The notes below the pieces were generated by a model. That model saw nothing but the letters and a program-made list of their open reading frames with translations. It made no database searches and was not told where the DNA came from. This document shows, in pieces, positions 1-64,000 of a stretch of DNA of 64,000 nt (its first letter is position 1; the number at the start of each line of letters is the position of its first letter). Origin of the DNA: Rebecca billardiae RCC1528 (Eukaryota > Protista > Haptophyta); NCBI GenBank assembly GCA_965240325.2, contig OZ251224.1:4278001-4342000 (forward strand), read 5' to 3'. The position numbers and the translations under genes were made by a program.

Positions 1-207
1 TGACCTCCTTATCCCAGATCTGCAACGGCTTGCTCCTGCGCGCGCCGGGCACGCGGCACGGCCCGGCGACGTGGTGAGCACTCGCAGCGCGCACGAGCCA
101 CTGCGCTGCCGCTGACCCGCGCTCCCATGCGCGCGCGCGCGTGTGTGCACGCACCCGATACTGTAGAGGATGCTCAAGAACCCCGATTGGAATGTGTTCT
201 TAAACAT
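1..207 (-). CDS. CFAP20: Cilia- and flagella-associated protein 20 (BUG22), 5' part; gene continues off the window start
   Basis: Not in the ORF track. Exon 207-155 (MFKNTFQSGFLSILYSIG), GT-AG intron 154-36, exon 35-1 (SKPLQIWDKEV). This matches the highly conserved CFAP20 N-terminus. Confidence 0.93.
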   Translation of the reverse strand, partial: MFKNTFQSGFLSILYSIGCVHTRARAHGSAGQRQRSGSCALRVLTTSPGRAACPARAGASRCRSGIRRS

Positions 208-620
208 TGTGCGCCTGCAGAGCGCGCGGTTGCCGCAAGGGGTACGGGGGCACGGAGCGCGTGACGACGCGGCGCGTGTGACGGCAGCAAGCCTTGCGCG
301 CCGCACACGCACACGCGCCAGCGCCTGCTGCCGCTCCGCCGCACAGGCCGCGTGCGACGGAGCGGTGCCGCATGCGCTCTCGGCTCACATGCCACGCCGG
401 CGTCGGGCACGCGCGCCGCGCGAGCGTCGCCGCGCGCACAATGCGCGCTCCCCGGCGAGCTCGCTTTGAAGCTCCGCCTTGGAGTCAGCCACCCTGCGCT
501 AAGCTCTGTGCTGGTGACAACAGCTGGCCCAAGAAACGGTGACGTCCGGGCGCCGAGTCCGGATGCACGACACCCGCGCCTCATCGAGTCGCGACCACCA
601 TCGCGGTCTCGGCGCGGCAA

Positions 621-940
621 ATGTCGATGCTCAGGGCGAACCTGCAATCGTTCCTCCTCGGCGCCGTGGGCTCGTTCGGCGCCGGCTACTACTTCCTCCA
701 CCAGGACATCTGGCGCTCGGCCGATCTCCTCGGCGAGAGCCTCGGCTCCATGATCACCGAGGCGCGCGGGAAGAGCGCAGCGCTCGAGAAGCGCGTGGCC
801 AAGCTGGAGGCGGAGGTGGCTGCGCTCAAGGTGCGCGCCAGCGCACGCGCCGAGGGCGCGGTGTGGCGTGCCCCACGCGCTCATGCTCCGACCGCTCCCT
901 CTGTGGCGCCCCCCTTCCGCGGCGGCAGGCAAAGCGCTGA
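621..940 (+). CDS. Small single-pass membrane/coiled-coil protein (~73 aa), function unknown
   Basis: MSMLRANLQSFLLGAVGSFGAGYYFLHQDIW...ALEKRVAKLEAEVAALK, GT-AG intron 831-928, then AKR-stop. Coding-like codon usage; divergent from CFAP20. Confidence 0.7.
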
Positions 941-2098
941 CGGCCCCAGCTCGGCGTCCGCACGCCCGCGCGCGAGACGGTGGGCTCACTAGTGTCCGAT
1001 GCTGCGCGCTCGCACTGGACAAGCGGCACGCGGCCTCGGCGCACCTTCCTCAGCTGGGCAGTGGGGTCGGAGGTTGCCGATGCACACGCCTGCCGTGGTT
1101 CGCAAGCTTGCGTTCGCGCCTCCATCGCGCGGGGCGAGGCGCAACGCTGCGTGCGCGTGACACGCAGGCACTATCATAGGCACTCACTATCATGTAGGCA
1201 GCCTCCGGCGCGCCCGCGCCGGCACTGTCCTGACCTGGCACCCGGCAGCCGCGGCAGCCTGACCAAACACCCGGGCGAACTACTGCCGTCAGCGTGAGTA
1301 TTTAATATTTTAAAATTTATTATATTTTATAATAGCATTGTCAGTGCAGGCAGCAAATGCACTGCTGCCCGAGGCGAGTTCCGACTTTAGACTCAGTAAT
1401 TAATTCATCCGGCGTGCCCGCAGTATCGCCAGTCAGCATCGGTAAAGTAAACGTATATGAGGCGTATTTACTCATTACTCTATATATATATAGCTAGCGC
1501 CGTCAGCATCATTCATCACGCGCGGTGTCGGTGACCGCGAATTTCAATTTGACTGGCGGCACCATCACTCCGTGACTCGACTCAGACTGAACGGCGACTG
1601 ACTCGGCAGACGGTCGTCGCACCGGTTGCCGATTGACATCGGTCATTCCGAATGCCCATCATCGTCGCGACTGCGACATCACTCATCAGCAGTCATCACT
1701 CACATCAGCGCCAGACAGTGTCAGTGACGGACCGCTCCGCATCGCAGGCCATCGGCGTCTATAGACTAATTCTATGATTTAAAGACACAGGCACGAGGGC
1801 GCAGCTCTCCTGATTCGTCTGTCGAAGTACTGATTGGAGACAGAGGGTGTTGAGCGCGTTGGCCGCGGGTGAGGACCTAGTCGTCGCCGATGCTGATCAC
1901 ACGGAGGCAGTAGGTGCCCAGGGATGCCGCTGAAGTATTTGCAGTCGTCGCCGGCCTTGGTCATCATGTACTTGTACGCGTCGACGTTCCGAGGCCGTGT
2001 TCGAGTTGCGGATGCCGTGGTGCAGATAGTGGATGGGGTCGCCCTGGCCGGTGTGCGCGGCCTTGGTCTTGCCGAGTTGCGGAAGTAGTCGCCGCCTT

Positions 2099-2181
2099 GC
2101 CGTTGAGGAAGTCGTCGCCCTGGCCGTTGAGGAAGTCGTCGCCCTGGCCGTTGAGGAAGTCGTCGCCCTGGCCGCTGAGGA
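2099..2181. repeat. 24-bp tandem repeat, ~3.4 copies (gccgttgaggaagtcgtcgccctg)
   Basis: Units at 2099, 2123 and 2147, plus a partial unit at 2171. Confidence 0.9.
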
Positions 2182-2851
2182 TGCCTGCGCTGCCCCACCG
2201 GGCACGTCTGGCGCGCCAGCGCCGCGCGCGGCTCTACGCCAGCGACGGCGGCACGCCGGCACGGCGGCAGCCGGATCACGGGGGGCAGCTGCAGCGGCGC
2301 CGGGGCCTGTCGTGTTCGGCACGCGCAGGCTGTTGGCCAGGCGGTCGTAGGTGTATAAGCCGCCGGCGGCCGTCTTAGATAATATATATATATATATAAT
2401 GACTACAATTTACTATATATATATATATATATTATCAGATTCTTCAGAACCGTCATCACGCGTCGCCCGAAATCTGAATGTTGTCACTGTCACCCAATGA
2501 GCGCACCAATAGCGACGCCACCGGCCGTCCGGCCCCGCCCGCCGCCGGCCCGACACAGTCTGCGCTGGCGCTGGGGCGCGCGCAGGCCAAGCTCCAACAT
2601 TGCTGCCATCCGCCGACGCTGGCAGCCGCAGCGGGCGGAGGGTCGTCGGGGGCCAGGCGGCGGCCTGGGCGGACGCCACGAGACGAGAGCCACTTCTCGC
2701 CTCGCGCGCGCCGTGCGCCGCGGCGCTGCCGCGCTGGCTGGCCGCAGCGACCAGTGCCCGCGTGGCGCGGCAGTGTGAGCCTCTGCGCTCTACTGAGGTG
2801 CAGCCGGTCTGTCGCGGCAGCAGCCAAGCGGCGGGCAGCCGGCCGGCCCGC

Positions 2852-3922
<1,071 letters not shown>

Positions 3923-4050
3923 GGTCCTCGCGCCCCCTCCGCGGCGCCAAGAGCAGGGCCTCCGACTTCCGCTCCCACCAGGGCGAGGGCGGCGGCAGCG
4001 CGGATGTTGGGCAAGCGGGCGCCTGGACCGCGTACAGCAAGCATTTCAGC

Positions 4051-5709
4051 ATGGCGCCCGCTCCCCGCGCATCGCTCGTCGCGCTGCTGCTCGCGTCGGC
4101 AGCGCTGGCGGCGTGCGGCCACGCCTCGCGCCGCGCGCCGCGCGTCGCCGCTCGGGCCGCGCCGAGGATGGAGGCGCCCCGGCCCACCGAGGCCGCGCGC
4201 GCGCTCGTCGAGCAGATCAGCGCGGCGCCTGACGACGGCAAGGCGTGGATGAAGCTGGCGACGCTCGCGCGGCGCGCGCGCGACCTGCGCACAGCGGAGC
4301 GCGTGCTCGTCGCGGCCGTGCGCGTCCAGCCCGCCAACGCGCTCCTCTTCCAGGCGCTCGCCGACACGCTGCGCGAGGCCGGCCGGTACGCGGCCGCGCG
4401 CGCGGTGTACCGCAAGACGCTCGCGCTCAACTCGAGCCTGGGCAGCGCGTACCACGCGTGGGGGCGGATGGAGGCGGCGCTCGGGAGCGCGGAGACGGCG
4501 CGTCAGATCTACGAGCGCGGCCTCGCGCGTGGCCTCCCGCAGCCCAACCCGCGCCTCTCCCACGCGCTGGGCGTGCTGCTGGACGGCACGCTGCGGCAGA
4601 CGGACGATGCGCGCCAGCTCCTGCGCGCCGCGCTCGCGCATGAGCCCGAGAACGAGCAGCTGCTGCACGCGCTCGGGCTGCTCGAGGCGAACGCGGGGCA
4701 CACGGGCGCGGCGCGCGCGCACCTGCGCGCCGCGATCGCCGCGGCGGAGAAGCGCGAGCGGCCGCCGTCGGCGCAGCCGGCGCCGTCGGCAGCGCGGCGC
4801 AACGCGACGGGTGCGGCCGCGGCCGGCGCGGCGGACGACGGCGGCGCGGCCGCGCGGCGCTCGGCGCCGGCGGCGCCGTTCTGGCAGGCCGAGCACGCGC
4901 TCGCGCGGCTCGAGGCCCAGCTGGGCCACGCGGACGAGGCGCGCGCCCTGTGCGCGCGCGCTCTCCACCGCACGGGCGGCTGCGTGCAGCTCTGGCAGTT
5001 CCTCGCGCACCTGGAGGAGACACAGGGAGACGCGATCGCAGCGAGGCGCGTGTACACGCGCGCGACGCGGCAGCACGCGCGCGACGTGACGCTGTGGGTG
5101 CACTGGGCGCGGATGGAGGAGCGCGCCGCCGAGCTCGACGCGGCGCGCGAGCTGTACGCCCGCGCGATCCGCGCGCAGCCCGGCGGCGCCGAGCCGTACA
5201 CGCGGCTCGGCGCGCTGCTGCTTCGGATGCGCACGGGCGACGCGGCGCAGGACCGCGCGCTCGGCGTGGGGCACGAGGCGGCGCGGCGCGTGTTCGCCGA
5301 GGGCGTGCAGGCGTGCACGCGCGCGAGCGCGGCCGGCGCGACGAGCACCGCCAACGCGCGCCGCCTCGCGCGCCTCCTCCACGCGTGGGCCGTCTTCGAG
5401 TGGAAGCACGGCGACGCGGTGCAGGCGCGTACGCTCTTTGCGCGCGCGACCGCCGTCTCGCCGCGCGAGGGGCTGGGCTGGCTGCTGCAGTGGTACGCGC
5501 GCTTCGAGGCGGACATGGGCGCGACCGTGGTCGCGCGCCACCTGCTCGCGCGCGCGGTGAACGCCGACCGCTTCGACGGCTCGACCTGGCGCTTCTGGGC
5601 CGAGCTGGAGGAGGCCGCCGGCGACCGCGCGCTCGCGCTCGAGCTGATGCGGCACGCGGCGCTGCAGGACGCGACGCACACGCTGCTCTACCGCCGCCGC
5701 AGCCAGTGA
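4051..5709 (+). CDS. HAT/TPR-repeat protein, HCF107/Mbb1-like, probably plastid-targeted
   Basis: Signal peptide MAPAPRASLVALLLASAALA followed by an Arg/Ala-rich transit-like region. Repeated HAT-like units (AWGRMEAALG, LWVHWARMEE, HAWAVFEWKHG, FWAELEEAAG). Confidence 0.75.
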   Translation: MAPAPRASLVALLLASAALAACGHASRRAPRVAARAAPRMEAPRPTEAARALVEQISAAPDDGKAWMKLATLARRARDLRTAERVLVAAVRVQPANALLFQALADTLREAGRYAAARAVYRKTLALNSSLGSAYHAWGRMEAALGSAETARQIYERGLARGLPQPNPRLSHALGVLLDGTLRQTDDARQLLRAALAHEPENEQLLHALGLLEANAGHTGAARAHLRAAIAAAEKRERPPSAQPAPSAARRNATGAAAAGAADDGGAAARRSAPAAPFWQAEHALARLEAQLGHADEARALCARALHRTGGCVQLWQFLAHLEETQGDAIAARRVYTRATRQHARDVTLWVHWARMEERAAELDAARELYARAIRAQPGGAEPYTRLGALLLRMRTGDAAQDRALGVGHEAARRVFAEGVQACTRASAAGATSTANARRLARLLHAWAVFEWKHGDAVQARTLFARATAVSPREGLGWLLQWYARFEADMGATVVARHLLARAVNADRFDGSTWRFWAELEEAAGDRALALELMRHAALQDATHTLLYRRRSQ

Positions 5710-6102
5710 GACAGCCCTGCGGCGCGCGCCGGAGGCGGCTCGCGCGGGCGCGAGCGTGTGCTGCTGACGCGGCGAAGGTGACTACGGCCCGGAAGACTGC
5801 GCGCGACCGCCTAGTTCAGCGGCATGCAGTCATATATATATATATATATATATATCATATCAGGAGTTACCATCGTCATCATATAATATACTATATATAT
5901 ATATATATAGTATATTATATATATATTATAAATCATCGGCCCAGCACTTTTTATTTTGTGTTTGTTTTGCACTGACAAGCGGTTCGGACCGGGGCCCGCC
6001 GGCACCAGTCGTCACCGGAGAGAGAGACTAGAGAGTGTGTCAGGGAGTAGAGAGAGCGAGATCATGACGCGATAGAGTAGAGAGAGAGCTCTAGAGAGAG
6101 AG

Positions 6103-6231
<129 letters not shown>

Positions 6232-7067
6232 TACATATGATGATCATATCGTCATCCGGTCTGCTGCGCGCCAGCTAACGCAGAGTACGTCTTATTAGTG
6301 CTGATGGAATAAGTCCAAAGTCTGCTGCCACGACGACTTGCAGTCGTGAGGCCGGCCGAATCAGTGATTTACTGTGATAGTCCTGTGTGACGGTGTGTCG
6401 TCAGTGTGGGCTGCGGCCAATCGGCTTATAGTTATAGAGTTAGAGAGTATGACAGCTAGTCTAATATCGGTCGACCGGTCGTCGTCAACTCGGCGTCACA
6501 GTTACTTGCACTGCCTTATCATCCGACCCATTACTGACTGCTGGCGGTGTCGTCAGAGTCGTGTACCGAATGCCCGTGCAGGCCTGCTGTCCGAAGTATT
6601 ATAAGTAAGACTACGTAAGGGGCCACCGGGGAGGGCGGGGCTGCTGGTCAGATAGTGTCAGACAGACACGCCGCCGCCGCGCGCGGCGCCTGAGGGTCCA
6701 CGTGGCAGTGACTGGAGACTGAGAGTCACGAGTCACCTGAGTGCTTAGAGTGGCCGCCGAGTGATCAGCCGTAGTCGGCATCGCGGCAGCCCGATCGTCA
6801 AGTCTGAAGTCCCGAGTCCGCCGCAGGCGTCGGCGAGCCCTGCGCGGCCCGGGTCCGGCCTTCGGGCCGCTTATCCGCGCGGATGCGGCACGGGCCACCG
6901 AGTCACGCGCGGTCGACGACGTTCGATTCTCACATTGACGTGTGGATTGTTGATTATGCCATTCACGATTCAGGTACAACCGCCACTCGACGTTGAGATT
7001 ATGACTCAGACTCCGCAGGCCCGGCTCGGGAGAGGTAGGCCCCCTCAGCTGCTGCTGAAAGCAGTCG

Positions 7068-7340
7068 CTACTCACATCCTGGCAAGGGCACGAATCGTAC
7101 GGATGAGTTGGACGCCGTCTTTGCTTCCTTTTTGAAGGACCCGATGCCGCGTGATGTGGCCGCTAGTTTGTCCTTGTGGAACATCAGCTTCCGCCGGTTC
7201 CGGCTCTGGCGCGACTCGCGCTCCGACTCGTCCTCCCCGGCCGGAGGGAACTCAAACATGGCGCCAATGTTGCTCGCGACGAACTCGTCGTACGCCGCCT
7301 TGTCCATCGCATCCATTGAGCCTGCGTCTTGCGCCGGCAT
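7068..7340 (-). CDS. Possible short hypothetical ORF or first exon/relic
   Basis: 90-aa ORF (MPAQDAGSMDAMDKAAYDEFVASNIGAMFEFP...) with coding-like composition, divergent from the KDEL gene. No family recognised. Confidence 0.3.
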   Translation of the reverse strand: MPAQDAGSMDAMDKAAYDEFVASNIGAMFEFPPAGEDESERESRQSRNRRKLMFHKDKLAATSRGIGSFKKEAKTASNSSVRFVPLPGCE

Positions 7341-7638
7341 GTTGTTCTCGCTCGGGTGCGCGCTGCGCGCGAGGTGTTGACGACCGACTGCTCGTGGACG
7401 GCGCAGTGTTCCGCTTGCCGTCCGTTGCGGCCCTGCGCCCTGGCCAGCTGGCCTTTTCGAGGCAGGGCGTGACTTTTCCTCTCGCCTGCTTTATCCGGAC
7501 CGGGCTAGATGGTCCTTTCAACTCCTGTGCCAGGGCCCGGGAGCCGCTCCGCTGGGGTAGGCACCGTCCCGCGACCAACGGACTGCTCCAGTGCACGGCC
7601 GCCACGGCGCCGCCGAGGCCGGGGCACGGGCCACAGCA

Positions 7639-9663
7639 ATGGGCCCAGCAAGATGGTGGTGGAGCGCGCTCCTCGCGAGTACAGCCTTTGCCGCCGCGAG
7701 CCCGGAGAGCGCTGCGCCCTGGTGGTACCCCACTGACCGCGTGAACCTCACGGATGCCGTCCATGACGACGTGGAGGACGGCAAGCGCCGCTTCATGGTC
7801 TCCACGCGGCTGCTGCAGGCGGCTCGGAAGCCCGGCCATGGCGATCTGGCCGCGGGCTCGAGCGCGCAGATGGGGTTCGTCTTCGGCGCGGCGCACTTCC
7901 GGCTGTGCGAGGACCAGGCGCGCATGTGTCGCATGGGCACCGTGGACTCGCTCGCCATCATGACGCAGGCCTTTGGCGGCGTGGAGGGCAAGTGCACCGC
8001 CAAGGGGCTGCACATCGCGGCGAGGCGGTACCTCGCGCGGAGCGACATCGATCCGGACGAGCGCGCGTACATGCAGCACGCGCTCAACGTCGGCGCCGAC
8101 TTCATGCGGAAGCACGAGGTCACCGCCGACACCCCGCTCAACCCGCACAGCTGCACGCCCGAGGGCGAGCTCGCGCTCACGAACAACTGCGTCGAGTCTC
8201 TGCAGGAGCGCTTCCTGCCGCAGCGCGAGCTCTTCTCACGGCTGCGCGCGCGCAGCCCGGGCGCGCTCGCGCTGCGCGAGACGGATCGGTTCGACCTCGC
8301 GTTCGCCGAGCCGAGCGCCGCGTGGGGCAAGATGGGCTTCGACTACGCCGCCGACCGCGGCGTGCACCTGCTCTCCGCGAAGCTCGACGCGGCGGCCAAC
8401 GCCGCGCTCGCGCTCGAGCACGAGCCGACGCGCGACGTGCTCGAGGTGGCGCACTCGTGCCTGCCCGTGGACGGCGGCGTGGCGCGCTCGCGGCGCGCGG
8501 CGAGCGGGCCGCCCGACGGCTTCTTCTGCGCGTGGCGCCGGCAGCACGACCTCAACCCCGCCGGCGTCGAGGTGTACACCGGCTGGCTCGACGGCGACTT
8601 CCGGCCCGCCTCCGAGCCCGTGCGCCTCACGCCGGGCGACGACCCTCGGCTCTTCACGCACGGCGGCCGGGTGCTCGCGGTGTACAACGACGCGTGGGTG
8701 GGCGACCCGGCGGGCGAGCTCACCGCCGCGTACCCCGCGCACAACACCCGCGTCAGACCGCGCGTGGGCGGGCCGGTCGCCACCATCTGCGTGTGGCTCG
8801 CCGCGTTCCGCGTGCCCGCGGACGAGGGCGCGCTCGGCGCCGAGGGCGGCGCGGCCGCGCTGCGCGCGCTCGGCCCGCGCGTCATGTCCGGGCGCGCGCA
8901 GCTCGTGCCGCCGCCCGAGGTGCGCGCGCCGGCGTCGTTCGCCGAGTCGGACGGCCCCTTCCCCTTCGGCAAGAACTGGATCCCCTTCAGCCACGGCGGC
9001 GACCTCCACTTCATCTACTCGCTGTCGCCGCTGCTGCTGCTGCGGTGCGACGACCTCAGCCCGCTGGCGCTCGACCCGATGCTCGAGCCCGCGGGCGCGA
9101 TCGACCCGGAGGCGTACAGCTTCGACGCGGCGAAGGGCCGGGGTGCCGGCGGCAGGCCGACGCGCGTGATTGAGTGCGGCTGGTCCCCGCTGCAGCCCGA
9201 CCGCGCGTCGCTCGACCCGCGCGCGATGGGCGGGCTGCGCGGCTCAACACCCGCGCACGTGCTGCCCGGCGGGTATGTCTTTGGGCTCGGCCACCTGCGC
9301 TTCAACCACATGGTGGCGACGCCGTTCGCGTTCAGGCTGGCGCTCGGCCGGCTGGACGACGAGGCGGACGACGCGCGCGGCCTCGAAATCGCGTTCCCGG
9401 ACCCGGACGCCTTCGCCGCGCCCGTCGCGTGGAAGGGCTCGTCCCTGCCGGCGCGCGAGGCCAACCCAGTCAACCTCTTCTTCGAGGCGGACGGCACGGC
9501 GCGGCTGCTCATCTCGCTCAAGCGCGGCACCGACTTCATGGTCGGGAGCAGCCAGGAGCACACCTTCCAGACCTCTCTTGTCAACGTGAGCACCGCGCTC
9601 GCGGCACCGCCCACGACCTCCGACGACGTGCGCGCCGGCGCCGCGGGCAAGGACGAGCTGTAG
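7639..9663 (+). CDS. ER-resident (KDEL) protein with a probable five-bladed beta-propeller glycosyltransferase/glycosidase-like domain
   Basis: Signal peptide MGPARWWWSALLASTAFAAA; motifs DDPRLF, KNWIPF, FIYSLSPLLLLRC, LRGSTP, GLGH; ends GKDEL; intronless. Confidence 0.7.
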   Translation: MGPARWWWSALLASTAFAAASPESAAPWWYPTDRVNLTDAVHDDVEDGKRRFMVSTRLLQAARKPGHGDLAAGSSAQMGFVFGAAHFRLCEDQARMCRMGTVDSLAIMTQAFGGVEGKCTAKGLHIAARRYLARSDIDPDERAYMQHALNVGADFMRKHEVTADTPLNPHSCTPEGELALTNNCVESLQERFLPQRELFSRLRARSPGALALRETDRFDLAFAEPSAAWGKMGFDYAADRGVHLLSAKLDAAANAALALEHEPTRDVLEVAHSCLPVDGGVARSRRAASGPPDGFFCAWRRQHDLNPAGVEVYTGWLDGDFRPASEPVRLTPGDDPRLFTHGGRVLAVYNDAWVGDPAGELTAAYPAHNTRVRPRVGGPVATICVWLAAFRVPADEGALGAEGGAAALRALGPRVMSGRAQLVPPPEVRAPASFAESDGPFPFGKNWIPFSHGGDLHFIYSLSPLLLLRCDDLSPLALDPMLEPAGAIDPEAYSFDAAKGRGAGGRPTRVIECGWSPLQPDRASLDPRAMGGLRGSTPAHVLPGGYVFGLGHLRFNHMVATPFAFRLALGRLDDEADDARGLEIAFPDPDAFAAPVAWKGSSLPAREANPVNLFFEADGTARLLISLKRGTDFMVGSSQEHTFQTSLVNVSTALAAPPTTSDDVRAGAAGKDEL

Positions 9664-10264
9664 CCTGCAGGCCGCGCGGGCGACCTGCTCAGACGGCGGC
9701 GGGTGGCTCCGCCCGGGCACGACGGGCGTCAGGCTGCACGCCACCGCCGCAGGCTCGGAGGAGGCCGGCGCCATGCTCTGCGCTGCTTGATGACTCGAGG
9801 AGTAAACTCTGTCTGGTACTCTCCTGCGGATTGCGCCGCCATCGTACCTCGGCGGGCACTCGCGCGAAGCGAGTGCGATGACGGAGAGTGCATTTCACTG
9901 CATATTGGCCGCATGCATCCATCGTTCGTCAGAAGGATCGCATTTCTCGATTAATATTTTTTTACCGGTCCGGAGCTCTCGAAGTTTGCCTTTGCAACGA
10001 TTCGCTACCTCGGCGATCCCAACATGATATCTCGTCGAATACAGATGCCGACATGACGGCGAGATCGCGCGCATATGCAGCTCACGAGGCCGATATGACT
10101 GCGAGATGCCGAGATGTAGATCATGCGTTGCACGGACATCGCCGAGATTGCAGATCACGACCCGGGTGGATGAATTAGGACAACCCCATTCCCGCGCAAC
10201 GTTTGCCGCTCACTCGTCGTTCGGCACTTCGCCCTGCCGCCGACCGCTCGTCGGCACAGCGGCG

Positions 10265-12834
10265 ATGGCCACCGTATCGCCGCAGACGGATGACGATGTG
10301 GAAATCCAGACGCGATCAGTGTCGGCGTCGTCGCTGACCTCCTATACACCCCTGGCGATCGCGTCGCCCGAGTTCCGCTGGGGCTCGGAGCTCGCCGAGG
10401 GCGCGCTCGAGCAGCAGTACGCCCAGTCGGTGCTGCCTCGGCTCAGGCGTCGCGTGGTGGCGGTGTGCTTGGCCGCGATCGTGATCATGGCGAGCGCCGC
10501 CGTGCACATGAGCATGGAACGCGGCAGCTTCGCAGCGCCCATGCTCGCATTCGCTGCGGTGCTCGCGGCGTGCGGGCTCGAGCTCGCGGCGGTGGCGCTC
10601 TCGCGCTCGACGCTGATGCTCGAGAGCGTGCACGTCGGTCTGGCTTGCGCAGTCATCACGCTTGGCGTGGCGGCGTTTGCGCTCAACCCTGAACGCCAGG
10701 CCATCGCGCTCGCCCGGCTCTTCCACCGTCTGGAGCTCGTCCACGCCCTCGCCGTCGTCGCCGTCCCCGTGCGCGCCCGCCTCTGCGCCGTCGTGACGAC
10801 GGCGGTGCTTGCGACGTCGACGGGGCTGTACGCGGCGTACAAGGCCAGCGCCGCGGGCGCGTTCGAGCTCGGCTACTTGGAGGAGATCTTCGGCCACCAC
10901 GTCGTCTTCACGCTCATGATGCACTCGATCAACACGTTCCTCGGCCGCTCGGCGCGCACGGGCTGGCACTACGCGCTCGCTGCGGACGGCGAGAACAAGG
11001 CGCGGCACGAGCGCGCGCAGAAGGAGCGCGAGGCGGAGCTGGCGCTGCACACCGCCGAAGCCGCGCAGCGCGCGCGCTCGCGCGTCATCCGCATGGTGAT
11101 GCACGACCTGCGCAGCCCCCTGCTCGCCATCTCGAACGTGGCCTCCCTGTTCGGCGAGCAGCTGCTGCGGCCGGGCTCGGGCGAGCGCGCCGACGAGCCA
11201 ATCGTGCAGGAGGGGATCAGCACGCTCACGGTGTGCTCGCGGATCATGCAGTCGGTGCTGTCGGACATGCTCGACCTCGAGCGCGTCACCAGCGGCCGGC
11301 TCGAGCTCGTGATGCGCCCGTTCGCCATCGGCCAGCTCGTCGAGATGGTCGGGCTCTCGCACCGCGCGCACGCCGCCGCCAAGGGCGTCACGCTGCGCAT
11401 CTTCCCGCTGCCGGATGCGCTCGCCGGCGCGGTCTTCGAGGGCGACGTGGACCGGCTGCACCAGTGCGTGAGCAACGGCGTGTCCAACGCGATCAAGTTC
11501 ACCGACAGCGGCGGCTCGATTGCGCTGCGCGCGTGGCTGGAGGACGACGCCGCCCGCGAGCGCGAGCCCGATGCCGCTGCAGGCGACGCGCCGCAGCCGT
11601 CGCGCGCGCGCGTCATCCTCTCCGTGAGTGACACGGGCGTCGGCATGTCCGAGGCTGACCTCGCGCGCGCGAACGGCGAGGAGCCGTTCTCGTCCGTGCG
11701 TCGCGGCCAGCTGCAGGGCTCGGGCGGCACGGGGCTCTCGCTCGTGATCACGCGCGCCGTGCTCGCGCAGCACGACTCGAGCCTCACGCTGCGCAGCGCG
11801 GGCCCGGGGCGCGGCAGCACGTTCCTCGCAAAGCTGCGGCTGCGCCGGCTGTCTGCCGAGCCCGACACGGCGCACTGGGGGCACGCGCTTGCTGCGGTTG
11901 AGCCTGGCGGGGAGCTCGCGCGCACGCAGCCCCCGCTGCACGAGAGGCAGCCGCATCCGAGCCTGGACTTCGCGGCGAAGGCCGAGCGGGGCGTCACGGC
12001 AGGACTGCCGCTGCCCCGGCCTGAGCCGAGACTCAGCGGCTCCTCAGACCTCGCGCTGGTCGCCGCAGAGACGAGCGCCAGGCTCGCCCGGGCACGAGGG
12101 AGCAGCTCGCCCGCGACGGTGCCCAGCAGCATCAGCGGTCACGTGCGCCGCCCTCGCTCGTCCAAGCCGGACTTCTCCCCTGCTTTCAGAGTGCTGCACG
12201 TCGAGGTGCGGGCGCGCGCCCTGCTGCCTGCCCCCAGTGCACGCTCGGGCGGCGCCGCGCGGCGCCAGAGCAGCAGCGGCCGATGGGCTCACCCGCACCG
12301 CTGGCGATGCGGCCCTGCCCGTGCGCGCGCGCGCCCGTGCCGCACGCAGGACGACGCTCTTCTTCGGCGCACGATCGAGCTGAAGATCTTCAAGAAGCTC
12401 GGCGTCGCGTACGTGGCCGCGGACAACGGGCAGCAGGCGCTCGACGCGATCCTGACCCGGGGCGAGCACTTCTCTCTCGTGCTGGTGGACAACCAGATGC
12501 CCGTGTGCACGGGCACGGAGGCGACGCGCGCGCTGCGCGAGGCAGGGTATGCGGGCGACATCATCGGGCTCACAGGTGCGCGACGCGCACGCGCGCGCAT
12601 GAGGGTGCCAGCAAGCGCCGTGGATGCCTGCGCACGCGCGCGCAACTCGTTCTAACGCGCACCGCGCGCATGCACGCCGCTGACCGCGCTGCAGGCGACC
12701 CGAGTGGGTGCGACGAGCGCACTGTGTTCGAGAGTTGTGGGCTGACCGCGTGCTACGACAAGGACGCAGCCGGCATGCGCAAGGTGGCAGAGCACATCAT
12801 CACGCGCTTTCGCAAATCCACCGGTGACGAATAA
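10265..12834 (+). CDS. Membrane-bound hybrid histidine kinase (TM region - HisKA - HATPase - receiver), 3 exons
   Basis: H box MHDLRSPL, N box NAIKFT, G1 DTGVGM, G2 GGTGLSL. Receiver VLHVE|DD...VLVDNQMP...IGLTG is rebuilt across introns 12206-12349 and 12576-12694. Confidence 0.9.
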
Positions 12835-12941
12835 GCATTGCTGATGAAGGCAGCGGTGGCCGTTGGCGTTGCCCGTCTTGGCGACTGGCATGACGCGACT
12901 CCGACGACGACACGGACGACGTCGACTGCTGACGAGCAGCG

Positions 12942-12946
<5 letters not shown>

Positions 12947-13009
<63 letters not shown>
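12947..13009. repeat. (TA)n microsatellite
   Basis: Direct observation. Confidence 0.95.
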
Positions 13010-13014
<5 letters not shown>

Positions 13015-13890
13015 GTATATATTTTGTAGCCTTTTACAGAATAAATACTGGTACTACAGACTGGCCGCAGTTATTTGCGCGGAGTTGTCACTCAACGAGT
13101 CACGGACCCAGTCAAGCAGTGTGACGTACTACTGACACAGTGACGACATCAGTGCCCGACAGAGCCTAGTGAGAGTGGCAGTGTGAGTGTTGGGCGTGTC
13201 GGCATGCACTGCCGGACTTTCCGTTCCGGCGCGGCGGGCGTTCCGCTGGCGCCTACGGACGGCAATACGACAGACAGGCAATCGCTGGCAACTAACTATA
13301 AGAAGTCAGAGTCAATCTCACTGAGTCACGGCTAGTCTCGGTTTCTTCGCCGTTCGCCGTTCGGTAGCCCGAGCGCCTACGGAGTCTCGGTTAGTCTTAG
13401 CTAGGTCCGCCCGCCGCGCAGGCGCAGGGGGCGCAGGGGGGCTGTGAGCCCCCCGCTGAGTCTTTACCGTTTACGGGCCCTGCCGGCGAGGCCGAAGAAA
13501 AATGTGGGCCATTTTGGAGCAAATCTGGCATGATGTTGCATGGATGCTGCGGTGCACTGGTCAGGAGTCAGTCATCAGGAGAAGTCGGGACTTGGCCTGT
13601 ACTCGTAGTCGGGCCGCGCGCCGCGTCCCACGGGCACTGCGCCTCGGCGGACCACTCGTCAGCCGCGACGACGTAGTCCCGGTTTCTTAGTGTGACTATG
13701 CGTACTGTATAGCGAACCAGCCAATCGCTCAGGTCTCAGGTTCTAGGCCAGATATTCCGCAGATAGCAAGCCCCAGTTTCTTAACGTGACAGCTCCGTAT
13801 TGCCCGCGATTGCCTGTACACATAGTAGTCTAACTATCATCATATATACAGCTTGCTGACTCTGACGCCTGCCCGTTGCATACCACGTCG

Positions 13891-13893
<3 letters not shown>

Positions 13894-13942
<49 letters not shown>
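13894..13942. repeat. (TA)n microsatellite
   Basis: Direct observation. Confidence 0.95.
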
Positions 13943-13946
<4 letters not shown>

Positions 13947-14333
13947 ATGACCTCAGTCGTAATAGTGTATATTGATGAATGATGACGTCTGCTGGCACTT
14001 ACTCAGCTTTTGATGACTTTCACTCTCTCGAGTCAGCGGTGGCAGTCTCACTCTCATCAGGACTGTGACGACTGTGAGTGTGACTCTGTGAGTCTCAGCG
14101 ACGACAGCTGTCTGACATAACTACCTCCTGTCGTCAGTCCTCCGCATTGTCAGTCTGATGCCGCTGACCCGATTACGCGGACCGGATGCAATATGGCTGT
14201 CGACGAATAACGAGTGTTTAACGACGACTCGGCTGCGATGATATATCGTCGTCAGTACGGCGCGGCGGTTTATTTACGACTCTGGCGGTATATCAGAACC
14301 CATGCTGCGCGCATGAGATGAATAGCACGCCAA

Positions 14334-15026
14334 TCATTCCAGCAGATCGTCAAACAGCCGCGGCCCCTGTGCTGCTGCCGCGCGCAGCCCGTCCATCTCG
14401 AGCGCACGGCGCCGCTCGAACCAGCCGCAAATGGTCTCGCTGTCGAGCTCCAGCAGCTTGGCAAGTGCACTCATCTCCCTTGCCGATGCATACGGGTTCA
14501 TCCTGAAGGCATATGCGAGCGTATGCCGCGGTGACAGGTGCAGCGCCCTAGGCAGCGGCGATGGCTCGCCAGACGAGTTGACGAGGTTCTCAACATCGCC
14601 GTAGATGTCGACGTCCGCCGCGCAGAAGCTGAGCTCCTTGAGTGAGTCTTCAACGCATGCGAGGGGGTCCACGACAATTGCAGCGTCATTCACGCCGTTG
14701 AAGGACGTTCCCAGCCCGAGGCTGAAGGTGGCCATGGAGAGATCACTGTCGCGCACACCATCCTCGCCCGCACTCACAGCCTCGGCACACGGCGACGGCA
14801 GACGCGCAACCTTCGTCGGGGCGCAAGCCGAAAAGCCACCATTGCGCGTCCGCAGGCGCTTTGAGCGATGAACGTGTGATGATACGTTGGGCGAGACGTT
14901 TGGCGAGCCACAGTCGACAGACAGGTCGCCAAACTTCACCTTCACGGCCAGCGAGCGGACGTTGGACGCCTCCATTTGTTGGCACGGCGCTTGAAAACCC
15001 ACCAAACTCCCAAAGCGCTTCGACAT
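14334..15026 (-). CDS. Atypical homeodomain-containing protein
   Basis: C-terminal TLAYAFRMNPYASAREMSALAKLLELDSETICGWFERRRALE follows the homeodomain helix1-loop-helix2-helix3 pattern (F..NPY, LA..L.L, I..WF..RR). Confidence 0.7.
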   Translation of the reverse strand: MSKRFGSLVGFQAPCQQMEASNVRSLAVKVKFGDLSVDCGSPNVSPNVSSHVHRSKRLRTRNGGFSACAPTKVARLPSPCAEAVSAGEDGVRDSDLSMATFSLGLGTSFNGVNDAAIVVDPLACVEDSLKELSFCAADVDIYGDVENLVNSSGEPSPLPRALHLSPRHTLAYAFRMNPYASAREMSALAKLLELDSETICGWFERRRALEMDGLRAAAAQGPRLFDDLLE

Positions 15027-15659
15027 CGAACGAACCTCGCCAAAATTTGGCCCGCCCGTGAAAATAGAGGCGGCTGCGCTGAATCTATCCGTTAGCTGTC
15101 CGCCTCGGTGACTGTGTCTGTGCGATCTGATGGACGTGCTGAGCGCAGACAGTCGGCGTCGATATCGTCGTCATCAACACGCGTGCGCTGATGACGGACG
15201 TGACTTGCTGTAAATGCTGATGAGAGTTATTTGAGACCCGTCCTTCACTCTACAGGTCGACCGCCGTCGATTATTATGACGTGAATGTGATAATTGATAT
15301 GACGACGTCGACGCTCGACGGCTCGTCAGTCGTCGTCGCCAGCCGCTCTCAGTCTCATTGCTCTGCACACGGCTCGTCGGATCATCGACTCGAGACCGTC
15401 CGTCCGTCGGACAGGTCGGTCAGAACGTCAGCCCAGGCGTAATAAGGCCGAGCCTGCCCATATGCTGACGATGTGATGTCTGATGACGACTCACTGTCGT
15501 CACACTGTCGACTGAGGCCCTGGCCTTCGAGTCAGCCTTCCTGACTCAGGCGGGCTTATTGTGAGTGTGACGCAGTCGCAGTGACGCTCATCGACATCGG
15601 CACCAGCATCAGCACTCATCATCATATTCATAAGTCATCTGCTGGCAACACTGCTGATC

Positions 15660-15987
15660 CGATGGCTCCGGCTCCGGCCCCCCCCCCCCCCCCCCCCCCA
15701 GTTCCGTTGACGACCGTGACGTCTTGGCCCCGAGCCGAAGTCAACCAAGCGGACCATGCAGCGCAGAGTCCCTTCCGACCCCCGATTGATGACTTCAAGT
15801 TCTTAACGTTAAACGAGAAATGTCGCATGGCGGATCCGACCACCTCCCTAAATAGGTTCAGACTCTATTTTTACTATGTTGCAATTACCCGCCCCTTACT
15901 CAGATTTCAGCATCACATGCAGTCCGGGAGCGTTCCGGGCACCGGTATACATATTCGAAAACGGTACTCGGACTGGGTATCATATAG

Positions 15988-16037
<50 letters not shown>

Positions 16038-16297
16038 CAGACGAAAATAGAGTCTGACGAACCTATTATTGGAGGTCAGTGGCTGATGGCAGATGTGATG
16101 CGATGACATATATATATATAATGATATATCCATCGGCTGGCCGTAATCAGTCCGTCGTCCAACCTTGGGACCGCCTGGGGTGGTCTAGGAGCTATCGTAG
16201 ACGATCATCAGAGGCGGCGATCCCGCCGATTGCAGTGTCCAGATGTAACGCTCCAGTGACCGGACTTGGGGGGGGGTGGACCGAAGCCGGAGCCCGA
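15660..16297. mobile_element. Degenerate MITE-like relic with two nested inverted-repeat pairs
   Basis: Outer pair: ggctccggctccgg(C)n-agttccg (~15664-15706) versus ggactt(G)n-tggaccgaagccggagcc (~16262-16294). Inner pair: aataggttcagactctatttt (~15851-15871) versus aaaatagagtctgacgaacctatt (~16044-16067). (TA)n at 15989-16036. Confidence 0.45.
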
Positions 16298-16332
16298 TCT
16301 GAGTGATCCCGAGACCCGACGACACCTCACGA

Positions 16333-17682
16333 TTAATGGCGAAGTACCGCCGCTGCCGCGCTCAGGTACGCCGTGGCCACGAGGGTATGTGCAGGCGAGG
16401 GCTCACAATAGTGCGCGCAGTCCTCTTTGAGACCACTCCCGTCGCCCGTGTGCCACTCCCCGTGGCGCGCCAACGGCCGGTGCACGGGCAGCACGGGGAC
16501 GGTGCGCGCGCGCATGATGGCATTCCCAGCCGTGTTGCGCCAGTTCATGCGCGCCTCGTCCGCGGGGCCGAAGGCCGCGACGCACGAGCAGTTGTGCCCC
16601 GGCGGAGGGCGGACAAAGCGCGTCATTGGGTCCGTGCTCGTGGTGCCGAAGTGGCGTGGCGTCGACTCTCGCCAGAGCATCGCCAGCGGCTTCAGCACAC
16701 GCGCAGACGCGCGCCGTGGTGCGCACTGAACCGTCCGGCTCGCCGGGTCTGCCAGGAAGGTGCCGAGCTCGCGCAGATCCGCGCTGTAGTCGCGCTCCGT
16801 GAGCTCGTGACGGTCCCGGCGCAGCATCCCGTATGCGGTGTACGTGCACATGTGGCACTTCTGCGCGCGGCGGCCTGTCCCGTTGTGCCGGCCCTGGTGG
16901 AACGCCCACGGGTGGTGCGGCGCAAACACGTGCCGCTCCGGGTGATCGTGGTCGGGGGTGACCGCGCGCGCGCTCGTGCAGATCTCGGTGGTGAGGCCTG
17001 GCGGGCACGTGGCCGGCCGCCCATCCGCCGGCCCGTTGTACCACATCCCCATGTTCCAGAACACCACGACCGGCACGTCCGCTCGTCTCTTCTGCACGCA
17101 CAGGACGGTGCGCACGGCTTCGCGCAGCCCGATCTCGCTGCGCGGGATCACCGGGACGTACAGGTGGTGCGAGCTCAGACGGCGCTTGAGCGCGGGGTTG
17201 AGACGGGCGACGTGCTGCAGCCACTTCCTCCACTGGAAGAGCCAGGTGAGCGAGTCGCCCACGAGGACGAGGTGCAGGCCCTGCGCGAATGCGCCGCCAA
17301 AGTCGCTCGTCAGCGCGTCGTGCACGAGCTCGGCGCAGCGGCCATCTCGTGGCACCGACCATTGGCCTGCATCTAGCCGCGTCATGTTTATATATGCGCT
17401 GTCGCACGCGTAGTCCTCGTGGCGCATCCACTGGACGAGCTTCTCTTGCACTCGTGTGCTGACGCGCGGAAGCAGGTGACGCCCGGCGGCAGCCGCGGCA
17501 CTCTGCGTACCGTCGACCCATTCCATTCGCTCGATGCACGCGAGGGTCTGCGCGAGCGCGTCGGGGGGCTCCTGCTGAGCCAATGCTGCCAGCCCCACAG
17601 CCACGCGGATGCCGATGTGCCCATGGCACGGCAGAGCGAGTAGCAAGGCAGCCACAGCGAGTCCCGCCGAGCGCACCGCCAT
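16333..17682 (-). CDS. Secreted TBL/PC-esterase (SGNH-like) O-acyltransferase/esterase family protein
   Basis: Signal peptide; LVGDSL (GDS) motif; C-terminal DCAHYC (DxxH); also NMGMWY and LWRESTPRHF, typical of TBL/PMR5-type domains. Confidence 0.8.
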   Translation of the reverse strand: MAVRSAGLAVAALLLALPCHGHIGIRVAVGLAALAQQEPPDALAQTLACIERMEWVDGTQSAAAAAGRHLLPRVSTRVQEKLVQWMRHEDYACDSAYINMTRLDAGQWSVPRDGRCAELVHDALTSDFGGAFAQGLHLVLVGDSLTWLFQWRKWLQHVARLNPALKRRLSSHHLYVPVIPRSEIGLREAVRTVLCVQKRRADVPVVVFWNMGMWYNGPADGRPATCPPGLTTEICTSARAVTPDHDHPERHVFAPHHPWAFHQGRHNGTGRRAQKCHMCTYTAYGMLRRDRHELTERDYSADLRELGTFLADPASRTVQCAPRRASARVLKPLAMLWRESTPRHFGTTSTDPMTRFVRPPPGHNCSCVAAFGPADEARMNWRNTAGNAIMRARTVPVLPVHRPLARHGEWHTGDGSGLKEDCAHYCEPSPAHTLVATAYLSAAAAVLRH

Positions 17683-17861
17683 CGTGCGAGTCCTACGATT
17701 ACGACAGTGATTTTGAATACTGATGCATGCTACATGATGATACTGCTGTATGATCGCGATGATGACTGTAATTCCAATAATGCAACGCTGCTGAGGCCTG
17801 CTGCCCTCGGACAGACTAGCCCTACAGCAATAAGCGCACGCGAATCATATGCTACCGGTGA

Positions 17862-19793
17862 CTACGACGAATAATCGTCAGATATAGGCTTCAGAGCGAG
17901 GGACAGGTTCCAACGCGCCCCTGGCGCGCGCGGCGCTGCGGCGCGCCCAGCCGCACGGTCTGACGACAGACCGCCAGCGGCCGCCTTGAGCATGCCTGGG
18001 CGGCCGCACAGCAGCAGCGCTGACTCGTGCCGGCCACCGTGAGCATCGGCGACAAAGCGCGCTGGCGCGTGCGCCACGCGCGCCCCCGGCGGCGCGCACG
18101 CTCTGCGCTCGGTCGCCCACGCCAAGCTCCGCGCGCAGTCGGCGTAGACGTGTGGCGCGTGATCGTCCAGCGCAGCGGGCACGGCCGAGAGCGGCGCGGA
18201 GCGCCCAGGGCAGAGTGGCGAGCGCTGCCGGAGGACGACGTCGGGCGGATCGCCCGCAAAGTGCACGGTGCACGTGCGCGAGTCGTACCGGGCCGCGCCC
18301 GGCTCGTACCACGCCTCGTAGAACCGGCCAAACTCCCAGGGGATGTGCACAAACGTGTCGGCGCAGTAGGAGAGTGCGGTCGGGTACCGGCCAGGCGCCA
18401 CGTAGCTCAGCGTCGCCGAGCGGCGGATGGGCTGCACCGCGGCCGCGCGGCGGGGCGGCCACGGCGCGCCGAGCTGGATCTGGGCGCGCAGCGCGCCGAA
18501 GAGGCTCGTGTCGAGCCCCAGCACCTCCCTCGGCAGCATGTGCACAGTGGTGATGCGCTGGCGGACGGATGGCGGGGCGCGGCGCGAGGGGCGGCGGCGC
18601 GCGCGTGTGGGGCGCAGGGCGAGGCGCGCGGCGCGAGTGGTGGAGGGAGCTGCCGCGAGCAGGCGCACGGGCACACGCCGCGAGCGCATGGGCAGCCGCG
18701 TGGCACGCCGTGCGCGCCACACGGCGGGCTGGTGCAGAGTCCAGACGCACGGCCCGCGCCCTCGCGCACAGCGAGAGCCGTGCCCGCTCGCGCCGCCGCG
18801 CCCATCCCGCGTGCTCACAAGGCGAGCGCTCACCATGTTGGGGTCCACCAGGAAGGCGCGGCCGGACCGATCGACGTGGAAGTCGAGCTGCAGGCTGCCG
18901 GTGTATCCGAGCGCGGCGACGACCACCGTGGCCTGCCGCGTCATCTCGGGCATGTTCACCGCGCGCAGCTCCACGCCCGCGCCGGTTGGGCCTCTGCTCA
19001 CCAAATCGAGGTAAGAGTAGCCCGCCAGCAGCTGCCCGTCCACGGCCGTGGCCGCAAACTCGGCGTGCACGCCGTCGATGAACTGCTCGAGCATGACGGT
19101 CGTGCCCTTGCGGGCGGCCGCCTTGAGGCCTCGCACGAGATCGCTGCGCGCGTAGCAGATCGTGACGCCCCAGCCGTCCCCGTCCACGTCGCTCTTCATC
19201 ACGAGCGGCAGGCGCCGCTCGAGCGCAGACAGCCAGGCCGCGGCGGTGGCGTTGCCGGCGGCGACCACCTGCTTGGGTTCGCTGATCTGCTGGTGCCACG
19301 GTGTCCGCACACCGTCAACCGACGAGAGCGCAGCCATGAGCTTGAGCTTGTCGTTGTACACATCCCAGGCCTCACGCCGCCGAGGCAGCGAGCAGCGGAA
19401 CACGCTGAGCGCCGAGCGCAAGTCAGGCCGCAGCGGTGCTCGCAGGCTCGCCCGCTCCAGCCTGCGAGCCGCGCTGACCATGAGCTTTGCTGACGCGCGG
19501 TAGTCGGGCACAACCAGTGCTGGGCGCCAGGACGACACGGCCTTGGTGAGCTCGTCCACCCTGTCGCCCGTGTCCGGCACAATCCGAGCGAATCGGACGA
19601 GCGGCGGCGCCCCAACGGACCACGTGCCGTTCTTGGGAGGCGGGCTGAGGACGCCGACCTCCCAGCCCGCGTGATGGAGGCCCGACATGAAGAGCGGGAC
19701 GTAACGGATGAACGACAGGCCCATCAGCAGGATGCGCGAGCCGCCCCCCTTCCGGGCGGCATGGCACTCGTCCGCGTCGGCCTCGAACACCAT
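17862..19793 (-). CDS. ATP-grasp domain protein, 2 exons
   Basis: DKLKLM, PLVMKS...GWGV, LEQFIDG, GSLQLDF. Removing intron 18833-18558 restores FLVDPNM|RITT (E/D-x-N-x-R-like). The start codon is uncertain. Confidence 0.72.
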   Translation of the reverse strand: MVFEADADECHAARKGGGSRILLMGLSFIRYVPLFMSGLHHAGWEVGVLSPPPKNGTWSVGAPPLVRFARIVPDTGDRVDELTKAVSSWRPALVVPDYRASAKLMVSAARRLERASLRAPLRPDLRSALSVFRCSLPRRREAWDVYNDKLKLMAALSSVDGVRTPWHQQISEPKQVVAAGNATAAAWLSALERRLPLVMKSDVDGDGWGVTICYARSDLVRGLKAAARKGTTVMLEQFIDGVHAEFAATAVDGQLLAGYSYLDLVSRGPTGAGVELRAVNMPEMTRQATVVVAALGYTGSLQLDFHVDRSGRAFLVDPNMVSARLVSTRDGRGGASGHGSRCARGRGPCVWTLHQPAVWRARRATRLPMRSRRVPVRLLAAAPSTTRAARLALRPTRARRRPSRRAPPSVRQRITTVHMLPREVLGLDTSLFGALRAQIQLGAPWPPRRAAAVQPIRRSATLSYVAPGRYPTALSYCADTFVHIPWEFGRFYEAWYEPGAARYDSRTCTVHFAGDPPDVVLRQRSPLCPGRSAPLSAVPAALDDHAPHVYADCARSLAWATERRACAPPGARVAHAPARFVADAHGGRHESALLLCGRPGMLKAAAGGLSSDRAAGRAAAPRAPGARWNLSLALKPISDDYSS

Positions 19794-19868
19794 CCGAGCA
19801 GGTGGGTATTATCGAATCGGGGCTGCTTCATCTGATTACTGTGGTCATGGGTTCAAACCAGTTTCCAA

Positions 19869-21900
19869 GGTCTCTCTTCGGAGAGCGTGCGCGGCAACCT
19901 GCCACCGTGAGAGCCTTTCGGAGAGCGTGCGATGAAGGATGGCGCGGCCGCGCGGCAACCTGCCACCGTGAGCCTTACAGTTTACTATGTTTTAACGTGC
20001 ACACTTGGTTAAGGCGTGATTGACGCCATCCAACACTGCACAAAGACACCGCCACAAAACAGACCGGCGCAGGCAGGTGAGGGGCGCGTTGCCGCACCTC
20101 ATCGAGGCGGCCATTGCAGCAAGCGGCCGCCCCGCGCTCGGAGGCACGCGCTCGGGAGCGCGCTCTGACACCACACGGGGAGGGTGCTGCACCTGGATGT
20201 TGTATCCCAGCCACCTCGAGAGTGCAGCCGCGCCAAACACCTGCCTGCGCTGTGAGCGACGCCACGTCGACTGATCGAGCCCCAGCCGAAGGGAAGAACT
20301 GGAAGATGAAGGGTGGGCAGGTCCACATGCCCGGCGTAAACTGCGCGCTGCTACGCACGTTAAAAACAAAAACAGTGCCCTGGCGGGCGGGGGGGTCGGC
20401 GGGCCGTGCCAGTGCTGTCGCAATGTTTCCTCTGCGGGTTCGCGTGTTTTCACATTCGCTCGTGGCCGTGGGTGACGGACAGTCCGAGGGCGAGGACCAG
20501 TAGTGACACCTGAAGATCTCCCACTGCCGCACTGGGACTGGCGTGTACACGTTTGTGCGCATCAGCGAGGCCCACAGCACCCACTAGGAATGTGCAGCAC
20601 GCGGGGCGGGGCGGGTAGCCCGTTGCTCCGCGCGAGCACGTGTACGCGCTGTATGTGCCGCATCTCAACCGCGATGGCGTAATCGAGCGCCTCGCCGCCG
20701 ACGAAGCCGCCAGAGTAGATCATGTGCATGTCCTCCTGGCACCGCCAGCCGAGAGCAGTCGTCGCGAGGACGCTTGCCGATGTCCGCTCCGGGCATGATG
20801 GACTCGGCGCAGGTCGCGTTGACATCGTACACTGCCGCCACGCTGAGCACTAGCGCGTTGACGTTCACGCGGTCGTCGCTCTTCGCCTCTTCGACAGGTC
20901 TGGCGCCCGCGTGTTCGGGCGGCACGAGGAGCTGTTGGTTGTGCGCGCGCGCGCGCACAGCGACAGCGTGTGCCACTCGCGATCGAGAGTGGGCACGAGC
21001 TGCTCACGCAGGCACACGAATCGCAGCGCATCCGTCACCGGCGTGACGACTTCCGCCTCGTCCCGCAGCGCCTGCGCCATGGGCGAGGATGGCGCGGCGA
21101 TGTTGCATGCTCGACGTTTCATCTCTCTGCGGATGGCATCACTGGCTTGTCTGTGTCGCGCTGCGGCGAGGGTCGCCAACTCGCGATGACGCGGTTGCTG
21201 CCACGGCGACAGACCCGGGAGGTGCGTCCGCTGCGCGTCGTACGCCGTTGGCGCTGCGCTTACGTCGCATTGGTCACCGTCGACGCCATGCAGGTCGGAC
21301 GTGGGCTTCGGCTGACGGGCTGAGGGACCGCGAGCGAAAGTCCGGTGCGCGGATTCGGGACTCCGGCGATCGAGTTCAGTCGTTCAGAAATCAGAAGGCC
21401 GCGCCAAATCTTGCGTCGCGTGCGTGGATCGCGCGAGGTGGTTGTCGTGCGCAGCGCTTGCTTCTATGGCCCGTGCGAGCGCTCGACGTGCAAGTCGGGC
21501 GAGGACCGCCCCAGGTCGCACGCTCTTGTCGATGCGCCGAGCGTACCTCCAAACGCGTCGACTTTGGCCCCCGTTCGACCTGCACGCGAGACGACGAGGG
21601 CAGCAATCGCGAATCGGGCGAAACCCCCTCGGGAGTCCTCGCGCGATGTCCGCGCCGGCGTTGGATCTGGCGCGCGCCGCCCACGCGCTCCGCGCCATCG
21701 GGCACTTGTTTTCGGCCGAGCGTCCCCAGTGGGAGCTGCTCGGGGCGGACCTACGGCCCGCCATAAACTGTACGCAAGTTAAAACAAATTATAAACAAAC
21801 CCCCACTTTCCAGGTCTCTCTTCGGAGAGCGTGCGATGAAGGATGGCGCGGCAACCTGCCACCGTGAGCCTTACGCACGTTAAAACAAATGAACTGTAAA
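19869..21900. mobile_element. Degenerate ~2-kb element bounded by direct and inverted repeats
   Basis: A ~60-bp block (ggtctctcttcggagagcgtgcg...ggcaacctgccaccgtgagccttac) occurs partly twice at ~19869-19978 and once at ~21813-21874. Inverted pair at 19975-20000 and ~21875-21899. Interior contains frameshifted minus-strand ORF fragments. Confidence 0.5.
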
Positions 21901-22126
21901 TCACTCTCCGCTCACCAGCCGGAGCCGCCCGGAGCGGCAGCGTCACGGCGGGACTGCACGCAGCCGCGGGTGTGCGTGTCCACCCAATGCAAGGCCTCGC
22001 CGAAGTACCCGACCGGTGGCACCGACAGAAACACCCTTGTCTGCTCACCTCAGCGCGTGCCTGATGGCGCGGCCAGGCTAGGCCAGACCGCGCTTTGAGT
22101 CGGGCACGCCGCACGAGAGTGCCGTC

Positions 22127-22816
22127 TCACGCGTTGGCGGTGCTGGAAGTCATGTGCGTGGCCCCCGTGTTCGTCGCGAGCACGCCGGAGTATCGCCAGT
22201 TGCCATCCGCGGTGAGCCCTGGGAAGCACCGCAGCGACACCAGCACGAGGAACAGGCCGGCCACCTGCGTGCAGCACATGAGCGCGTACAGGACCAGGCC
22301 CTTGAAGATGGCGACCAGCCCGAGCGCGATCGTCACCGTGCCGAGCGCGTACACGATGCGGCCGGCGTCGCCGTGCCACTTCGCGTGGGAGAAGCCGCGC
22401 CGCACGGCCTCGGAGTACTTTGACAACCCAACCAGGCACTGCCCAAGGGTAGCCAAGAGCGTGACCGTGCCAAACCACGCGTGCACCGTGTGCGGCAGGA
22501 TGCTCTTACCGATGCGGCGCTTGTTGACCACGATGGCCAGGAGGCCGGCCGCGGCCAGCGCGGCGGCCATCATTTGGAATCGGCGGTGCTTCTCACGGTT
22601 CTCCTTCTTCTGGTCGAGCGGGGCCACGTACGACAGGATGCCCGCGCCCATGCAGCCCGTGTACGCGAGTGCCATCAGCACCGGGTGTGCAGAGAAGAGC
22701 ACAAAGCCCTTGCCGCCAAACGACGCTGGCATGAGCGTGCATACGCACACCGCAAGCGCAGCGAACGCCCCGCCGGTCGTCACTACGTGGGCGTAGCGCT
22801 TGCCGGCGAGCTCCAT
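22127..22816 (-). CDS. Eukaryotic cytochrome b561 domain protein (CYB561D-like)
   Basis: Multiple TM helices with four heme-ligand His in HPVLMALAY, HRRFQ, TVHAWFG and WHGDAG. Start may lie further upstream. Confidence 0.85.
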   Translation of the reverse strand: MELAGKRYAHVVTTGGAFAALAVCVCTLMPASFGGKGFVLFSAHPVLMALAYTGCMGAGILSYVAPLDQKKENREKHRRFQMMAAALAAAGLLAIVVNKRRIGKSILPHTVHAWFGTVTLLATLGQCLVGLSKYSEAVRRGFSHAKWHGDAGRIVYALGTVTIALGLVAIFKGLVLYALMCCTQVAGLFLVLVSLRCFPGLTADGNWRYSGVLATNTGATHMTSSTANA

Positions 22817-23024
22817 TCGCCTGTTGCGAGAAATGGTGGCGGGGCGGCGAGGGCCGAGTGCCGACGATGGCGGCGGCGCGCCAGGGGAGGAGGCTTCCAC
22901 AACTCGCCAGGCGGCCCCGCCGCCGGACGCAAGCTCATGAGTCATGATATTCGTCCCAAACCGTGACGCACTCCGATCCTGGCGTCGCGAAGGCGCGAGG
23001 CATCGCCGCTCTCGACGCGCGCGC

Positions 23025-23876
23025 ATGAGAGCGCTGTCGGCACCGGCTCGCGCCATCTTCCTGCACATGAGCGCGGCAGTTGGCGCCGCGGCGAGCACCA
23101 CGGCGCGTTCGGGCGTCTCCATCAGGCAGTTCCCCTGCCGCTCGGACAACTATGGCTTCCTGTTGCGCGATGAAGCGAGCGGACTCACCGCCGCCATCGA
23201 CACGCCTGACGCCGGCGCCGTCGTCAAGGTGTGCGAAGCGGCGGGATGGACGCTGACGCACGTGCTGAACACGCACCATCACGCAGACCACACCGGCGGC
23301 AACAACGAGCTCAAGAGCCGCTACGGCTGCGAGATCATCGGGTGCGACGCCGACCGGCGCAGGATTCCAGGCATCGATCGCGGCGTCTCCGCGGGCGACG
23401 AGTTCAAGCTCGGCTCCACGTCCGTGCACGTGCTCGACGTGTCGGGGCACACGATCGGGCACATCGCGTACCACCTGCCCGAGGAGCGCATCGTGTTCGT
23501 CGGCGACTCCCTGTTCGCGCTCGGCTGCGGGCGGCTCTTCGAGGGCACGCCCGAGATGGCGTGGGCGTCGCTGCAGCGGCTCGCGGCGCTGCCGGCGGAG
23601 ACGGCCGTGTTCTGCGCGCACGAGTACACGCAGGCGAACGCCAAGTTTGCGCTCTCCGTCGACCCGAGCAACGCCTCTCTGAAGCAGCGCGCCGCGGAGA
23701 TCGACGCGGCGCGGCGTGATGGGAAGCCCACCGTGCCGACCACCATCCGCGCCGAGCTCGAGACCAACCCGTTCCTGCGCGCGCAGAGCGCGGCGATCCG
23801 CGAGCTCCTCGGCATGCGCGAGTCGAGCGACGTGGACGTCTTCGCGGAGATTCGCAGGCGCAAGGACGCTTTTTGA
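23025..23876 (+). CDS. gloB: Hydroxyacylglutathione hydrolase (glyoxalase II)
   Basis: DNYGFL, THHHADHTGG, GHTIGHI, GDSLFALGCGRLFEG, CAHEYT, TNPFLR, RRRKDAF; short N-terminal presequence. Confidence 0.95.
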   Translation: MRALSAPARAIFLHMSAAVGAAASTTARSGVSIRQFPCRSDNYGFLLRDEASGLTAAIDTPDAGAVVKVCEAAGWTLTHVLNTHHHADHTGGNNELKSRYGCEIIGCDADRRRIPGIDRGVSAGDEFKLGSTSVHVLDVSGHTIGHIAYHLPEERIVFVGDSLFALGCGRLFEGTPEMAWASLQRLAALPAETAVFCAHEYTQANAKFALSVDPSNASLKQRAAEIDAARRDGKPTVPTTIRAELETNPFLRAQSAAIRELLGMRESSDVDVFAEIRRRKDAF

Positions 23877-24634
23877 TGACGAGGATGAACCGCGATCGTC
23901 GTGCCTGCAGTGCCCGCTGCTGACGGCGGGCCACACTCAGCCGGTGATGATGGGGTGCGGCGTTATTAAAAACCGCATCGGCATCGCCATCATGGGCATC
24001 GGCACGGCGCAAAGCCGCGCTGCACCGATGCCAGTTATTGCCACTCTAGCTCCGACTGCGCGCAAGACTGCTGATGATGGCGGCGTAGTATATTTTGCTT
24101 GGCGGGGCGATTATTGGCCCGCGCGTGCTGATGACGAGATCGAGTCGTAGTCATGACTCATGCGCGATATTCATATATGCAGCCAGTCGACGTCGTCGCC
24201 CTGGACGTCTCGCGTCCGGGCAGTGCCAACGGTCCCAACGGTGGGCGAGTGGCCCGGTGCAGTGCGGCGCCGGTGACTCCGACTTGGGTCTCGACGGGCG
24301 GCTGCGCACCCTGGCAGCAGCCGCGTGAGCTGAGTCGCTGGCCCCCGTGGCCGCCGTCGTCCGGCCGCGCTGCGAGAGGAGGCAGGCTCCTCAGAGTCGC
24401 GTCCGCGCCACCGGGCTCCGGGCCTGGCACCTGCTCGGAGTCGGCCTGGTGACGAGCCGGACGGCGAGAACCGCGGCTCAGCAAGACAGGCCGCCTCAGA
24501 CAGCCGCATCGAGCTGCACGTGCCCAGGCACTCGTCCGCGCGAGGCGGCAGGTGCGTGACACCGTGACGCGCATCTACGCGCGCCGGCAGGCGCAGCGCA
24601 GGCCCCCGCATGCGCTGGGCTGGCGTGTCCCGCC

Positions 24635-25995
24635 TCATCCCTCGCGCCCGGCGTGCTGCTCAAAGTTGGTGCGGTCGTACACGGGCGCCCAGTCGCGGTC
24701 GTCGAGCATGCGCTTGAGCTCGTTGGTGCCGACGGAGGCCATGTTCCGCTCGTTGACCGCGTACACCGAGCCCGTCGGGATCCCCTTTTGCGCGGCGCGC
24801 ACCTGCGGCGTGCGCAGCAGATTGATCATGGGGAACGGGCTGCGGCGCGCGAAGTTGGCGGCCTCGTCGTCGCCGCCCGCGCGCGCCTTGCCGTCGCGGA
24901 ACGTGTACTCGGGGTGGAAGAAGACCAGCTGGATCTCGCTCTCCACGCCCAGCAGCGAGAGCGCCTCGTTGAGCGTGTCCGCGAGCGCGTCAAACCCGCC
25001 GGCCGAGTGCAGGCAGAACTCGGGCGTGAGCAGCAGGACGGTGGAGAGCGTGCGCTCGTCGGTCTGCCCGGGGGGCGGCGGCGCGGCGCGGCGGCGGCGC
25101 GCTGAGAGGCGCGCGCGGCGCGTGCGCGCGAGCCGCGCGCGCGAGCCGCGCGCGCGAGCCGCGCGGCCGCGCGCACGTCGAGCAGCCGCTCGACCTGCGC
25201 CCAGAACTCCAGGTAGATGGCATCGGCGGTGGCCTCGCGCGTGATTGGGTACTCGACGCCGCCAGGGGGCAGGCCGGCGCGGTCGGCGGTGGAGGAGAAG
25301 GGGCAGACGCCCATGTGGCAGATCACCGCCTCGACCCACTTGCGCGTCTCCTTGAGCACCTCCTCGTCGCTCGCCGGCCCCGCCTCGCCCTCCTCCACGC
25401 CCAGCTCGGCGCCAAAGTCGTCGGGGAAGTCGTCCCAGAACGCGTCGTCGTCCGCGTTGAAGCCGTACCCGTCGCCCGACGGCTTGCGGAGGAGGAGGAT
25501 GGGGCACGGCGCGGGGGGCTCGCCCTCGGGCTCGTTGGCCGGGTGGCGCGTCGCGACGAACACGTCCTGCCCGAGCGTCTCGCACACCTCCGAGCACGTG
25601 TTGATGTGGTGCACGAGCTTGGCGAACAGCGCCTTGTCCGCGCTCAGCGCGGGGAAGGCGAGCGCGCGCTCGTCGAAGGGGCTGTCCGAGGTGGTGCACA
25701 CCTGGGCCCAGAAGTCGGCGAGCGCGCCGATCATGTCGACCGCCGCGCTCATCTGCAGGGGCGTCGAGTCGCGCCCTGTCGCCTGCAGCCACAGGTCGAG
25801 CGCCTCTGCTGTCGCCGGCGCGCCATCATCCATCCGCACACACGCCGCCGAGGCGCGCTTTACCGACCTCGCCGCCGGCATGGCAGCGCGCCCATGCGGG
25901 CCTCGCGCGAGCGTGCGCAGTGCCGAGCCACGCACGCCCGACGCTGGGCTCACCGCCGCGAGCAGCGCCACCGCCGTCCACGTTGCCGTCGTCAT
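24635..25995 (-). CDS. DUF1415 family protein with signal/transit leader, 2 exons
   Basis: WVEAVICHMGVCPF, QLVFFHPEY, NFARRSPFPMINLLR; intron 25176-25064. Confidence 0.8.
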
Positions 25996-26244
25996 GGCTC
26001 CTTCTCGCCGGCCGAAATCGCCTTGAGCCCGGCCCACGCGGCAGCGCGTCGGCCGGCGGCGGAGCCTGCCCGCCGCGCGGGCGGCCGGAACCACTGCGTT
26101 TGGGGCCGGACCTGCTCATGCAACCGTCCGCAAAGGGCGCTGGGCGGTACGAGGTCTAAAGTCTGGCACTCAGTCTCAGCCGCAAGGGCCGTGACTCCGA
26201 CGGCGCCATCGTCTGTGCTCCAGTCAGCCGATGGACGAAGAATG

Positions 26245-26915
26245 CTACACCCGGCCGCGACCCCGCCCGCGGCCACGGCCGCTGCCGGGGCTGGCACCGC
26301 GGCCGCGGCCATACCCATGGCCGCCGCGCCCACGCGCAGCATGCCGCCCCGCATGCCCGCGCCCTCCACCTCTGTCCGCACCCCGCCCAGCTCCTGCCAC
26401 CTGTGCGCTGGGCGAGCCCGCAGCACCCTCGGCCTGCAACGAGTTGGCGATGTGCATCTCTATCGTCTTGAACGGGTCCGCCTGGAAGGCTGGGTGCGCC
26501 ATCACCGCGGCAAAGCGCTGCGTCTCTGCCTGGATCACCTTGTCGCGCGCTCGCGCACTCAGCGGGCCCTTGCTTCCGCCGCCAGCGGGGGCGCGCTTGG
26601 CACCGACGTCCTGGAGCGAATCGGCGAGTGTGCCTACGCTGCCCAGCGCGCCCGCACCGACCTCCTTCTTCCGCTTCGTCTTTGCTGCTTTCTTCACACC
26701 ATCGGCTCCTCGTGGTGCGCTCGCCGCCGCCTCTGCGTGCGGCAGGCGTGGGCGTGGGGGGGGGAAAGGGGCCATGGTGAGGGGCGACTGCGATGGCACG
26801 CGAGCATATGCGGTGTACGCGCACGCGCGTGCCCACGCGCGCGGCCTCGCGACGGCGCCGCACTCTGCAGGAGGGCTTTTCGCTTCTCTGTGGATGTCTT
26901 GCCTGGCTTCACCAT
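26245..26915 (-). CDS. SLX9/FAM207A-like ribosome biogenesis protein with RG-rich tail
   Basis: ETQRFAAVMAHPAFQADPFKTIEMHIANSL matches the SLX9 C-terminal signature. Probable exon 1 is MVKPGKTSTEKRKALLQ with intron 26863-26733. Confidence 0.7.
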
Positions 26916-27258
26916 CACGCCGCCGCCGCCATCGATCTCGCGATCACGTGGAACTGTGGAATGCCGAGGCGGCACCACGTGCTTTTACTGCTTTCCCAAG
27001 CTTTCCCAAGGGCCTTGGTGGATCTCCAGATCTCGCGCGCAGATCTCACATCAAGATTTCGCCGGATCTCAAATCCCGAGCGGCCGCCGGCCGGTGGTCT
27101 AAAAAAAGCGCCGCCATGCGCGCCGGAGCGCAAGAAAACGCTCGCTCGCTCGTCAGTCGTCATCCAACGCCCGGCTTCACGGGCGTCCCCCAGTCGCCGG
27201 TGAGGGGCGCGACTCGGACGGCGACGCGCGCATCGCCTCTCGCATCCGCCCGCACGGC

Positions 27259-28566
27259 ATGGGGCCGCCGCAGCCTCAGGCGTTGGGCGCGCCGGTCGGC
27301 GCGCTCATGATCGCGCTCGAGGCGCTGCGCCAGTGGTTCGAGGGCCTGCGCGTCACCCGGCCGGCGCGCGAGGCCCGGCGCCGGGCGTTTGTCGAGCGCG
27401 TGGGCAAGGCGGTCGAGACGTTCGCGACGACGATCGTCAACTTCGGCCGGCCGCAGCAGCGGCGCCCGCGCCCGCCGCGCGACATGAACTCGGCCGCGGT
27501 CGAGCGCCCGCGCCGCTGGCGCGTGCGCGTGCACGTGTACCAACTAGTAGGCGACCGCACGCAGCGGCTGTGCAAGAGCGTCGGCGTGGGCGGCGTGTAC
27601 CACACGGGCGTGGAGGTGGGCGGCGTCGAGTACGGGTACGGCTGCCACGACGAGTCGTGCACCGGCGTGTGGAAGCAGCTGCCGAAGCAGCTGCCCCGCG
27701 ACTTTGCGCGCGGGCAGGCGGTGCACACGTCTGTGATCGAGATGGGCGAGGCTGTGCTCACGCAGCGGGAGCTGCAGAACGTGCTGCTGCAGCTGATGGC
27801 CGAGTTCCCGGGGAACGAGTACTCGATCCTGCACCGCAACTGCAACCACTTCACCGTCGAGCTGTGCCAGCGCCTCGTGCACCGCGCGCCGCCGGAGTGG
27901 ATCAACTCGGCCGCGCACAAGGGCGCGGCCGTGCAGCGCGCAGTCGGCGCAGCGTCCTCCACCGTCGCGAGCGTCGCCAACGCCGCCGCGCTGAACAGCC
28001 GGCTGCTGCGCGCGCCGACGAGGCTGCCCGCGCTCTCGAAGCGGATCGTGGCGGTGCAGGGCGTGCGCGCCCGCGCCAGCAGCGCGCGTGCCGTCCGCCG
28101 CGTCTTCGCGCGCGAGCGTGCCGACCTCGCCGGGCCAGAGGCCGGGCCCGAGGGCGGCGCGGCGCGCGACGCGGCCGACGGCTCCGCGAGCGCGCCGCGC
28201 CATCGGCGGATTCGCTCGGTGGGTGGGCTGCGAGAGCGCGTGCGCGCGCTGCGCCGGCCGAGCAGCGAGGTGGGCGTCGTCGCTCGCGGCACGGGCTCGA
28301 GCGCCACCGCGCCACGTGGCGGTGCCGGCGCTCCGCCACGGCCGGCTCGTGCGGCGTCTGCGTCGGCAGCCACCGCACCGCCGGCGGTGGCGGCGCGAGG
28401 CGACGCCGACGACGGCGAGTGCGACGCCAAGCAGCTCGCGCTGGCGCGCGCGCGCTCGGCTCCGCAGCCGCCTTGGACCGACGGCGACACGCGGCCCGAG
28501 ACGGCCGAGATCGTGGCGGAGCGATACCGGCACGTCCATCACGACGAGGTGCTGCTGGACGCCTAG
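27259..28566 (+). CDS. PPPDE/DeSI (peptidase C97) deubiquitinase/deSUMOylase-like protein
   Basis: VHVYQL, GVYHTGVEVGGVEYGYG (catalytic His), YSILHRNCNHF (catalytic Cys), PEWIN. Confidence 0.9.
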   Translation: MGPPQPQALGAPVGALMIALEALRQWFEGLRVTRPAREARRRAFVERVGKAVETFATTIVNFGRPQQRRPRPPRDMNSAAVERPRRWRVRVHVYQLVGDRTQRLCKSVGVGGVYHTGVEVGGVEYGYGCHDESCTGVWKQLPKQLPRDFARGQAVHTSVIEMGEAVLTQRELQNVLLQLMAEFPGNEYSILHRNCNHFTVELCQRLVHRAPPEWINSAAHKGAAVQRAVGAASSTVASVANAAALNSRLLRAPTRLPALSKRIVAVQGVRARASSARAVRRVFARERADLAGPEAGPEGGAARDAADGSASAPRHRRIRSVGGLRERVRALRRPSSEVGVVARGTGSSATAPRGGAGAPPRPARAASASAATAPPAVAARGDADDGECDAKQLALARARSAPQPPWTDGDTRPETAEIVAERYRHVHHDEVLLDA

Positions 28567-28799
28567 CGCGGCGCAGCGGCTAGTCGCGCCGCTCTCGGCT
28601 CTGTCCAGCGACCAGCCCATCGCCGGGGCCAAAATGAGCATGCATGCATATTATATGGCAAAGTCGGCTGTAGCAAATACAATCGTGCGGAATGGCGGGA
28701 AAGTATGGCGGCGTGGATCCGAGCACGGACGGGTGCGCGCGCACGGTCGCTCGGCAGCCAAGCGGCAAGCGTCCAGCGTTGGAAGTAGGCGCCGTGACG

Positions 28800-31700
28800 A
28801 TGGAGCGGGCCGCCTTCCTCTCCGCGCTCGTCCTCGCGCTCGGGCCGGGTGCAGCGCGGGCGGCGTGCACGCTCGATCTGAACATCGTGCCAGAGCTCTC
28901 GATGCTGGAGATTGGCGGCGTCCTCTCCAAGGTCATCGACATCGAGCTGCAGGGCGAGCCCCCGCGCGTTGACGGTGCGTGCGCTCCGTTGCGCGCGCGC
29001 GCGCACGCGCGGCGGCGCACGGTGCGCGCCCTGGCCGTGCCCGGCGTCTGAGCGGGCGCGAGCGCTCGCCCAACCGCTTGGATTCGCCCAGGCACCATCG
29101 TCGTCTCGACCGAGGGCCCGTGCCCGGCCACTGCCGACGATTGGAACGGTGTGGATGATGTGCTGATCTCGGCCAAGAACCTCACGCTGGTGCCGCCCAA
29201 CGTGGAGCTCAAGGCGGCGGTGGTGAAGATCCTGCTCACGGACGGGAGCCTCGCGTTCGGGGCGACGCCTGCCACGCACCGCGCCGCCGAGGGCATCCGC
29301 ATCATGCCCGACGTCACCATCACCTCGGGCATTGCGCACATTGGGCACGAGGCGTTCGACCTGGGCGGCTCGCACGCGCGCGCGGACGCGAACGGCACGT
29401 TCGTCGAGGACGCGTCGGGGAACGGCGGGGTCGAGCTGCAGCTCTCGCGCGTCGCCGCGTCCTTTAGCGTGGAGACCGAGAAGATCAAGGACAGCTCCGT
29501 CGCCATCACGGTGCGGCCGGCGAGCAGTGCGCCGCGCCGCTGCCGCGCGAGCGCCGGGCGACCGCCACTCACCGCCCGCGCGCGCCGGCCCGCGCTGCGG
29601 CGCGCCGCGCCGCGCAGGGCTCGCTCGTCGCGCGCCAGCCCGTGTGCGACCCGCCCTGCGGGCGGCACGGCACGTGCGTCATCGGCCGGCCGTTCGAGCC
29701 GCCCGTGTGCGCGTGCACCAAGTGCAACTTTGTGGGGCCGACGTGCGAGCAGTACGCGCCGCTGCGGCTCAGCACCGCCGAGCCCGCGCACGCGGAGTAC
29801 GGCAAGGAGCTGCGCGTGACGATCGTGGGGCGGAAGCTGGGCACGCTCGCGTCGATGCCACCCCCCTTGCCCGCCGAGGGCGGCCCGCCCTTCCACGTGC
29901 GCACCACCGACGGCTCCAACTGCACCGGGCTTGTCGTGCTGAACGAGACGGCGGTCGCGTGCACGCTGCCGCCGCAGCTGCCGGGCACCGAGATCCGGTT
30001 CGACGTGGAGCGGGGCTGCGCGACGGCGCCCTTCTCGCCGGGCGCGGTGGTGCAGGTGCGCGGCTGCGGCCGGCCCGAGGACCTCGTGTGCGGCCTCAAC
30101 CAGGTCGCGAGCGAGGACGGCTGCACGTGCGGCTGCGCGGCCGGCTGGCAGGGCAAGCTGTGCACCGCGTGCGCCACCGACCGCGCGTGCGCCGCGCTGC
30201 TCCCGGACTCGGCGCCGGCGAGCGCGGGCGGCGCGGGCGGCGGGTCGGAGGGCGGCGGCGCGGGCGACGCGAGCGAGCCGCTGCAGTGCACCGTCGACGA
30301 CTTCGCCTTCCACGCCGGCACGGTCTCGAAGGCGCTCGCGTGCGCCCTGCAGCAGCTCCCGGACGGCATCGAGCCGCTCGTCATCTCGCTCGTGTGCGGC
30401 CGCAGCCCGGGGGAGCGGGAGGGGACGTGCCGGCTGCTCGTCGCGCCGGAGGACGACGAGGACCGCGCGAACATCGGCGCGGAGGGCGGCCCGCTCGAGT
30501 GCACCGCCGTCGGCTGCACCTTCGACGAGAGCGAGGCGCACGGCAAGTGCCGAGACGTGACGTGTGACCTCGGCATGTATGACGGGGCAATCCGCGCGGT
30601 GATGCCCGACCTCGTGATCGGCGGGACGGTGGAGCTGACGTGCGAGGAGAAGGAGGAGGACGCGACGCACGCGATCTGCTTCGTCGACCTCGACATCCTG
30701 CCCGTCGACCTGATGGCCGAGTGCCGCACCTCCGACTGCGTCAACACCGCGCAGATGTCGGCGGAGCACGCGGCCGGCATGCGCGTCGGCGTCGTGATCG
30801 CGGCGCTCTGCGGCGTGTGCGCCGCGATGCTGCTGCTCGGCGCGGCGGCGTTCGTCTTCGTGCGGTACACGCGGATGTCGGCGGCGGACGAGTACAGCAT
30901 GGCCTCCGCCACCGCCTTCGCCCGCGAGTCCGCGTCGCACACGCTGCTGCCCGACGACCTCAACTCGATGCCGCGCGTCGGCACGCTCGCCTTCCGAGAC
31001 GTGCGCGTGAGCGTAGCGTCCGGCCGGCAGATTGTGTGCGGCGCGAGCGGCGCGGCGCGCGCGGGCGAGGTGTACGGCGTGATCGGCGCGAGCGGCTCGG
31101 GGAAGACGACGCTGCTCGACGCGATCGCCGGCGTGATGGCCCCCGGCGCCAGCCGCACGGGCGACGTGCTCGTCGACGGGCACGCGATCCCGAAGGCGGG
31201 CGTGCGTCTGCCCGCGCTCGTGGGGTACGTGCGGCAGGAGGACAACCTCAGCATGACGCTCACGCCGAGGGAGTGCGTCTCGTTCGCCGCGGCGCTGACG
31301 CTGCCGCTCGAGGCGAGCGCGGCGACGAGGCTCGGCGTCGTCGACGCCACGCTCTCCTCCCTCGGCCTCGCGCACATCGCCAACACGCGCCTCGGCGGCT
31401 CGGCGGCGGCGCTGCAGCGCGTGTCGGGCGGCGAGAGGCGGCGCGTGGCGATTGCCATGTCGATGGTGTCGTCGCCGCGCGTGCTGCTGCTCGACGAGCC
31501 GACGTCGGGGCTGGACAGCTCGTCGGCGCACCGGCTGGTGAGCACGCTGCGCCAGCTCGCCGCGCAGGACCGCGTCGTCATGCTCTCCATCCACCAGCCC
31601 GCCCAGCGCACCTTCGAGCTGCTGCACAGCGCGCTGCTGATGCACGCGGGCTCGCCCGTGTGCGTCGGCCAGATCGCCGAGCTGCGCGCGCTGTGCGCGA

Positions 31701-33179
31701 GCGCGGCGGTGCCGTGCCCGGCCGGGTACAACCTGGCGGACCACCTGCTCGACGTGACGGCGGACGACGGCGCCGTCGCGCGGCTGCGCGCCGCCTGCGC
31801 CGCGCCGCTCAGCCCGGGCTCGCAGCCCGCGCTGCCGCCGCACGTGGCCGAGCCGCCGTGGCAGGCGGTCGAGCGCACGCGCGGCTGGCGCGGCTCTGCG
31901 CTGCAGCTGGGCGCCGAGCTGCGCGCGCTGTACTGGCGGATCGGGATCAACGTACTGCGCCACCCCGCGCTGCTCCGGCTGCACATGCTCGTCGTGATCT
32001 CGCTCGGCGTCGCCGTCGGCCTCGTCTTCCACGGCGTGGGCAACAACCTCGCCTCGTTCCAGAACCGCTCGGGCGCGTGCTTCTTTGTGCTCGCGCTCTT
32101 TGGGTTCTCGGGGCTGTCTGCGATGGAGGTGTTCATCTCGGAGCAGGAGCTGATGCTGCGCGAGCTGCAGGCGGGGTACTACCGGCTCTCGGCCTTCTTC
32201 GTCGCCAAGATCTCCGTCGACGCGCTGCTGCTGCGCGCGCTCCCCGCGCTCCTCTTCTCGGTGCGAGCGCGCGCGCACCACTGCCGCGGCCAAGCGCGCG
32301 CGCGCGCGCGCGCGCCGCGCGCTCAGCGTGCGCGCCGCGGCGCCGCCTGCGCGCGCCGCGCGCAGATGCTCTTCTACCCGATGATGGGGCTGCGGCCGGA
32401 GATGGCGCGCTTCGGCACGTTCGTCGGCACGTGCGTGCTCGTCAACATGGCCAGCGGGCTGCTGTGCGCCGCCATCGGGTGCGCGCGCCGGCGCGGCAGA
32501 CACGACGCGCGCGCGCGCCTCCGCGCGCCCTCGTGTGGCCGGCAGTCAGTCGTCTGGCCGCTCACGCGCCGGCCGCGCGCCGCGCCGCGCCGCCGCCGCT
32601 GGGTGCAGCGTGCTCTTCGACTCGCTCGGCGCGGCCAACCTGGCGGCGACGATCCTGATGCTGATGCTGCTGCTGATGAACGGCGCGCTCGTCAACCTGC
32701 GCGAGGTCGGCGCCACACTGCAGACGCTGCAGTCGCTCTCCTTCTTCCGGTACGGCTTTGAGGCGCTGCTCACCAATGAGCTCGAGAAGACGGTCGTGAT
32801 GGTGGACGCGCCCGGCATCGTGCCCATCCCGGTCAAGTCGCACGTGTTCCTCGAGGTGCTCGGGATGGACGCGGCGCACATCCCGCGCGACACGCGCGTG
32901 CTGCTGCTCTTCTGCGTCGCGCACGCCACGCTCGCCGCCGCGCTGCTGTACGCCAAGGCGAGCACGTGGCGGCCGCGCTGGCTGTACCAGAGCTGGCTGC
33001 CGGCCGCGTGGCGCCGCACGGCGCCGGCCAAGCCGGCGGTGCACACCAACGGCGGCGGCGGCGCGCACGAGCCGGAGGCGGGCACGCCGCCCCCGCCGGC
33101 GGGGCGCCCCGCGGGGCGCGCGGCCAAGAGTGGCGCCGCCAACGGCGATGGTGAGGGCAGCGCGTCTGAGCTGCTGTGA
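28800..33179 (+). CDS. ABCG half-transporter, ADP1-type, with a long Cys-rich N-terminal ectodomain, 5 exons
   Basis: Signal peptide; EGF-like motifs; TM helix; Walker A GASGSGKTT; signature VSGGERRRV; Walker B LLLDEPTSGLD; SIHQP; ABC2 TMD. Introns 28975-29091, 29511-29617, 32261-32365, 32479-32608. Confidence 0.92.
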
Positions 33180-33655
33180 TCCGATCGAGTGCAGGCAGTG
33201 CAGCGGCACGTTGGGCCGTGGCCGAGCCGGTGCCGCCGCCCCGTGCCGCGTGCCGCGCGTGCGCGCGTGTCTGATAGACTACTCTCGCGACACTCGTCCG
33301 GCCGACGATGACTGCTGTGAGTCTGTCATCACAGTCTCGAGGGAGCGCGGTGGCCGAGACCGTATCATGTCATCGTCAGCAGTTATTTTATCATTATACG
33401 CGCGGAGTGGGCGCCGCTGATGAAGTGATGATGCCACGACGCTTGCCAGCGGCAGCATCGAACGCCGGTCCAACGGAAGCGGGAAGGCGTCAGCACTCAC
33501 AGCAGCAGGGGCGCGGGCCGGCCTGACTGGCAGGCTGGGCAGTGACCATCCGAGCGTCGTTGCCACGTCTCCTCAGACGCGCGCCACGTCGGATCTGCCG
33601 GGGCTGGGCGCGCTGACGAGCGCCATGCGGTGCATGCAGGGCTCGTCGCTCGGCG

Positions 33656-33875
33656 TCAGGACGCGATCGGCTCGCGGCACACGGAGGCGGGGCGGCACAC
33701 GGGCGCTGCCTGCATGCCAAGGGCGTGGGTCGACGCCGCTGAGGCGGAGACGGCGTCGGCCATGGAGCTCAGCAGCTCGGTCGCCATGCTCTCGGCGCGC
33801 GCGTCAGCTGCTGCACTGCTCGCGTCTGTTCTGGGGCCACGTGCGTCGGCCGCGCCGCTGAAGCCGTCAGCATCT

Positions 33876-33912
<37 letters not shown>

Positions 33913-35043
33913 ATGCCTCAGGGCCGGGCGGAGGGCCGTTCCCGCCCGCGTCCGCCTCTGCCGTCGCCGACTGCGTCTGCTCGAGAGACAGCCGAATGGC
34001 CTCGAGCAGCATGAGCTCCTCCACGTCCTCCGCCTCCGCGTGCGTCCACCCCGCCATCGAACCCGAGAGCGCGGCGGTGCCCACCAGGCCCTCAATCGTG
34101 CGCGGCGGCGGGCGCGCGGGCGGCGGCGGCGGCAGCGAGGACACCGCGTGGGACGAGTCGACGGAGGCGGCGAGCTGCGCCTCCTGCGCCCTGCGCCAGC
34201 GCTCGGCGTACTCGTCGCTCTCGTCGGCGCCGTGGTCGAGGCTGATCGGCGGCGCGTGCCCCGGCGTGCTCACCGCCAGCATCAGCGGCGAGGCCACCTC
34301 GGCGGAGGCGAGGAGCTCCGCGGCGCGCGGCGACATGGCGAGCAGCTCCGGCGAGGGCAGCGGCGTGCTCAGCCGTGGCGACGCGGATGGCGAGGAGGAG
34401 GCGCGGCACGAGCTGGAGGCGGAGGAGCAGGCGGCGTCGCGCGCCTCGCGCTCCCGCTCCGCGCCGCTCGAGGCGAGCGCCTCCTTGAGCATCCGGATCT
34501 GCACCTCCACGAGCGCCTCGCGCTGCGCGAGCTCCTCCGCCACCTCCGCCTCCGAGCGCGGGCCGACGTACGCGAGCCCGAGCCGCTTCTTCTTGCAGTA
34601 CGGGCAGGCCGTCGCGCTGCACTTCTTCTCGGGGGCGATCTGCAGGTAGCACTCTACGCTCGGGACGGGGCGGGCGGCGTGGTTGCGCCGGCACGGACGG
34701 GCGCCGCGAGGGGGCGGGCTGTGATCAGACGCCGTGGGCGCGGCCGGCTGGGCGGCGCCGAGTGCCGCAGCGCCGCGCGGACGCGCGCACCGGTGCAGAT
34801 GGACTTGCGGCAGCAGGTGGTGCGGTTCATGGCGGGGTAGAAGTACATGCAGATCGGGCACTCCTCCAGCGTCGCGTCTTGGTTGTCCGACTCCGCCCCA
34901 ACAAAGCACGGAGCAAGCCGGCGCTCGTTGATGAGTCTCCGCACGCGGTGCTCGTCCCACGTGCAGCTAGGGTAGAGCCCGCGCACTTTGGTGAGCTCGG
35001 GGTCGAGCGGCTCGCGCGGCGGCCGCGGGAGCTTGTTCCCCAT
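33656..35043 (-). CDS. GW2/DA2/Sip5-like RING E3 ligase, 2 exons
   Basis: MG N-terminus; GLY..C.WD...VRRLI..RRLAPCF; ECPICMYFYPAMNRTTCCRKSICT|ECYLQ...CPYC (intron 34790-34654); UIM-like ELMLLEAIRLSL. Confidence 0.88.
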
Positions 35044-35533
35044 GCGGCTCGGCTGAATGCGCGCGCGCGGGGGTGCCCGGCCTGAAGGGACACGTCCGCG
35101 CGGTGGTTGTAACCCTTCCGGCGAGCGTTCAGCGCGGTTTGGCGCCCTTTCGGGAGGGGGTTGGGAGCTCTTGGACGGGTAAATCGAGCGTATTTGTCGG
35201 GCTGTCGTTTAGTTGCGTGAATGTGGCGACGAATCCGGGCAAGTGCTGAGCGTTGGTTGCTCACTCATCAGGGCGAAATCAATGCGGCATCAGCGCTGCA
35301 AACTTGATCACCAGCTTGATGAATACGATACCGTAGTGATGATCAACCCTTATTTGCACCTCGCAGTCTGAGATCGCGTGCTCCGTATTGATGGCGAAAA
35401 ACAAATGCGACGAATACCGTAAGCGAAGTAGCGAACTGGTCCTTTGGTGGAACAGGGGTGCGCGGGAAAGCTGGAAAGCTACTGGAATCAATTCCATTTT
35501 CAGCAGGGGCAGACGGCAGTCCTTTCCAATGGC

Positions 35534-36631
35534 TCAATGGCGGCCGGTGCCTCGCCGCGCGCGCTTGCCGCTCCCAGCCCGCCCTGCATCGTGCCCGTCG
35601 CACTCCCAGCGCAGCTCCCACAGCTCGAGCTCTGGCACGCGCTCGACACGCAGCATGCATGGCGGCACCTCTGCGTGCGAGAGCTGGCGGGCAGCGAGCC
35701 GGCCACGGGCGTTGAGCACGGCCATGCCGTCCTCACCCTCGGCAGCGCTAGCGAGAAGCTCGCGAAAGCGCTGATGCGCCGGTGTGGGGCAGGCCGCCAG
35801 AGTGCTCATAGAGAAGTTGAGTCGCCGCTCGAGACTCAGCAGCGCGATGCAAGCGCCCCGGCGGCGTTGGAGCAGCGCGCGCACCGCGCCCAGCAGCGCC
35901 TCGACCGCAGGCACGTCGTACACGCAGTCAGCGCACAGGATGGTGTCGGCTTTGTCCGCAAGCATCGACGCCTCGTCTGCCGCCCAACCGTATGGCTCCA
36001 CCCCGCACGCCTCTGCCGAGAGGTCCGCCCGGGCCCAGTCGAGCCGACGCACACGCACGCGCGCGCGCACAGCCGGCGGGCATGCATGCGCATTGTGCGC
36101 GGCATTGGCGAGGGATGCGTCGTGCGCGTCGGTGAGAAAGACTCGCCCTGCCCCCGCGTGAGCTGCAACGAGGCCAACCAGCCCACAGCCCGCCGAGAGC
36201 TCGAGCACCACGCGCCCTGTCACGAGGCTCCCACGGTGCGCCCACACGTAGTCGGCGAGAAACGGCGCGGCGCGCCACACCTGCAGGCCCACAGCGGCTA
36301 ACGACGTGCCGGCTAGCATGTGCCGAACCGTGACGCGCCACTCTAGGACGGTCGTCTTCGGGCCTGCGCACATGCTCGGCGCGCCCGACGCCTTGCTCCG
36401 CCGCCGCCGCCGAGGCAGCACCAGGTCACCGTCCGCGTCCGTGGCGGGAGGATCGCGCCATCTGTAGACAGTGAACCCAGCGTTCGCTCCGTCCCCCTCG
36501 TCCGGAGCATTGCGCACCACGTGCAGATCAGACAGTATCAAATCCCCGTCCGCGTCGTCGTCGTGCGGTGGACTGGATGCGCGCCGTGCCGCGCGGGCCG
36601 CATTGCGGACTTTGTCGGCGGAGGCCGCCAT
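35534..36631 (-). CDS. METTL22-like protein methyltransferase (family 16)
   Basis: DADGDLVL, VGLQVWRAAPFLADYV, VLELSAGCGLVG, LDW, ADCVYD, LERRLNFS. Confidence 0.85.
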   Translation of the reverse strand: MAASADKVRNAARAARRASSPPHDDDADGDLILSDLHVVRNAPDEGDGANAGFTVYRWRDPPATDADGDLVLPRRRRRSKASGAPSMCAGPKTTVLEWRVTVRHMLAGTSLAAVGLQVWRAAPFLADYVWAHRGSLVTGRVVLELSAGCGLVGLVAAHAGAGRVFLTDAHDASLANAAHNAHACPPAVRARVRVRRLDWARADLSAEACGVEPYGWAADEASMLADKADTILCADCVYDVPAVEALLGAVRALLQRRRGACIALLSLERRLNFSMSTLAACPTPAHQRFRELLASAAEGEDGMAVLNARGRLAARQLSHAEVPPCMLRVERVPELELWELRWECDGHDAGRAGSGKRARRGTGRH

Positions 36632-36746
36632 CGCCCTACGGACGGTTAGAGGGGTCCGGACTCTCGGCTGAGTTCAGTCCAGACGTTGGCCGGCCGTCCT
36701 GAAGCATCTGGAGGCCACACACCCCGACTCACGACCCCATCCGTCC

Positions 36747-37667
36747 ATGCTGTACACCGTAGGCCAAGACCACGCGCGCGATCTTCAGCTTCTGCTGCGC
36801 GCGCAGCAGGCGTACGAACAGGTGCCCGTGCCGGGAGTAGAGACAAGCACTCAGCCAATCGAGGTGCTCAGCCGCGCGAGTCGAGCGCTCGTCTGGCATG
36901 AGAAGGACGGCACGACCATCGTTGCGATCCGCGGCACGAGTTCCGATCTTGAGGCCGCGCTCGACGTGAACACGCAGCTGGTGAAGCGCAGTGGGCACGA
37001 GGACAAAACGCACCTACGGATGCGCGAGTGGTTCATGCTGCGACCGGCCCTCGTGCACGCTGGCTTCGCCACGGCCCTCGACGATCTGAAGCAGGCCGGA
37101 CTGCTGGAGGCCATCCGCTCTGGCGGTGCACGCGACCTCATCCTCACAGGCCACTCCCTCGGTGGCGCGATTGCAATCTTGCTCGGCGTCGACCTTGCGC
37201 GTCGCAAGGGCACGGACATGCCCTCGCATATCTCAGTCATCACCTGGGGCGCGCCGCAGGTCGGCACCGAGGCCTTCCGGAAGGTCGCGCAGAGCACGGG
37301 CACGCGTCTGCGCATCACGCGGGTGGAGAACGGCACGGACCTTGTCACGCAGATGCCCGGCGTGTTCGGCGAGTTCGACCCCGAGCTGGCGTCGTACACG
37401 CACGTGGGCGAGCGCTTCCGCCTGGATGATGGCGATCTGGTCGACCAGGCCCTCAAGTACCTCCAGCGCGCCATCCACGCGGTGAGCACGGCGCGGGATG
37501 GCTTCCAGCTGCTGGCCAAGGTGTCCGCGCACTCGCTGGACGCGTACCGCGACAACCTCATCAGCTCGAGCAAGCCTCCATTCGAGCGCATGGTCGAAAA
37601 GGGCATGCGAGTCGCTGCCTTCTCCGCGCTGGCGGCGCACGCGCTCGCCGATCGTGGCCTCAGGTAG
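36747..37667 (+). CDS. Class 3 lipase (alpha/beta hydrolase)
   Basis: VAIRGT, VHAGF, LTGHSLGGAIA, TWGAPQVG, ENGTDLVTQMP, AHSLDAY. Confidence 0.9.
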   Translation: MLYTVGQDHARDLQLLLRAQQAYEQVPVPGVETSTQPIEVLSRASRALVWHEKDGTTIVAIRGTSSDLEAALDVNTQLVKRSGHEDKTHLRMREWFMLRPALVHAGFATALDDLKQAGLLEAIRSGGARDLILTGHSLGGAIAILLGVDLARRKGTDMPSHISVITWGAPQVGTEAFRKVAQSTGTRLRITRVENGTDLVTQMPGVFGEFDPELASYTHVGERFRLDDGDLVDQALKYLQRAIHAVSTARDGFQLLAKVSAHSLDAYRDNLISSSKPPFERMVEKGMRVAAFSALAAHALADRGLR

Positions 37668-38304
37668 CTCTTAGACGGTGCCGGGCAACGGTGGTCGGGC
37701 TTGCCAGGAGCTGGAGCACAGGCGGCCTGAGGCAATAATGACCTGGCGTCGGACTCGCCATTCTCGCGGTACTCTCGCGGAAGGCGCGGGTATACGCATG
37801 ACGATGATTTTAATCCGCTTACGCTGCGCGACTATTATTATTTTAATATATTATAATATTTTATTATAATATATATATATCAAGTACTTTCCGATGGTTT
37901 ATATACCGGGTTAACGGTTAAATTAATTACGTTATTATCAGATGGCACACTCGTCACACATCCGACACACATACGGAAGAGCCTCGCCGACTAGTGCCGA
38001 TGAGCAGCTTGAAGGGCGCCACCAACAAGCGCGCGTCGTCGTCCGACAGTGACAGTGTTGTCCGGTACGGTGAGTCGTCTGCTGTCGCAGTGAATCACGA
38101 CGGACACGCGACCGCGAACCACTCAGTCGAGCGAGCTCACACAGCGATGCTTCGGTGACACGGTGCTGCTGCAAGCAGCGCGTGGCAGCGAGCAATCCGC
38201 CGCGAGGCGCTCTGCTGCGCACCTTGCCACGCACCACGCTGCCAGCCCCCCTGCAGCTCGCGTGGCCGACCAAGCAAGCCGCCCGCGCCCGGCCCCTCAG
38301 CTGC

Positions 38305-39396
38305 TCACCAGAAGTGGTCGCTAAAGTTCTTCCCCTGCTTCGCGCCCGCTGCGTGCGACTTCGTCAAGTGCGTCTGCGCAGCAAAGGGGCCGATCACGGC
38401 GCGAGTGAAGGCATGGCGCGAGTCAGTGCGGCGGCACGCGCTCTCGTCCCCCCGAGTGCGGGGGCGCGCGCCCGCGCGCGCAGGCGGCAGCCGGGCGCGC
38501 GCGCGATCGCAGGCGCGCGCGGCGTGCGCACCTCCTTCTTGGACATCTCCATGTCCTCCGAGGTGAAGGTGCTGTGGAAGGGCGCGTCGGACAACGAGCC
38601 CGCCGACAATTTTCGCAAGTCCGCATCCGCCGGGAACTCGGCCGGCTCCTCGCCGTCCCTCGGCCACGGCGACTTGGGCTTGGCCGGCAGCGTCGCCGTG
38701 GGGATGTCGGGCGCCGCCATGTAGCCCGCGTGCATCCGCTGCGGGTCCATGTTGGACTCGAGCGGGAAGTCGGGCGCGTACGGTGGCACCGTGTACGGCT
38801 TGTCGTCGTCGTAGTCGAAGGGCGGCGCGGAGGAGATCGTGTCGTGGAACGACTCGGGCACGTCGTCGATCTTCTTCTTGGCTGTCTCGCCCTTCATCAG
38901 CGGCCGGCCCGGGTGCACCTTGCGCACGAGCGGGCGCGGCAGGTAGATCTTGTCGAAGTCACCGGCGACGCCCGCGGGCATGTTCTTGCCCGGGTACACG
39001 GACGACATGGCCGGCACCATCCCCTCGGTGAACTTCTCCGCCGCGAGTGTGCCCCACACCGGGTGCGGCTCGACGGCGAGTGAGGACCTGTACCCGTCAG
39101 CGGTGGGCGCGTCTGCGCGCGCGGACGGCGGCGGCGTCGCGGGGGCGATGCGGGTGCGCGAGCGCCGAGAGGCGTGCATGCGTGTGCGTCAGCAGGCGAG
39201 CGTCGCGTCGACGGGCGTGTTGCCGCGTGATCACGCTCGCGCGCGCGGCCGCGGAGATCAGCATGGGCACCGACGCCTGTCGATCCGAGCGCGCGAGGGC
39301 GCGCGCACCGCTGGTGTAGCCATTCTCGAACTCGGCGTCGATCTGCTTTGCGGAGCCGTAGGCGCCAGGGATACCTGCAGGCCGGACCGACGTCAT
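38305..39396 (-). CDS. Hypothetical Pro-rich multi-exon protein
   Basis: Coding-biased main exon (~39087-38532). Last exon 38373-38305 (THLTKSHAAGAKQGKNFSDHFW). Probable first exon MTSVRPAGIPGAYGSAKQIDAEFENGYTS; 5' splicing is unresolved. Confidence 0.6.
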
Positions 39397-39755
39397 CGTC
39401 CGCCCTCCACAGCCACTCGCCCTGCTTCCTGGGGGCGACGAGCGCGCGACGACGAGCGGCACGACAGATGGTTGTTTCGCGGTCCCCAAGCCCGGCCGCG
39501 ATTTGTAACGATGTCGCATCTGGAAGTAGCAGAAATGAGAAATGACTAAATGAGAAATCATCGCCTCAAAAGTGTTTTCTGTCGACTTTTCTCCGCTGAC
39601 CCAACCTCAACTGCCGCGCGCAGTCCGGGAGCACCGAGCGTGCATCAAGCGTGGGCCGCACCAACGATACGTGGTCGGACCCCATCTTTGCGAAGGGGTG
39701 GCGGCACCGCGTGCCCACGCCCGCGCTGCGCCAAAGGGAGAGAGAGACGCGCTCG

Positions 39756-41595
39756 ATGGCTGAGGATGAGGTGGCGCGCGCGGCCGCCCCCGCGGCGGCC
39801 GATGGCGAGGAGCCCGGCGCGCCCGCGTGCGCCGAGGACGAGAAGGAGATCCCCAAGCCCGACATGACCGTGAAGCGGCCGGACGAGGCTGCGTTCAGCG
39901 AGAAGGTCGAGGCGGTGCAGGCGCGGATGGAGGCGCAGCACAAGCGCATACAGGAGATCAAGGAGACGCTCGACGCGCGCGAGAGCACGCGCACCGCCTC
40001 GAGCTCCGAGTCCGGCCAGGCGCGGCAGCGCCTGCAGGAGCTGCGCACGCAGAGCCGCGGGCTCTCGACCGAGCGCAACGCGATCTACTCGGAGATCAAC
40101 GAGATGGAGGACGCGCGCAAGCTGCGCTCGAATCAGATCGCCGATCTAAAGAAGCGCACGCCGTACGCGACGACCGAGGAGATCGACCGCGCGATCAAGG
40201 AGAAGGAGCACTACCAGGAGACGCACGCGCTCTCGCTCGCGCAGGTGAAGAAGATCATGGCCGAGCTCAAGGAGCTGCACGCGTCCAAGCCGCTGTGCAA
40301 GGAGCTGCACGACGTGACGGAGGCGCTCAAGCGCGACAAGGAGGCGTCGAACGTGCTGTACGCCAAGCTCAAGGAGAAGACCGCCGAGCTCAACGCCGTC
40401 CGCGAGATCGAGCGCAAGCAGCAGGAGGAGGTCGAGCGCATCCGCAAGAAGGACGGCGAGCGCGTCTCTGACGTGCCCGGGCTGATCAAGGAGCGCGACG
40501 AGTGCAAGAAGGCGGTGGCGGCGTGCCGCGAGGAGATCAAGAAGCTGCGCGACGAGCACAACGCGGCGAAGAAGGCGTACGCCGACGCGCAGCGGCTGAT
40601 CAAGCGCTACCAGATGCAGGAGCGGCGCAAGGAGTGGCTGAAGCGCGAGGCAGAGCGCGACGCGCGCCGCAAGGAGCGCGAGGCGGAGGACGCGCTGCGC
40701 GTGCCGTGGGAGGAGGAGATGGGCATCTGCGACATCCTCGTGACGTACCTCGGGCGGTACGTGCAGCCGAAGCCCGCCGCGCCCGAGAACGGCGGCGCCG
40801 CCGAGAACGGCGTCTCGCCCGCCCCCGCCGCGCCGGGCGCGATCGGGCGCAAGGCGCAGCAGGCGGAGGAGTCATTCTTCGTCGGCAGCGGCGGCGGCGG
40901 CAAGAAGGGCAAGAAGGGCAAGGCGAAGAAGGAGGCGGGCGCGGGCGCGATCAAGGTGACGCACACGCCCGAGGTGTTCGCCAACTTCGACAAGCTCGGG
41001 CTCAAGCCGCCGCTCACCGCCGCCGAGTGCGAGGTCGCCATCAGCGAGGTGCTCGCCAAGAAGAGCTGGTACAAGACGGCGCCGCCCAAGGCGGAGCTCG
41101 TGCGGCAGCAGCAGCAGGAGAAGCGGCGCGCCGAGGAGGCGGCGGCCGAGGCGGCGAAGAAGGCGGAGGAGGAGGCGAAGAAGGCGGAGGAGGAGGTGCG
41201 CGCGGCGGAGGAGGAGGCGCGGCGCGCGGCAGCGGAGGCGGCCGCCGCGGAGAAGGCGGCGGCAGCGGAGGCGGCGGCGGCGGCAAAGGCCGCGGCGGGG
41301 GCGGCCGCGGCAACAGCCGCGCCAAAAGCGGCGCCGAGCGGCGGCGCGCAGAGCAAAGCGGCAAAGGTGCGCCCGCGCCGCCGCGCGGCGTCGCGCCCGC
41401 CCGCCGTGCGCGCCGCCACGCTCACCCGCGCCCCACCCGCCGCGCGCTCCGCCGCCGCGCGCGCAGGCCGCCGCGCCGCCGCCACAGGCCGCGGCCGCAG
41501 CCAGCGCGTCGGGCGGCGCGCCCTCCGGCGGCTGCACGCTCAGCATTCAGCCCATCTCTGAAACGGGGGTGCTCGTCTCCATCACCACCACGTAG
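39756..41595 (+). CDS. BFR1/proton-pump-interactor-like coiled-coil protein, 2 exons
   Basis: Long coiled coil; EIDRAIKEKEHYQETHALSLAQVKKIMAELKEL; PWEEEMGICDILVTYL; KKGKKGK; THTPEVFANFDKLGLKPP; intron 41367-41466. Confidence 0.78.
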
Positions 41596-42177
41596 GACGG
41601 TAGCGCAGTGGCACACACACACGCGGGGGCGGGGCGGGGGATCTGGCGGCACGATGCGCGCATCAGCCGTCTCCATGTGCATGAGCATGACTGCGGCGCG
41701 GGAGCGCCGAGGCGCGCCGTCGGGCGCGCGCGCACGTGGGCACCGCTGCGCGTGTGCCGTCACACCGTGTGGCTGGGACCGGGTGGCGCACTGATGCATG
41801 CGGCCGCAGCTGCTGCGCGCCGAGTCCGTCCGGCGGCTGGACAGCGCGTCGGGACGCGCGCAGCAATGGCCACGTGGGCCCGGTGCTGGCGACTCGAGTC
41901 TCGCGCGGCCCGTTGACTCCGCAATTCGGCCGCCGAGCAGCAGGCTTGCAAAGGCAGACACTAGACAGCAGCAGGCCGGCGTCGTCAGCGCCTCAGCGGC
42001 CACCGCAGCGCAGCGCGAAGCGGATCGGGGCTGCGCCGCTGAGCGCCAACTCCTAAGGGGCGGTTCGGCCGCGCATCAATCATCGCATTGATCGGACCGT
42101 GCCGCACGGCGCGGCCCGGCGGTCAGTGCGCCCGGTCGGCCACTCAGCGCCAATAGCCCAATTCGTCTGATTCGATA

Positions 42178-43527
42178 GGGTGGAATTCCCATTTTCTGGC
42201 GCACTTCCGCACTGGGGAGGCGGAAAAGCGTCATTTAATACGCGAATAAGGCATAATAAATAAGAAAGGGAATAAAGCGCACGCAGTGCGAAGAAATTTT
42301 TCCGGGTGTATCCGCGTAGTTATTATGCGAAGCACCCAATCTTCTGCGAGGCGGCCTGCTTACTGCGCACGCGGCGTCCCGAACACCCTCGGGGCTCAGC
42401 TGCGGCTCGGCCTGCGCACGCTTAGCAAGCTCGCGTGCGGCCTGCACCTTGCCCGCCGCCTCGACTCTCGAGCAAGAGGATCGACGAGTATGAGTGATGT
42501 AGTAAGTAAGCGTGTGCCGCCGAGCTGCCGTCCGGCAGCCACCCGCGACTGCAGCCGCTGGCCGCGGTGCCTGGCCTCGGCGCGGCCCCACAGGCTCAGC
42601 GCTGTGAGCTCCTCCTCCTTCTGCGCTCCTCCTCCAGGCGTTTGGGCCGCCGCCGCCTTGGCCGCCTCGTCCTCGTCGATCAGCTGAACGGCGGGAGTGA
42701 TGTCTCTGCTCAGCTGAGTGTGACGTGACAAGCGAGGCGACGAGCGACGGCAGCCCGGTGACCAAGCCGACGAGCTCATCGTACGAGCCGTCACGCGTGC
42801 GCTCGTGCCGTGTCTGAGCTGGCTCGCGCTCGTACGCCGACCAGGCTTTGCTCGGACTGAACGCGTCTGCTCGGGCGTCCTTGCGTGTGCGCTTGGACGG
42901 CCGCGGGCCGTCATCTGGTCCGACCGCGCGCAGCTCGATCTCGGAAGCGTTGAGCTGCTCCGCGGTTGACTCACCCTCTGCCTCAGGCTCGACCACGGCA
43001 GCAGGCCCCGCAGCAGCCGCCAGATAGCATCGGCAGGGGCCCCTGCGCCACCCGCCGCCGACCGCACATCGGCCAGCTTGCCGCACACGCGCTGGACCAC
43101 GGCCTCGCCGCGCTTGACGCGGATGTGGTGCCAGGTCGTCGTGCCAATCGCTTGGCTATCGACAACGGGCACGGGCACCTCGATCACGACAACGCCTGTC
43201 GCGTAGGCTGTGTAGCGATGTCCGTCCACGACTCCGTCGTGGGTGGACGGCGCACGCCATCGCGGCCGTGGGCGCAAGCGTCTCGTGAATTGTTTTTTTT
43301 AAAATCACTAATTCGCCCAGCCGCTACATCGAACTCGACAACGGTTGCTTTTACACCCGCGATCTTTCGACTGTGCAAATGGGGCGCCGCCCCATGCTCA
43401 AATCCGAAGAGAACGAAGATGTAAAAGTGTCTGGTCCCTAGATACTGTGCTGTCCGGGTCCCGGTCCGGTCAGATCTGAGCAGCCGGATTTTCCGCCCGG
43501 ACAGGCCAGAAAATGGGATTTTCACCC
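42178..43527. mobile_element. Non-autonomous TIR DNA transposon, copy 1 (1350 bp)
   Basis: TIRs gggtggaattcccattttctggc / gccagaaaatgggattttcaccc; 4-bp TSD GATA; near-identical to 62417-63738. Confidence 0.9.
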
Positions 43528-44478
43528 GATATATTCTTTCGTTATTCGATCGATCATATACCGTAGTGCGCGACTATATTATTATATCTCGTTTTTATAT
43601 ACGCGCGCGACAATGCTGCAATATAACTAGCGCACGCAGGACGAAAGTATCATAATCTCATCACTGCTGCTATACGTACTATCTTACTTACCGTGCTCGC
43701 ATCACTAAGTGACTATGAGTATAGCTGCTGATGATGCCAGAGTTTATTTAATTAATACGGCTAGCACTCAATAGCGGCCGAGTAGCCGCACCGTTGACCG
43801 TACAGCGTACTGCTGATATTGATTGATGCCGTCTGTCGGCGGTACGGACGCGGGACGGTCGTAGTCCACTTAGACTGACCCGACTACTACTATTGGCAAC
43901 AGCTAGTACTAGGTAGGGTCCACTACTTCGCGGTAATCTAACTAACAATCTATACTTATTGACTCGATCTCTCCGCGCTAAGCTTACGGAGAATATACGG
44001 ATAGCTCAGCACAGCAGAATAATCATGCATCATAATCGCAGTGTATAGCTAGTACTACGACAGACACTAGACAGTAGCATGCTAGTGCTGCGCGGCCGCG
44101 CGACCGCGCGATGCTAGCCGGCACTCAGACTCAGTGCCGTGCCAGTGCTGCCGCAGTCGGCTTAGGCATCATGGACACTAGTCACTACCAGCCGACTGCG
44201 GGCACTACTATACGGCACTGGGCCAGGCCAGTGGACACGGCACTGAGTGAAAGTCGGCCGCCATCACTCTCGGCCTCGGTCTCGTTCACTCGGAACTGAC
44301 AGTGTAACTCACATGCAAGTCACATGACGCGCGCCGTCAGACGCTGCGTCGTCGTCAGCCGTTGTCAGCGCCGACAGTCTGAGTGTGACAGGACTCCAGA
44401 CAGGAGGCCGTCGTCGTACCAGGCGTCCGACGCCGCGCGATGTCGATCGCGATGCCCTCCCGCACCGCGCCTCCGCCC

Positions 44479-46026
44479 TCAGCCGGACCTGAGCGAGGCG
44501 AGCCGCTCGGCGTGGCTGGGCAGCACCACGCCCGGTTGGTCGTCGTGCAGCAGCGGCAGCGGCGTCAGGTTGACCGCGCAGCAGCCGGAGGCGGCCAGGA
44601 CCTCGCGCGGCGGCGGGCCGGCCTGCTCTGCGGCGTGCATCTCCATCTGCACCGCCATCGCCACGTCCTGCGGCTGCAGCTCGAGCTCCGCCGCGGACTG
44701 CGGCGTGGACGCCAGCACCGCGTCCACGCGGTGCGCCCAGCAGTCGAGCGCGTCCGCGAGCGTCGTGTTGACGTGTCTGTGCAGCAGCTCGAGCAGCTGC
44801 AGCACGACCGCACCCTCGTACCGGCCCTCGAGGCCGACGGACTCGAGCAGGACGAGCATCTGCAGCGCGGCGGTGGGCACGCGCTCCGACGGCGGCGCGC
44901 TGAGCAGCTGGTCGCGCGTGGGCAGCTGCACCTCGAGCAGCTGCGCCGCCCAGTCCTCGCCGTCCGTGCCGTGCGGGCCCGCGCCGTACTCGCCACTCGG
45001 CAGCAGCAGCGCGGTGCGCGCGCGCTTCGCCTCCGAGGCTCGGCGCGGGCCGTTGGCGGCGGTGCCGCCGCCGCCGGCGGCGGAGCCGTTGAGCGCGCGC
45101 GGCCGCTTGCCCAGCCCGCCCGCGCCGCCCACGCGCGGCCCAGACACGCCGCTGCCGCCTCGTTCGCCCTTCACGCCGCCGCCACCGCCGCCGGCCGCGC
45201 CGGCCGCGCCGTCGCCGTTGGCTGCTGCCGCGTGCGCCGCGCTGCCGTGCGGCTGCAGCTGCGCGTGGTACGCGCGCTCGTCCTCGAGCACGCGCTCCCA
45301 CGCGATGCCGCCGTCGAGGCCTGCGACGCCCTCGCGGAGGAGCATCGCCTCGTGCCCCTCGGGGCACTCCTGCAGCTGCGGGCGCGGGGAGGGCGCGCGC
45401 GCGCACGGCCGGCGCGCGCTCGGCCGCTGAGCCTCGGAGCAGCCCGCTGGCGGCCGGCTGTTGGCGCGCGCACGCGGACTCACGGCGGCCGGGAGCGCGA
45501 GGGGCGCGGTGCGCGTCCACGCGTGGCGCGCACCTTCACGCGCCAGTCCTCTCGTCTCGACGCCCACGTCGGCTCGAACGACTCGAGCTTGAGCGCCGTC
45601 TCCAGCATCAGCAGCCGCTTGTTGAGAGCTGCCCGCACCCACGCGGCGCACGCGCACGCGCGCGGCGCGCGCGGGCCGCGCGCGCGAGGCGGGCGCGGGC
45701 GCGTGCGCGTCATGCGGCGCGCTCCACGTCGCACCCGCGCCGCGCTCGCGCCGCACCCGCGAAGTTTGTCGCCTGCTGCACGCTCGTGACCCAGGAGGTG
45801 CGGCGCGGTGTCCACTTCTTCTTGACCGCGTTCCATGGGATGCGCTCCTCGAGGGCTGCGCGCGGCGCGTGTGCGGGCGTGGGCGCGGGTGCGCGGGTGA
45901 GTGGTGCCCGGGCGCCGCTAGAAGGTCGCCTCGCCCCGTCGGCGCCGCGCCCTCACCGAGCAGCCGCGCCTTGACGTCCATGAGCAGGTCAGCTCGTTCT
46001 GACGCGTCCAGGGCCATGCCCGACAT
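44479..46026 (-). CDS. TAF9-like histone-fold protein with N-terminal BPTF/WHIM3-like helical repeats, 4 exons
   Basis: Exons 46026-45957, 45855-45757, 45628-45534, 45375-44479. C-terminus VPTAALQMLVLLESVGLEGRYEGAVVLQLLELLHRH...DVAMAV...PPPREVL...NLTPLP...GVVLP resembles TAF9. Confidence 0.72.
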   Translation of the reverse strand: MSGMALDASERADLLMDVKARLLGEGAAPTGRGDLLAAPGHHSPAHPRPRPHTRRAQPSRSASHGTRSRRSGHRAAPPGSRACSRRQTSRVRRERGAGATWSAPHDAHAPAPASRARPARAARVRVRRVGAGSSQQAAADAGDGAQARVVRADVGVETRGLAREGARHAWTRTAPLALPAAVSPRARANSRPPAGCSEAQRPSARRPCARAPSPRPQLQECPEGHEAMLLREGVAGLDGGIAWERVLEDERAYHAQLQPHGSAAHAAAANGDGAAGAAGGGGGGVKGERGGSGVSGPRVGGAGGLGKRPRALNGSAAGGGGTAANGPRRASEAKRARTALLLPSGEYGAGPHGTDGEDWAAQLLEVQLPTRDQLLSAPPSERVPTAALQMLVLLESVGLEGRYEGAVVLQLLELLHRHVNTTLADALDCWAHRVDAVLASTPQSAAELELQPQDVAMAVQMEMHAAEQAGPPPREVLAASGCCAVNLTPLPLLHDDQPGVVLPSHAERLASLRSG

Positions 46027-46351
46027 GGCGCGCACAGCGGACGGTAGGCGCGCCGAGCGGACGGCTGGTGGGGCACGTGCTTGTGACGCCGAGCGCGCCG
46101 CCTGACGGCCCCGCTGGGTACCACGCGGGCGCGGGGGCGGAGCGACTCCCGCGCCCCTCGATCGAGCACGGTCACCGCCGCTGCCACTGCCAGCGCGAGC
46201 GCAGCCGCCGCAGCTCGACCGGCAGGGGTCGAGAATTGCGGCCGGAAAAATCACGGACTCACAAAACCATCGCGTCACGCGGCTTCTTTTTATTGATCAG
46301 CAATTCATTCGCCCTTTCTCATTATCTCAAGACAGTCGCAACCGTCTCTCG

Positions 46352-47332
46352 TCACCGCAACTTCCTCGCGCTCAGCCCGTACGCGCGCGGCGCGAGCTTC
46401 ACCGAGTCGAAGCCCGCCTCCCTCAGCCGGCTCGTGACCCCCTTGAAGAGCTGCCCGCTCGCCTTGCTCTCCGGATCACCGATGTAGTGGAAGAGGCAGC
46501 CCGCCGGCCGCAGCACGCGGTGCAGCTCCCTGTAGAAGGTGAGCGAGTACAGGTCGCCGGCGATCGCGTTCACCGGCGGGTCGTGCACGACCGCCGAGAA
46601 GCCGCCCGCCGGGAGCGTGGGGAGCAGCTCGGTGGCGTCTCCCACGAGGCGCTCGACGCGCTCGCTCTCGAACAGCTCGCGCGACCACGGGTTCCGCCGC
46701 TGCATCTCGACCATCGCCGGGTCGAGCTCGATGGTCGTCACGCGCTCGACGTGCGGCAGCCGCGCGAGCGCGATCGCCGTGTACCCCAGGCCGGTGCAGA
46801 TGTCGAGCACGCGCCCGCTCGCGCGGCCTTCGCCGAGGGCGCGCACCTTCTCCTCCGTGTCGCGCACCGGGTCCGTGCCCTTCATCCGGTGCATGTTGAA
46901 CCCGGCGAGCACCGCCGTCGGGCAGCCGTCGCCCACAGGCAGCAGCTTGGCGTGCCGGCGCGTCAGATCGGAGAATGCCTGGATCAGGTCCGGCTCGTAG
47001 CCGGGCTCGCACTCCCACGCGCCCTCCTTCTTGGAGGCGGCGATCTCGTCAAGCTCGTCGAACGTCACGCACGGCAACGGCAGCTGCGGGTCGTCCGGCA
47101 GCCCGATGCCCGTCGGGAGCACCACGAGCTGCGGCTGCGCGTGCGCGCCGAGGTCGACAGTGAACGGGCCGTCGACGAGCACGGGCTCCGGCCCCGCGCG
47201 GGCTCGGAGCTGGCTCAGCGCGCGCGCCTCAGACTTGCAGAGCACGAGCATGCGCGCCCGTGCTGGGCTGAGCGTGGCGAGCACACCGAGCACAACGAGC
47301 GTTCCACGCGCCACGTGGACGCGTGCCGCCAT
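46352..47332 (-). CDS. COG2521-like SAM-dependent methyltransferase with signal-peptide leader
   Basis: GFNMHRMKGTDP, VLDICTGLGYTAI, RNPWSRELF, VHDPP...AGDLYS..FYRELHRVL, LFHYIGDP; intronless. Confidence 0.85.
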   Translation of the reverse strand: MAARVHVARGTLVVLGVLATLSPARARMLVLCKSEARALSQLRARAGPEPVLVDGPFTVDLGAHAQPQLVVLPTGIGLPDDPQLPLPCVTFDELDEIAASKKEGAWECEPGYEPDLIQAFSDLTRRHAKLLPVGDGCPTAVLAGFNMHRMKGTDPVRDTEEKVRALGEGRASGRVLDICTGLGYTAIALARLPHVERVTTIELDPAMVEMQRRNPWSRELFESERVERLVGDATELLPTLPAGGFSAVVHDPPVNAIAGDLYSLTFYRELHRVLRPAGCLFHYIGDPESKASGQLFKGVTSRLREAGFDSVKLAPRAYGLSARKLR

Positions 47333-47444
47333 CGTTGCCGACAGACGGTTTGTCGCACTCGGCCGCCCGGAGGCCCTTCCGTGGACGTCGCAAATTTGGG
47401 GCGATGGCCGACTTATACGCCGCTTCGCCGCGCGGGCCGGCAAC

Positions 47445-48401
47445 ATGGCGACGACGATGGCGCTGCGCCTCTTCGGCAGTGTCGTCGGCAGCCTCCCCGC
47501 GCATCCGCACGCGGGTCAGTACCGGCTGCTGGACTCGGGGGGGCTGCGCCGGCTCGAGTCGTTCGACGGCATCGCGATCAGCCGCCCGTGCCCCTCGGCG
47601 ACCTGGGCGCCCGGCCTGCCGGCCGAGCGCTGGCAGCAGGCGCAGCTCGAGTTTGACGCGGCGACGGGCGCGTGGTCGGGGCCGGCCCTGGGTGAGCTGG
47701 ACGTCGATGAGGGCGGCTGGCATCTGGGCGGGCCGGGCTTTGTGCTCGCCCTCCGACCGCGCGCCTCCGGCCAGCTCGGCGCCTTCCCCGAGCAGCGTGA
47801 GAACTGGGAGTGGCTGCGCGCCGTGTGCGGCGCGGCCGACACGGAGCTGCGAGTCCTCAACGCGTTCGCGCACACCGGCGGGAGCTCGCTGGCGTGCGCC
47901 GCCAGCGGGCAGGTGGACGTGACGCACCTGGACGGCTCGAAGCCCGCCATCACGCAGGCGCGCATGAACCAGGAGCTCTCCCGCCTCTCCCACGCCACGC
48001 TGCGCTGGGTGTGCGAGGATGCGATGACGTACCTCGTGCGAGCCGCGCGGCACGGCCACGTCTTCGACGGGCTCATCCTCGACCCGCCCGCGTTCGGGCG
48101 CGGGGGCAAGCGAGGGAAGGACTGGCGCATCGACCGCGACTTCCCGCGCCTCCTCCAGCTCCTGCCGGACCTCCTCTCCGAGCAGCCCTCGTTCGTGCTC
48201 CTCACCGCGCACGACGCCGAGCTGGGGCCGGAGGCGCTGCGAGACGCGCTGGCCCGAGTGCTGGCTGCCGCGCGCGCAGACGGCGGCGAGGTGGAGCATG
48301 GCGAGCTGGTGCTGCGCGCCGACGAGCCGGGGGGCGTCGACCTGCGCATGGGCGCCTTTGCGCGATGGAGCCGTGTGCCCGACGCTGCCGCCGCGCGCTG
48401 A
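47445..48401 (+). CDS. RlmI/YwbD-like (COG1092) SAM-dependent methyltransferase
   Basis: YRLLDSGGLRRLESF, GQLGAFPEQRENWEWL, VLNAFAHTGGSSLA, HLDGSK, LILDPPAFGRG; intronless. Confidence 0.85.
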   Translation: MATTMALRLFGSVVGSLPAHPHAGQYRLLDSGGLRRLESFDGIAISRPCPSATWAPGLPAERWQQAQLEFDAATGAWSGPALGELDVDEGGWHLGGPGFVLALRPRASGQLGAFPEQRENWEWLRAVCGAADTELRVLNAFAHTGGSSLACAASGQVDVTHLDGSKPAITQARMNQELSRLSHATLRWVCEDAMTYLVRAARHGHVFDGLILDPPAFGRGGKRGKDWRIDRDFPRLLQLLPDLLSEQPSFVLLTAHDAELGPEALRDALARVLAAARADGGEVEHGELVLRADEPGGVDLRMGAFARWSRVPDAAAAR

Positions 48402-49676
48402 CCGGGCTCGTCGATCAGATCAGCAGCCGCGGCACGAAGCAGCGGCGCTGGCGGCCGCGCCCGCAGGCTGTGCGGCTGGCCCCGCTCTCTGGTGCAACAC
48501 TGCGACGGGCGGGCTGCGGCCCGCCGTCGCAGCCTGGCCGCGCCGCGTGACACCGTCGTGCGGCTCGTCATCTCGCGAGCCCGGCGGCGCGGCTCAGTAC
48601 TACCGTGCCACTCAGCTGTCAGCAGTCAGACTCGTCAAGCGCGCGGCCGCCGTTTCGGCGTTTGACCATATATATGCGCGGCGCGCGGTGGTAGTTAGTC
48701 AGAACGTAGCTGCGCTATTATATTGCTGATGATGCGCTGATCGCGGGGCCTCGTCGGCGGCTGGCTCCGACGTTAGTCACGTACTGCGCACTGCCTGCTG
48801 GCAGCAGGCTCACAGGCTCGGCACTAGACTCTTAGTATTGGGTAAACGCGAGCTCCGAGCGTCCCGAGCCCTGCTAAAAGCTCACCGGCGCGTCCTCGGG
48901 CGCGTCGTCGATGTTGACCACGAGAGGCAACCCCCGCCTGGTGCGGCGCCGGCCCTGACGTCCCAGCGGCGACGCCATCTGCTGAGATGCGCGCCCCACG
49001 GGCTGCGTCAGCTCAACACTTAGCTATAGGCTCTGGCTTCACGGTATTATAAATCGATTCGGATTTATTCGGTTATTGACCCGGCTGCCAGAGACGGGCA
49101 CTGTGAGCTCCTTCCTGAAGTCACTCGTGAAAACTGCACAGGAGGACCTCATTGTGGATGCCTAGCTCTAGATGATCGATGCTGATGACTTCAGTCAGTA
49201 AGCGATATTGGGCCAACAAGCACTTCCTCTATAGTTCAGACTCTATTTTACTATATATAGGTATTTACCCATTTCAGACGGCTCTGACTAGTCGTCTGCC
49301 AGTCTGGCCGACTGGCGGCAGAACACGCGGCCCCGCGACCGAGCTCGATAGTATACTGCATTGGCCGCCAACTCTTGAACTAGCCGGGCAGCCGGCGCCG
49401 TACCGGCGGGCCACTGCACCGGACGACATATATATGCCGAATAATCAACAGACTCATCGGCTGCTCATCCCGCGCATCGCCATCATCATCGCCCTCGGGT
49501 CACAGTCTGAGCGCGTGACACACGTACAACTAGTGACGGAGATGATCCCGCCCACCGCCATGCGCATGCGTAGGCACGGCAGGGAGCTGCACTCGCGTTG
49601 AGGCGGCTTGGCGTCCGCCGGTGCTGTGGCAGCGTGCACGCCCGTGCGCCAGCAGGCATCGGAGGCGGGGCGTCCC

Positions 49677-51713
49677 TCAGAAGACGAACGGAATGAACTG
49701 ATACGGCACCGTCTTGCAGTAGCGCTCCCAGTCCTTGCCATACTTCTTGGCGCACCGCTCCGCGTCGCGCATCGCTCGGTGCATCAGGTGCGTGAAGAAG
49801 AAGGCGAAGTACATGAACGGGATCCACGAGCCGAACCTGCCGCGCACGGGCGGGCGGGAGGCGCGCGCGCGCACCGGCCGGCCGGCCGATCGAGTGAGGG
49901 AGGGGCTGCGCGCTGCGCGCTGCGGCAGGGCTGCTCGCTGGGCTGCTCGCTGGCGCCGCGCGCCCGGCGTCTGCGCGCGCCGGGCCGGCGCGCGGCTCGC
50001 TCGGCGCGCACCCGCAGATCAGCCCCCAGCACAACGACATGACCAGATCCGCGCAGTAGTGGATCTTGCGCGCGTACGCCCACCAGCCGCTGATGAGCAG
50101 CAGGGAGCCGCGCTCCGTCTTGATGTACTTGGGAGCCTTGAGCGTCTGCCACGGCAACTGGGGAAAGGCAAACGGCCGCGCGACGTACGTGCCTGCCAGG
50201 TGGGCGGGATGGGGCGGGCGGGCGCGGGCGCGGGCGGATGTGGGTGTGGCGGGGTTGGGTGGCGCGGGGATGGCGCGCCCCGCGCGCGGCGCGCGGCGCA
50301 CGCGCCATGGCCCGCCACCCGCTCGTGCCGTGCCGTGCGCCCGCGGCTCTGAGCGCCCGCGCTCGCGCGCGCGCGCACCAGACTGCTGCATTCGGAAATG
50401 ATTCTTCTGCGAGTTTGCCGTGTCCCAGACGTAGTACGCGAAGATGAGCGTGCCGTACAGCGTCGCGGTGTACCACGACGAGTGCTCGATCGGGCCGGCC
50501 ACCTTGGCCAGGTACACCGACTGGAAGCAGTACACGAAGGGCACACCTGCAGCGCGCACAGGCACGGCCGGCCGAAAAGAGCGGCGCCGGCCACACGGCC
50601 CGGCCGCGCGTCTGAGCCGCACCGCCACCTCCGCCGCACGGCGGCTGGGCTTGCGCGGCGCGGCGCACCCGCAAAGTTCCAGAAGATCAGCATCCAGCCG
50701 TTCTTCTCGTAGAAGATGTCCCACGTGGACGGGATGCACTCCTGGCGCGCAACGAGCGGCGCGGGGCGAGCGACGGCCGAGGGCGGCCGGGCGTGCGGCG
50801 GGCGGTGCTTGAGCTGTGCGCGCCGCCACGCCGCGCCGCCCGTCGTGGCGCGTGGCCCGCCCCGCGCGCACGCGCGGCCCGCCCCGCGCCCCGCCTCGCG
50901 CGCGCGCCCTCGCACCTCGCCCTTCATGCACGCGTTCGTGTACAGCCCGTGCGCCAGGCAGAGGAACAGGATCGGGTACGAAACGGAGCCGTGCTGCTCA
51001 AACATGTACGCGGCGCACGAGGTGGTGAGGAAGAAGAGGAGCATCCACGAGATGCGGATCTCGGCGAACATCTTGAGGTCGAGCGAGCCGATCCGCGGGT
51101 TGAGGCACGCGCCCATGAAGAAGTCGTACAGCACGTTGCCGCTCATGCGGTACTGCTTGCCCATCGCGATCGTGATCACGTACGTCAAGATGGCAATCAC
51201 GTTGCCCGAGATCACGGAGACGGACAGCAGCGGGCCGTAGTGGTGCATCAGCGTGGACCAGGGGAAGAGGCCGCTCCACTGGAGGTAGATCCACAGCGCC
51301 AGCGTGATGTACCACGCGAGCAGCGCGTTGCAGTTGTACTCCAGCTGCTTGCCGCCCTCGTGCTCGAGCGGCAGCCCTTTCATCACCACGCCCGGGCACA
51401 CGTACTGCAGCAGCGCCTCGAAGAGCACGAAGCCCCAGTACATCTTGAAGGCGTAGGCAGTCGGGAACGCGCCCTCCCATATGTGCCCTGCCAATCTCCG
51501 CGCGAACGGCAATAGATCGCTCAGCCCGCTCGGGTACGCGACGCCGCCGTCGTAGTACGTGAGGCAGATCCAGCAGTAGTACACGAGGCAGTGCGAGAAG
51601 ATCATGATGCCGACGACGCCCCACGGGCCGCCGAACTCCCACTCCTCGGTGTGCTGCTTCTGCCGCTTGGCTGGCGCCCCATTCTTCGCCCCATTCTTCG
51701 CGTCCGAGCTCAT
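49677..51713 (-). CDS. ERG4: Delta24(24(1))-sterol reductase, ERG4/ERG24 family, 5 exons
   Basis: EFGGPWG, YDFFMGACLNPRIG.LDLKMFAEIR, NACMKGE|ECIPSTWDIFYEKNGWMLIFWNFAG|VPF, ANSQKNHFR, LLISGWWAYARKIHY, HRAMRDAERCAKKYG. Introns ~50915-50742, 50668-50547, 50378-50193, 50011-49837. Confidence 0.9.
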
Positions 51714-51874
51714 CTGCGCGAGCGCGTGGTCGACGAGCTTCGCGAAAGCGGAATGAGCGCGATGGATTCGTCCACTACCCCCATAGTCCCATACGGTTCT
51801 CACCAGCACGATCGAAATATTCGGCCCGGACCATCACGGTTCAGCGCAGTTCCGGTGGGCACATCTTGCCGACT

Positions 51875-52935
51875 GAGGCCACTTCACCGAAATCCAGGTT
51901 GGGGAGGATCTCCGCTGCACTGGTGGGGAGGATGTCATCCTCCCCGCTCGCCACGGCTGGGGAGGATGTCCGCCGCGCTGTCCGGTCTTTCGCCGCTGAC
52001 AAAACTTTCGAAAACGAAAGTCGCGCCATGGCGGACCCGGTGTTCCCGCCCGGCGGCGAAAGGGGCGCGGGGCCGGTGGCTCGCGATCCGAAGGGCAGTA
52101 GCTCGCGACCTCGCTTGGGCGGTGGCAGCGGCGCTGTGGCACGGCGTGTACCATCCGCGCGGCTGTGCGCGATCGCGCGGTCCCGTTCGTCGCCACGCCG
52201 CGCGCGACCGTTCACGCCACAGTCTTTCCGCACTGGCATGCACCCGTTGCAAGCGCATGACGGCGGAGAGCTCAGAGAGCCCGTCACGCGCGTGACGACC
52301 GTGTGGGATGGGTTGTACAGCTTGTCTTCATGTTCAGGGAGGCACGCGCCGGCCCATGAGGCGGGCATGAGGATCATGGACGGCTGCTGTACTGTCCACA
52401 ACTCCATGGCCGTGTGGCTTTCAGCAGTTAGGAATGGTCTGAACGTTGGATGGGCTCATCAGAAAGCCTACGAAGGGCAGCCTTCATATCGGCACAACCC
52501 ATCCCACACGGTCGTCACGCGCGTGACGGGCTCTCTGAGCTCTCCGCCGTCATGCGCTTGCAACGGGTGCATGCCAGTGCGGAAAGACTGTGGCGTGAAC
52601 GGTCGCGCGCGGCGTGGCGACGAACGGGACCGCGCGATCGCGCACAGCCGCGCGGATGGTACACGCCGTGCCACAGCGCCGCTGCCACCGCCCAAGCGAG
52701 GTCGCGAGCTACTGCCCTTCGGATCGCGAGCCACCGGCCCCGCGCCCCTTTCGCCGCCGGGCGGGAACACCGGGTCCGCCATGGCGCGACTTTCGTTTTC
52801 GAAAGTTTTGTCAGCGGCGAAAGACCGGACAGCGCGGCGGACATCCTCCCCAGCCGTGGCGAGCGGGGAGGATGACATCCTCCCCACCAGTGCAGCGGAG
52901 ATCCTCCCCAACCTGGATTTCGGTGAAGTGGCCTC
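51875..52935. mobile_element. Foldback/long-TIR non-autonomous element (1061 bp)
   Basis: 442-bp arms at 51875-52316 and 52494-52935 are reverse complements, with a 177-bp spacer. Termini GAG...CTC; 5-bp TSD CGACT on both sides. Confidence 0.92.
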
Positions 52936-53217
52936 CGACTACGAGATCGGCCGTCGCGACGAGATTTTATTGATGAGCCCGACGACAAGCGACGACAAAT
53001 GATGGCCGCAAAAATACTCCGGGCGCCATCGTGGTTCCGTCCCCTCGCCTTTTGTCGCGCGCGCGCGGCTGCAGAGGGAAAAAGCAACGCCGGCGAATTT
53101 GAAATTAAAGGCGGGCAATCATTGCCCGTCAACCCGAAGCTTTGGGCAGCCGTGCGTGCTCGGCGGTGTGGGCAGGCAGCAGCCTTCGGGGGCGGCGCGC
53201 TGGCCGTCCGTGCGAGC

Positions 53218-55896
53218 ATGTGGGCCGGTCGAGCGCGAGGAGGCGGCTCGGGCGCGCGCGCGTGCGCGCTCGTGCTACTGTGCTCGCTCGCCGCGTCTTC
53301 GGCGTGGAACGTCGAGCTGCACGCCAGGCACGCGTCGCTCGTGCGGCCGGCGGCGAGGCGAGGGCCGCGTATCCAGCTGGACAGCACGGGCTCGGTGCTG
53401 AGCGAGGACTCGCACGCGGTGGAGGACGTCGAGGCGCAGGAGGGCCTCCCGCACGAGCCCGACGCGATCGACGCGGCGGCGGGCACCGCCGCGGTCACGG
53501 GCGCGCGCGTCGCGAGGCGCGACGAGGCGGTCGAGCTGTCGTGGGAGCGGCTGTCGATGCAGTTCTCCGTGCTGCCGAGGATGCTGCTCTCCCGGCCGAA
53601 GCGCGGGTCGAAGGCGGCGGCCATGCTGCCCGAGACCGACGGCCTCGGCGTGCCCGGCCTGCTCATGGTCAAGCGCACCTCCAGAATATGGGCGTTCCTC
53701 TCGCGCATGATTGTGCGGATGACGCTCGGCGCCAAGCTCTCGGAGAAGGACCAGACCAACCTGGCGAAGGAGTGCACGCAGGGGCTGATCGCGCTCGGCC
53801 CGACGTTCATCAAGCTCGGCCAGCTCCTCTCCACCCGCGTCGACGTGATGCCCCCCGCGTACATCGACGAGCTCGCCACGCTGCAGGACAACTGCCCTCC
53901 CTTCCCGCTCTCCGAGGTGAAGGCGATCATCGACGAGGACCTCGGCCCGGGCAAGTTCGTGCAGTTCGACGAGAAGCCGCTCGCCGCGGCGTCGCTCGGG
54001 CAGGTGCACCTCGCGACCACCGCCGAGGGCGAGCGCGTCGCCGTCAAGGTGCAGCGCCCCGGGCTGCGCGAGCTCTTCTCAGTCGACCTGAAGAACCTGC
54101 AGGTGCTGAGCGAGGTCGCGATGAGCCTCGACCGCACGCCCGACCGCGTGCTGCGCGACTGGCGCGAGATCTTCGCGCAGAACGCGCGGATCATCTACGA
54201 GGAGATCGACTACGAGCGCGAGGCGCGCAACGCGCAGCAGTTCGCCGAGAACTTCGCCGACGTGCCGTGGCTGCGCGTGCCGCGCGTGTACACAAACTAC
54301 TCGAGCGCGCGCGTGCTCACGATGGAATACGTGCCCGGCGTCAAGATCAACGCGGTGGCGGAGATCGACAAGCTGGGGCTCGACCGGAAGAAGCTCGCGT
54401 CGTACGCGGCGGAGGTGCGACCGCGCGACGCGCGACGCGCCGCGACGCGCCGCCGCCGCCGCCTCGCTCACGCGCGCGGCCGCCCGCCGCCCGCCGCCCG
54501 CCGCGCGCGCCGCGCCGCGCCGCGCCGCTTGCCCTCCTGTCTGTGGCGCTTGCCCTCCTGTCTGTGTTGGTGTGCGCTTTGTGCCGCACTGCCGCAGTCG
54601 TACTTGATCCAGCTGCTGCGCTTCGGCTTCTTCCACTGCGACCCGCACCCGGGCAACGTGGCGTGCGAGGCGGTGCCCTCGGAGGGCGGCGGCCAGCCCG
54701 AGCCGCGCATCATCCTGTACGACTACGGCATGATGGGCCAGCTGAGCGCCGAGCTCAAGGCGGGGCTGGTCAAGGGCTTCTTTGCCGTCTACGAGAAGGA
54801 CCACGTCGCGCTGGCGGACGCGCTGTACGAGGCGGAGCTGCTCGGACGGGACACGGACAGGCGCGCGCTCTCACGCACGCGCGCACACACCGCGCGCTCC
54901 GCCCACACACACGCACACACACACGCACGCACACACGCCCACGCGCGCACACACACGCCCACACGCGCGCACACACACACGCGCACACACACACGCACAC
55001 ACACACACGCACACGCGCACACACACGCACACACGCACACACGCAGGCTCTCCGTGGAGATCATCGCAAAGTACTTCTGCGACACGTTCGCCAAGCGGTT
55101 CGCGCTCGAGCGCAAGTCGCTGCCCGCCGACAAGGGCACGCGCGCGCGCATGCGCATCGCCGCGATGCAGTCGATCGGCCAAGAGCTCGCGGCGATCGGC
55201 GGCGAGCGGCCGTTCCGCTACCCGGAGGCGTTCCCGTTCATCCTGCGCGCGTTCACTGCGCTCGAGGGGATCGGCAAGTCGCTGGACGACGAGTACGACG
55301 TGTACCGCGTCGCGCGGCGGTACATCCCGCAGCTCGTCGACCTGAAGGACGGCAACGCGGCGCTCACCGCGGTGAAGGCCGTGCAGAAGAAGTGCGCGCC
55401 GCATCGCCGCACCGCCGCACCGCCGCACCCGAGCCGAGCGCGCGCCCCCGCGCCGGCCGCGTCGGCACCGCTCACTCGGCGCCGCGCCGCGCGCGCTCAC
55501 GCGCGCCGCGCCCTCCCGCCTGCGTGCAGGCTCGGCCTCACGGGCGAGGACCTGGCCGGCCTCGTCCTCTTCCCGCGCAAAATCACCGGGCTGCAGAAAT
55601 TCACCAAGCGGCTCGAGAGCGGCGAGCTCAAGCTGCGCGTGCGCGCGCTCGAGGTGGAGCGCGCGCTCTTCCGCGCGCTGCTGCTCAACAAGGCGTCCGC
55701 GTACGGCATCGGCGCGTGCGTGCTGATGAACGCCGGGCTGGCGCTGCACGTGATGGTCGGGAGGGTATTCGGGCTGCCGCAGCTCGTGGCGGGCGGCACC
55801 ATCTACTGCCTCGTGCGCGCGGCCATCTGCCTCGTCAAGCTGCAGAGAGTGCTGCGCGACGAGAGCAACCGCTACTACAACTCGTACATCGGCTGA
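53218..55896 (+). CDS. ABC1/UbiB atypical kinase (ABC1K7/K8-like), probably plastid-targeted, 4 exons
   Basis: [63 protein letters not shown]. Introns 54415-54597, 54861-55046 (GC donor), 55392-55529. Confidence 0.93.
54880..55042. repeat. Imperfect (CA)n/(CACG)n microsatellite inside an ABC1K intron
   Basis: Direct observation. Confidence 0.85.
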
Positions 55897-56843
55897 CACT
55901 GCTGGACGCAAAACGCTGCATGCGCGAGCAGCCGACGCTGCGTGCGCACCGCGCAGGCGGCTGGAGTTTGGGGCTCGTCCTCAGATGATGACATATGTGG
56001 CGCCGATCGGATGTCATCGTGCCGCGCGCTGTGTTACTAGTGTCACAGTAGAGTGTGTAATAACGCCGATATGACATCATCAGTAAGTCGGCTGACGCCG
56101 GGACTGGCGCGAGTCGTTTATATATATATATACATTACTCGATCGTTATTTCCGCAGCCAGAATCCCAGATTCCCGACGAGCAGTACGGCCTGTTAGTAC
56201 GGTAGTGTACCGCGTGTCCGTGAGTACTCACTCGTAACACTGAGTAGGCCTTAGTCGGGCTGTCAGTGTCATCATAGCACCGTAGCAGCTAGCATCATCG
56301 GATCACATGGCCCTGAGTGCCACGCGCCACTGGCGGCCCACTGCGCCCACTGGCCACTGCCGAGGCCTCGGCTCACTTAGACACCGGAATAAGTCTAGTC
56401 GTATAGCACTGCTAATAGCAGGCCGGACTGCTAAGTGGCTATATATATGTCTATACTAATGTATATATATATACATATATACTAACTAAGTCTATGGTAG
56501 CAGATGAGTCTAGAGCAGCCGTAGTAGTATAGTAGCTAGTCTAGCTACTGCTATGACGACGACTACTCATCAGTTACTCAGCTCACTTCGGTGGCACCGC
56601 TCCGATCGGGACATGGCAGCGCCCGGTGCCGCGGGTCACAGTAGTTCAGTAGTCGGAAAGCGCGCTCGTCATCAGCAGTCACCACTGCGCTGCGAGCGCG
56701 CGAGGCGACGATGGCACATAAATAATATGCGCGGTGACGTGCCGCTGCTGCTGAGACGACGACGATTCTTGACGACGACAATGCGCCAACAATGATGCGC
56801 GATGGCCACGAGCGCCCACCATGCCGCCAGCGGCGCCGGTGGC

Positions 56844-58601
56844 TCAGCGCACCCACGGGCTGCCCAGGCCGAAGACGTCGAGCGCGCCCATCACCGCCTT
56901 GTTGAGCGCGCGCCCGCCCACCACCTGCGGCTCGTCCTCGCGCACGGGCAGCACGTCCGGCTGCGCGCCCAGGCCGAGCGCGCCCGCCGCCTGCAGCCCT
57001 GAGACAAAGGCGCGCTCCTGGCAGAGGCCCTTGGCGCCGTGCTCGCGCGCGCCCATCTTGACCCAGTCGCCCGCGCAGACGAGGTTGGGCACCGACGTCT
57101 GCAGCGGCGGCCGCCGCGCGTACGAGCCCGGCGCGAACCACGAGACCGCGCCGGGGTAGCGGCCGACCCAGCTGTCGAGCGCGCGCGCGCCCCTGAAGCC
57201 GGGCACGGCCGCGGGCAGCAGATCGTCGAGCAGCAGGGCGACGAGGTCGGCGTCGGCCATGGGCAGGAGCGCGCCCGCGTTGTAGAAGTCGCACGCCAGC
57301 ACCGAGCCCTGCGGCTCCTCCCCCGCCCACAGCTCCCCCTCGTCCTCCGCCTGCAGCTGGTCGAGCATGAAGAACGTGCCGCCCGCGCCGCGCAGCGCGG
57401 GGAAGCGCGAGAGAACGTTGGCGGGCGTGCGCGTGGGCACGTAGCGGTCGAGCCAGATGCGGCAGGAGATGACGTCGATGGTGGGCATCGAGCCGGCGGC
57501 GGCGAGCTCGGGGCACGCGCGCGCGAGCTCGGGCGAGCCGCGCACCACCGCGCCCATCCCCTTCGCCCCGAGCGCGAGCACCACCGCGCTCAGCCCGTGC
57601 AGCTCCTCCTCAGCCGCGCCCTCCGCACCGCCGCCCTCCGCACCGCCGCCGCCGCCCGCGCGCTTGTACGTGAGCCCGGCGGCGCGCCCGCGCTCGAGCT
57701 TGAGCGAGGTGACGTACGCGCCGCCGCGCACGTCGAGGGCGTACCGCTGCTGCAGCCGCTGCGCGAGCGGCGCGACCAGCAGCTCCGCGTTGCTCCGCCG
57801 CTTGATCCAGCGCACGTCGAAGGAGTCCTGGTGCGCCAGCGCGTAGTAGTAGAGGAGCTCCATCGTCACGGCGGCGCTCAGCTCCTCGGGTGGCTTGAAG
57901 AGGCCGACGAGCAGCGTGGGCCGGATGAAGTCGTCGACGAGGCGCTGGGACAGCCCCATCGCCACGAACAGGTCGTGCGCCGACATCCGGTCGTACGCCT
58001 CGAACGTCTTCTCGTCGCGCGCAAAGTCGAGCGTCGCGTACAGCAGACCGACCATCGACGCGCGGTCGGGCAGCGGCAGCCGCTCGAAGAGCGGGAAGGT
58101 GGCGAGCACCTGCCCGAGGGGCGAGGGGAGCGTGGGGAACGCCGACTCGGAGAACACCGGCGCCGTCGCCTCCAGCCCCTCCGGCCCGTAGAAGGACGAG
58201 TTGGTGCACGGCGTGAAGACGTCAGCCTCGTCCAACCCGAGCTCGGCCACCAGCCGGTTGATGTTCGGGTAGTCGCGCCAGAAGCCGCGCACGCCGGGCT
58301 CGACGGGCTTGCCCGTGGGCGAGAGCATCGGCGTGGCGCCCGTCGGGTCGGGCACCGCGTCGAGGAGCGTCACGCGGCAGCCCTGCTCGCACAGCGCCTT
58401 GGCCGCGCCCCAGCCGCCCCAGCCGCCGCCCACCACGGCGACGTGCGGCCGGGTGTCCTCGGCGCTCGAGCCGGAGATGGCGGCGCGGGGCGCGCGGGGC
58501 GAGAGGGCCGAGGCGCGCGCGGGCGCGCCGGCCAGCCGCCGCGCGCTCGCCGCGGCGCACGCGCCGAGCAGCGCGCCGAGCAGCAGGGCGCGACGGTGCA
58601 T
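56844..58601 (-). CDS. FAD-dependent oxidoreductase, amine oxidase / PDS-ZDS carotenoid-desaturase-like family
   Basis: Signal plus transit leader; VVGGGWGG Rossmann motif; GFWRDYPNI; LVGLFKP; AGDWV; ERAFVSGLQAA; intronless. Confidence 0.82.
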   Translation of the reverse strand: MHRRALLLGALLGACAAASARRLAGAPARASALSPRAPRAAISGSSAEDTRPHVAVVGGGWGGWGAAKALCEQGCRVTLLDAVPDPTGATPMLSPTGKPVEPGVRGFWRDYPNINRLVAELGLDEADVFTPCTNSSFYGPEGLEATAPVFSESAFPTLPSPLGQVLATFPLFERLPLPDRASMVGLLYATLDFARDEKTFEAYDRMSAHDLFVAMGLSQRLVDDFIRPTLLVGLFKPPEELSAAVTMELLYYYALAHQDSFDVRWIKRRSNAELLVAPLAQRLQQRYALDVRGGAYVTSLKLERGRAAGLTYKRAGGGGGAEGGGAEGAAEEELHGLSAVVLALGAKGMGAVVRGSPELARACPELAAAGSMPTIDVISCRIWLDRYVPTRTPANVLSRFPALRGAGGTFFMLDQLQAEDEGELWAGEEPQGSVLACDFYNAGALLPMADADLVALLLDDLLPAAVPGFRGARALDSWVGRYPGAVSWFAPGSYARRPPLQTSVPNLVCAGDWVKMGAREHGAKGLCQERAFVSGLQAAGALGLGAQPDVLPVREDEPQVVGGRALNKAVMGALDVFGLGSPWVR

Positions 58602-59230
58602 GCGCGCTGCGCACATGATGACGATGGATGAATCCCGCGACGGCGTTGGTGGCGGGGCGCGCCGGCAGATTTCTGCAAGATTTGACGCCCAGCCCAGCCC
58701 GGGCGGCCAAAGCGGCCAAGGCGGTGTTCATGAGCTGGCTCCGCGAATGCTCGGGCGAGTTCTCACTTCTGATCAGTGGTGAGCAGCAGCGTAGTTGCCG
58801 TTGGCGAGTGATTATCATGTGGTGGGACCCGGGCACCCTGACCCTGCATTGTGACGTACAATTCGAGGGCCTCAGACTGTTGCTTCAAACACCAACGGTG
58901 ACTCCATCACGTGAGGCCTACCACATCTGGCGATATGCGCTCTATGCGTGTCTATCTATCTAGGACTCAACGTCGCTGAGGCTGCGTCAGACTGATGAGT
59001 CGGTCAGTCGGACGCGGGATGGCATGCCGCACATGCGTGACATGCGCGGCGACACTGCAGATGGCCAGGGCTCCCTCGCCCACAATCGATCCGTTGCAGG
59101 CTGCAAGAGACATCGCCGAGCACGCCGTCATGTGTGGACGCATACTCCATGCGATGCCTGCAGGCAGCTGCGGTGGCGCGAGCCGCATCAGTGGCGACAG
59201 CGGCCGTCCCTCCGCGCGTCGAGCGCGCGC

Positions 59231-59601
59231 TTACTTCTTCGCCGCGACGATCAGCGGGCCGACGTTGTCGCCGGTCGCCTCGTTGTGCTTCACGTGCGAG
59301 CCGTCGCAGTTCGGGAAGGTCGCCGACTTCCAGCACCGGCACATGACCAGCTTGCCGTCCACCTCCAGGTTGGTGACGACCTGCAGCACAAGCGCGGCGG
59401 CGCGGGCGCGCTCGTCAGCGATGCGCGCGGGCGTTTTGCTCGCGCCGCGCTGCGGCACACCTTGGGGTTGTCCAGGTCAATCTCCGTGTTGATCCGCGCG
59501 GCCTCCATGCGCACCGCGGCGCGACCGACGCGCGCCGCCGCCGGGCCCGAGAAGGCCTGAGCGAACGCCACGCAGAGGAGGAAAGCAAGCACACGCATCA
59601 T
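59231..59601 (-). CDS. CDGSH iron-sulfur (NEET) protein, plastid-type leader, 2 exons
   Basis: [17 protein letters not shown] leader; intron 59460-59381; [20 protein letters not shown]...GDNVGPL. Confidence 0.93.
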
Positions 59602-60062
59602 CGTCACGGCCGTCCACGAGCAGGTTCCGCCGCAGGCAGGGGCGCTGCTGGGCGGATCAAGCCGTGCGATTCCCGCCGAAGGCATCGTCTCGAACGTTTT
59701 TTGGGCGAACGACGAAGCGGTGCCGTTCCGGAAGGCCTTGGAGTGCCGCAGCCGTCCGGAGTGGGTACGACGCTCGCGAGCGTCAACAGAAGAAACCAAG
59801 AAAGGCGGGCGCGCGTGATACATACAGCTTGAAACCGTCTCCTTCCAATCGCGAGCGACGCTGCTCGTCGGGCCTCGCGCCTGCCCTGTGCCCGCTGAAG
59901 TCCTATTGACACGGGTAACGTTTTCGCACTGCTCACCTTTTGCTCATAATAATAATCGTAGTACGCGGGTGCGAGACTCGAATAGGGACAATTGATCATA
60001 GGGAGGGAGCAAGCGCCGGGCGGGCCCGCAGCGCAAGCGAGAGGGCGGCCCCAAAAGGCAGC

Positions 60063-61950
60063 ATGGAGCGGCGACGCATGGGGGGCAGGACACTTGCAGC
60101 CGCCCTGTTGGCGGTCTGCGTCGTGGACCACGCGGCTGGGTGGAAGACGAAGACCGTCGACAACACCGACCAGCCGATGCGCTGGTCTGTCCCCGTCAAC
60201 GACACTGATGGCACGGTGCGAAGCGGGCGCGTGCTGCGGCGCTGCGCGCGCCTTTGCGAGCCCGCCCCCCCCCCCTCCCGCGGCCCTCGACCGCCGCGCG
60301 AGTCTCGGTGGCTCACGCGCACCACCCCCGCGCGCCGCAGTCGCTCGACGGGCTCGGCGCCGGCCTGTCCTGGGCCGTGGAGCCCAACTTTGGCCTGAAG
60401 ATGAAGGACCTCTTCAAGGAGAACAACTACCGCATGTTTGGCAACGACTTCATCACGGCGGAGTCGCTCAACGACGCGATCCAGCGCGCGATGTTCCAGT
60501 GGTCGAACAACCACAAGTACATCACCTTCTTCAACGTGACGGACAAGTGCAGGAAGGAGGGCAAGGGCGCCGACTGCTCGGTCGCTGAGGTGTACATCCG
60601 CGCGGACACGGGCGCGGAGAAGTACGGTTGGGCGCCCGTGCAGGTCTTCCACGAGCTGGGCAGCTCGACGGTGAAGACGACGGCGGGGCAGGAGATCAAC
60701 GCGAAGGAGATCACGCACGCCGAGGTCGTCTTCTACCTCGACCACCCCGTCGAGCAGCCCGACTTCCCGCGCGGGCTGCAGTGCTACTACCAGGACGAGA
60801 CGTTCTGCGAGCCCTTCCAGACGCTGCAGCAGGACTTCGACTTCAAGCTGATGATCGAGTGCATCTGCTTCATCACGTGGGCGCTCGCGTTCCTCGCGGC
60901 GATCAAGCGCGTCGTCGAGTACGTCCTGGCCTACATGAGCAAGGGTGCGCGCCGCGCGCCCTCGCTGCGCGCGCGCCGCCGCGCGGCTCGGCCTTACGCC
61001 CTCACTCGCGTTGGCGGCCGCGTCGCGCGTGGCGCGCGCGCCCCGCCGCCGCGCGCAGGGTGGACGGGCCTGACGCAGGTGGCGCGCACGCACGCCGCGC
61101 ACATCGGCTACTCGTACTTCATCATGCTCATGCTCATCTTCCCGCCCGCCTTCTACTGGGTGGCGGTGCACCCGTGCTTCCTCTGCTACTCATTCGAGTC
61201 GCTCGCGGTCGGCGCGATCGGCCGCGTGCTCGGCTTCGAGTACGTCAACTCGGGCGAGGGGAAGAACCAGCGCTCGACGAAGCGGATGAGCGACAAGGTG
61301 TGCGAGAGCGCGCACAAGTACACCGCCGACGCGGCGGCCGACCCGTTCTCCGTCCTGCTCGCGCCCGACGTGCGCGACGCCAACTACTGCCTGACGGGCT
61401 CCGACCTGGACGGCTTGTACAACCTCTACCCGCTGTGCGAGGGCGCCAAGACCATCGCGGGCTGCATGCGCTCCAAGACCAACCTGGGGTACCTGCGCGT
61501 GCTCCTCGCGTTCGGTGCGCGCGCGCCCGAGCGCGCCGCGCGGCGCGCGGCGCCCGAGCGCGCCGCGCGCGCGCCGCGCGCCGCGCGCCGCGCGCGCCCC
61601 GCCGCACGCGCCCCGCCGCGCCGCTGACGCCCCGCGCCGCCCCGTGCGTGCGCGCGCGCGCGTGCGGGTGCGCAGGCGTGCCCTTCCTCGTCGTCTCGCT
61701 GATCGTCTTCTTTGCGGTCGCCATGCTGCGACGCGTCGAGCAGAAGGCGTCGGAGGACATCAAGAAGCGGCTCGCCATCTCCGCCTTCACCTCCGCGGCC
61801 GCGCAGGGCGCCGCGGACAAGAAGAAGAGGGCCCCGCGCCGCTTCTCGATGGCCGCCATGTCGTCAAAGAAGAAGAAGCCGGAGGGCGGCGACGCCAACG
61901 GCGCCAACGGCGCGTCCAACGGCAACGGGCTGGTCGCCGGCCGCGTATGA
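60063..61950 (+). CDS. Membrane protein with a matrixin (M10)-like fold lacking the zinc ligands, 4 exons
   Basis: Signal peptide; AIQRAMFQWSNNHKYITF; TM helices; CYSFESLAVGAIGRVLGF where HExxH would be; SVL...CLTGSDLDGLYNLYP; C-terminal TM. Introns 60216-60340, 60945-61058, 61515-61675. Confidence 0.65.
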
Positions 61951-62416
61951 GCGGCGCCGCCTCCCTCGCGCGCTGCGCCCGCAGTCTGTACGCCAGCCAC
62001 GCTGCGCGTGCCCCGGCCGTGCAGCGCACGAGCAGGCGCCGCCGCCGCTCCACGCCGCGTCCGGGCGTGGCGATGCGCCGACGGGCGATGGGTTCTCTGC
62101 CGCTTCCATCCGCGCGCGGCGTCGCGCGGCGTCGGCGATCGCGATCGGCGACGGTCCGAGCGGGTGGCAGGGTCCGGTCCTGTGACCGCACTCGCGGTCC
62201 GTGCAGACCGCGGGCGTGATTGATCTGGCCTCCGCAGACTGAGTGATGAGACTATCCGCTGCCACTCCCGAGTCCCGGACTCCGCGGACGGCTCCGTTGC
62301 GGACAGTGATCAAGTTCACCGCCACGTATCCTGACGACGGGCGGAAAGTGCTTAAGCCTTAATGCAGCTGCGCCAGTGAGTATCAGAGTTGGCCGAGCCA
62401 CTCGGCCCGCGCCACC

Positions 62417-63738
62417 GGGTGGAATTCCCATTTTCTGGCGCACTTCCGCACTGGGGAGGCGGAAAAGCGTCATTTAATACGCGAATAAGGAATAAATAAT
62501 AAAGGGAATATAAAGCGCACGCGCAGTGCGAAGAAATTTTTCCGGGTGTATCCGCGTAGTTATTATGCGAAGCACCCGAGCTGCTGCGAGGCGGCCTGCT
62601 TGCGCACGCGGCGTCCCGAGTACCCTCGGGGCTCACCTGCGGCTCGGCCTGCGCACGCTTAGCAAGCTCGCGTGCGGCCTGCACCTTGCCCGCCGCCTCG
62701 ACTCTCGAGCAAGAGGATCGACGTATGAGTGAGCGTGTGCCGCCGAGCTGCTGTCCGGCAGCCACCCGCGACTGCAGCCGCTGGCCGCGGTGCCTGGCCT
62801 CGGCGCGGCCCCACAGGCTCAGCGCTGTGAGCTCCTCCTCCTTCTGCGCTCCTCCTCCAGGCGTTTGGGCCGCCGCCGCCTTGGCCGCCTCGTCCTCGTC
62901 GATCAGCTGAACGGCGGGAGTGATGTCTCTGCTCAGCTGAGTGTGACGTGACAAGCGAGGCGACGAGCGACGGCAGCCCGGTGACCAAGCCGACGAGCTC
63001 ATCGTACGAGCCGTCACGCGTGCGCTCGTGCCGTGTCTGAGCTGGCTCGCGCTCGTACGCCGACCAGGCTTTGCTCGGACTGAACGCGTCTGCTCGGGCG
63101 TCCTTGCGTGTGCGCTTGGACGGCCGCGGGCCGTCATCTGGTCCGACCGCGCGCAGCTCGATCTCGGAAGCGTTGAGCTGCTCCGCGGTTGACTCGCCCT
63201 CTACCTCAGGCTCGACCACGGCAGCAGGCCCCGCAGCAGCCGCCAGATAGCATCGGCAGGGGCCCCTGCGCCACCCGCCGCCGTCCGCACATCGGCCAGC
63301 TTGCCGCACACGCGCTGGACCACGGCTTGACGCGGATGTGGTGCCAGGTCGTCGTGCCAATCGCTTGGCTATCGACAACGGGCACGGGCACCTCGATCAC
63401 GACAACGCCTGTCGCGTAGGCTGTGTAGCGATGTCCGTCCACGACTCCGTCGTGTGTGGACGGCGCACGCCATCGCGGCCGTGGGCGCAAGTGTCTCGTG
63501 AATTGTTTTTTTAATTCACGAATTCGCCCAGCCGCTACATCGAACTCGACAACGGTTGCTTTTACACCCGCGATCTTTTGACTGTGCAAATGGGGCGCCG
63601 CCCCATGCTCAAATCCGAAGAGAACGAAGATGTAAAAGTGTCTGGTCCCTAGATACTGTGCTGTCCGGGTCCCGGTCCGGTCAGATCTGAGCAGCCGGAT
63701 TTTCCGCCCGGACAGGCCAGAAAATGGGATTTTCACCC
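62417..63738. mobile_element. Non-autonomous TIR DNA transposon, copy 2 (1322 bp)
   Basis: Same TIRs and interior as 42178-43527 with small indels and SNPs; 4-bp TSD CACC. Confidence 0.9.
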
Positions 63739-63823
63739 CACCGTACCGTGACCGTGTTCCGACTATAAATAAAAAGTGACTAATTATATATTATTCGTCA
63801 TCATGACAGCAGCTAGTCGTCTG

Positions 63824-63824
<1 letters not shown>

Positions 63825-63917
<93 letters not shown>
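63825..63917. repeat. (TA)n microsatellite
   Basis: Direct observation. Confidence 0.95.
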
Positions 63918-63919
<2 letters not shown>

Positions 63920-64000
63920 CATGACGAGAACTGACGATTATCATCATCATATCGTCATCATCAGCCAGCCAGCCAGGCCGCGGGAGCAGTGACGCCTGCT

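Follow-up and report, generated by a model that had tools for sequence, protein, structure and literature searches.

The minus strand of the window, the whole 64,000-nucleotide stretch of Rebecca billardiae RCC1528 DNA analysed here, carries a predicted four-exon gene whose product joins an N-terminal module of helical repeats to a C-terminal TAF9 domain through a Gly/Ala-rich linker (Table 1). TAF9 is a subunit common to TFIID and SAGA and pairs with TAF6. A sequence-only reading of the same DNA had proposed the spliced gene, two W-x2-RR-x2-W units, a TAF9-like domain and a Gly/Ala linker between the repeat module and that domain, all of which were recovered in the present analysis. Translated exon by exon, the gene yields the same peptide as that reading, with two Ala codons split by introns after their first base (G/CC and G/CT). 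The locus has a high GC content that leaves all frames open and is spanned by a 599-codon ORF, and public prokaryote-style gene calls break it into two proteins, P0001 and P0007. Repeats and hairpins were sought in the low-GC stretch located 3′ of the stop codon, and none of note were found.

Table 1. Features of the predicted TAF9 gene, with positions numbered along the window.
Feature	Position	Strand	Description
Whole gene	46026→44479	minus	four exons, GT-AG introns; 1161 nt, 386 codons
Start codon ATG	46026	(-)	first in-frame ATG within the open frame
Exon 1	45957..46026	(-)	70 nt; 23 residues, plus base 1 of an intron-split Ala codon
Intron 1	45856..45956	(-)	101 nt, GTGAGG...GCGCAG, phase 1
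Exon 2	45757..45855	(-)	99 nt; core of repeat unit 1, LEERIPW...KKKW..RR..W...
Intron 2	45629..45756	(-)	128 nt, GTGCGG...GGGCAG, phase 1
Exon 3	45534..45628	(-)	95 nt; core of repeat unit 2, LLMLETALKLES....W..RR..W.; aligned to orthologues
Intron 3	45376..45533	(-)	158 nt, GTGCGC...CCGCAG, phase 0
Exon 4	44479..45375	(-)	897 nt including TGA; end of unit 2, truncated unit 3, linker, TAF9 domain
Stop codon TGA	44481-44479	(-)	
W-RR-W helical repeat module	45256..45975	(-)	~105 residues; three 40-residue units over exons 1-4, three introns inside the range
Gly/Ala-rich low-complexity linker	44896..45240	(-)	exon 4 residues 46-160, 47% G+A
NLS-like basic cluster KRPR	45097..45108	(-)	inside conserved motif GLGKRPRAL
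Second NLS-like basic cluster KRAR	45016..45027	(-)	
TAF9 domain	44497..44886	(-)	histone fold and TAF9-specific C-terminal PPPRE...PLP segment; Pfam PF02291

The exon products align collinearly with complete orthologous proteins of Diacronema lutheri and Prymnesium parvum and with others encoded by MMETSP transcripts, and the corresponding sequence is contiguous in the full-length orthologues P0005, P0006, P0009 and P0019. The tail of exon 1 (KARLL) forms the beginning of helix A of repeat unit 1, and residues 3-8 of P0002, a protein derived from an MMETSP transcript, fit the junction between exons 1 and 2. The exon 2 stretch shares 69% identity with P0006, while P0002 is 74% identical to exon 4, and the junction between exons 3 and 4 is present in both transcript-derived proteins, P0002 and P0005. 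Shifted by one base in frame, the transcript of P0002 also encodes the junction of exons 1 and 2 as well as exon 2 itself, for which 31 of 32 codons are compatible (20000 shuffles gave a mean of 9.4 and a maximum of 19), and its divergence in the exon 2 frame is synonymous-only. The Diacronema lutheri genomic DNA was compared at the level of exon structure as well. There, the equivalents of exons 2 and 3 form a single unbroken exon, intron 1 is matched in position and phase by the first intron of the Diacronema gene, and intron 3 shares its position with the second. Intron 2 is specific to the lineage of the window, its flanking coding sequence being contiguous in Diacronema, and was apparently retained in the MMETSP transcript underlying P0002. 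The window and the Diacronema locus are not syntenic.

GC-rich DNA with every frame open, an ORF extending across the entire locus and public calls that separate it in two could all be expected if the gene model were an artefact, with the helical exons on one transcript and the TAF9 ORF on another, or with small exons that are chance open frames. However, the parts are connected in two transcript-derived proteins (P0005 and P0002), annotated proteins of Diacronema and Prymnesium share the architecture, the Diacronema DNA has exons 2 and 3 contiguous, and the exon 2 frame diverges at synonymous sites only. Separate transcripts or chance frames are effectively refuted by these observations, and we consider an artefact exceedingly improbable. 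The comparisons with orthologues instead show a real gene of four predicted exons encoding the haptophyte form of TAF9, and we are nearly certain of both its architecture and its TAF9 identity. The gene model corrects the split calls P0001/P0007 and the false N-terminus of the MMETSP protein P0002.

The product of exon 4 scores 53.6 bits on the Pfam model PF02291 (TFIID-31kDa; E = 3e-14), which exceeds the gathering cut-off of 29, the match extending over residues 164-293 of the exon product and positions 2-115 of the 122 in the profile. Every full-length orthologue also exceeds the cut-off, with scores of 41-103 bits, of which the highest belongs to the Prymnesium copy and those of 41-54 to the pavlovophyte copies. 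A phmmer search against the PDB returned only TAF9B (human 7ktr_E, E = 1.7e-4) and TAF9 (6f3t_F, 30ff, 6mzc). When the predicted structure of orthologue P0009 was used in a Foldseek search, the TAF9 chains of TFIID and SAGA ranked first, and the model superimposed on 1taf_A with a TM of 0.74 at 2.9 Å. The C-terminal PPPRE...N..PLP...LP region aligns residue by residue to human TAF9/TAF9B and is kept in all orthologues. An insertion of ~13 residues ahead of helix 3 is a feature of the pavlovophyte copies. These alignments show that the C-terminal 130 residues comprise a predicted TAF9 histone fold and the conserved tail specific to TAF9.

The fusion, which the sequence-only reading had proposed seeking in related algae, was found in Diacronema lutheri, Pavlovales sp. 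CCMP2436, Prymnesium parvum, a Prymnesium sp. MAG and two MMETSP transcripts, and is carried by both haptophyte classes, Pavlovophyceae and Prymnesiophyceae. The database entries of the orthologues are labelled ‘hypothetical protein’. The architecture had been unfamiliar to that reading, and we likewise found no earlier description of a protein in which an N-terminal repeat domain precedes TAF9. A survey of TFIID evolution described TAF9 as structurally invariable, and reported its duplication in placental mammals only (PMC6672047). A folded extra domain that has been kept across an algal phylum contradicts this invariability.

The protein had also been taken for a diverged paralogue. It could then be an additional copy beside a canonical TAF9, similar to TAF9B, and be dedicated to a single complex or to a role outside TFIID/SAGA, which would fit the low scores of the pavlovophyte TAF9 domains and their insertion before helix 3. 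This view sits poorly with the Prymnesium orthologue, which carries the N-terminal module and yet scores 103 bits on the TAF9 model, and with the restriction of reported TAF9 duplications to placental mammals. Moreover, a word search with the TAF9 domain, an insensitive approach that matched two Prymnesium proteins, turned up no haptophyte TAF9 lacking the N-terminal module. Since both haptophyte classes carry the fusion, the protein is probably the main TAF9 of the lineage, and an extra paralogue appears unlikely.

The N-terminal module is composed of units in which helix A, ending in LE, is followed by a short Trp turn and by helix B, which bears the W..RR..W motif. The repeat period is exactly 40 residues, and invariant E/W/R/W positions recur at this period in the alignment of the module. 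The profiles of units 1 and 2 were placed in the same register by hhalign (P = 7.8e-6, probability 84%), and beyond these two units we identified a truncated third. The AlphaFold2 model of an orthologue module reached a pLDDT of 91.1 and a pTM of 0.79. Matching helices were predicted confidently in P0009, an orthologue with 36% identity, for which the overall pTM was 0.42 and the linker was predicted to be disordered (pLDDT < 50). From these models, the N-terminal ~105 residues are shown as a predicted autonomous helical domain.

The linker that follows differs in both length and sequence among orthologues. Its KRPR cluster is kept in P0002, P0005, P0006 and P0011, and clusters resembling KRAR occur in P0002, P0005 and P0011. 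The two NLS-like clusters sit in the linker of the pavlovophyte proteins, and the KRPR cluster may mediate nuclear import. In a first word-index search, which gave 2 matches among 8000 candidates, Gly/Ala words dominated. A word-index search with the region of the N-terminal module matched the query itself only, and feature searches of the ESM Atlas returned nothing usable.

In a phmmer search of 1.84 billion proteins, the only significant relatives of the module other than TAF9 proteins were P0004 (E = 1.1e-10, seven stretches) and P0012 (E = 3.8e-4, from a Polyangiales MAG), both of which have signal peptides and a prokaryote-style gene context. The module and the bacterial proteins are collinear, with 24-31% identity and nine invariant columns at period 40, and the residues invariant between them are the core Trp and the Arg/Glu pairs. 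The N-terminal module has three tandem units with the E/W/R/W pattern and significant similarity to these proteins. A previously unnamed family of 40-residue Trp/Arg helical repeats is thereby defined in bacteria and eukaryotes. The genes surrounding those of the bacterial relatives were not informative. Weak Pfam matches of P0004 and P0012 to DUF7580, Tri-helical and DUF6367 were dismissed as sub-threshold or devoid of a matched stretch. A TPR protein, P0003 (E = 3e-22, 10 stretches), was likewise set aside, since repeats had inflated its chance match to ‘WAM...DRPDG’.

Two independent models of the module, one produced by AlphaFold2 with our own alignment and the other being the Atlas's own ESMFold model, were searched against the 7.7 million cluster representatives of the ESM Atlas library. 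A mainly cyanobacterial cluster of 120-aa proteins ranked first (TM 0.72-0.77, 1.8 Å). It was followed by two WHIM1/WSD-annotated clusters with TM 0.69-0.71 and 2.4-2.5 Å over ~104 residues, where the matched segment may lie outside WHIM, and by a BPTF fragment with TM 0.47-0.48. For both models, these WHIM1/WSD clusters and the BPTF fragment were the best eukaryotic fold neighbours, and all rows other than the bacterial and WHIM1/WSD clusters had a TM of 0.55 or less. Searches of solved structures by Foldseek and VIA-align gave generic helical matches only, and Ioc3 was not among the top matches. The candidates from solved structures, namely a designed filament (the best, Z 7.6), the Lon N-domain and coronavirus nsp7, were rejected as fold relatives because they lay under the background level that the tool gives for helical models.

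Profile searches gave no comparable signal. Pfam gave no match to DDT (PF02791) for the exon pieces (E up to 10) or the full-length orthologues (E up to 1), and HMMER, the filters of which drop very weak matches, detected no WHIM1 (PF15612), WSD/WHIM2 (PF15613) or WHIM3 (PF15614) in the orthologues or the pieces of the module. Single exons and all pieces of the module gave nothing relevant against Pfam at E up to 10. Profile searches of the PDB with module alignments and with a single unit were at chance level only (RbfA at E = 0.26, striatin, CedA). The GxD signature is not conserved, as the window protein and P0002 alone have GLD, where the remaining orthologues have SLE, TFA, ELE or EFA in that column. 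The necessity of GxD within WSD has itself been doubted (PMC11789628). The likeness to BPTF and WHIM proteins suggested by the sequence-only reading is partly supported, with some backing from the eukaryotic fold neighbours and none from the Pfam and PDB profiles, the GxD signature or the searches of solved structures. Common ancestry of the N-terminal domain with WHIM2/WHIM3 is, in our judgement, slightly short of an even chance.

As a true WHIM2/WHIM3 (WSD-type) homologue, the module would bind the HAND-SANT-SLIDE region of ISWI or linker DNA and thereby couple TFIID/SAGA to the spacing of promoter nucleosomes. A likeness predicted from the motif was, after all, recovered independently by the fold searches, with the same top eukaryotic neighbours for two independent models. 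In addition, the ICOPs of Paramecium demonstrate that WSD-only proteins without DDT can bind ISWI directly (PMC11789628). Nevertheless, the haptophyte module has no profile-level similarity to the WHIM, WSD or DDT models, and DDT and WHIM1, which together with WHIM2 contact the SLIDE tip (PMC12093815), are absent. The module is also not basic, its GxD is not conserved, Ioc3 was not matched, and its closest sequence relatives are secreted bacterial proteins. True WHIM homology with this function is therefore a long shot, and binding of ISWI by the N-terminal domain seems similarly improbable.

The module could alternatively be unrelated to WHIM and represent a Trp-zipped helical repeat of a generic kind, possibly obtained from a bacterial source, with the fold likeness attributable to convergence among three-hairpin bundles. 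It would then have a structural role in TAF9, such as self-association, shielding of the unpaired histone fold before TAF6 is bound, or an extra contact within the haptophyte complex. The only significant non-TAF9 relatives in sequence are bacterial proteins with signal peptides, a bacterial cluster tops the fold matches, the invariant positions that it has in common with those proteins belong to the core, and the WHIM profile signal is absent. The extracytoplasmic nature of these relatives favours a generic scaffold over a chromatin-specific module. On the other hand, convergence does not readily account for the gap in TM between the WHIM-annotated clusters and other helical proteins among so many representatives, the nuclear chromatin context of TAF9 would fit a WHIM-type relation, and short-repeat queries can inflate E-values, as the spurious TPR match illustrates. 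We regard a generic repeat as a credible, if tentative, alternative.

Overall, the explanation we moderately favour is a haptophyte TAF9 with a tethered N-terminal docking module. By analogy with established TAF9, the TAF9 half would pair with TAF6, placing the protein in TFIID and SAGA. The flexible Gly/Ala-rich linker connects the N-terminal domain to the histone fold. The domain could serve as a docking module that provides an extra interaction surface on haptophyte TFIID/SAGA. Judging from the models, its fold may also be that of small secreted proteins of bacteria and of one segment of the WHIM1/WSD-type proteins that partner ISWI. The charge of the module is near-neutral (pI 5.5-8.9), which argues weakly against DNA binding and makes protein binding likelier than direct contact with DNA. 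The foremost candidate for its partner, though unproven, is an ISWI-type remodeller, and coupling of TFIID/SAGA to ISWI through the module is speculation.

There is an outside chance that a minimal WHIM2/WHIM3-type module docks an ISWI-family remodeller or linker DNA on TFIID/SAGA, in which case the bacterial fold would suggest that the WHIM helical repeat arose in prokaryotes. If WHIM-type docking does occur, promoter recognition and nucleosome spacing would be hard-wired together in the haptophyte phylum. If the fold likeness reflects function, the basal transcription machinery would be directly linked to nucleosome remodelling, in a way that can be tested. As a docking module, the N-terminal domain would give two central transcription complexes of ecologically important algae (Prymnesium, Pavlovales) a surface peculiar to the lineage.

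The DDT-WHIM proteins, which include BPTF/NURF301, BAZ1A/ACF1, BAZ1B/WSTF, Ioc3, Itc1 and plant DDT proteins, resemble the N-terminal module in their all-helical structure, their conserved basic and Trp residues and the LE-type ends of their helices, and are nuclear proteins of chromatin and transcription, as is expected of the haptophyte TAF9. They differ from it in their DDT, WHIM1 and Pfam WSD/WHIM3 matches, of which the module has none, and in their GxD, which the module does not conserve, and the searches of solved structures detected no similarity of the module to Ioc3. Furthermore, the DDT-WHIM module resides in large multidomain remodeller subunits, whereas the haptophyte module is a regular three-fold repeat of 40 residues that heads a small histone-fold protein. 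A distant WSD-like helical motif occurs alone, without DDT or any other domain, in ICOPa and ICOPb of Paramecium, where it was linked to WSD by HHpred at 91.7% probability (PMC11789628), a profile link that was not obtained for the haptophyte module. The ICOPs have no histone fold and are outside TFIID/SAGA, and their binding to ISWI has been demonstrated, while that of the haptophyte module is only conjectured.

The stand-alone bacterial W-RR-W proteins (P0012/P0015 from the Polyangiales MAG, P0004 and the Atlas cluster) have the 40-residue unit in threes, as does the haptophyte module. Unlike the haptophyte TAF9, they have signal peptides, no histone fold and a prokaryotic gene context. With TAF9 and TAF9B, the haptophyte protein shares the histone fold and the C-terminal PPPRE...PLP...LP segment. 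In canonical TAF9, the histone fold is N-terminal (residues ~10-109 of 264 in the human protein) and is the sole folded domain. In the haptophyte protein, the histone fold is neither the first nor the only folded domain, as it is preceded by ~250 residues that consist of a folded repeat domain of 105 residues and a low-complexity linker.

The minus-strand gene between window positions 46026 and 44479 encodes a conserved haptophyte TAF9 with an extra domain at its N-terminus, an autonomous array of helical repeats joined through a flexible linker. From the ATG at 46026 to the TGA at 44481-44479, it is interrupted by three canonical GT..AG introns, and the four exons total 1161 nt (386 codons). 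The sequence-only reading had delimited the gene exactly, and its spliced peptide was reproduced by exon-by-exon translation, with Ala at both codons split by introns. GC content is 62-82% across window 44000-46500; all frames are open in this GC-rich locus, and one minus-strand ORF of 599 codons covers it completely. Search queries were single exon pieces or full-length orthologues.

Features of the TAF9 locus and its surroundings (window coordinates)
Feature	Position	Strand	Length	Remarks
Exon 1	46026-45957	-	70 nt	
Intron 1	45956-45856	-	101 nt	GTGAGG..CAG, phase 1
Exon 2	45855-45757	-	99 nt	
Intron 2	45756-45629	-	128 nt	GTGCGG..CAG, phase 1
Exon 3	45628-45534	-	95 nt	
Intron 3	45533-45376	-	158 nt	GTGCGC..CAG, phase 0
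Exon 4	45375-44479	-	897 nt	
Methyltransferase	46352-47446	-	364 aa	class I, SAM-dependent; upstream neighbour
P0007	45480-45836	-	118 aa	prokaryote-style call; reads through introns 2 and 3 and the exon between them
P0001	44479-45345	-	288 aa	prokaryote-style call; begins at a Met inside exon 4
Low-GC stretch	43500-44000			GC ~45%, against 62-82% around it; just downstream of the gene
Inverted repeat	43445-43509		14 nt	weak; the only one found

The two prokaryote-style calls that public collections carry from the locus are artefacts of unspliced gene calling on eukaryotic DNA. The upstream methyltransferase matches Methyltransf_25/11, with a weaker spermine-synthase-like match; its stop codon and the TAF9 ATG are only 325 nt apart, a short spacer that must contain the TAF9 promoter. 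The low-GC stretch downstream, in which no direct repeats were found, is probably a 3′ UTR or an intergenic spacer.

RNA runs of this organism were looked for and none was listed. The only other DNA copy of the locus, Logan contig L001, is genomic, and the four lines of evidence that uphold the proposed four-exon splicing all come from relatives. Firstly, an exhaustive HMMER search, queried with a relative's N-terminal part, recovered full-length proteins in which a contiguous N-terminal module is followed by a TAF9 domain, namely P0005 (an MMETSP transcript with a complete ORF), P0006 (Diacronema lutheri KAG8469458.1) and P0009 (Prymnesium parvum KAL1527773.1), together with fragments of the fusion protein, one of them from Pavlovales sp. 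CCMP2436. A separate search added P0019, from a Prymnesium sp. MAG, with the same architecture. The fusion is thus present in related algae, and every window exon product is collinear with the full-length orthologues. Secondly, the Diacronema lutheri gene (contig L005, 5001-6450) has three exons, with two introns at the positions of window introns 1 and 3. When P0006 was mapped onto this locus, residues 14-78, equivalent to window exons 2 and 3, fell in one unbroken exon, which makes intron 2 specific to the lineage of the window. The Diacronema locus shows no synteny with the window, its neighbours being two unnamed genes, a glycosyltransferase and an Na/H exchanger.

The third and fourth lines come from P0002, the product of MMETSP Transcript_23504, which is 74% identical to exon 4 and includes the exon 3/exon 4 junction. 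In this transcript introns 1 and 3 are spliced out and intron 2 is kept: residues 1-85 represent exons 1 and 2 in a frame off by one base, followed by the retained intron. This “complete” MMETSP ORF thus has a false N-terminus. The exon 2 peptide is compatible with the codons allowed by P0002 residues 9-40 at 31 of the 32 positions (shuffled controls: mean 9.4 ± 2.4, maximum 19, n = 20000), and residues 3-8 are compatible with the tail of exon 1 plus the split Ala, which means that, read in the proposed frame, the two organisms differ almost entirely by synonymous changes. The contiguous orthologues, the Diacronema locus, and the junction and frame-shifted codons of P0002 refute the alternative that the two halves belong to separate transcripts.

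The C-terminal half had been recognized as TAF9-like, and its identity is confirmed. Pfam PF02291 (TFIID-31kDa) matches the exon 4 product at residues 164-293 with 53.6 bits (cut-off 29), and all full-length orthologues pass the same cut-off, the Prymnesium one at 103 bits. Sequence comparison with solved chains finds human TAF9B and TAF9 alone (E = 1.7e-4 to 2.7e-3), and the TAF9-specific PPPRE...PLP segment aligns with them; an insertion of about 13 residues precedes helix 3. Among solved structures, the full-length P0009 model fits best to TAF9 chains from the TFIID and SAGA complexes of human and yeast, and its match to Drosophila TAFII42 has a TM-score of 0.74 at 2.9 Å. Antonova et al. 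(PMC6672047), whose text does not mention haptophytes, describe TAF9 as invariable in structure, with duplication confined to placental mammals, and no relevant literature was found on TAF9 in haptophytes or Emiliania. The protein had been proposed to be a diverged paralogue; we consider it rather more probable that it is the main TAF9 of its lineage. The architecture, suggested as new, holds up. Orthologues share the layout and are entered in the databases as hypothetical proteins without a name.

The linker (exon 4 residues 46-160; 47% Gly+Ala) is predicted to be disordered. Two basic clusters within it, KRPR (inside GLGKRPRAL) and KRAR, resemble nuclear localisation signals. Pavlovophyte-type proteins conserve both; the Prymnesium linker is short and has neither.

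The two W-RR-W units seen originally are real and belong to a three-unit domain. Their period is exactly 40 residues, pairing L22/L62, W38/W78, RR41-42/81-82 and W45/W85 in window numbering, and hhalign aligns the profiles of units 1 and 2 without any shift (P = 7.8e-6, probability 84%); the third unit is cut off after its first helix (...IAWERV). AlphaFold2 modelled the Diacronema module from a 16-row alignment with pLDDT 91.1 and pTM 0.79, with helices at 2-18, 21-24, 26-40, 45-58, 68-82, 85-98 and 101-122. The Prymnesium module, 36% identical, adopts the same predicted fold within the full-length protein (pLDDT 84-95), where an overall pTM of only 0.42 indicates no fixed mutual arrangement of the two domains. 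The module is near-neutral (pI 5.5-8.9), and its conserved Arg and Glu could form internal salt bridges just as readily as a DNA-binding surface.

At Pfam E-values up to 10, the module matched no family in any piece or orthologue, DDT, WHIM1, WSD and WHIM3 included; three different profiles of the module found nothing relevant among PDB chains, and a language-model search gave no usable neighbour. Among 1.84 billion representatives searched exhaustively, only 12 proteins had E up to 0.001: haptophyte TAF9 proteins, their fragments, the window's own ORFs, and P0004, P0012/P0015 and P0003. P0004 (563 aa; E = 1.1e-10), from a prokaryote-style contig (Logan SRR22388203), has a signal peptide and four copies of the three-unit module. 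P0012/P0015 (152 aa; E = 3.8e-4), from a Polyangiales MAG (P0015: L002/L003, 4001-4459), has a signal peptide and three units. The haptophyte and bacterial modules are collinear, with nine invariant columns (E,W,R,W / E,W,R,W / W) and a period of 40. These bacterial proteins form an unnamed secreted family built from sets of three 40-residue units, one set in 152 aa and four in 563 aa; the genes beside them are uninformative, and the fold also occurs in a 120-aa, mainly cyanobacterial, Atlas cluster. P0003, a 1052-aa NACHT/AAA-like TPR protein on a bacterial genome contig (NCBI/ENA), had the best E-value (3e-22) and is regarded as a chance match, its score stemming solely from ten near-identical TPR repeats, in each of which “WAM” and “DRPDG” coincide with the query. 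The case illustrates how repeats inflate phmmer scores of short queries.

A likeness to BPTF/WHIM repeats had also been proposed; it is absent from these Pfam and PDB profile searches and reappears at fold level for two models in the ESM Atlas. Solved structures gave only generic helical matches, the best Z-score (7.6) lying below the tool's background for helical models, and Ioc3 was not among them. Against Atlas models, the module matched the 120-aa bacterial cluster (AlphaFold model; TM 0.72 by query, 0.75 by target; 1.8 Å over 101 residues), a chlorophyte PHD+WSD+WHIM1 cluster (0.71 by query; 2.4 Å, 104 residues) and a streptophyte “WHIM2 domain-containing” cluster (0.69; 2.5 Å, 103 residues). 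A “BPTF factor” fragment reached 0.48 over 71 residues, and all other rows were at 0.55 or below. The pattern was the same for P0006 as modelled by the Atlas itself with ESMFold, at 0.74/0.77, 0.71 and 0.47 for the bacterial, WHIM1/WSD and BPTF entries, respectively. Such recovery among predicted folds, by a method unrelated to the original motif, is taken as real but incomplete support, since the matched segment of the 720-aa proteins is not given, both sides are predictions and profile evidence is lacking.

From what is known of the family, the histone fold would pair with TAF6 and so place the protein in TFIID and SAGA, and the anatomy suggests that the N-terminal domain may serve as a tethered protein-docking module. 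In ISWI partners, the helical module is made up of DDT and the three WHIM motifs, WHIM1, WHIM2 and WHIM3. Pfam WSD, of 65 residues, covers WHIM2 and half of WHIM3 and bears a GxD signature (PMC11789628). Unlike the DDT-WHIM family, the haptophyte TAF9 lacks DDT and WHIM1, and GxD is not conserved, being limited (as GLD) to the window protein and the relative closest to it, so that by any testable criterion it is not a member. We lean slightly against WHIM2/WHIM3 ancestry of the N-terminal domain, and the suggested ISWI link, through binding by this domain, appears quite unlikely. In Paramecium, ICOPa/b lack DDT and carry just a distant WSD motif, but direct binding to ISWI1 still takes place, with GxD dispensable (PMC11789628); by analogy, the haptophyte module may act as DDT-WHIM family members do.
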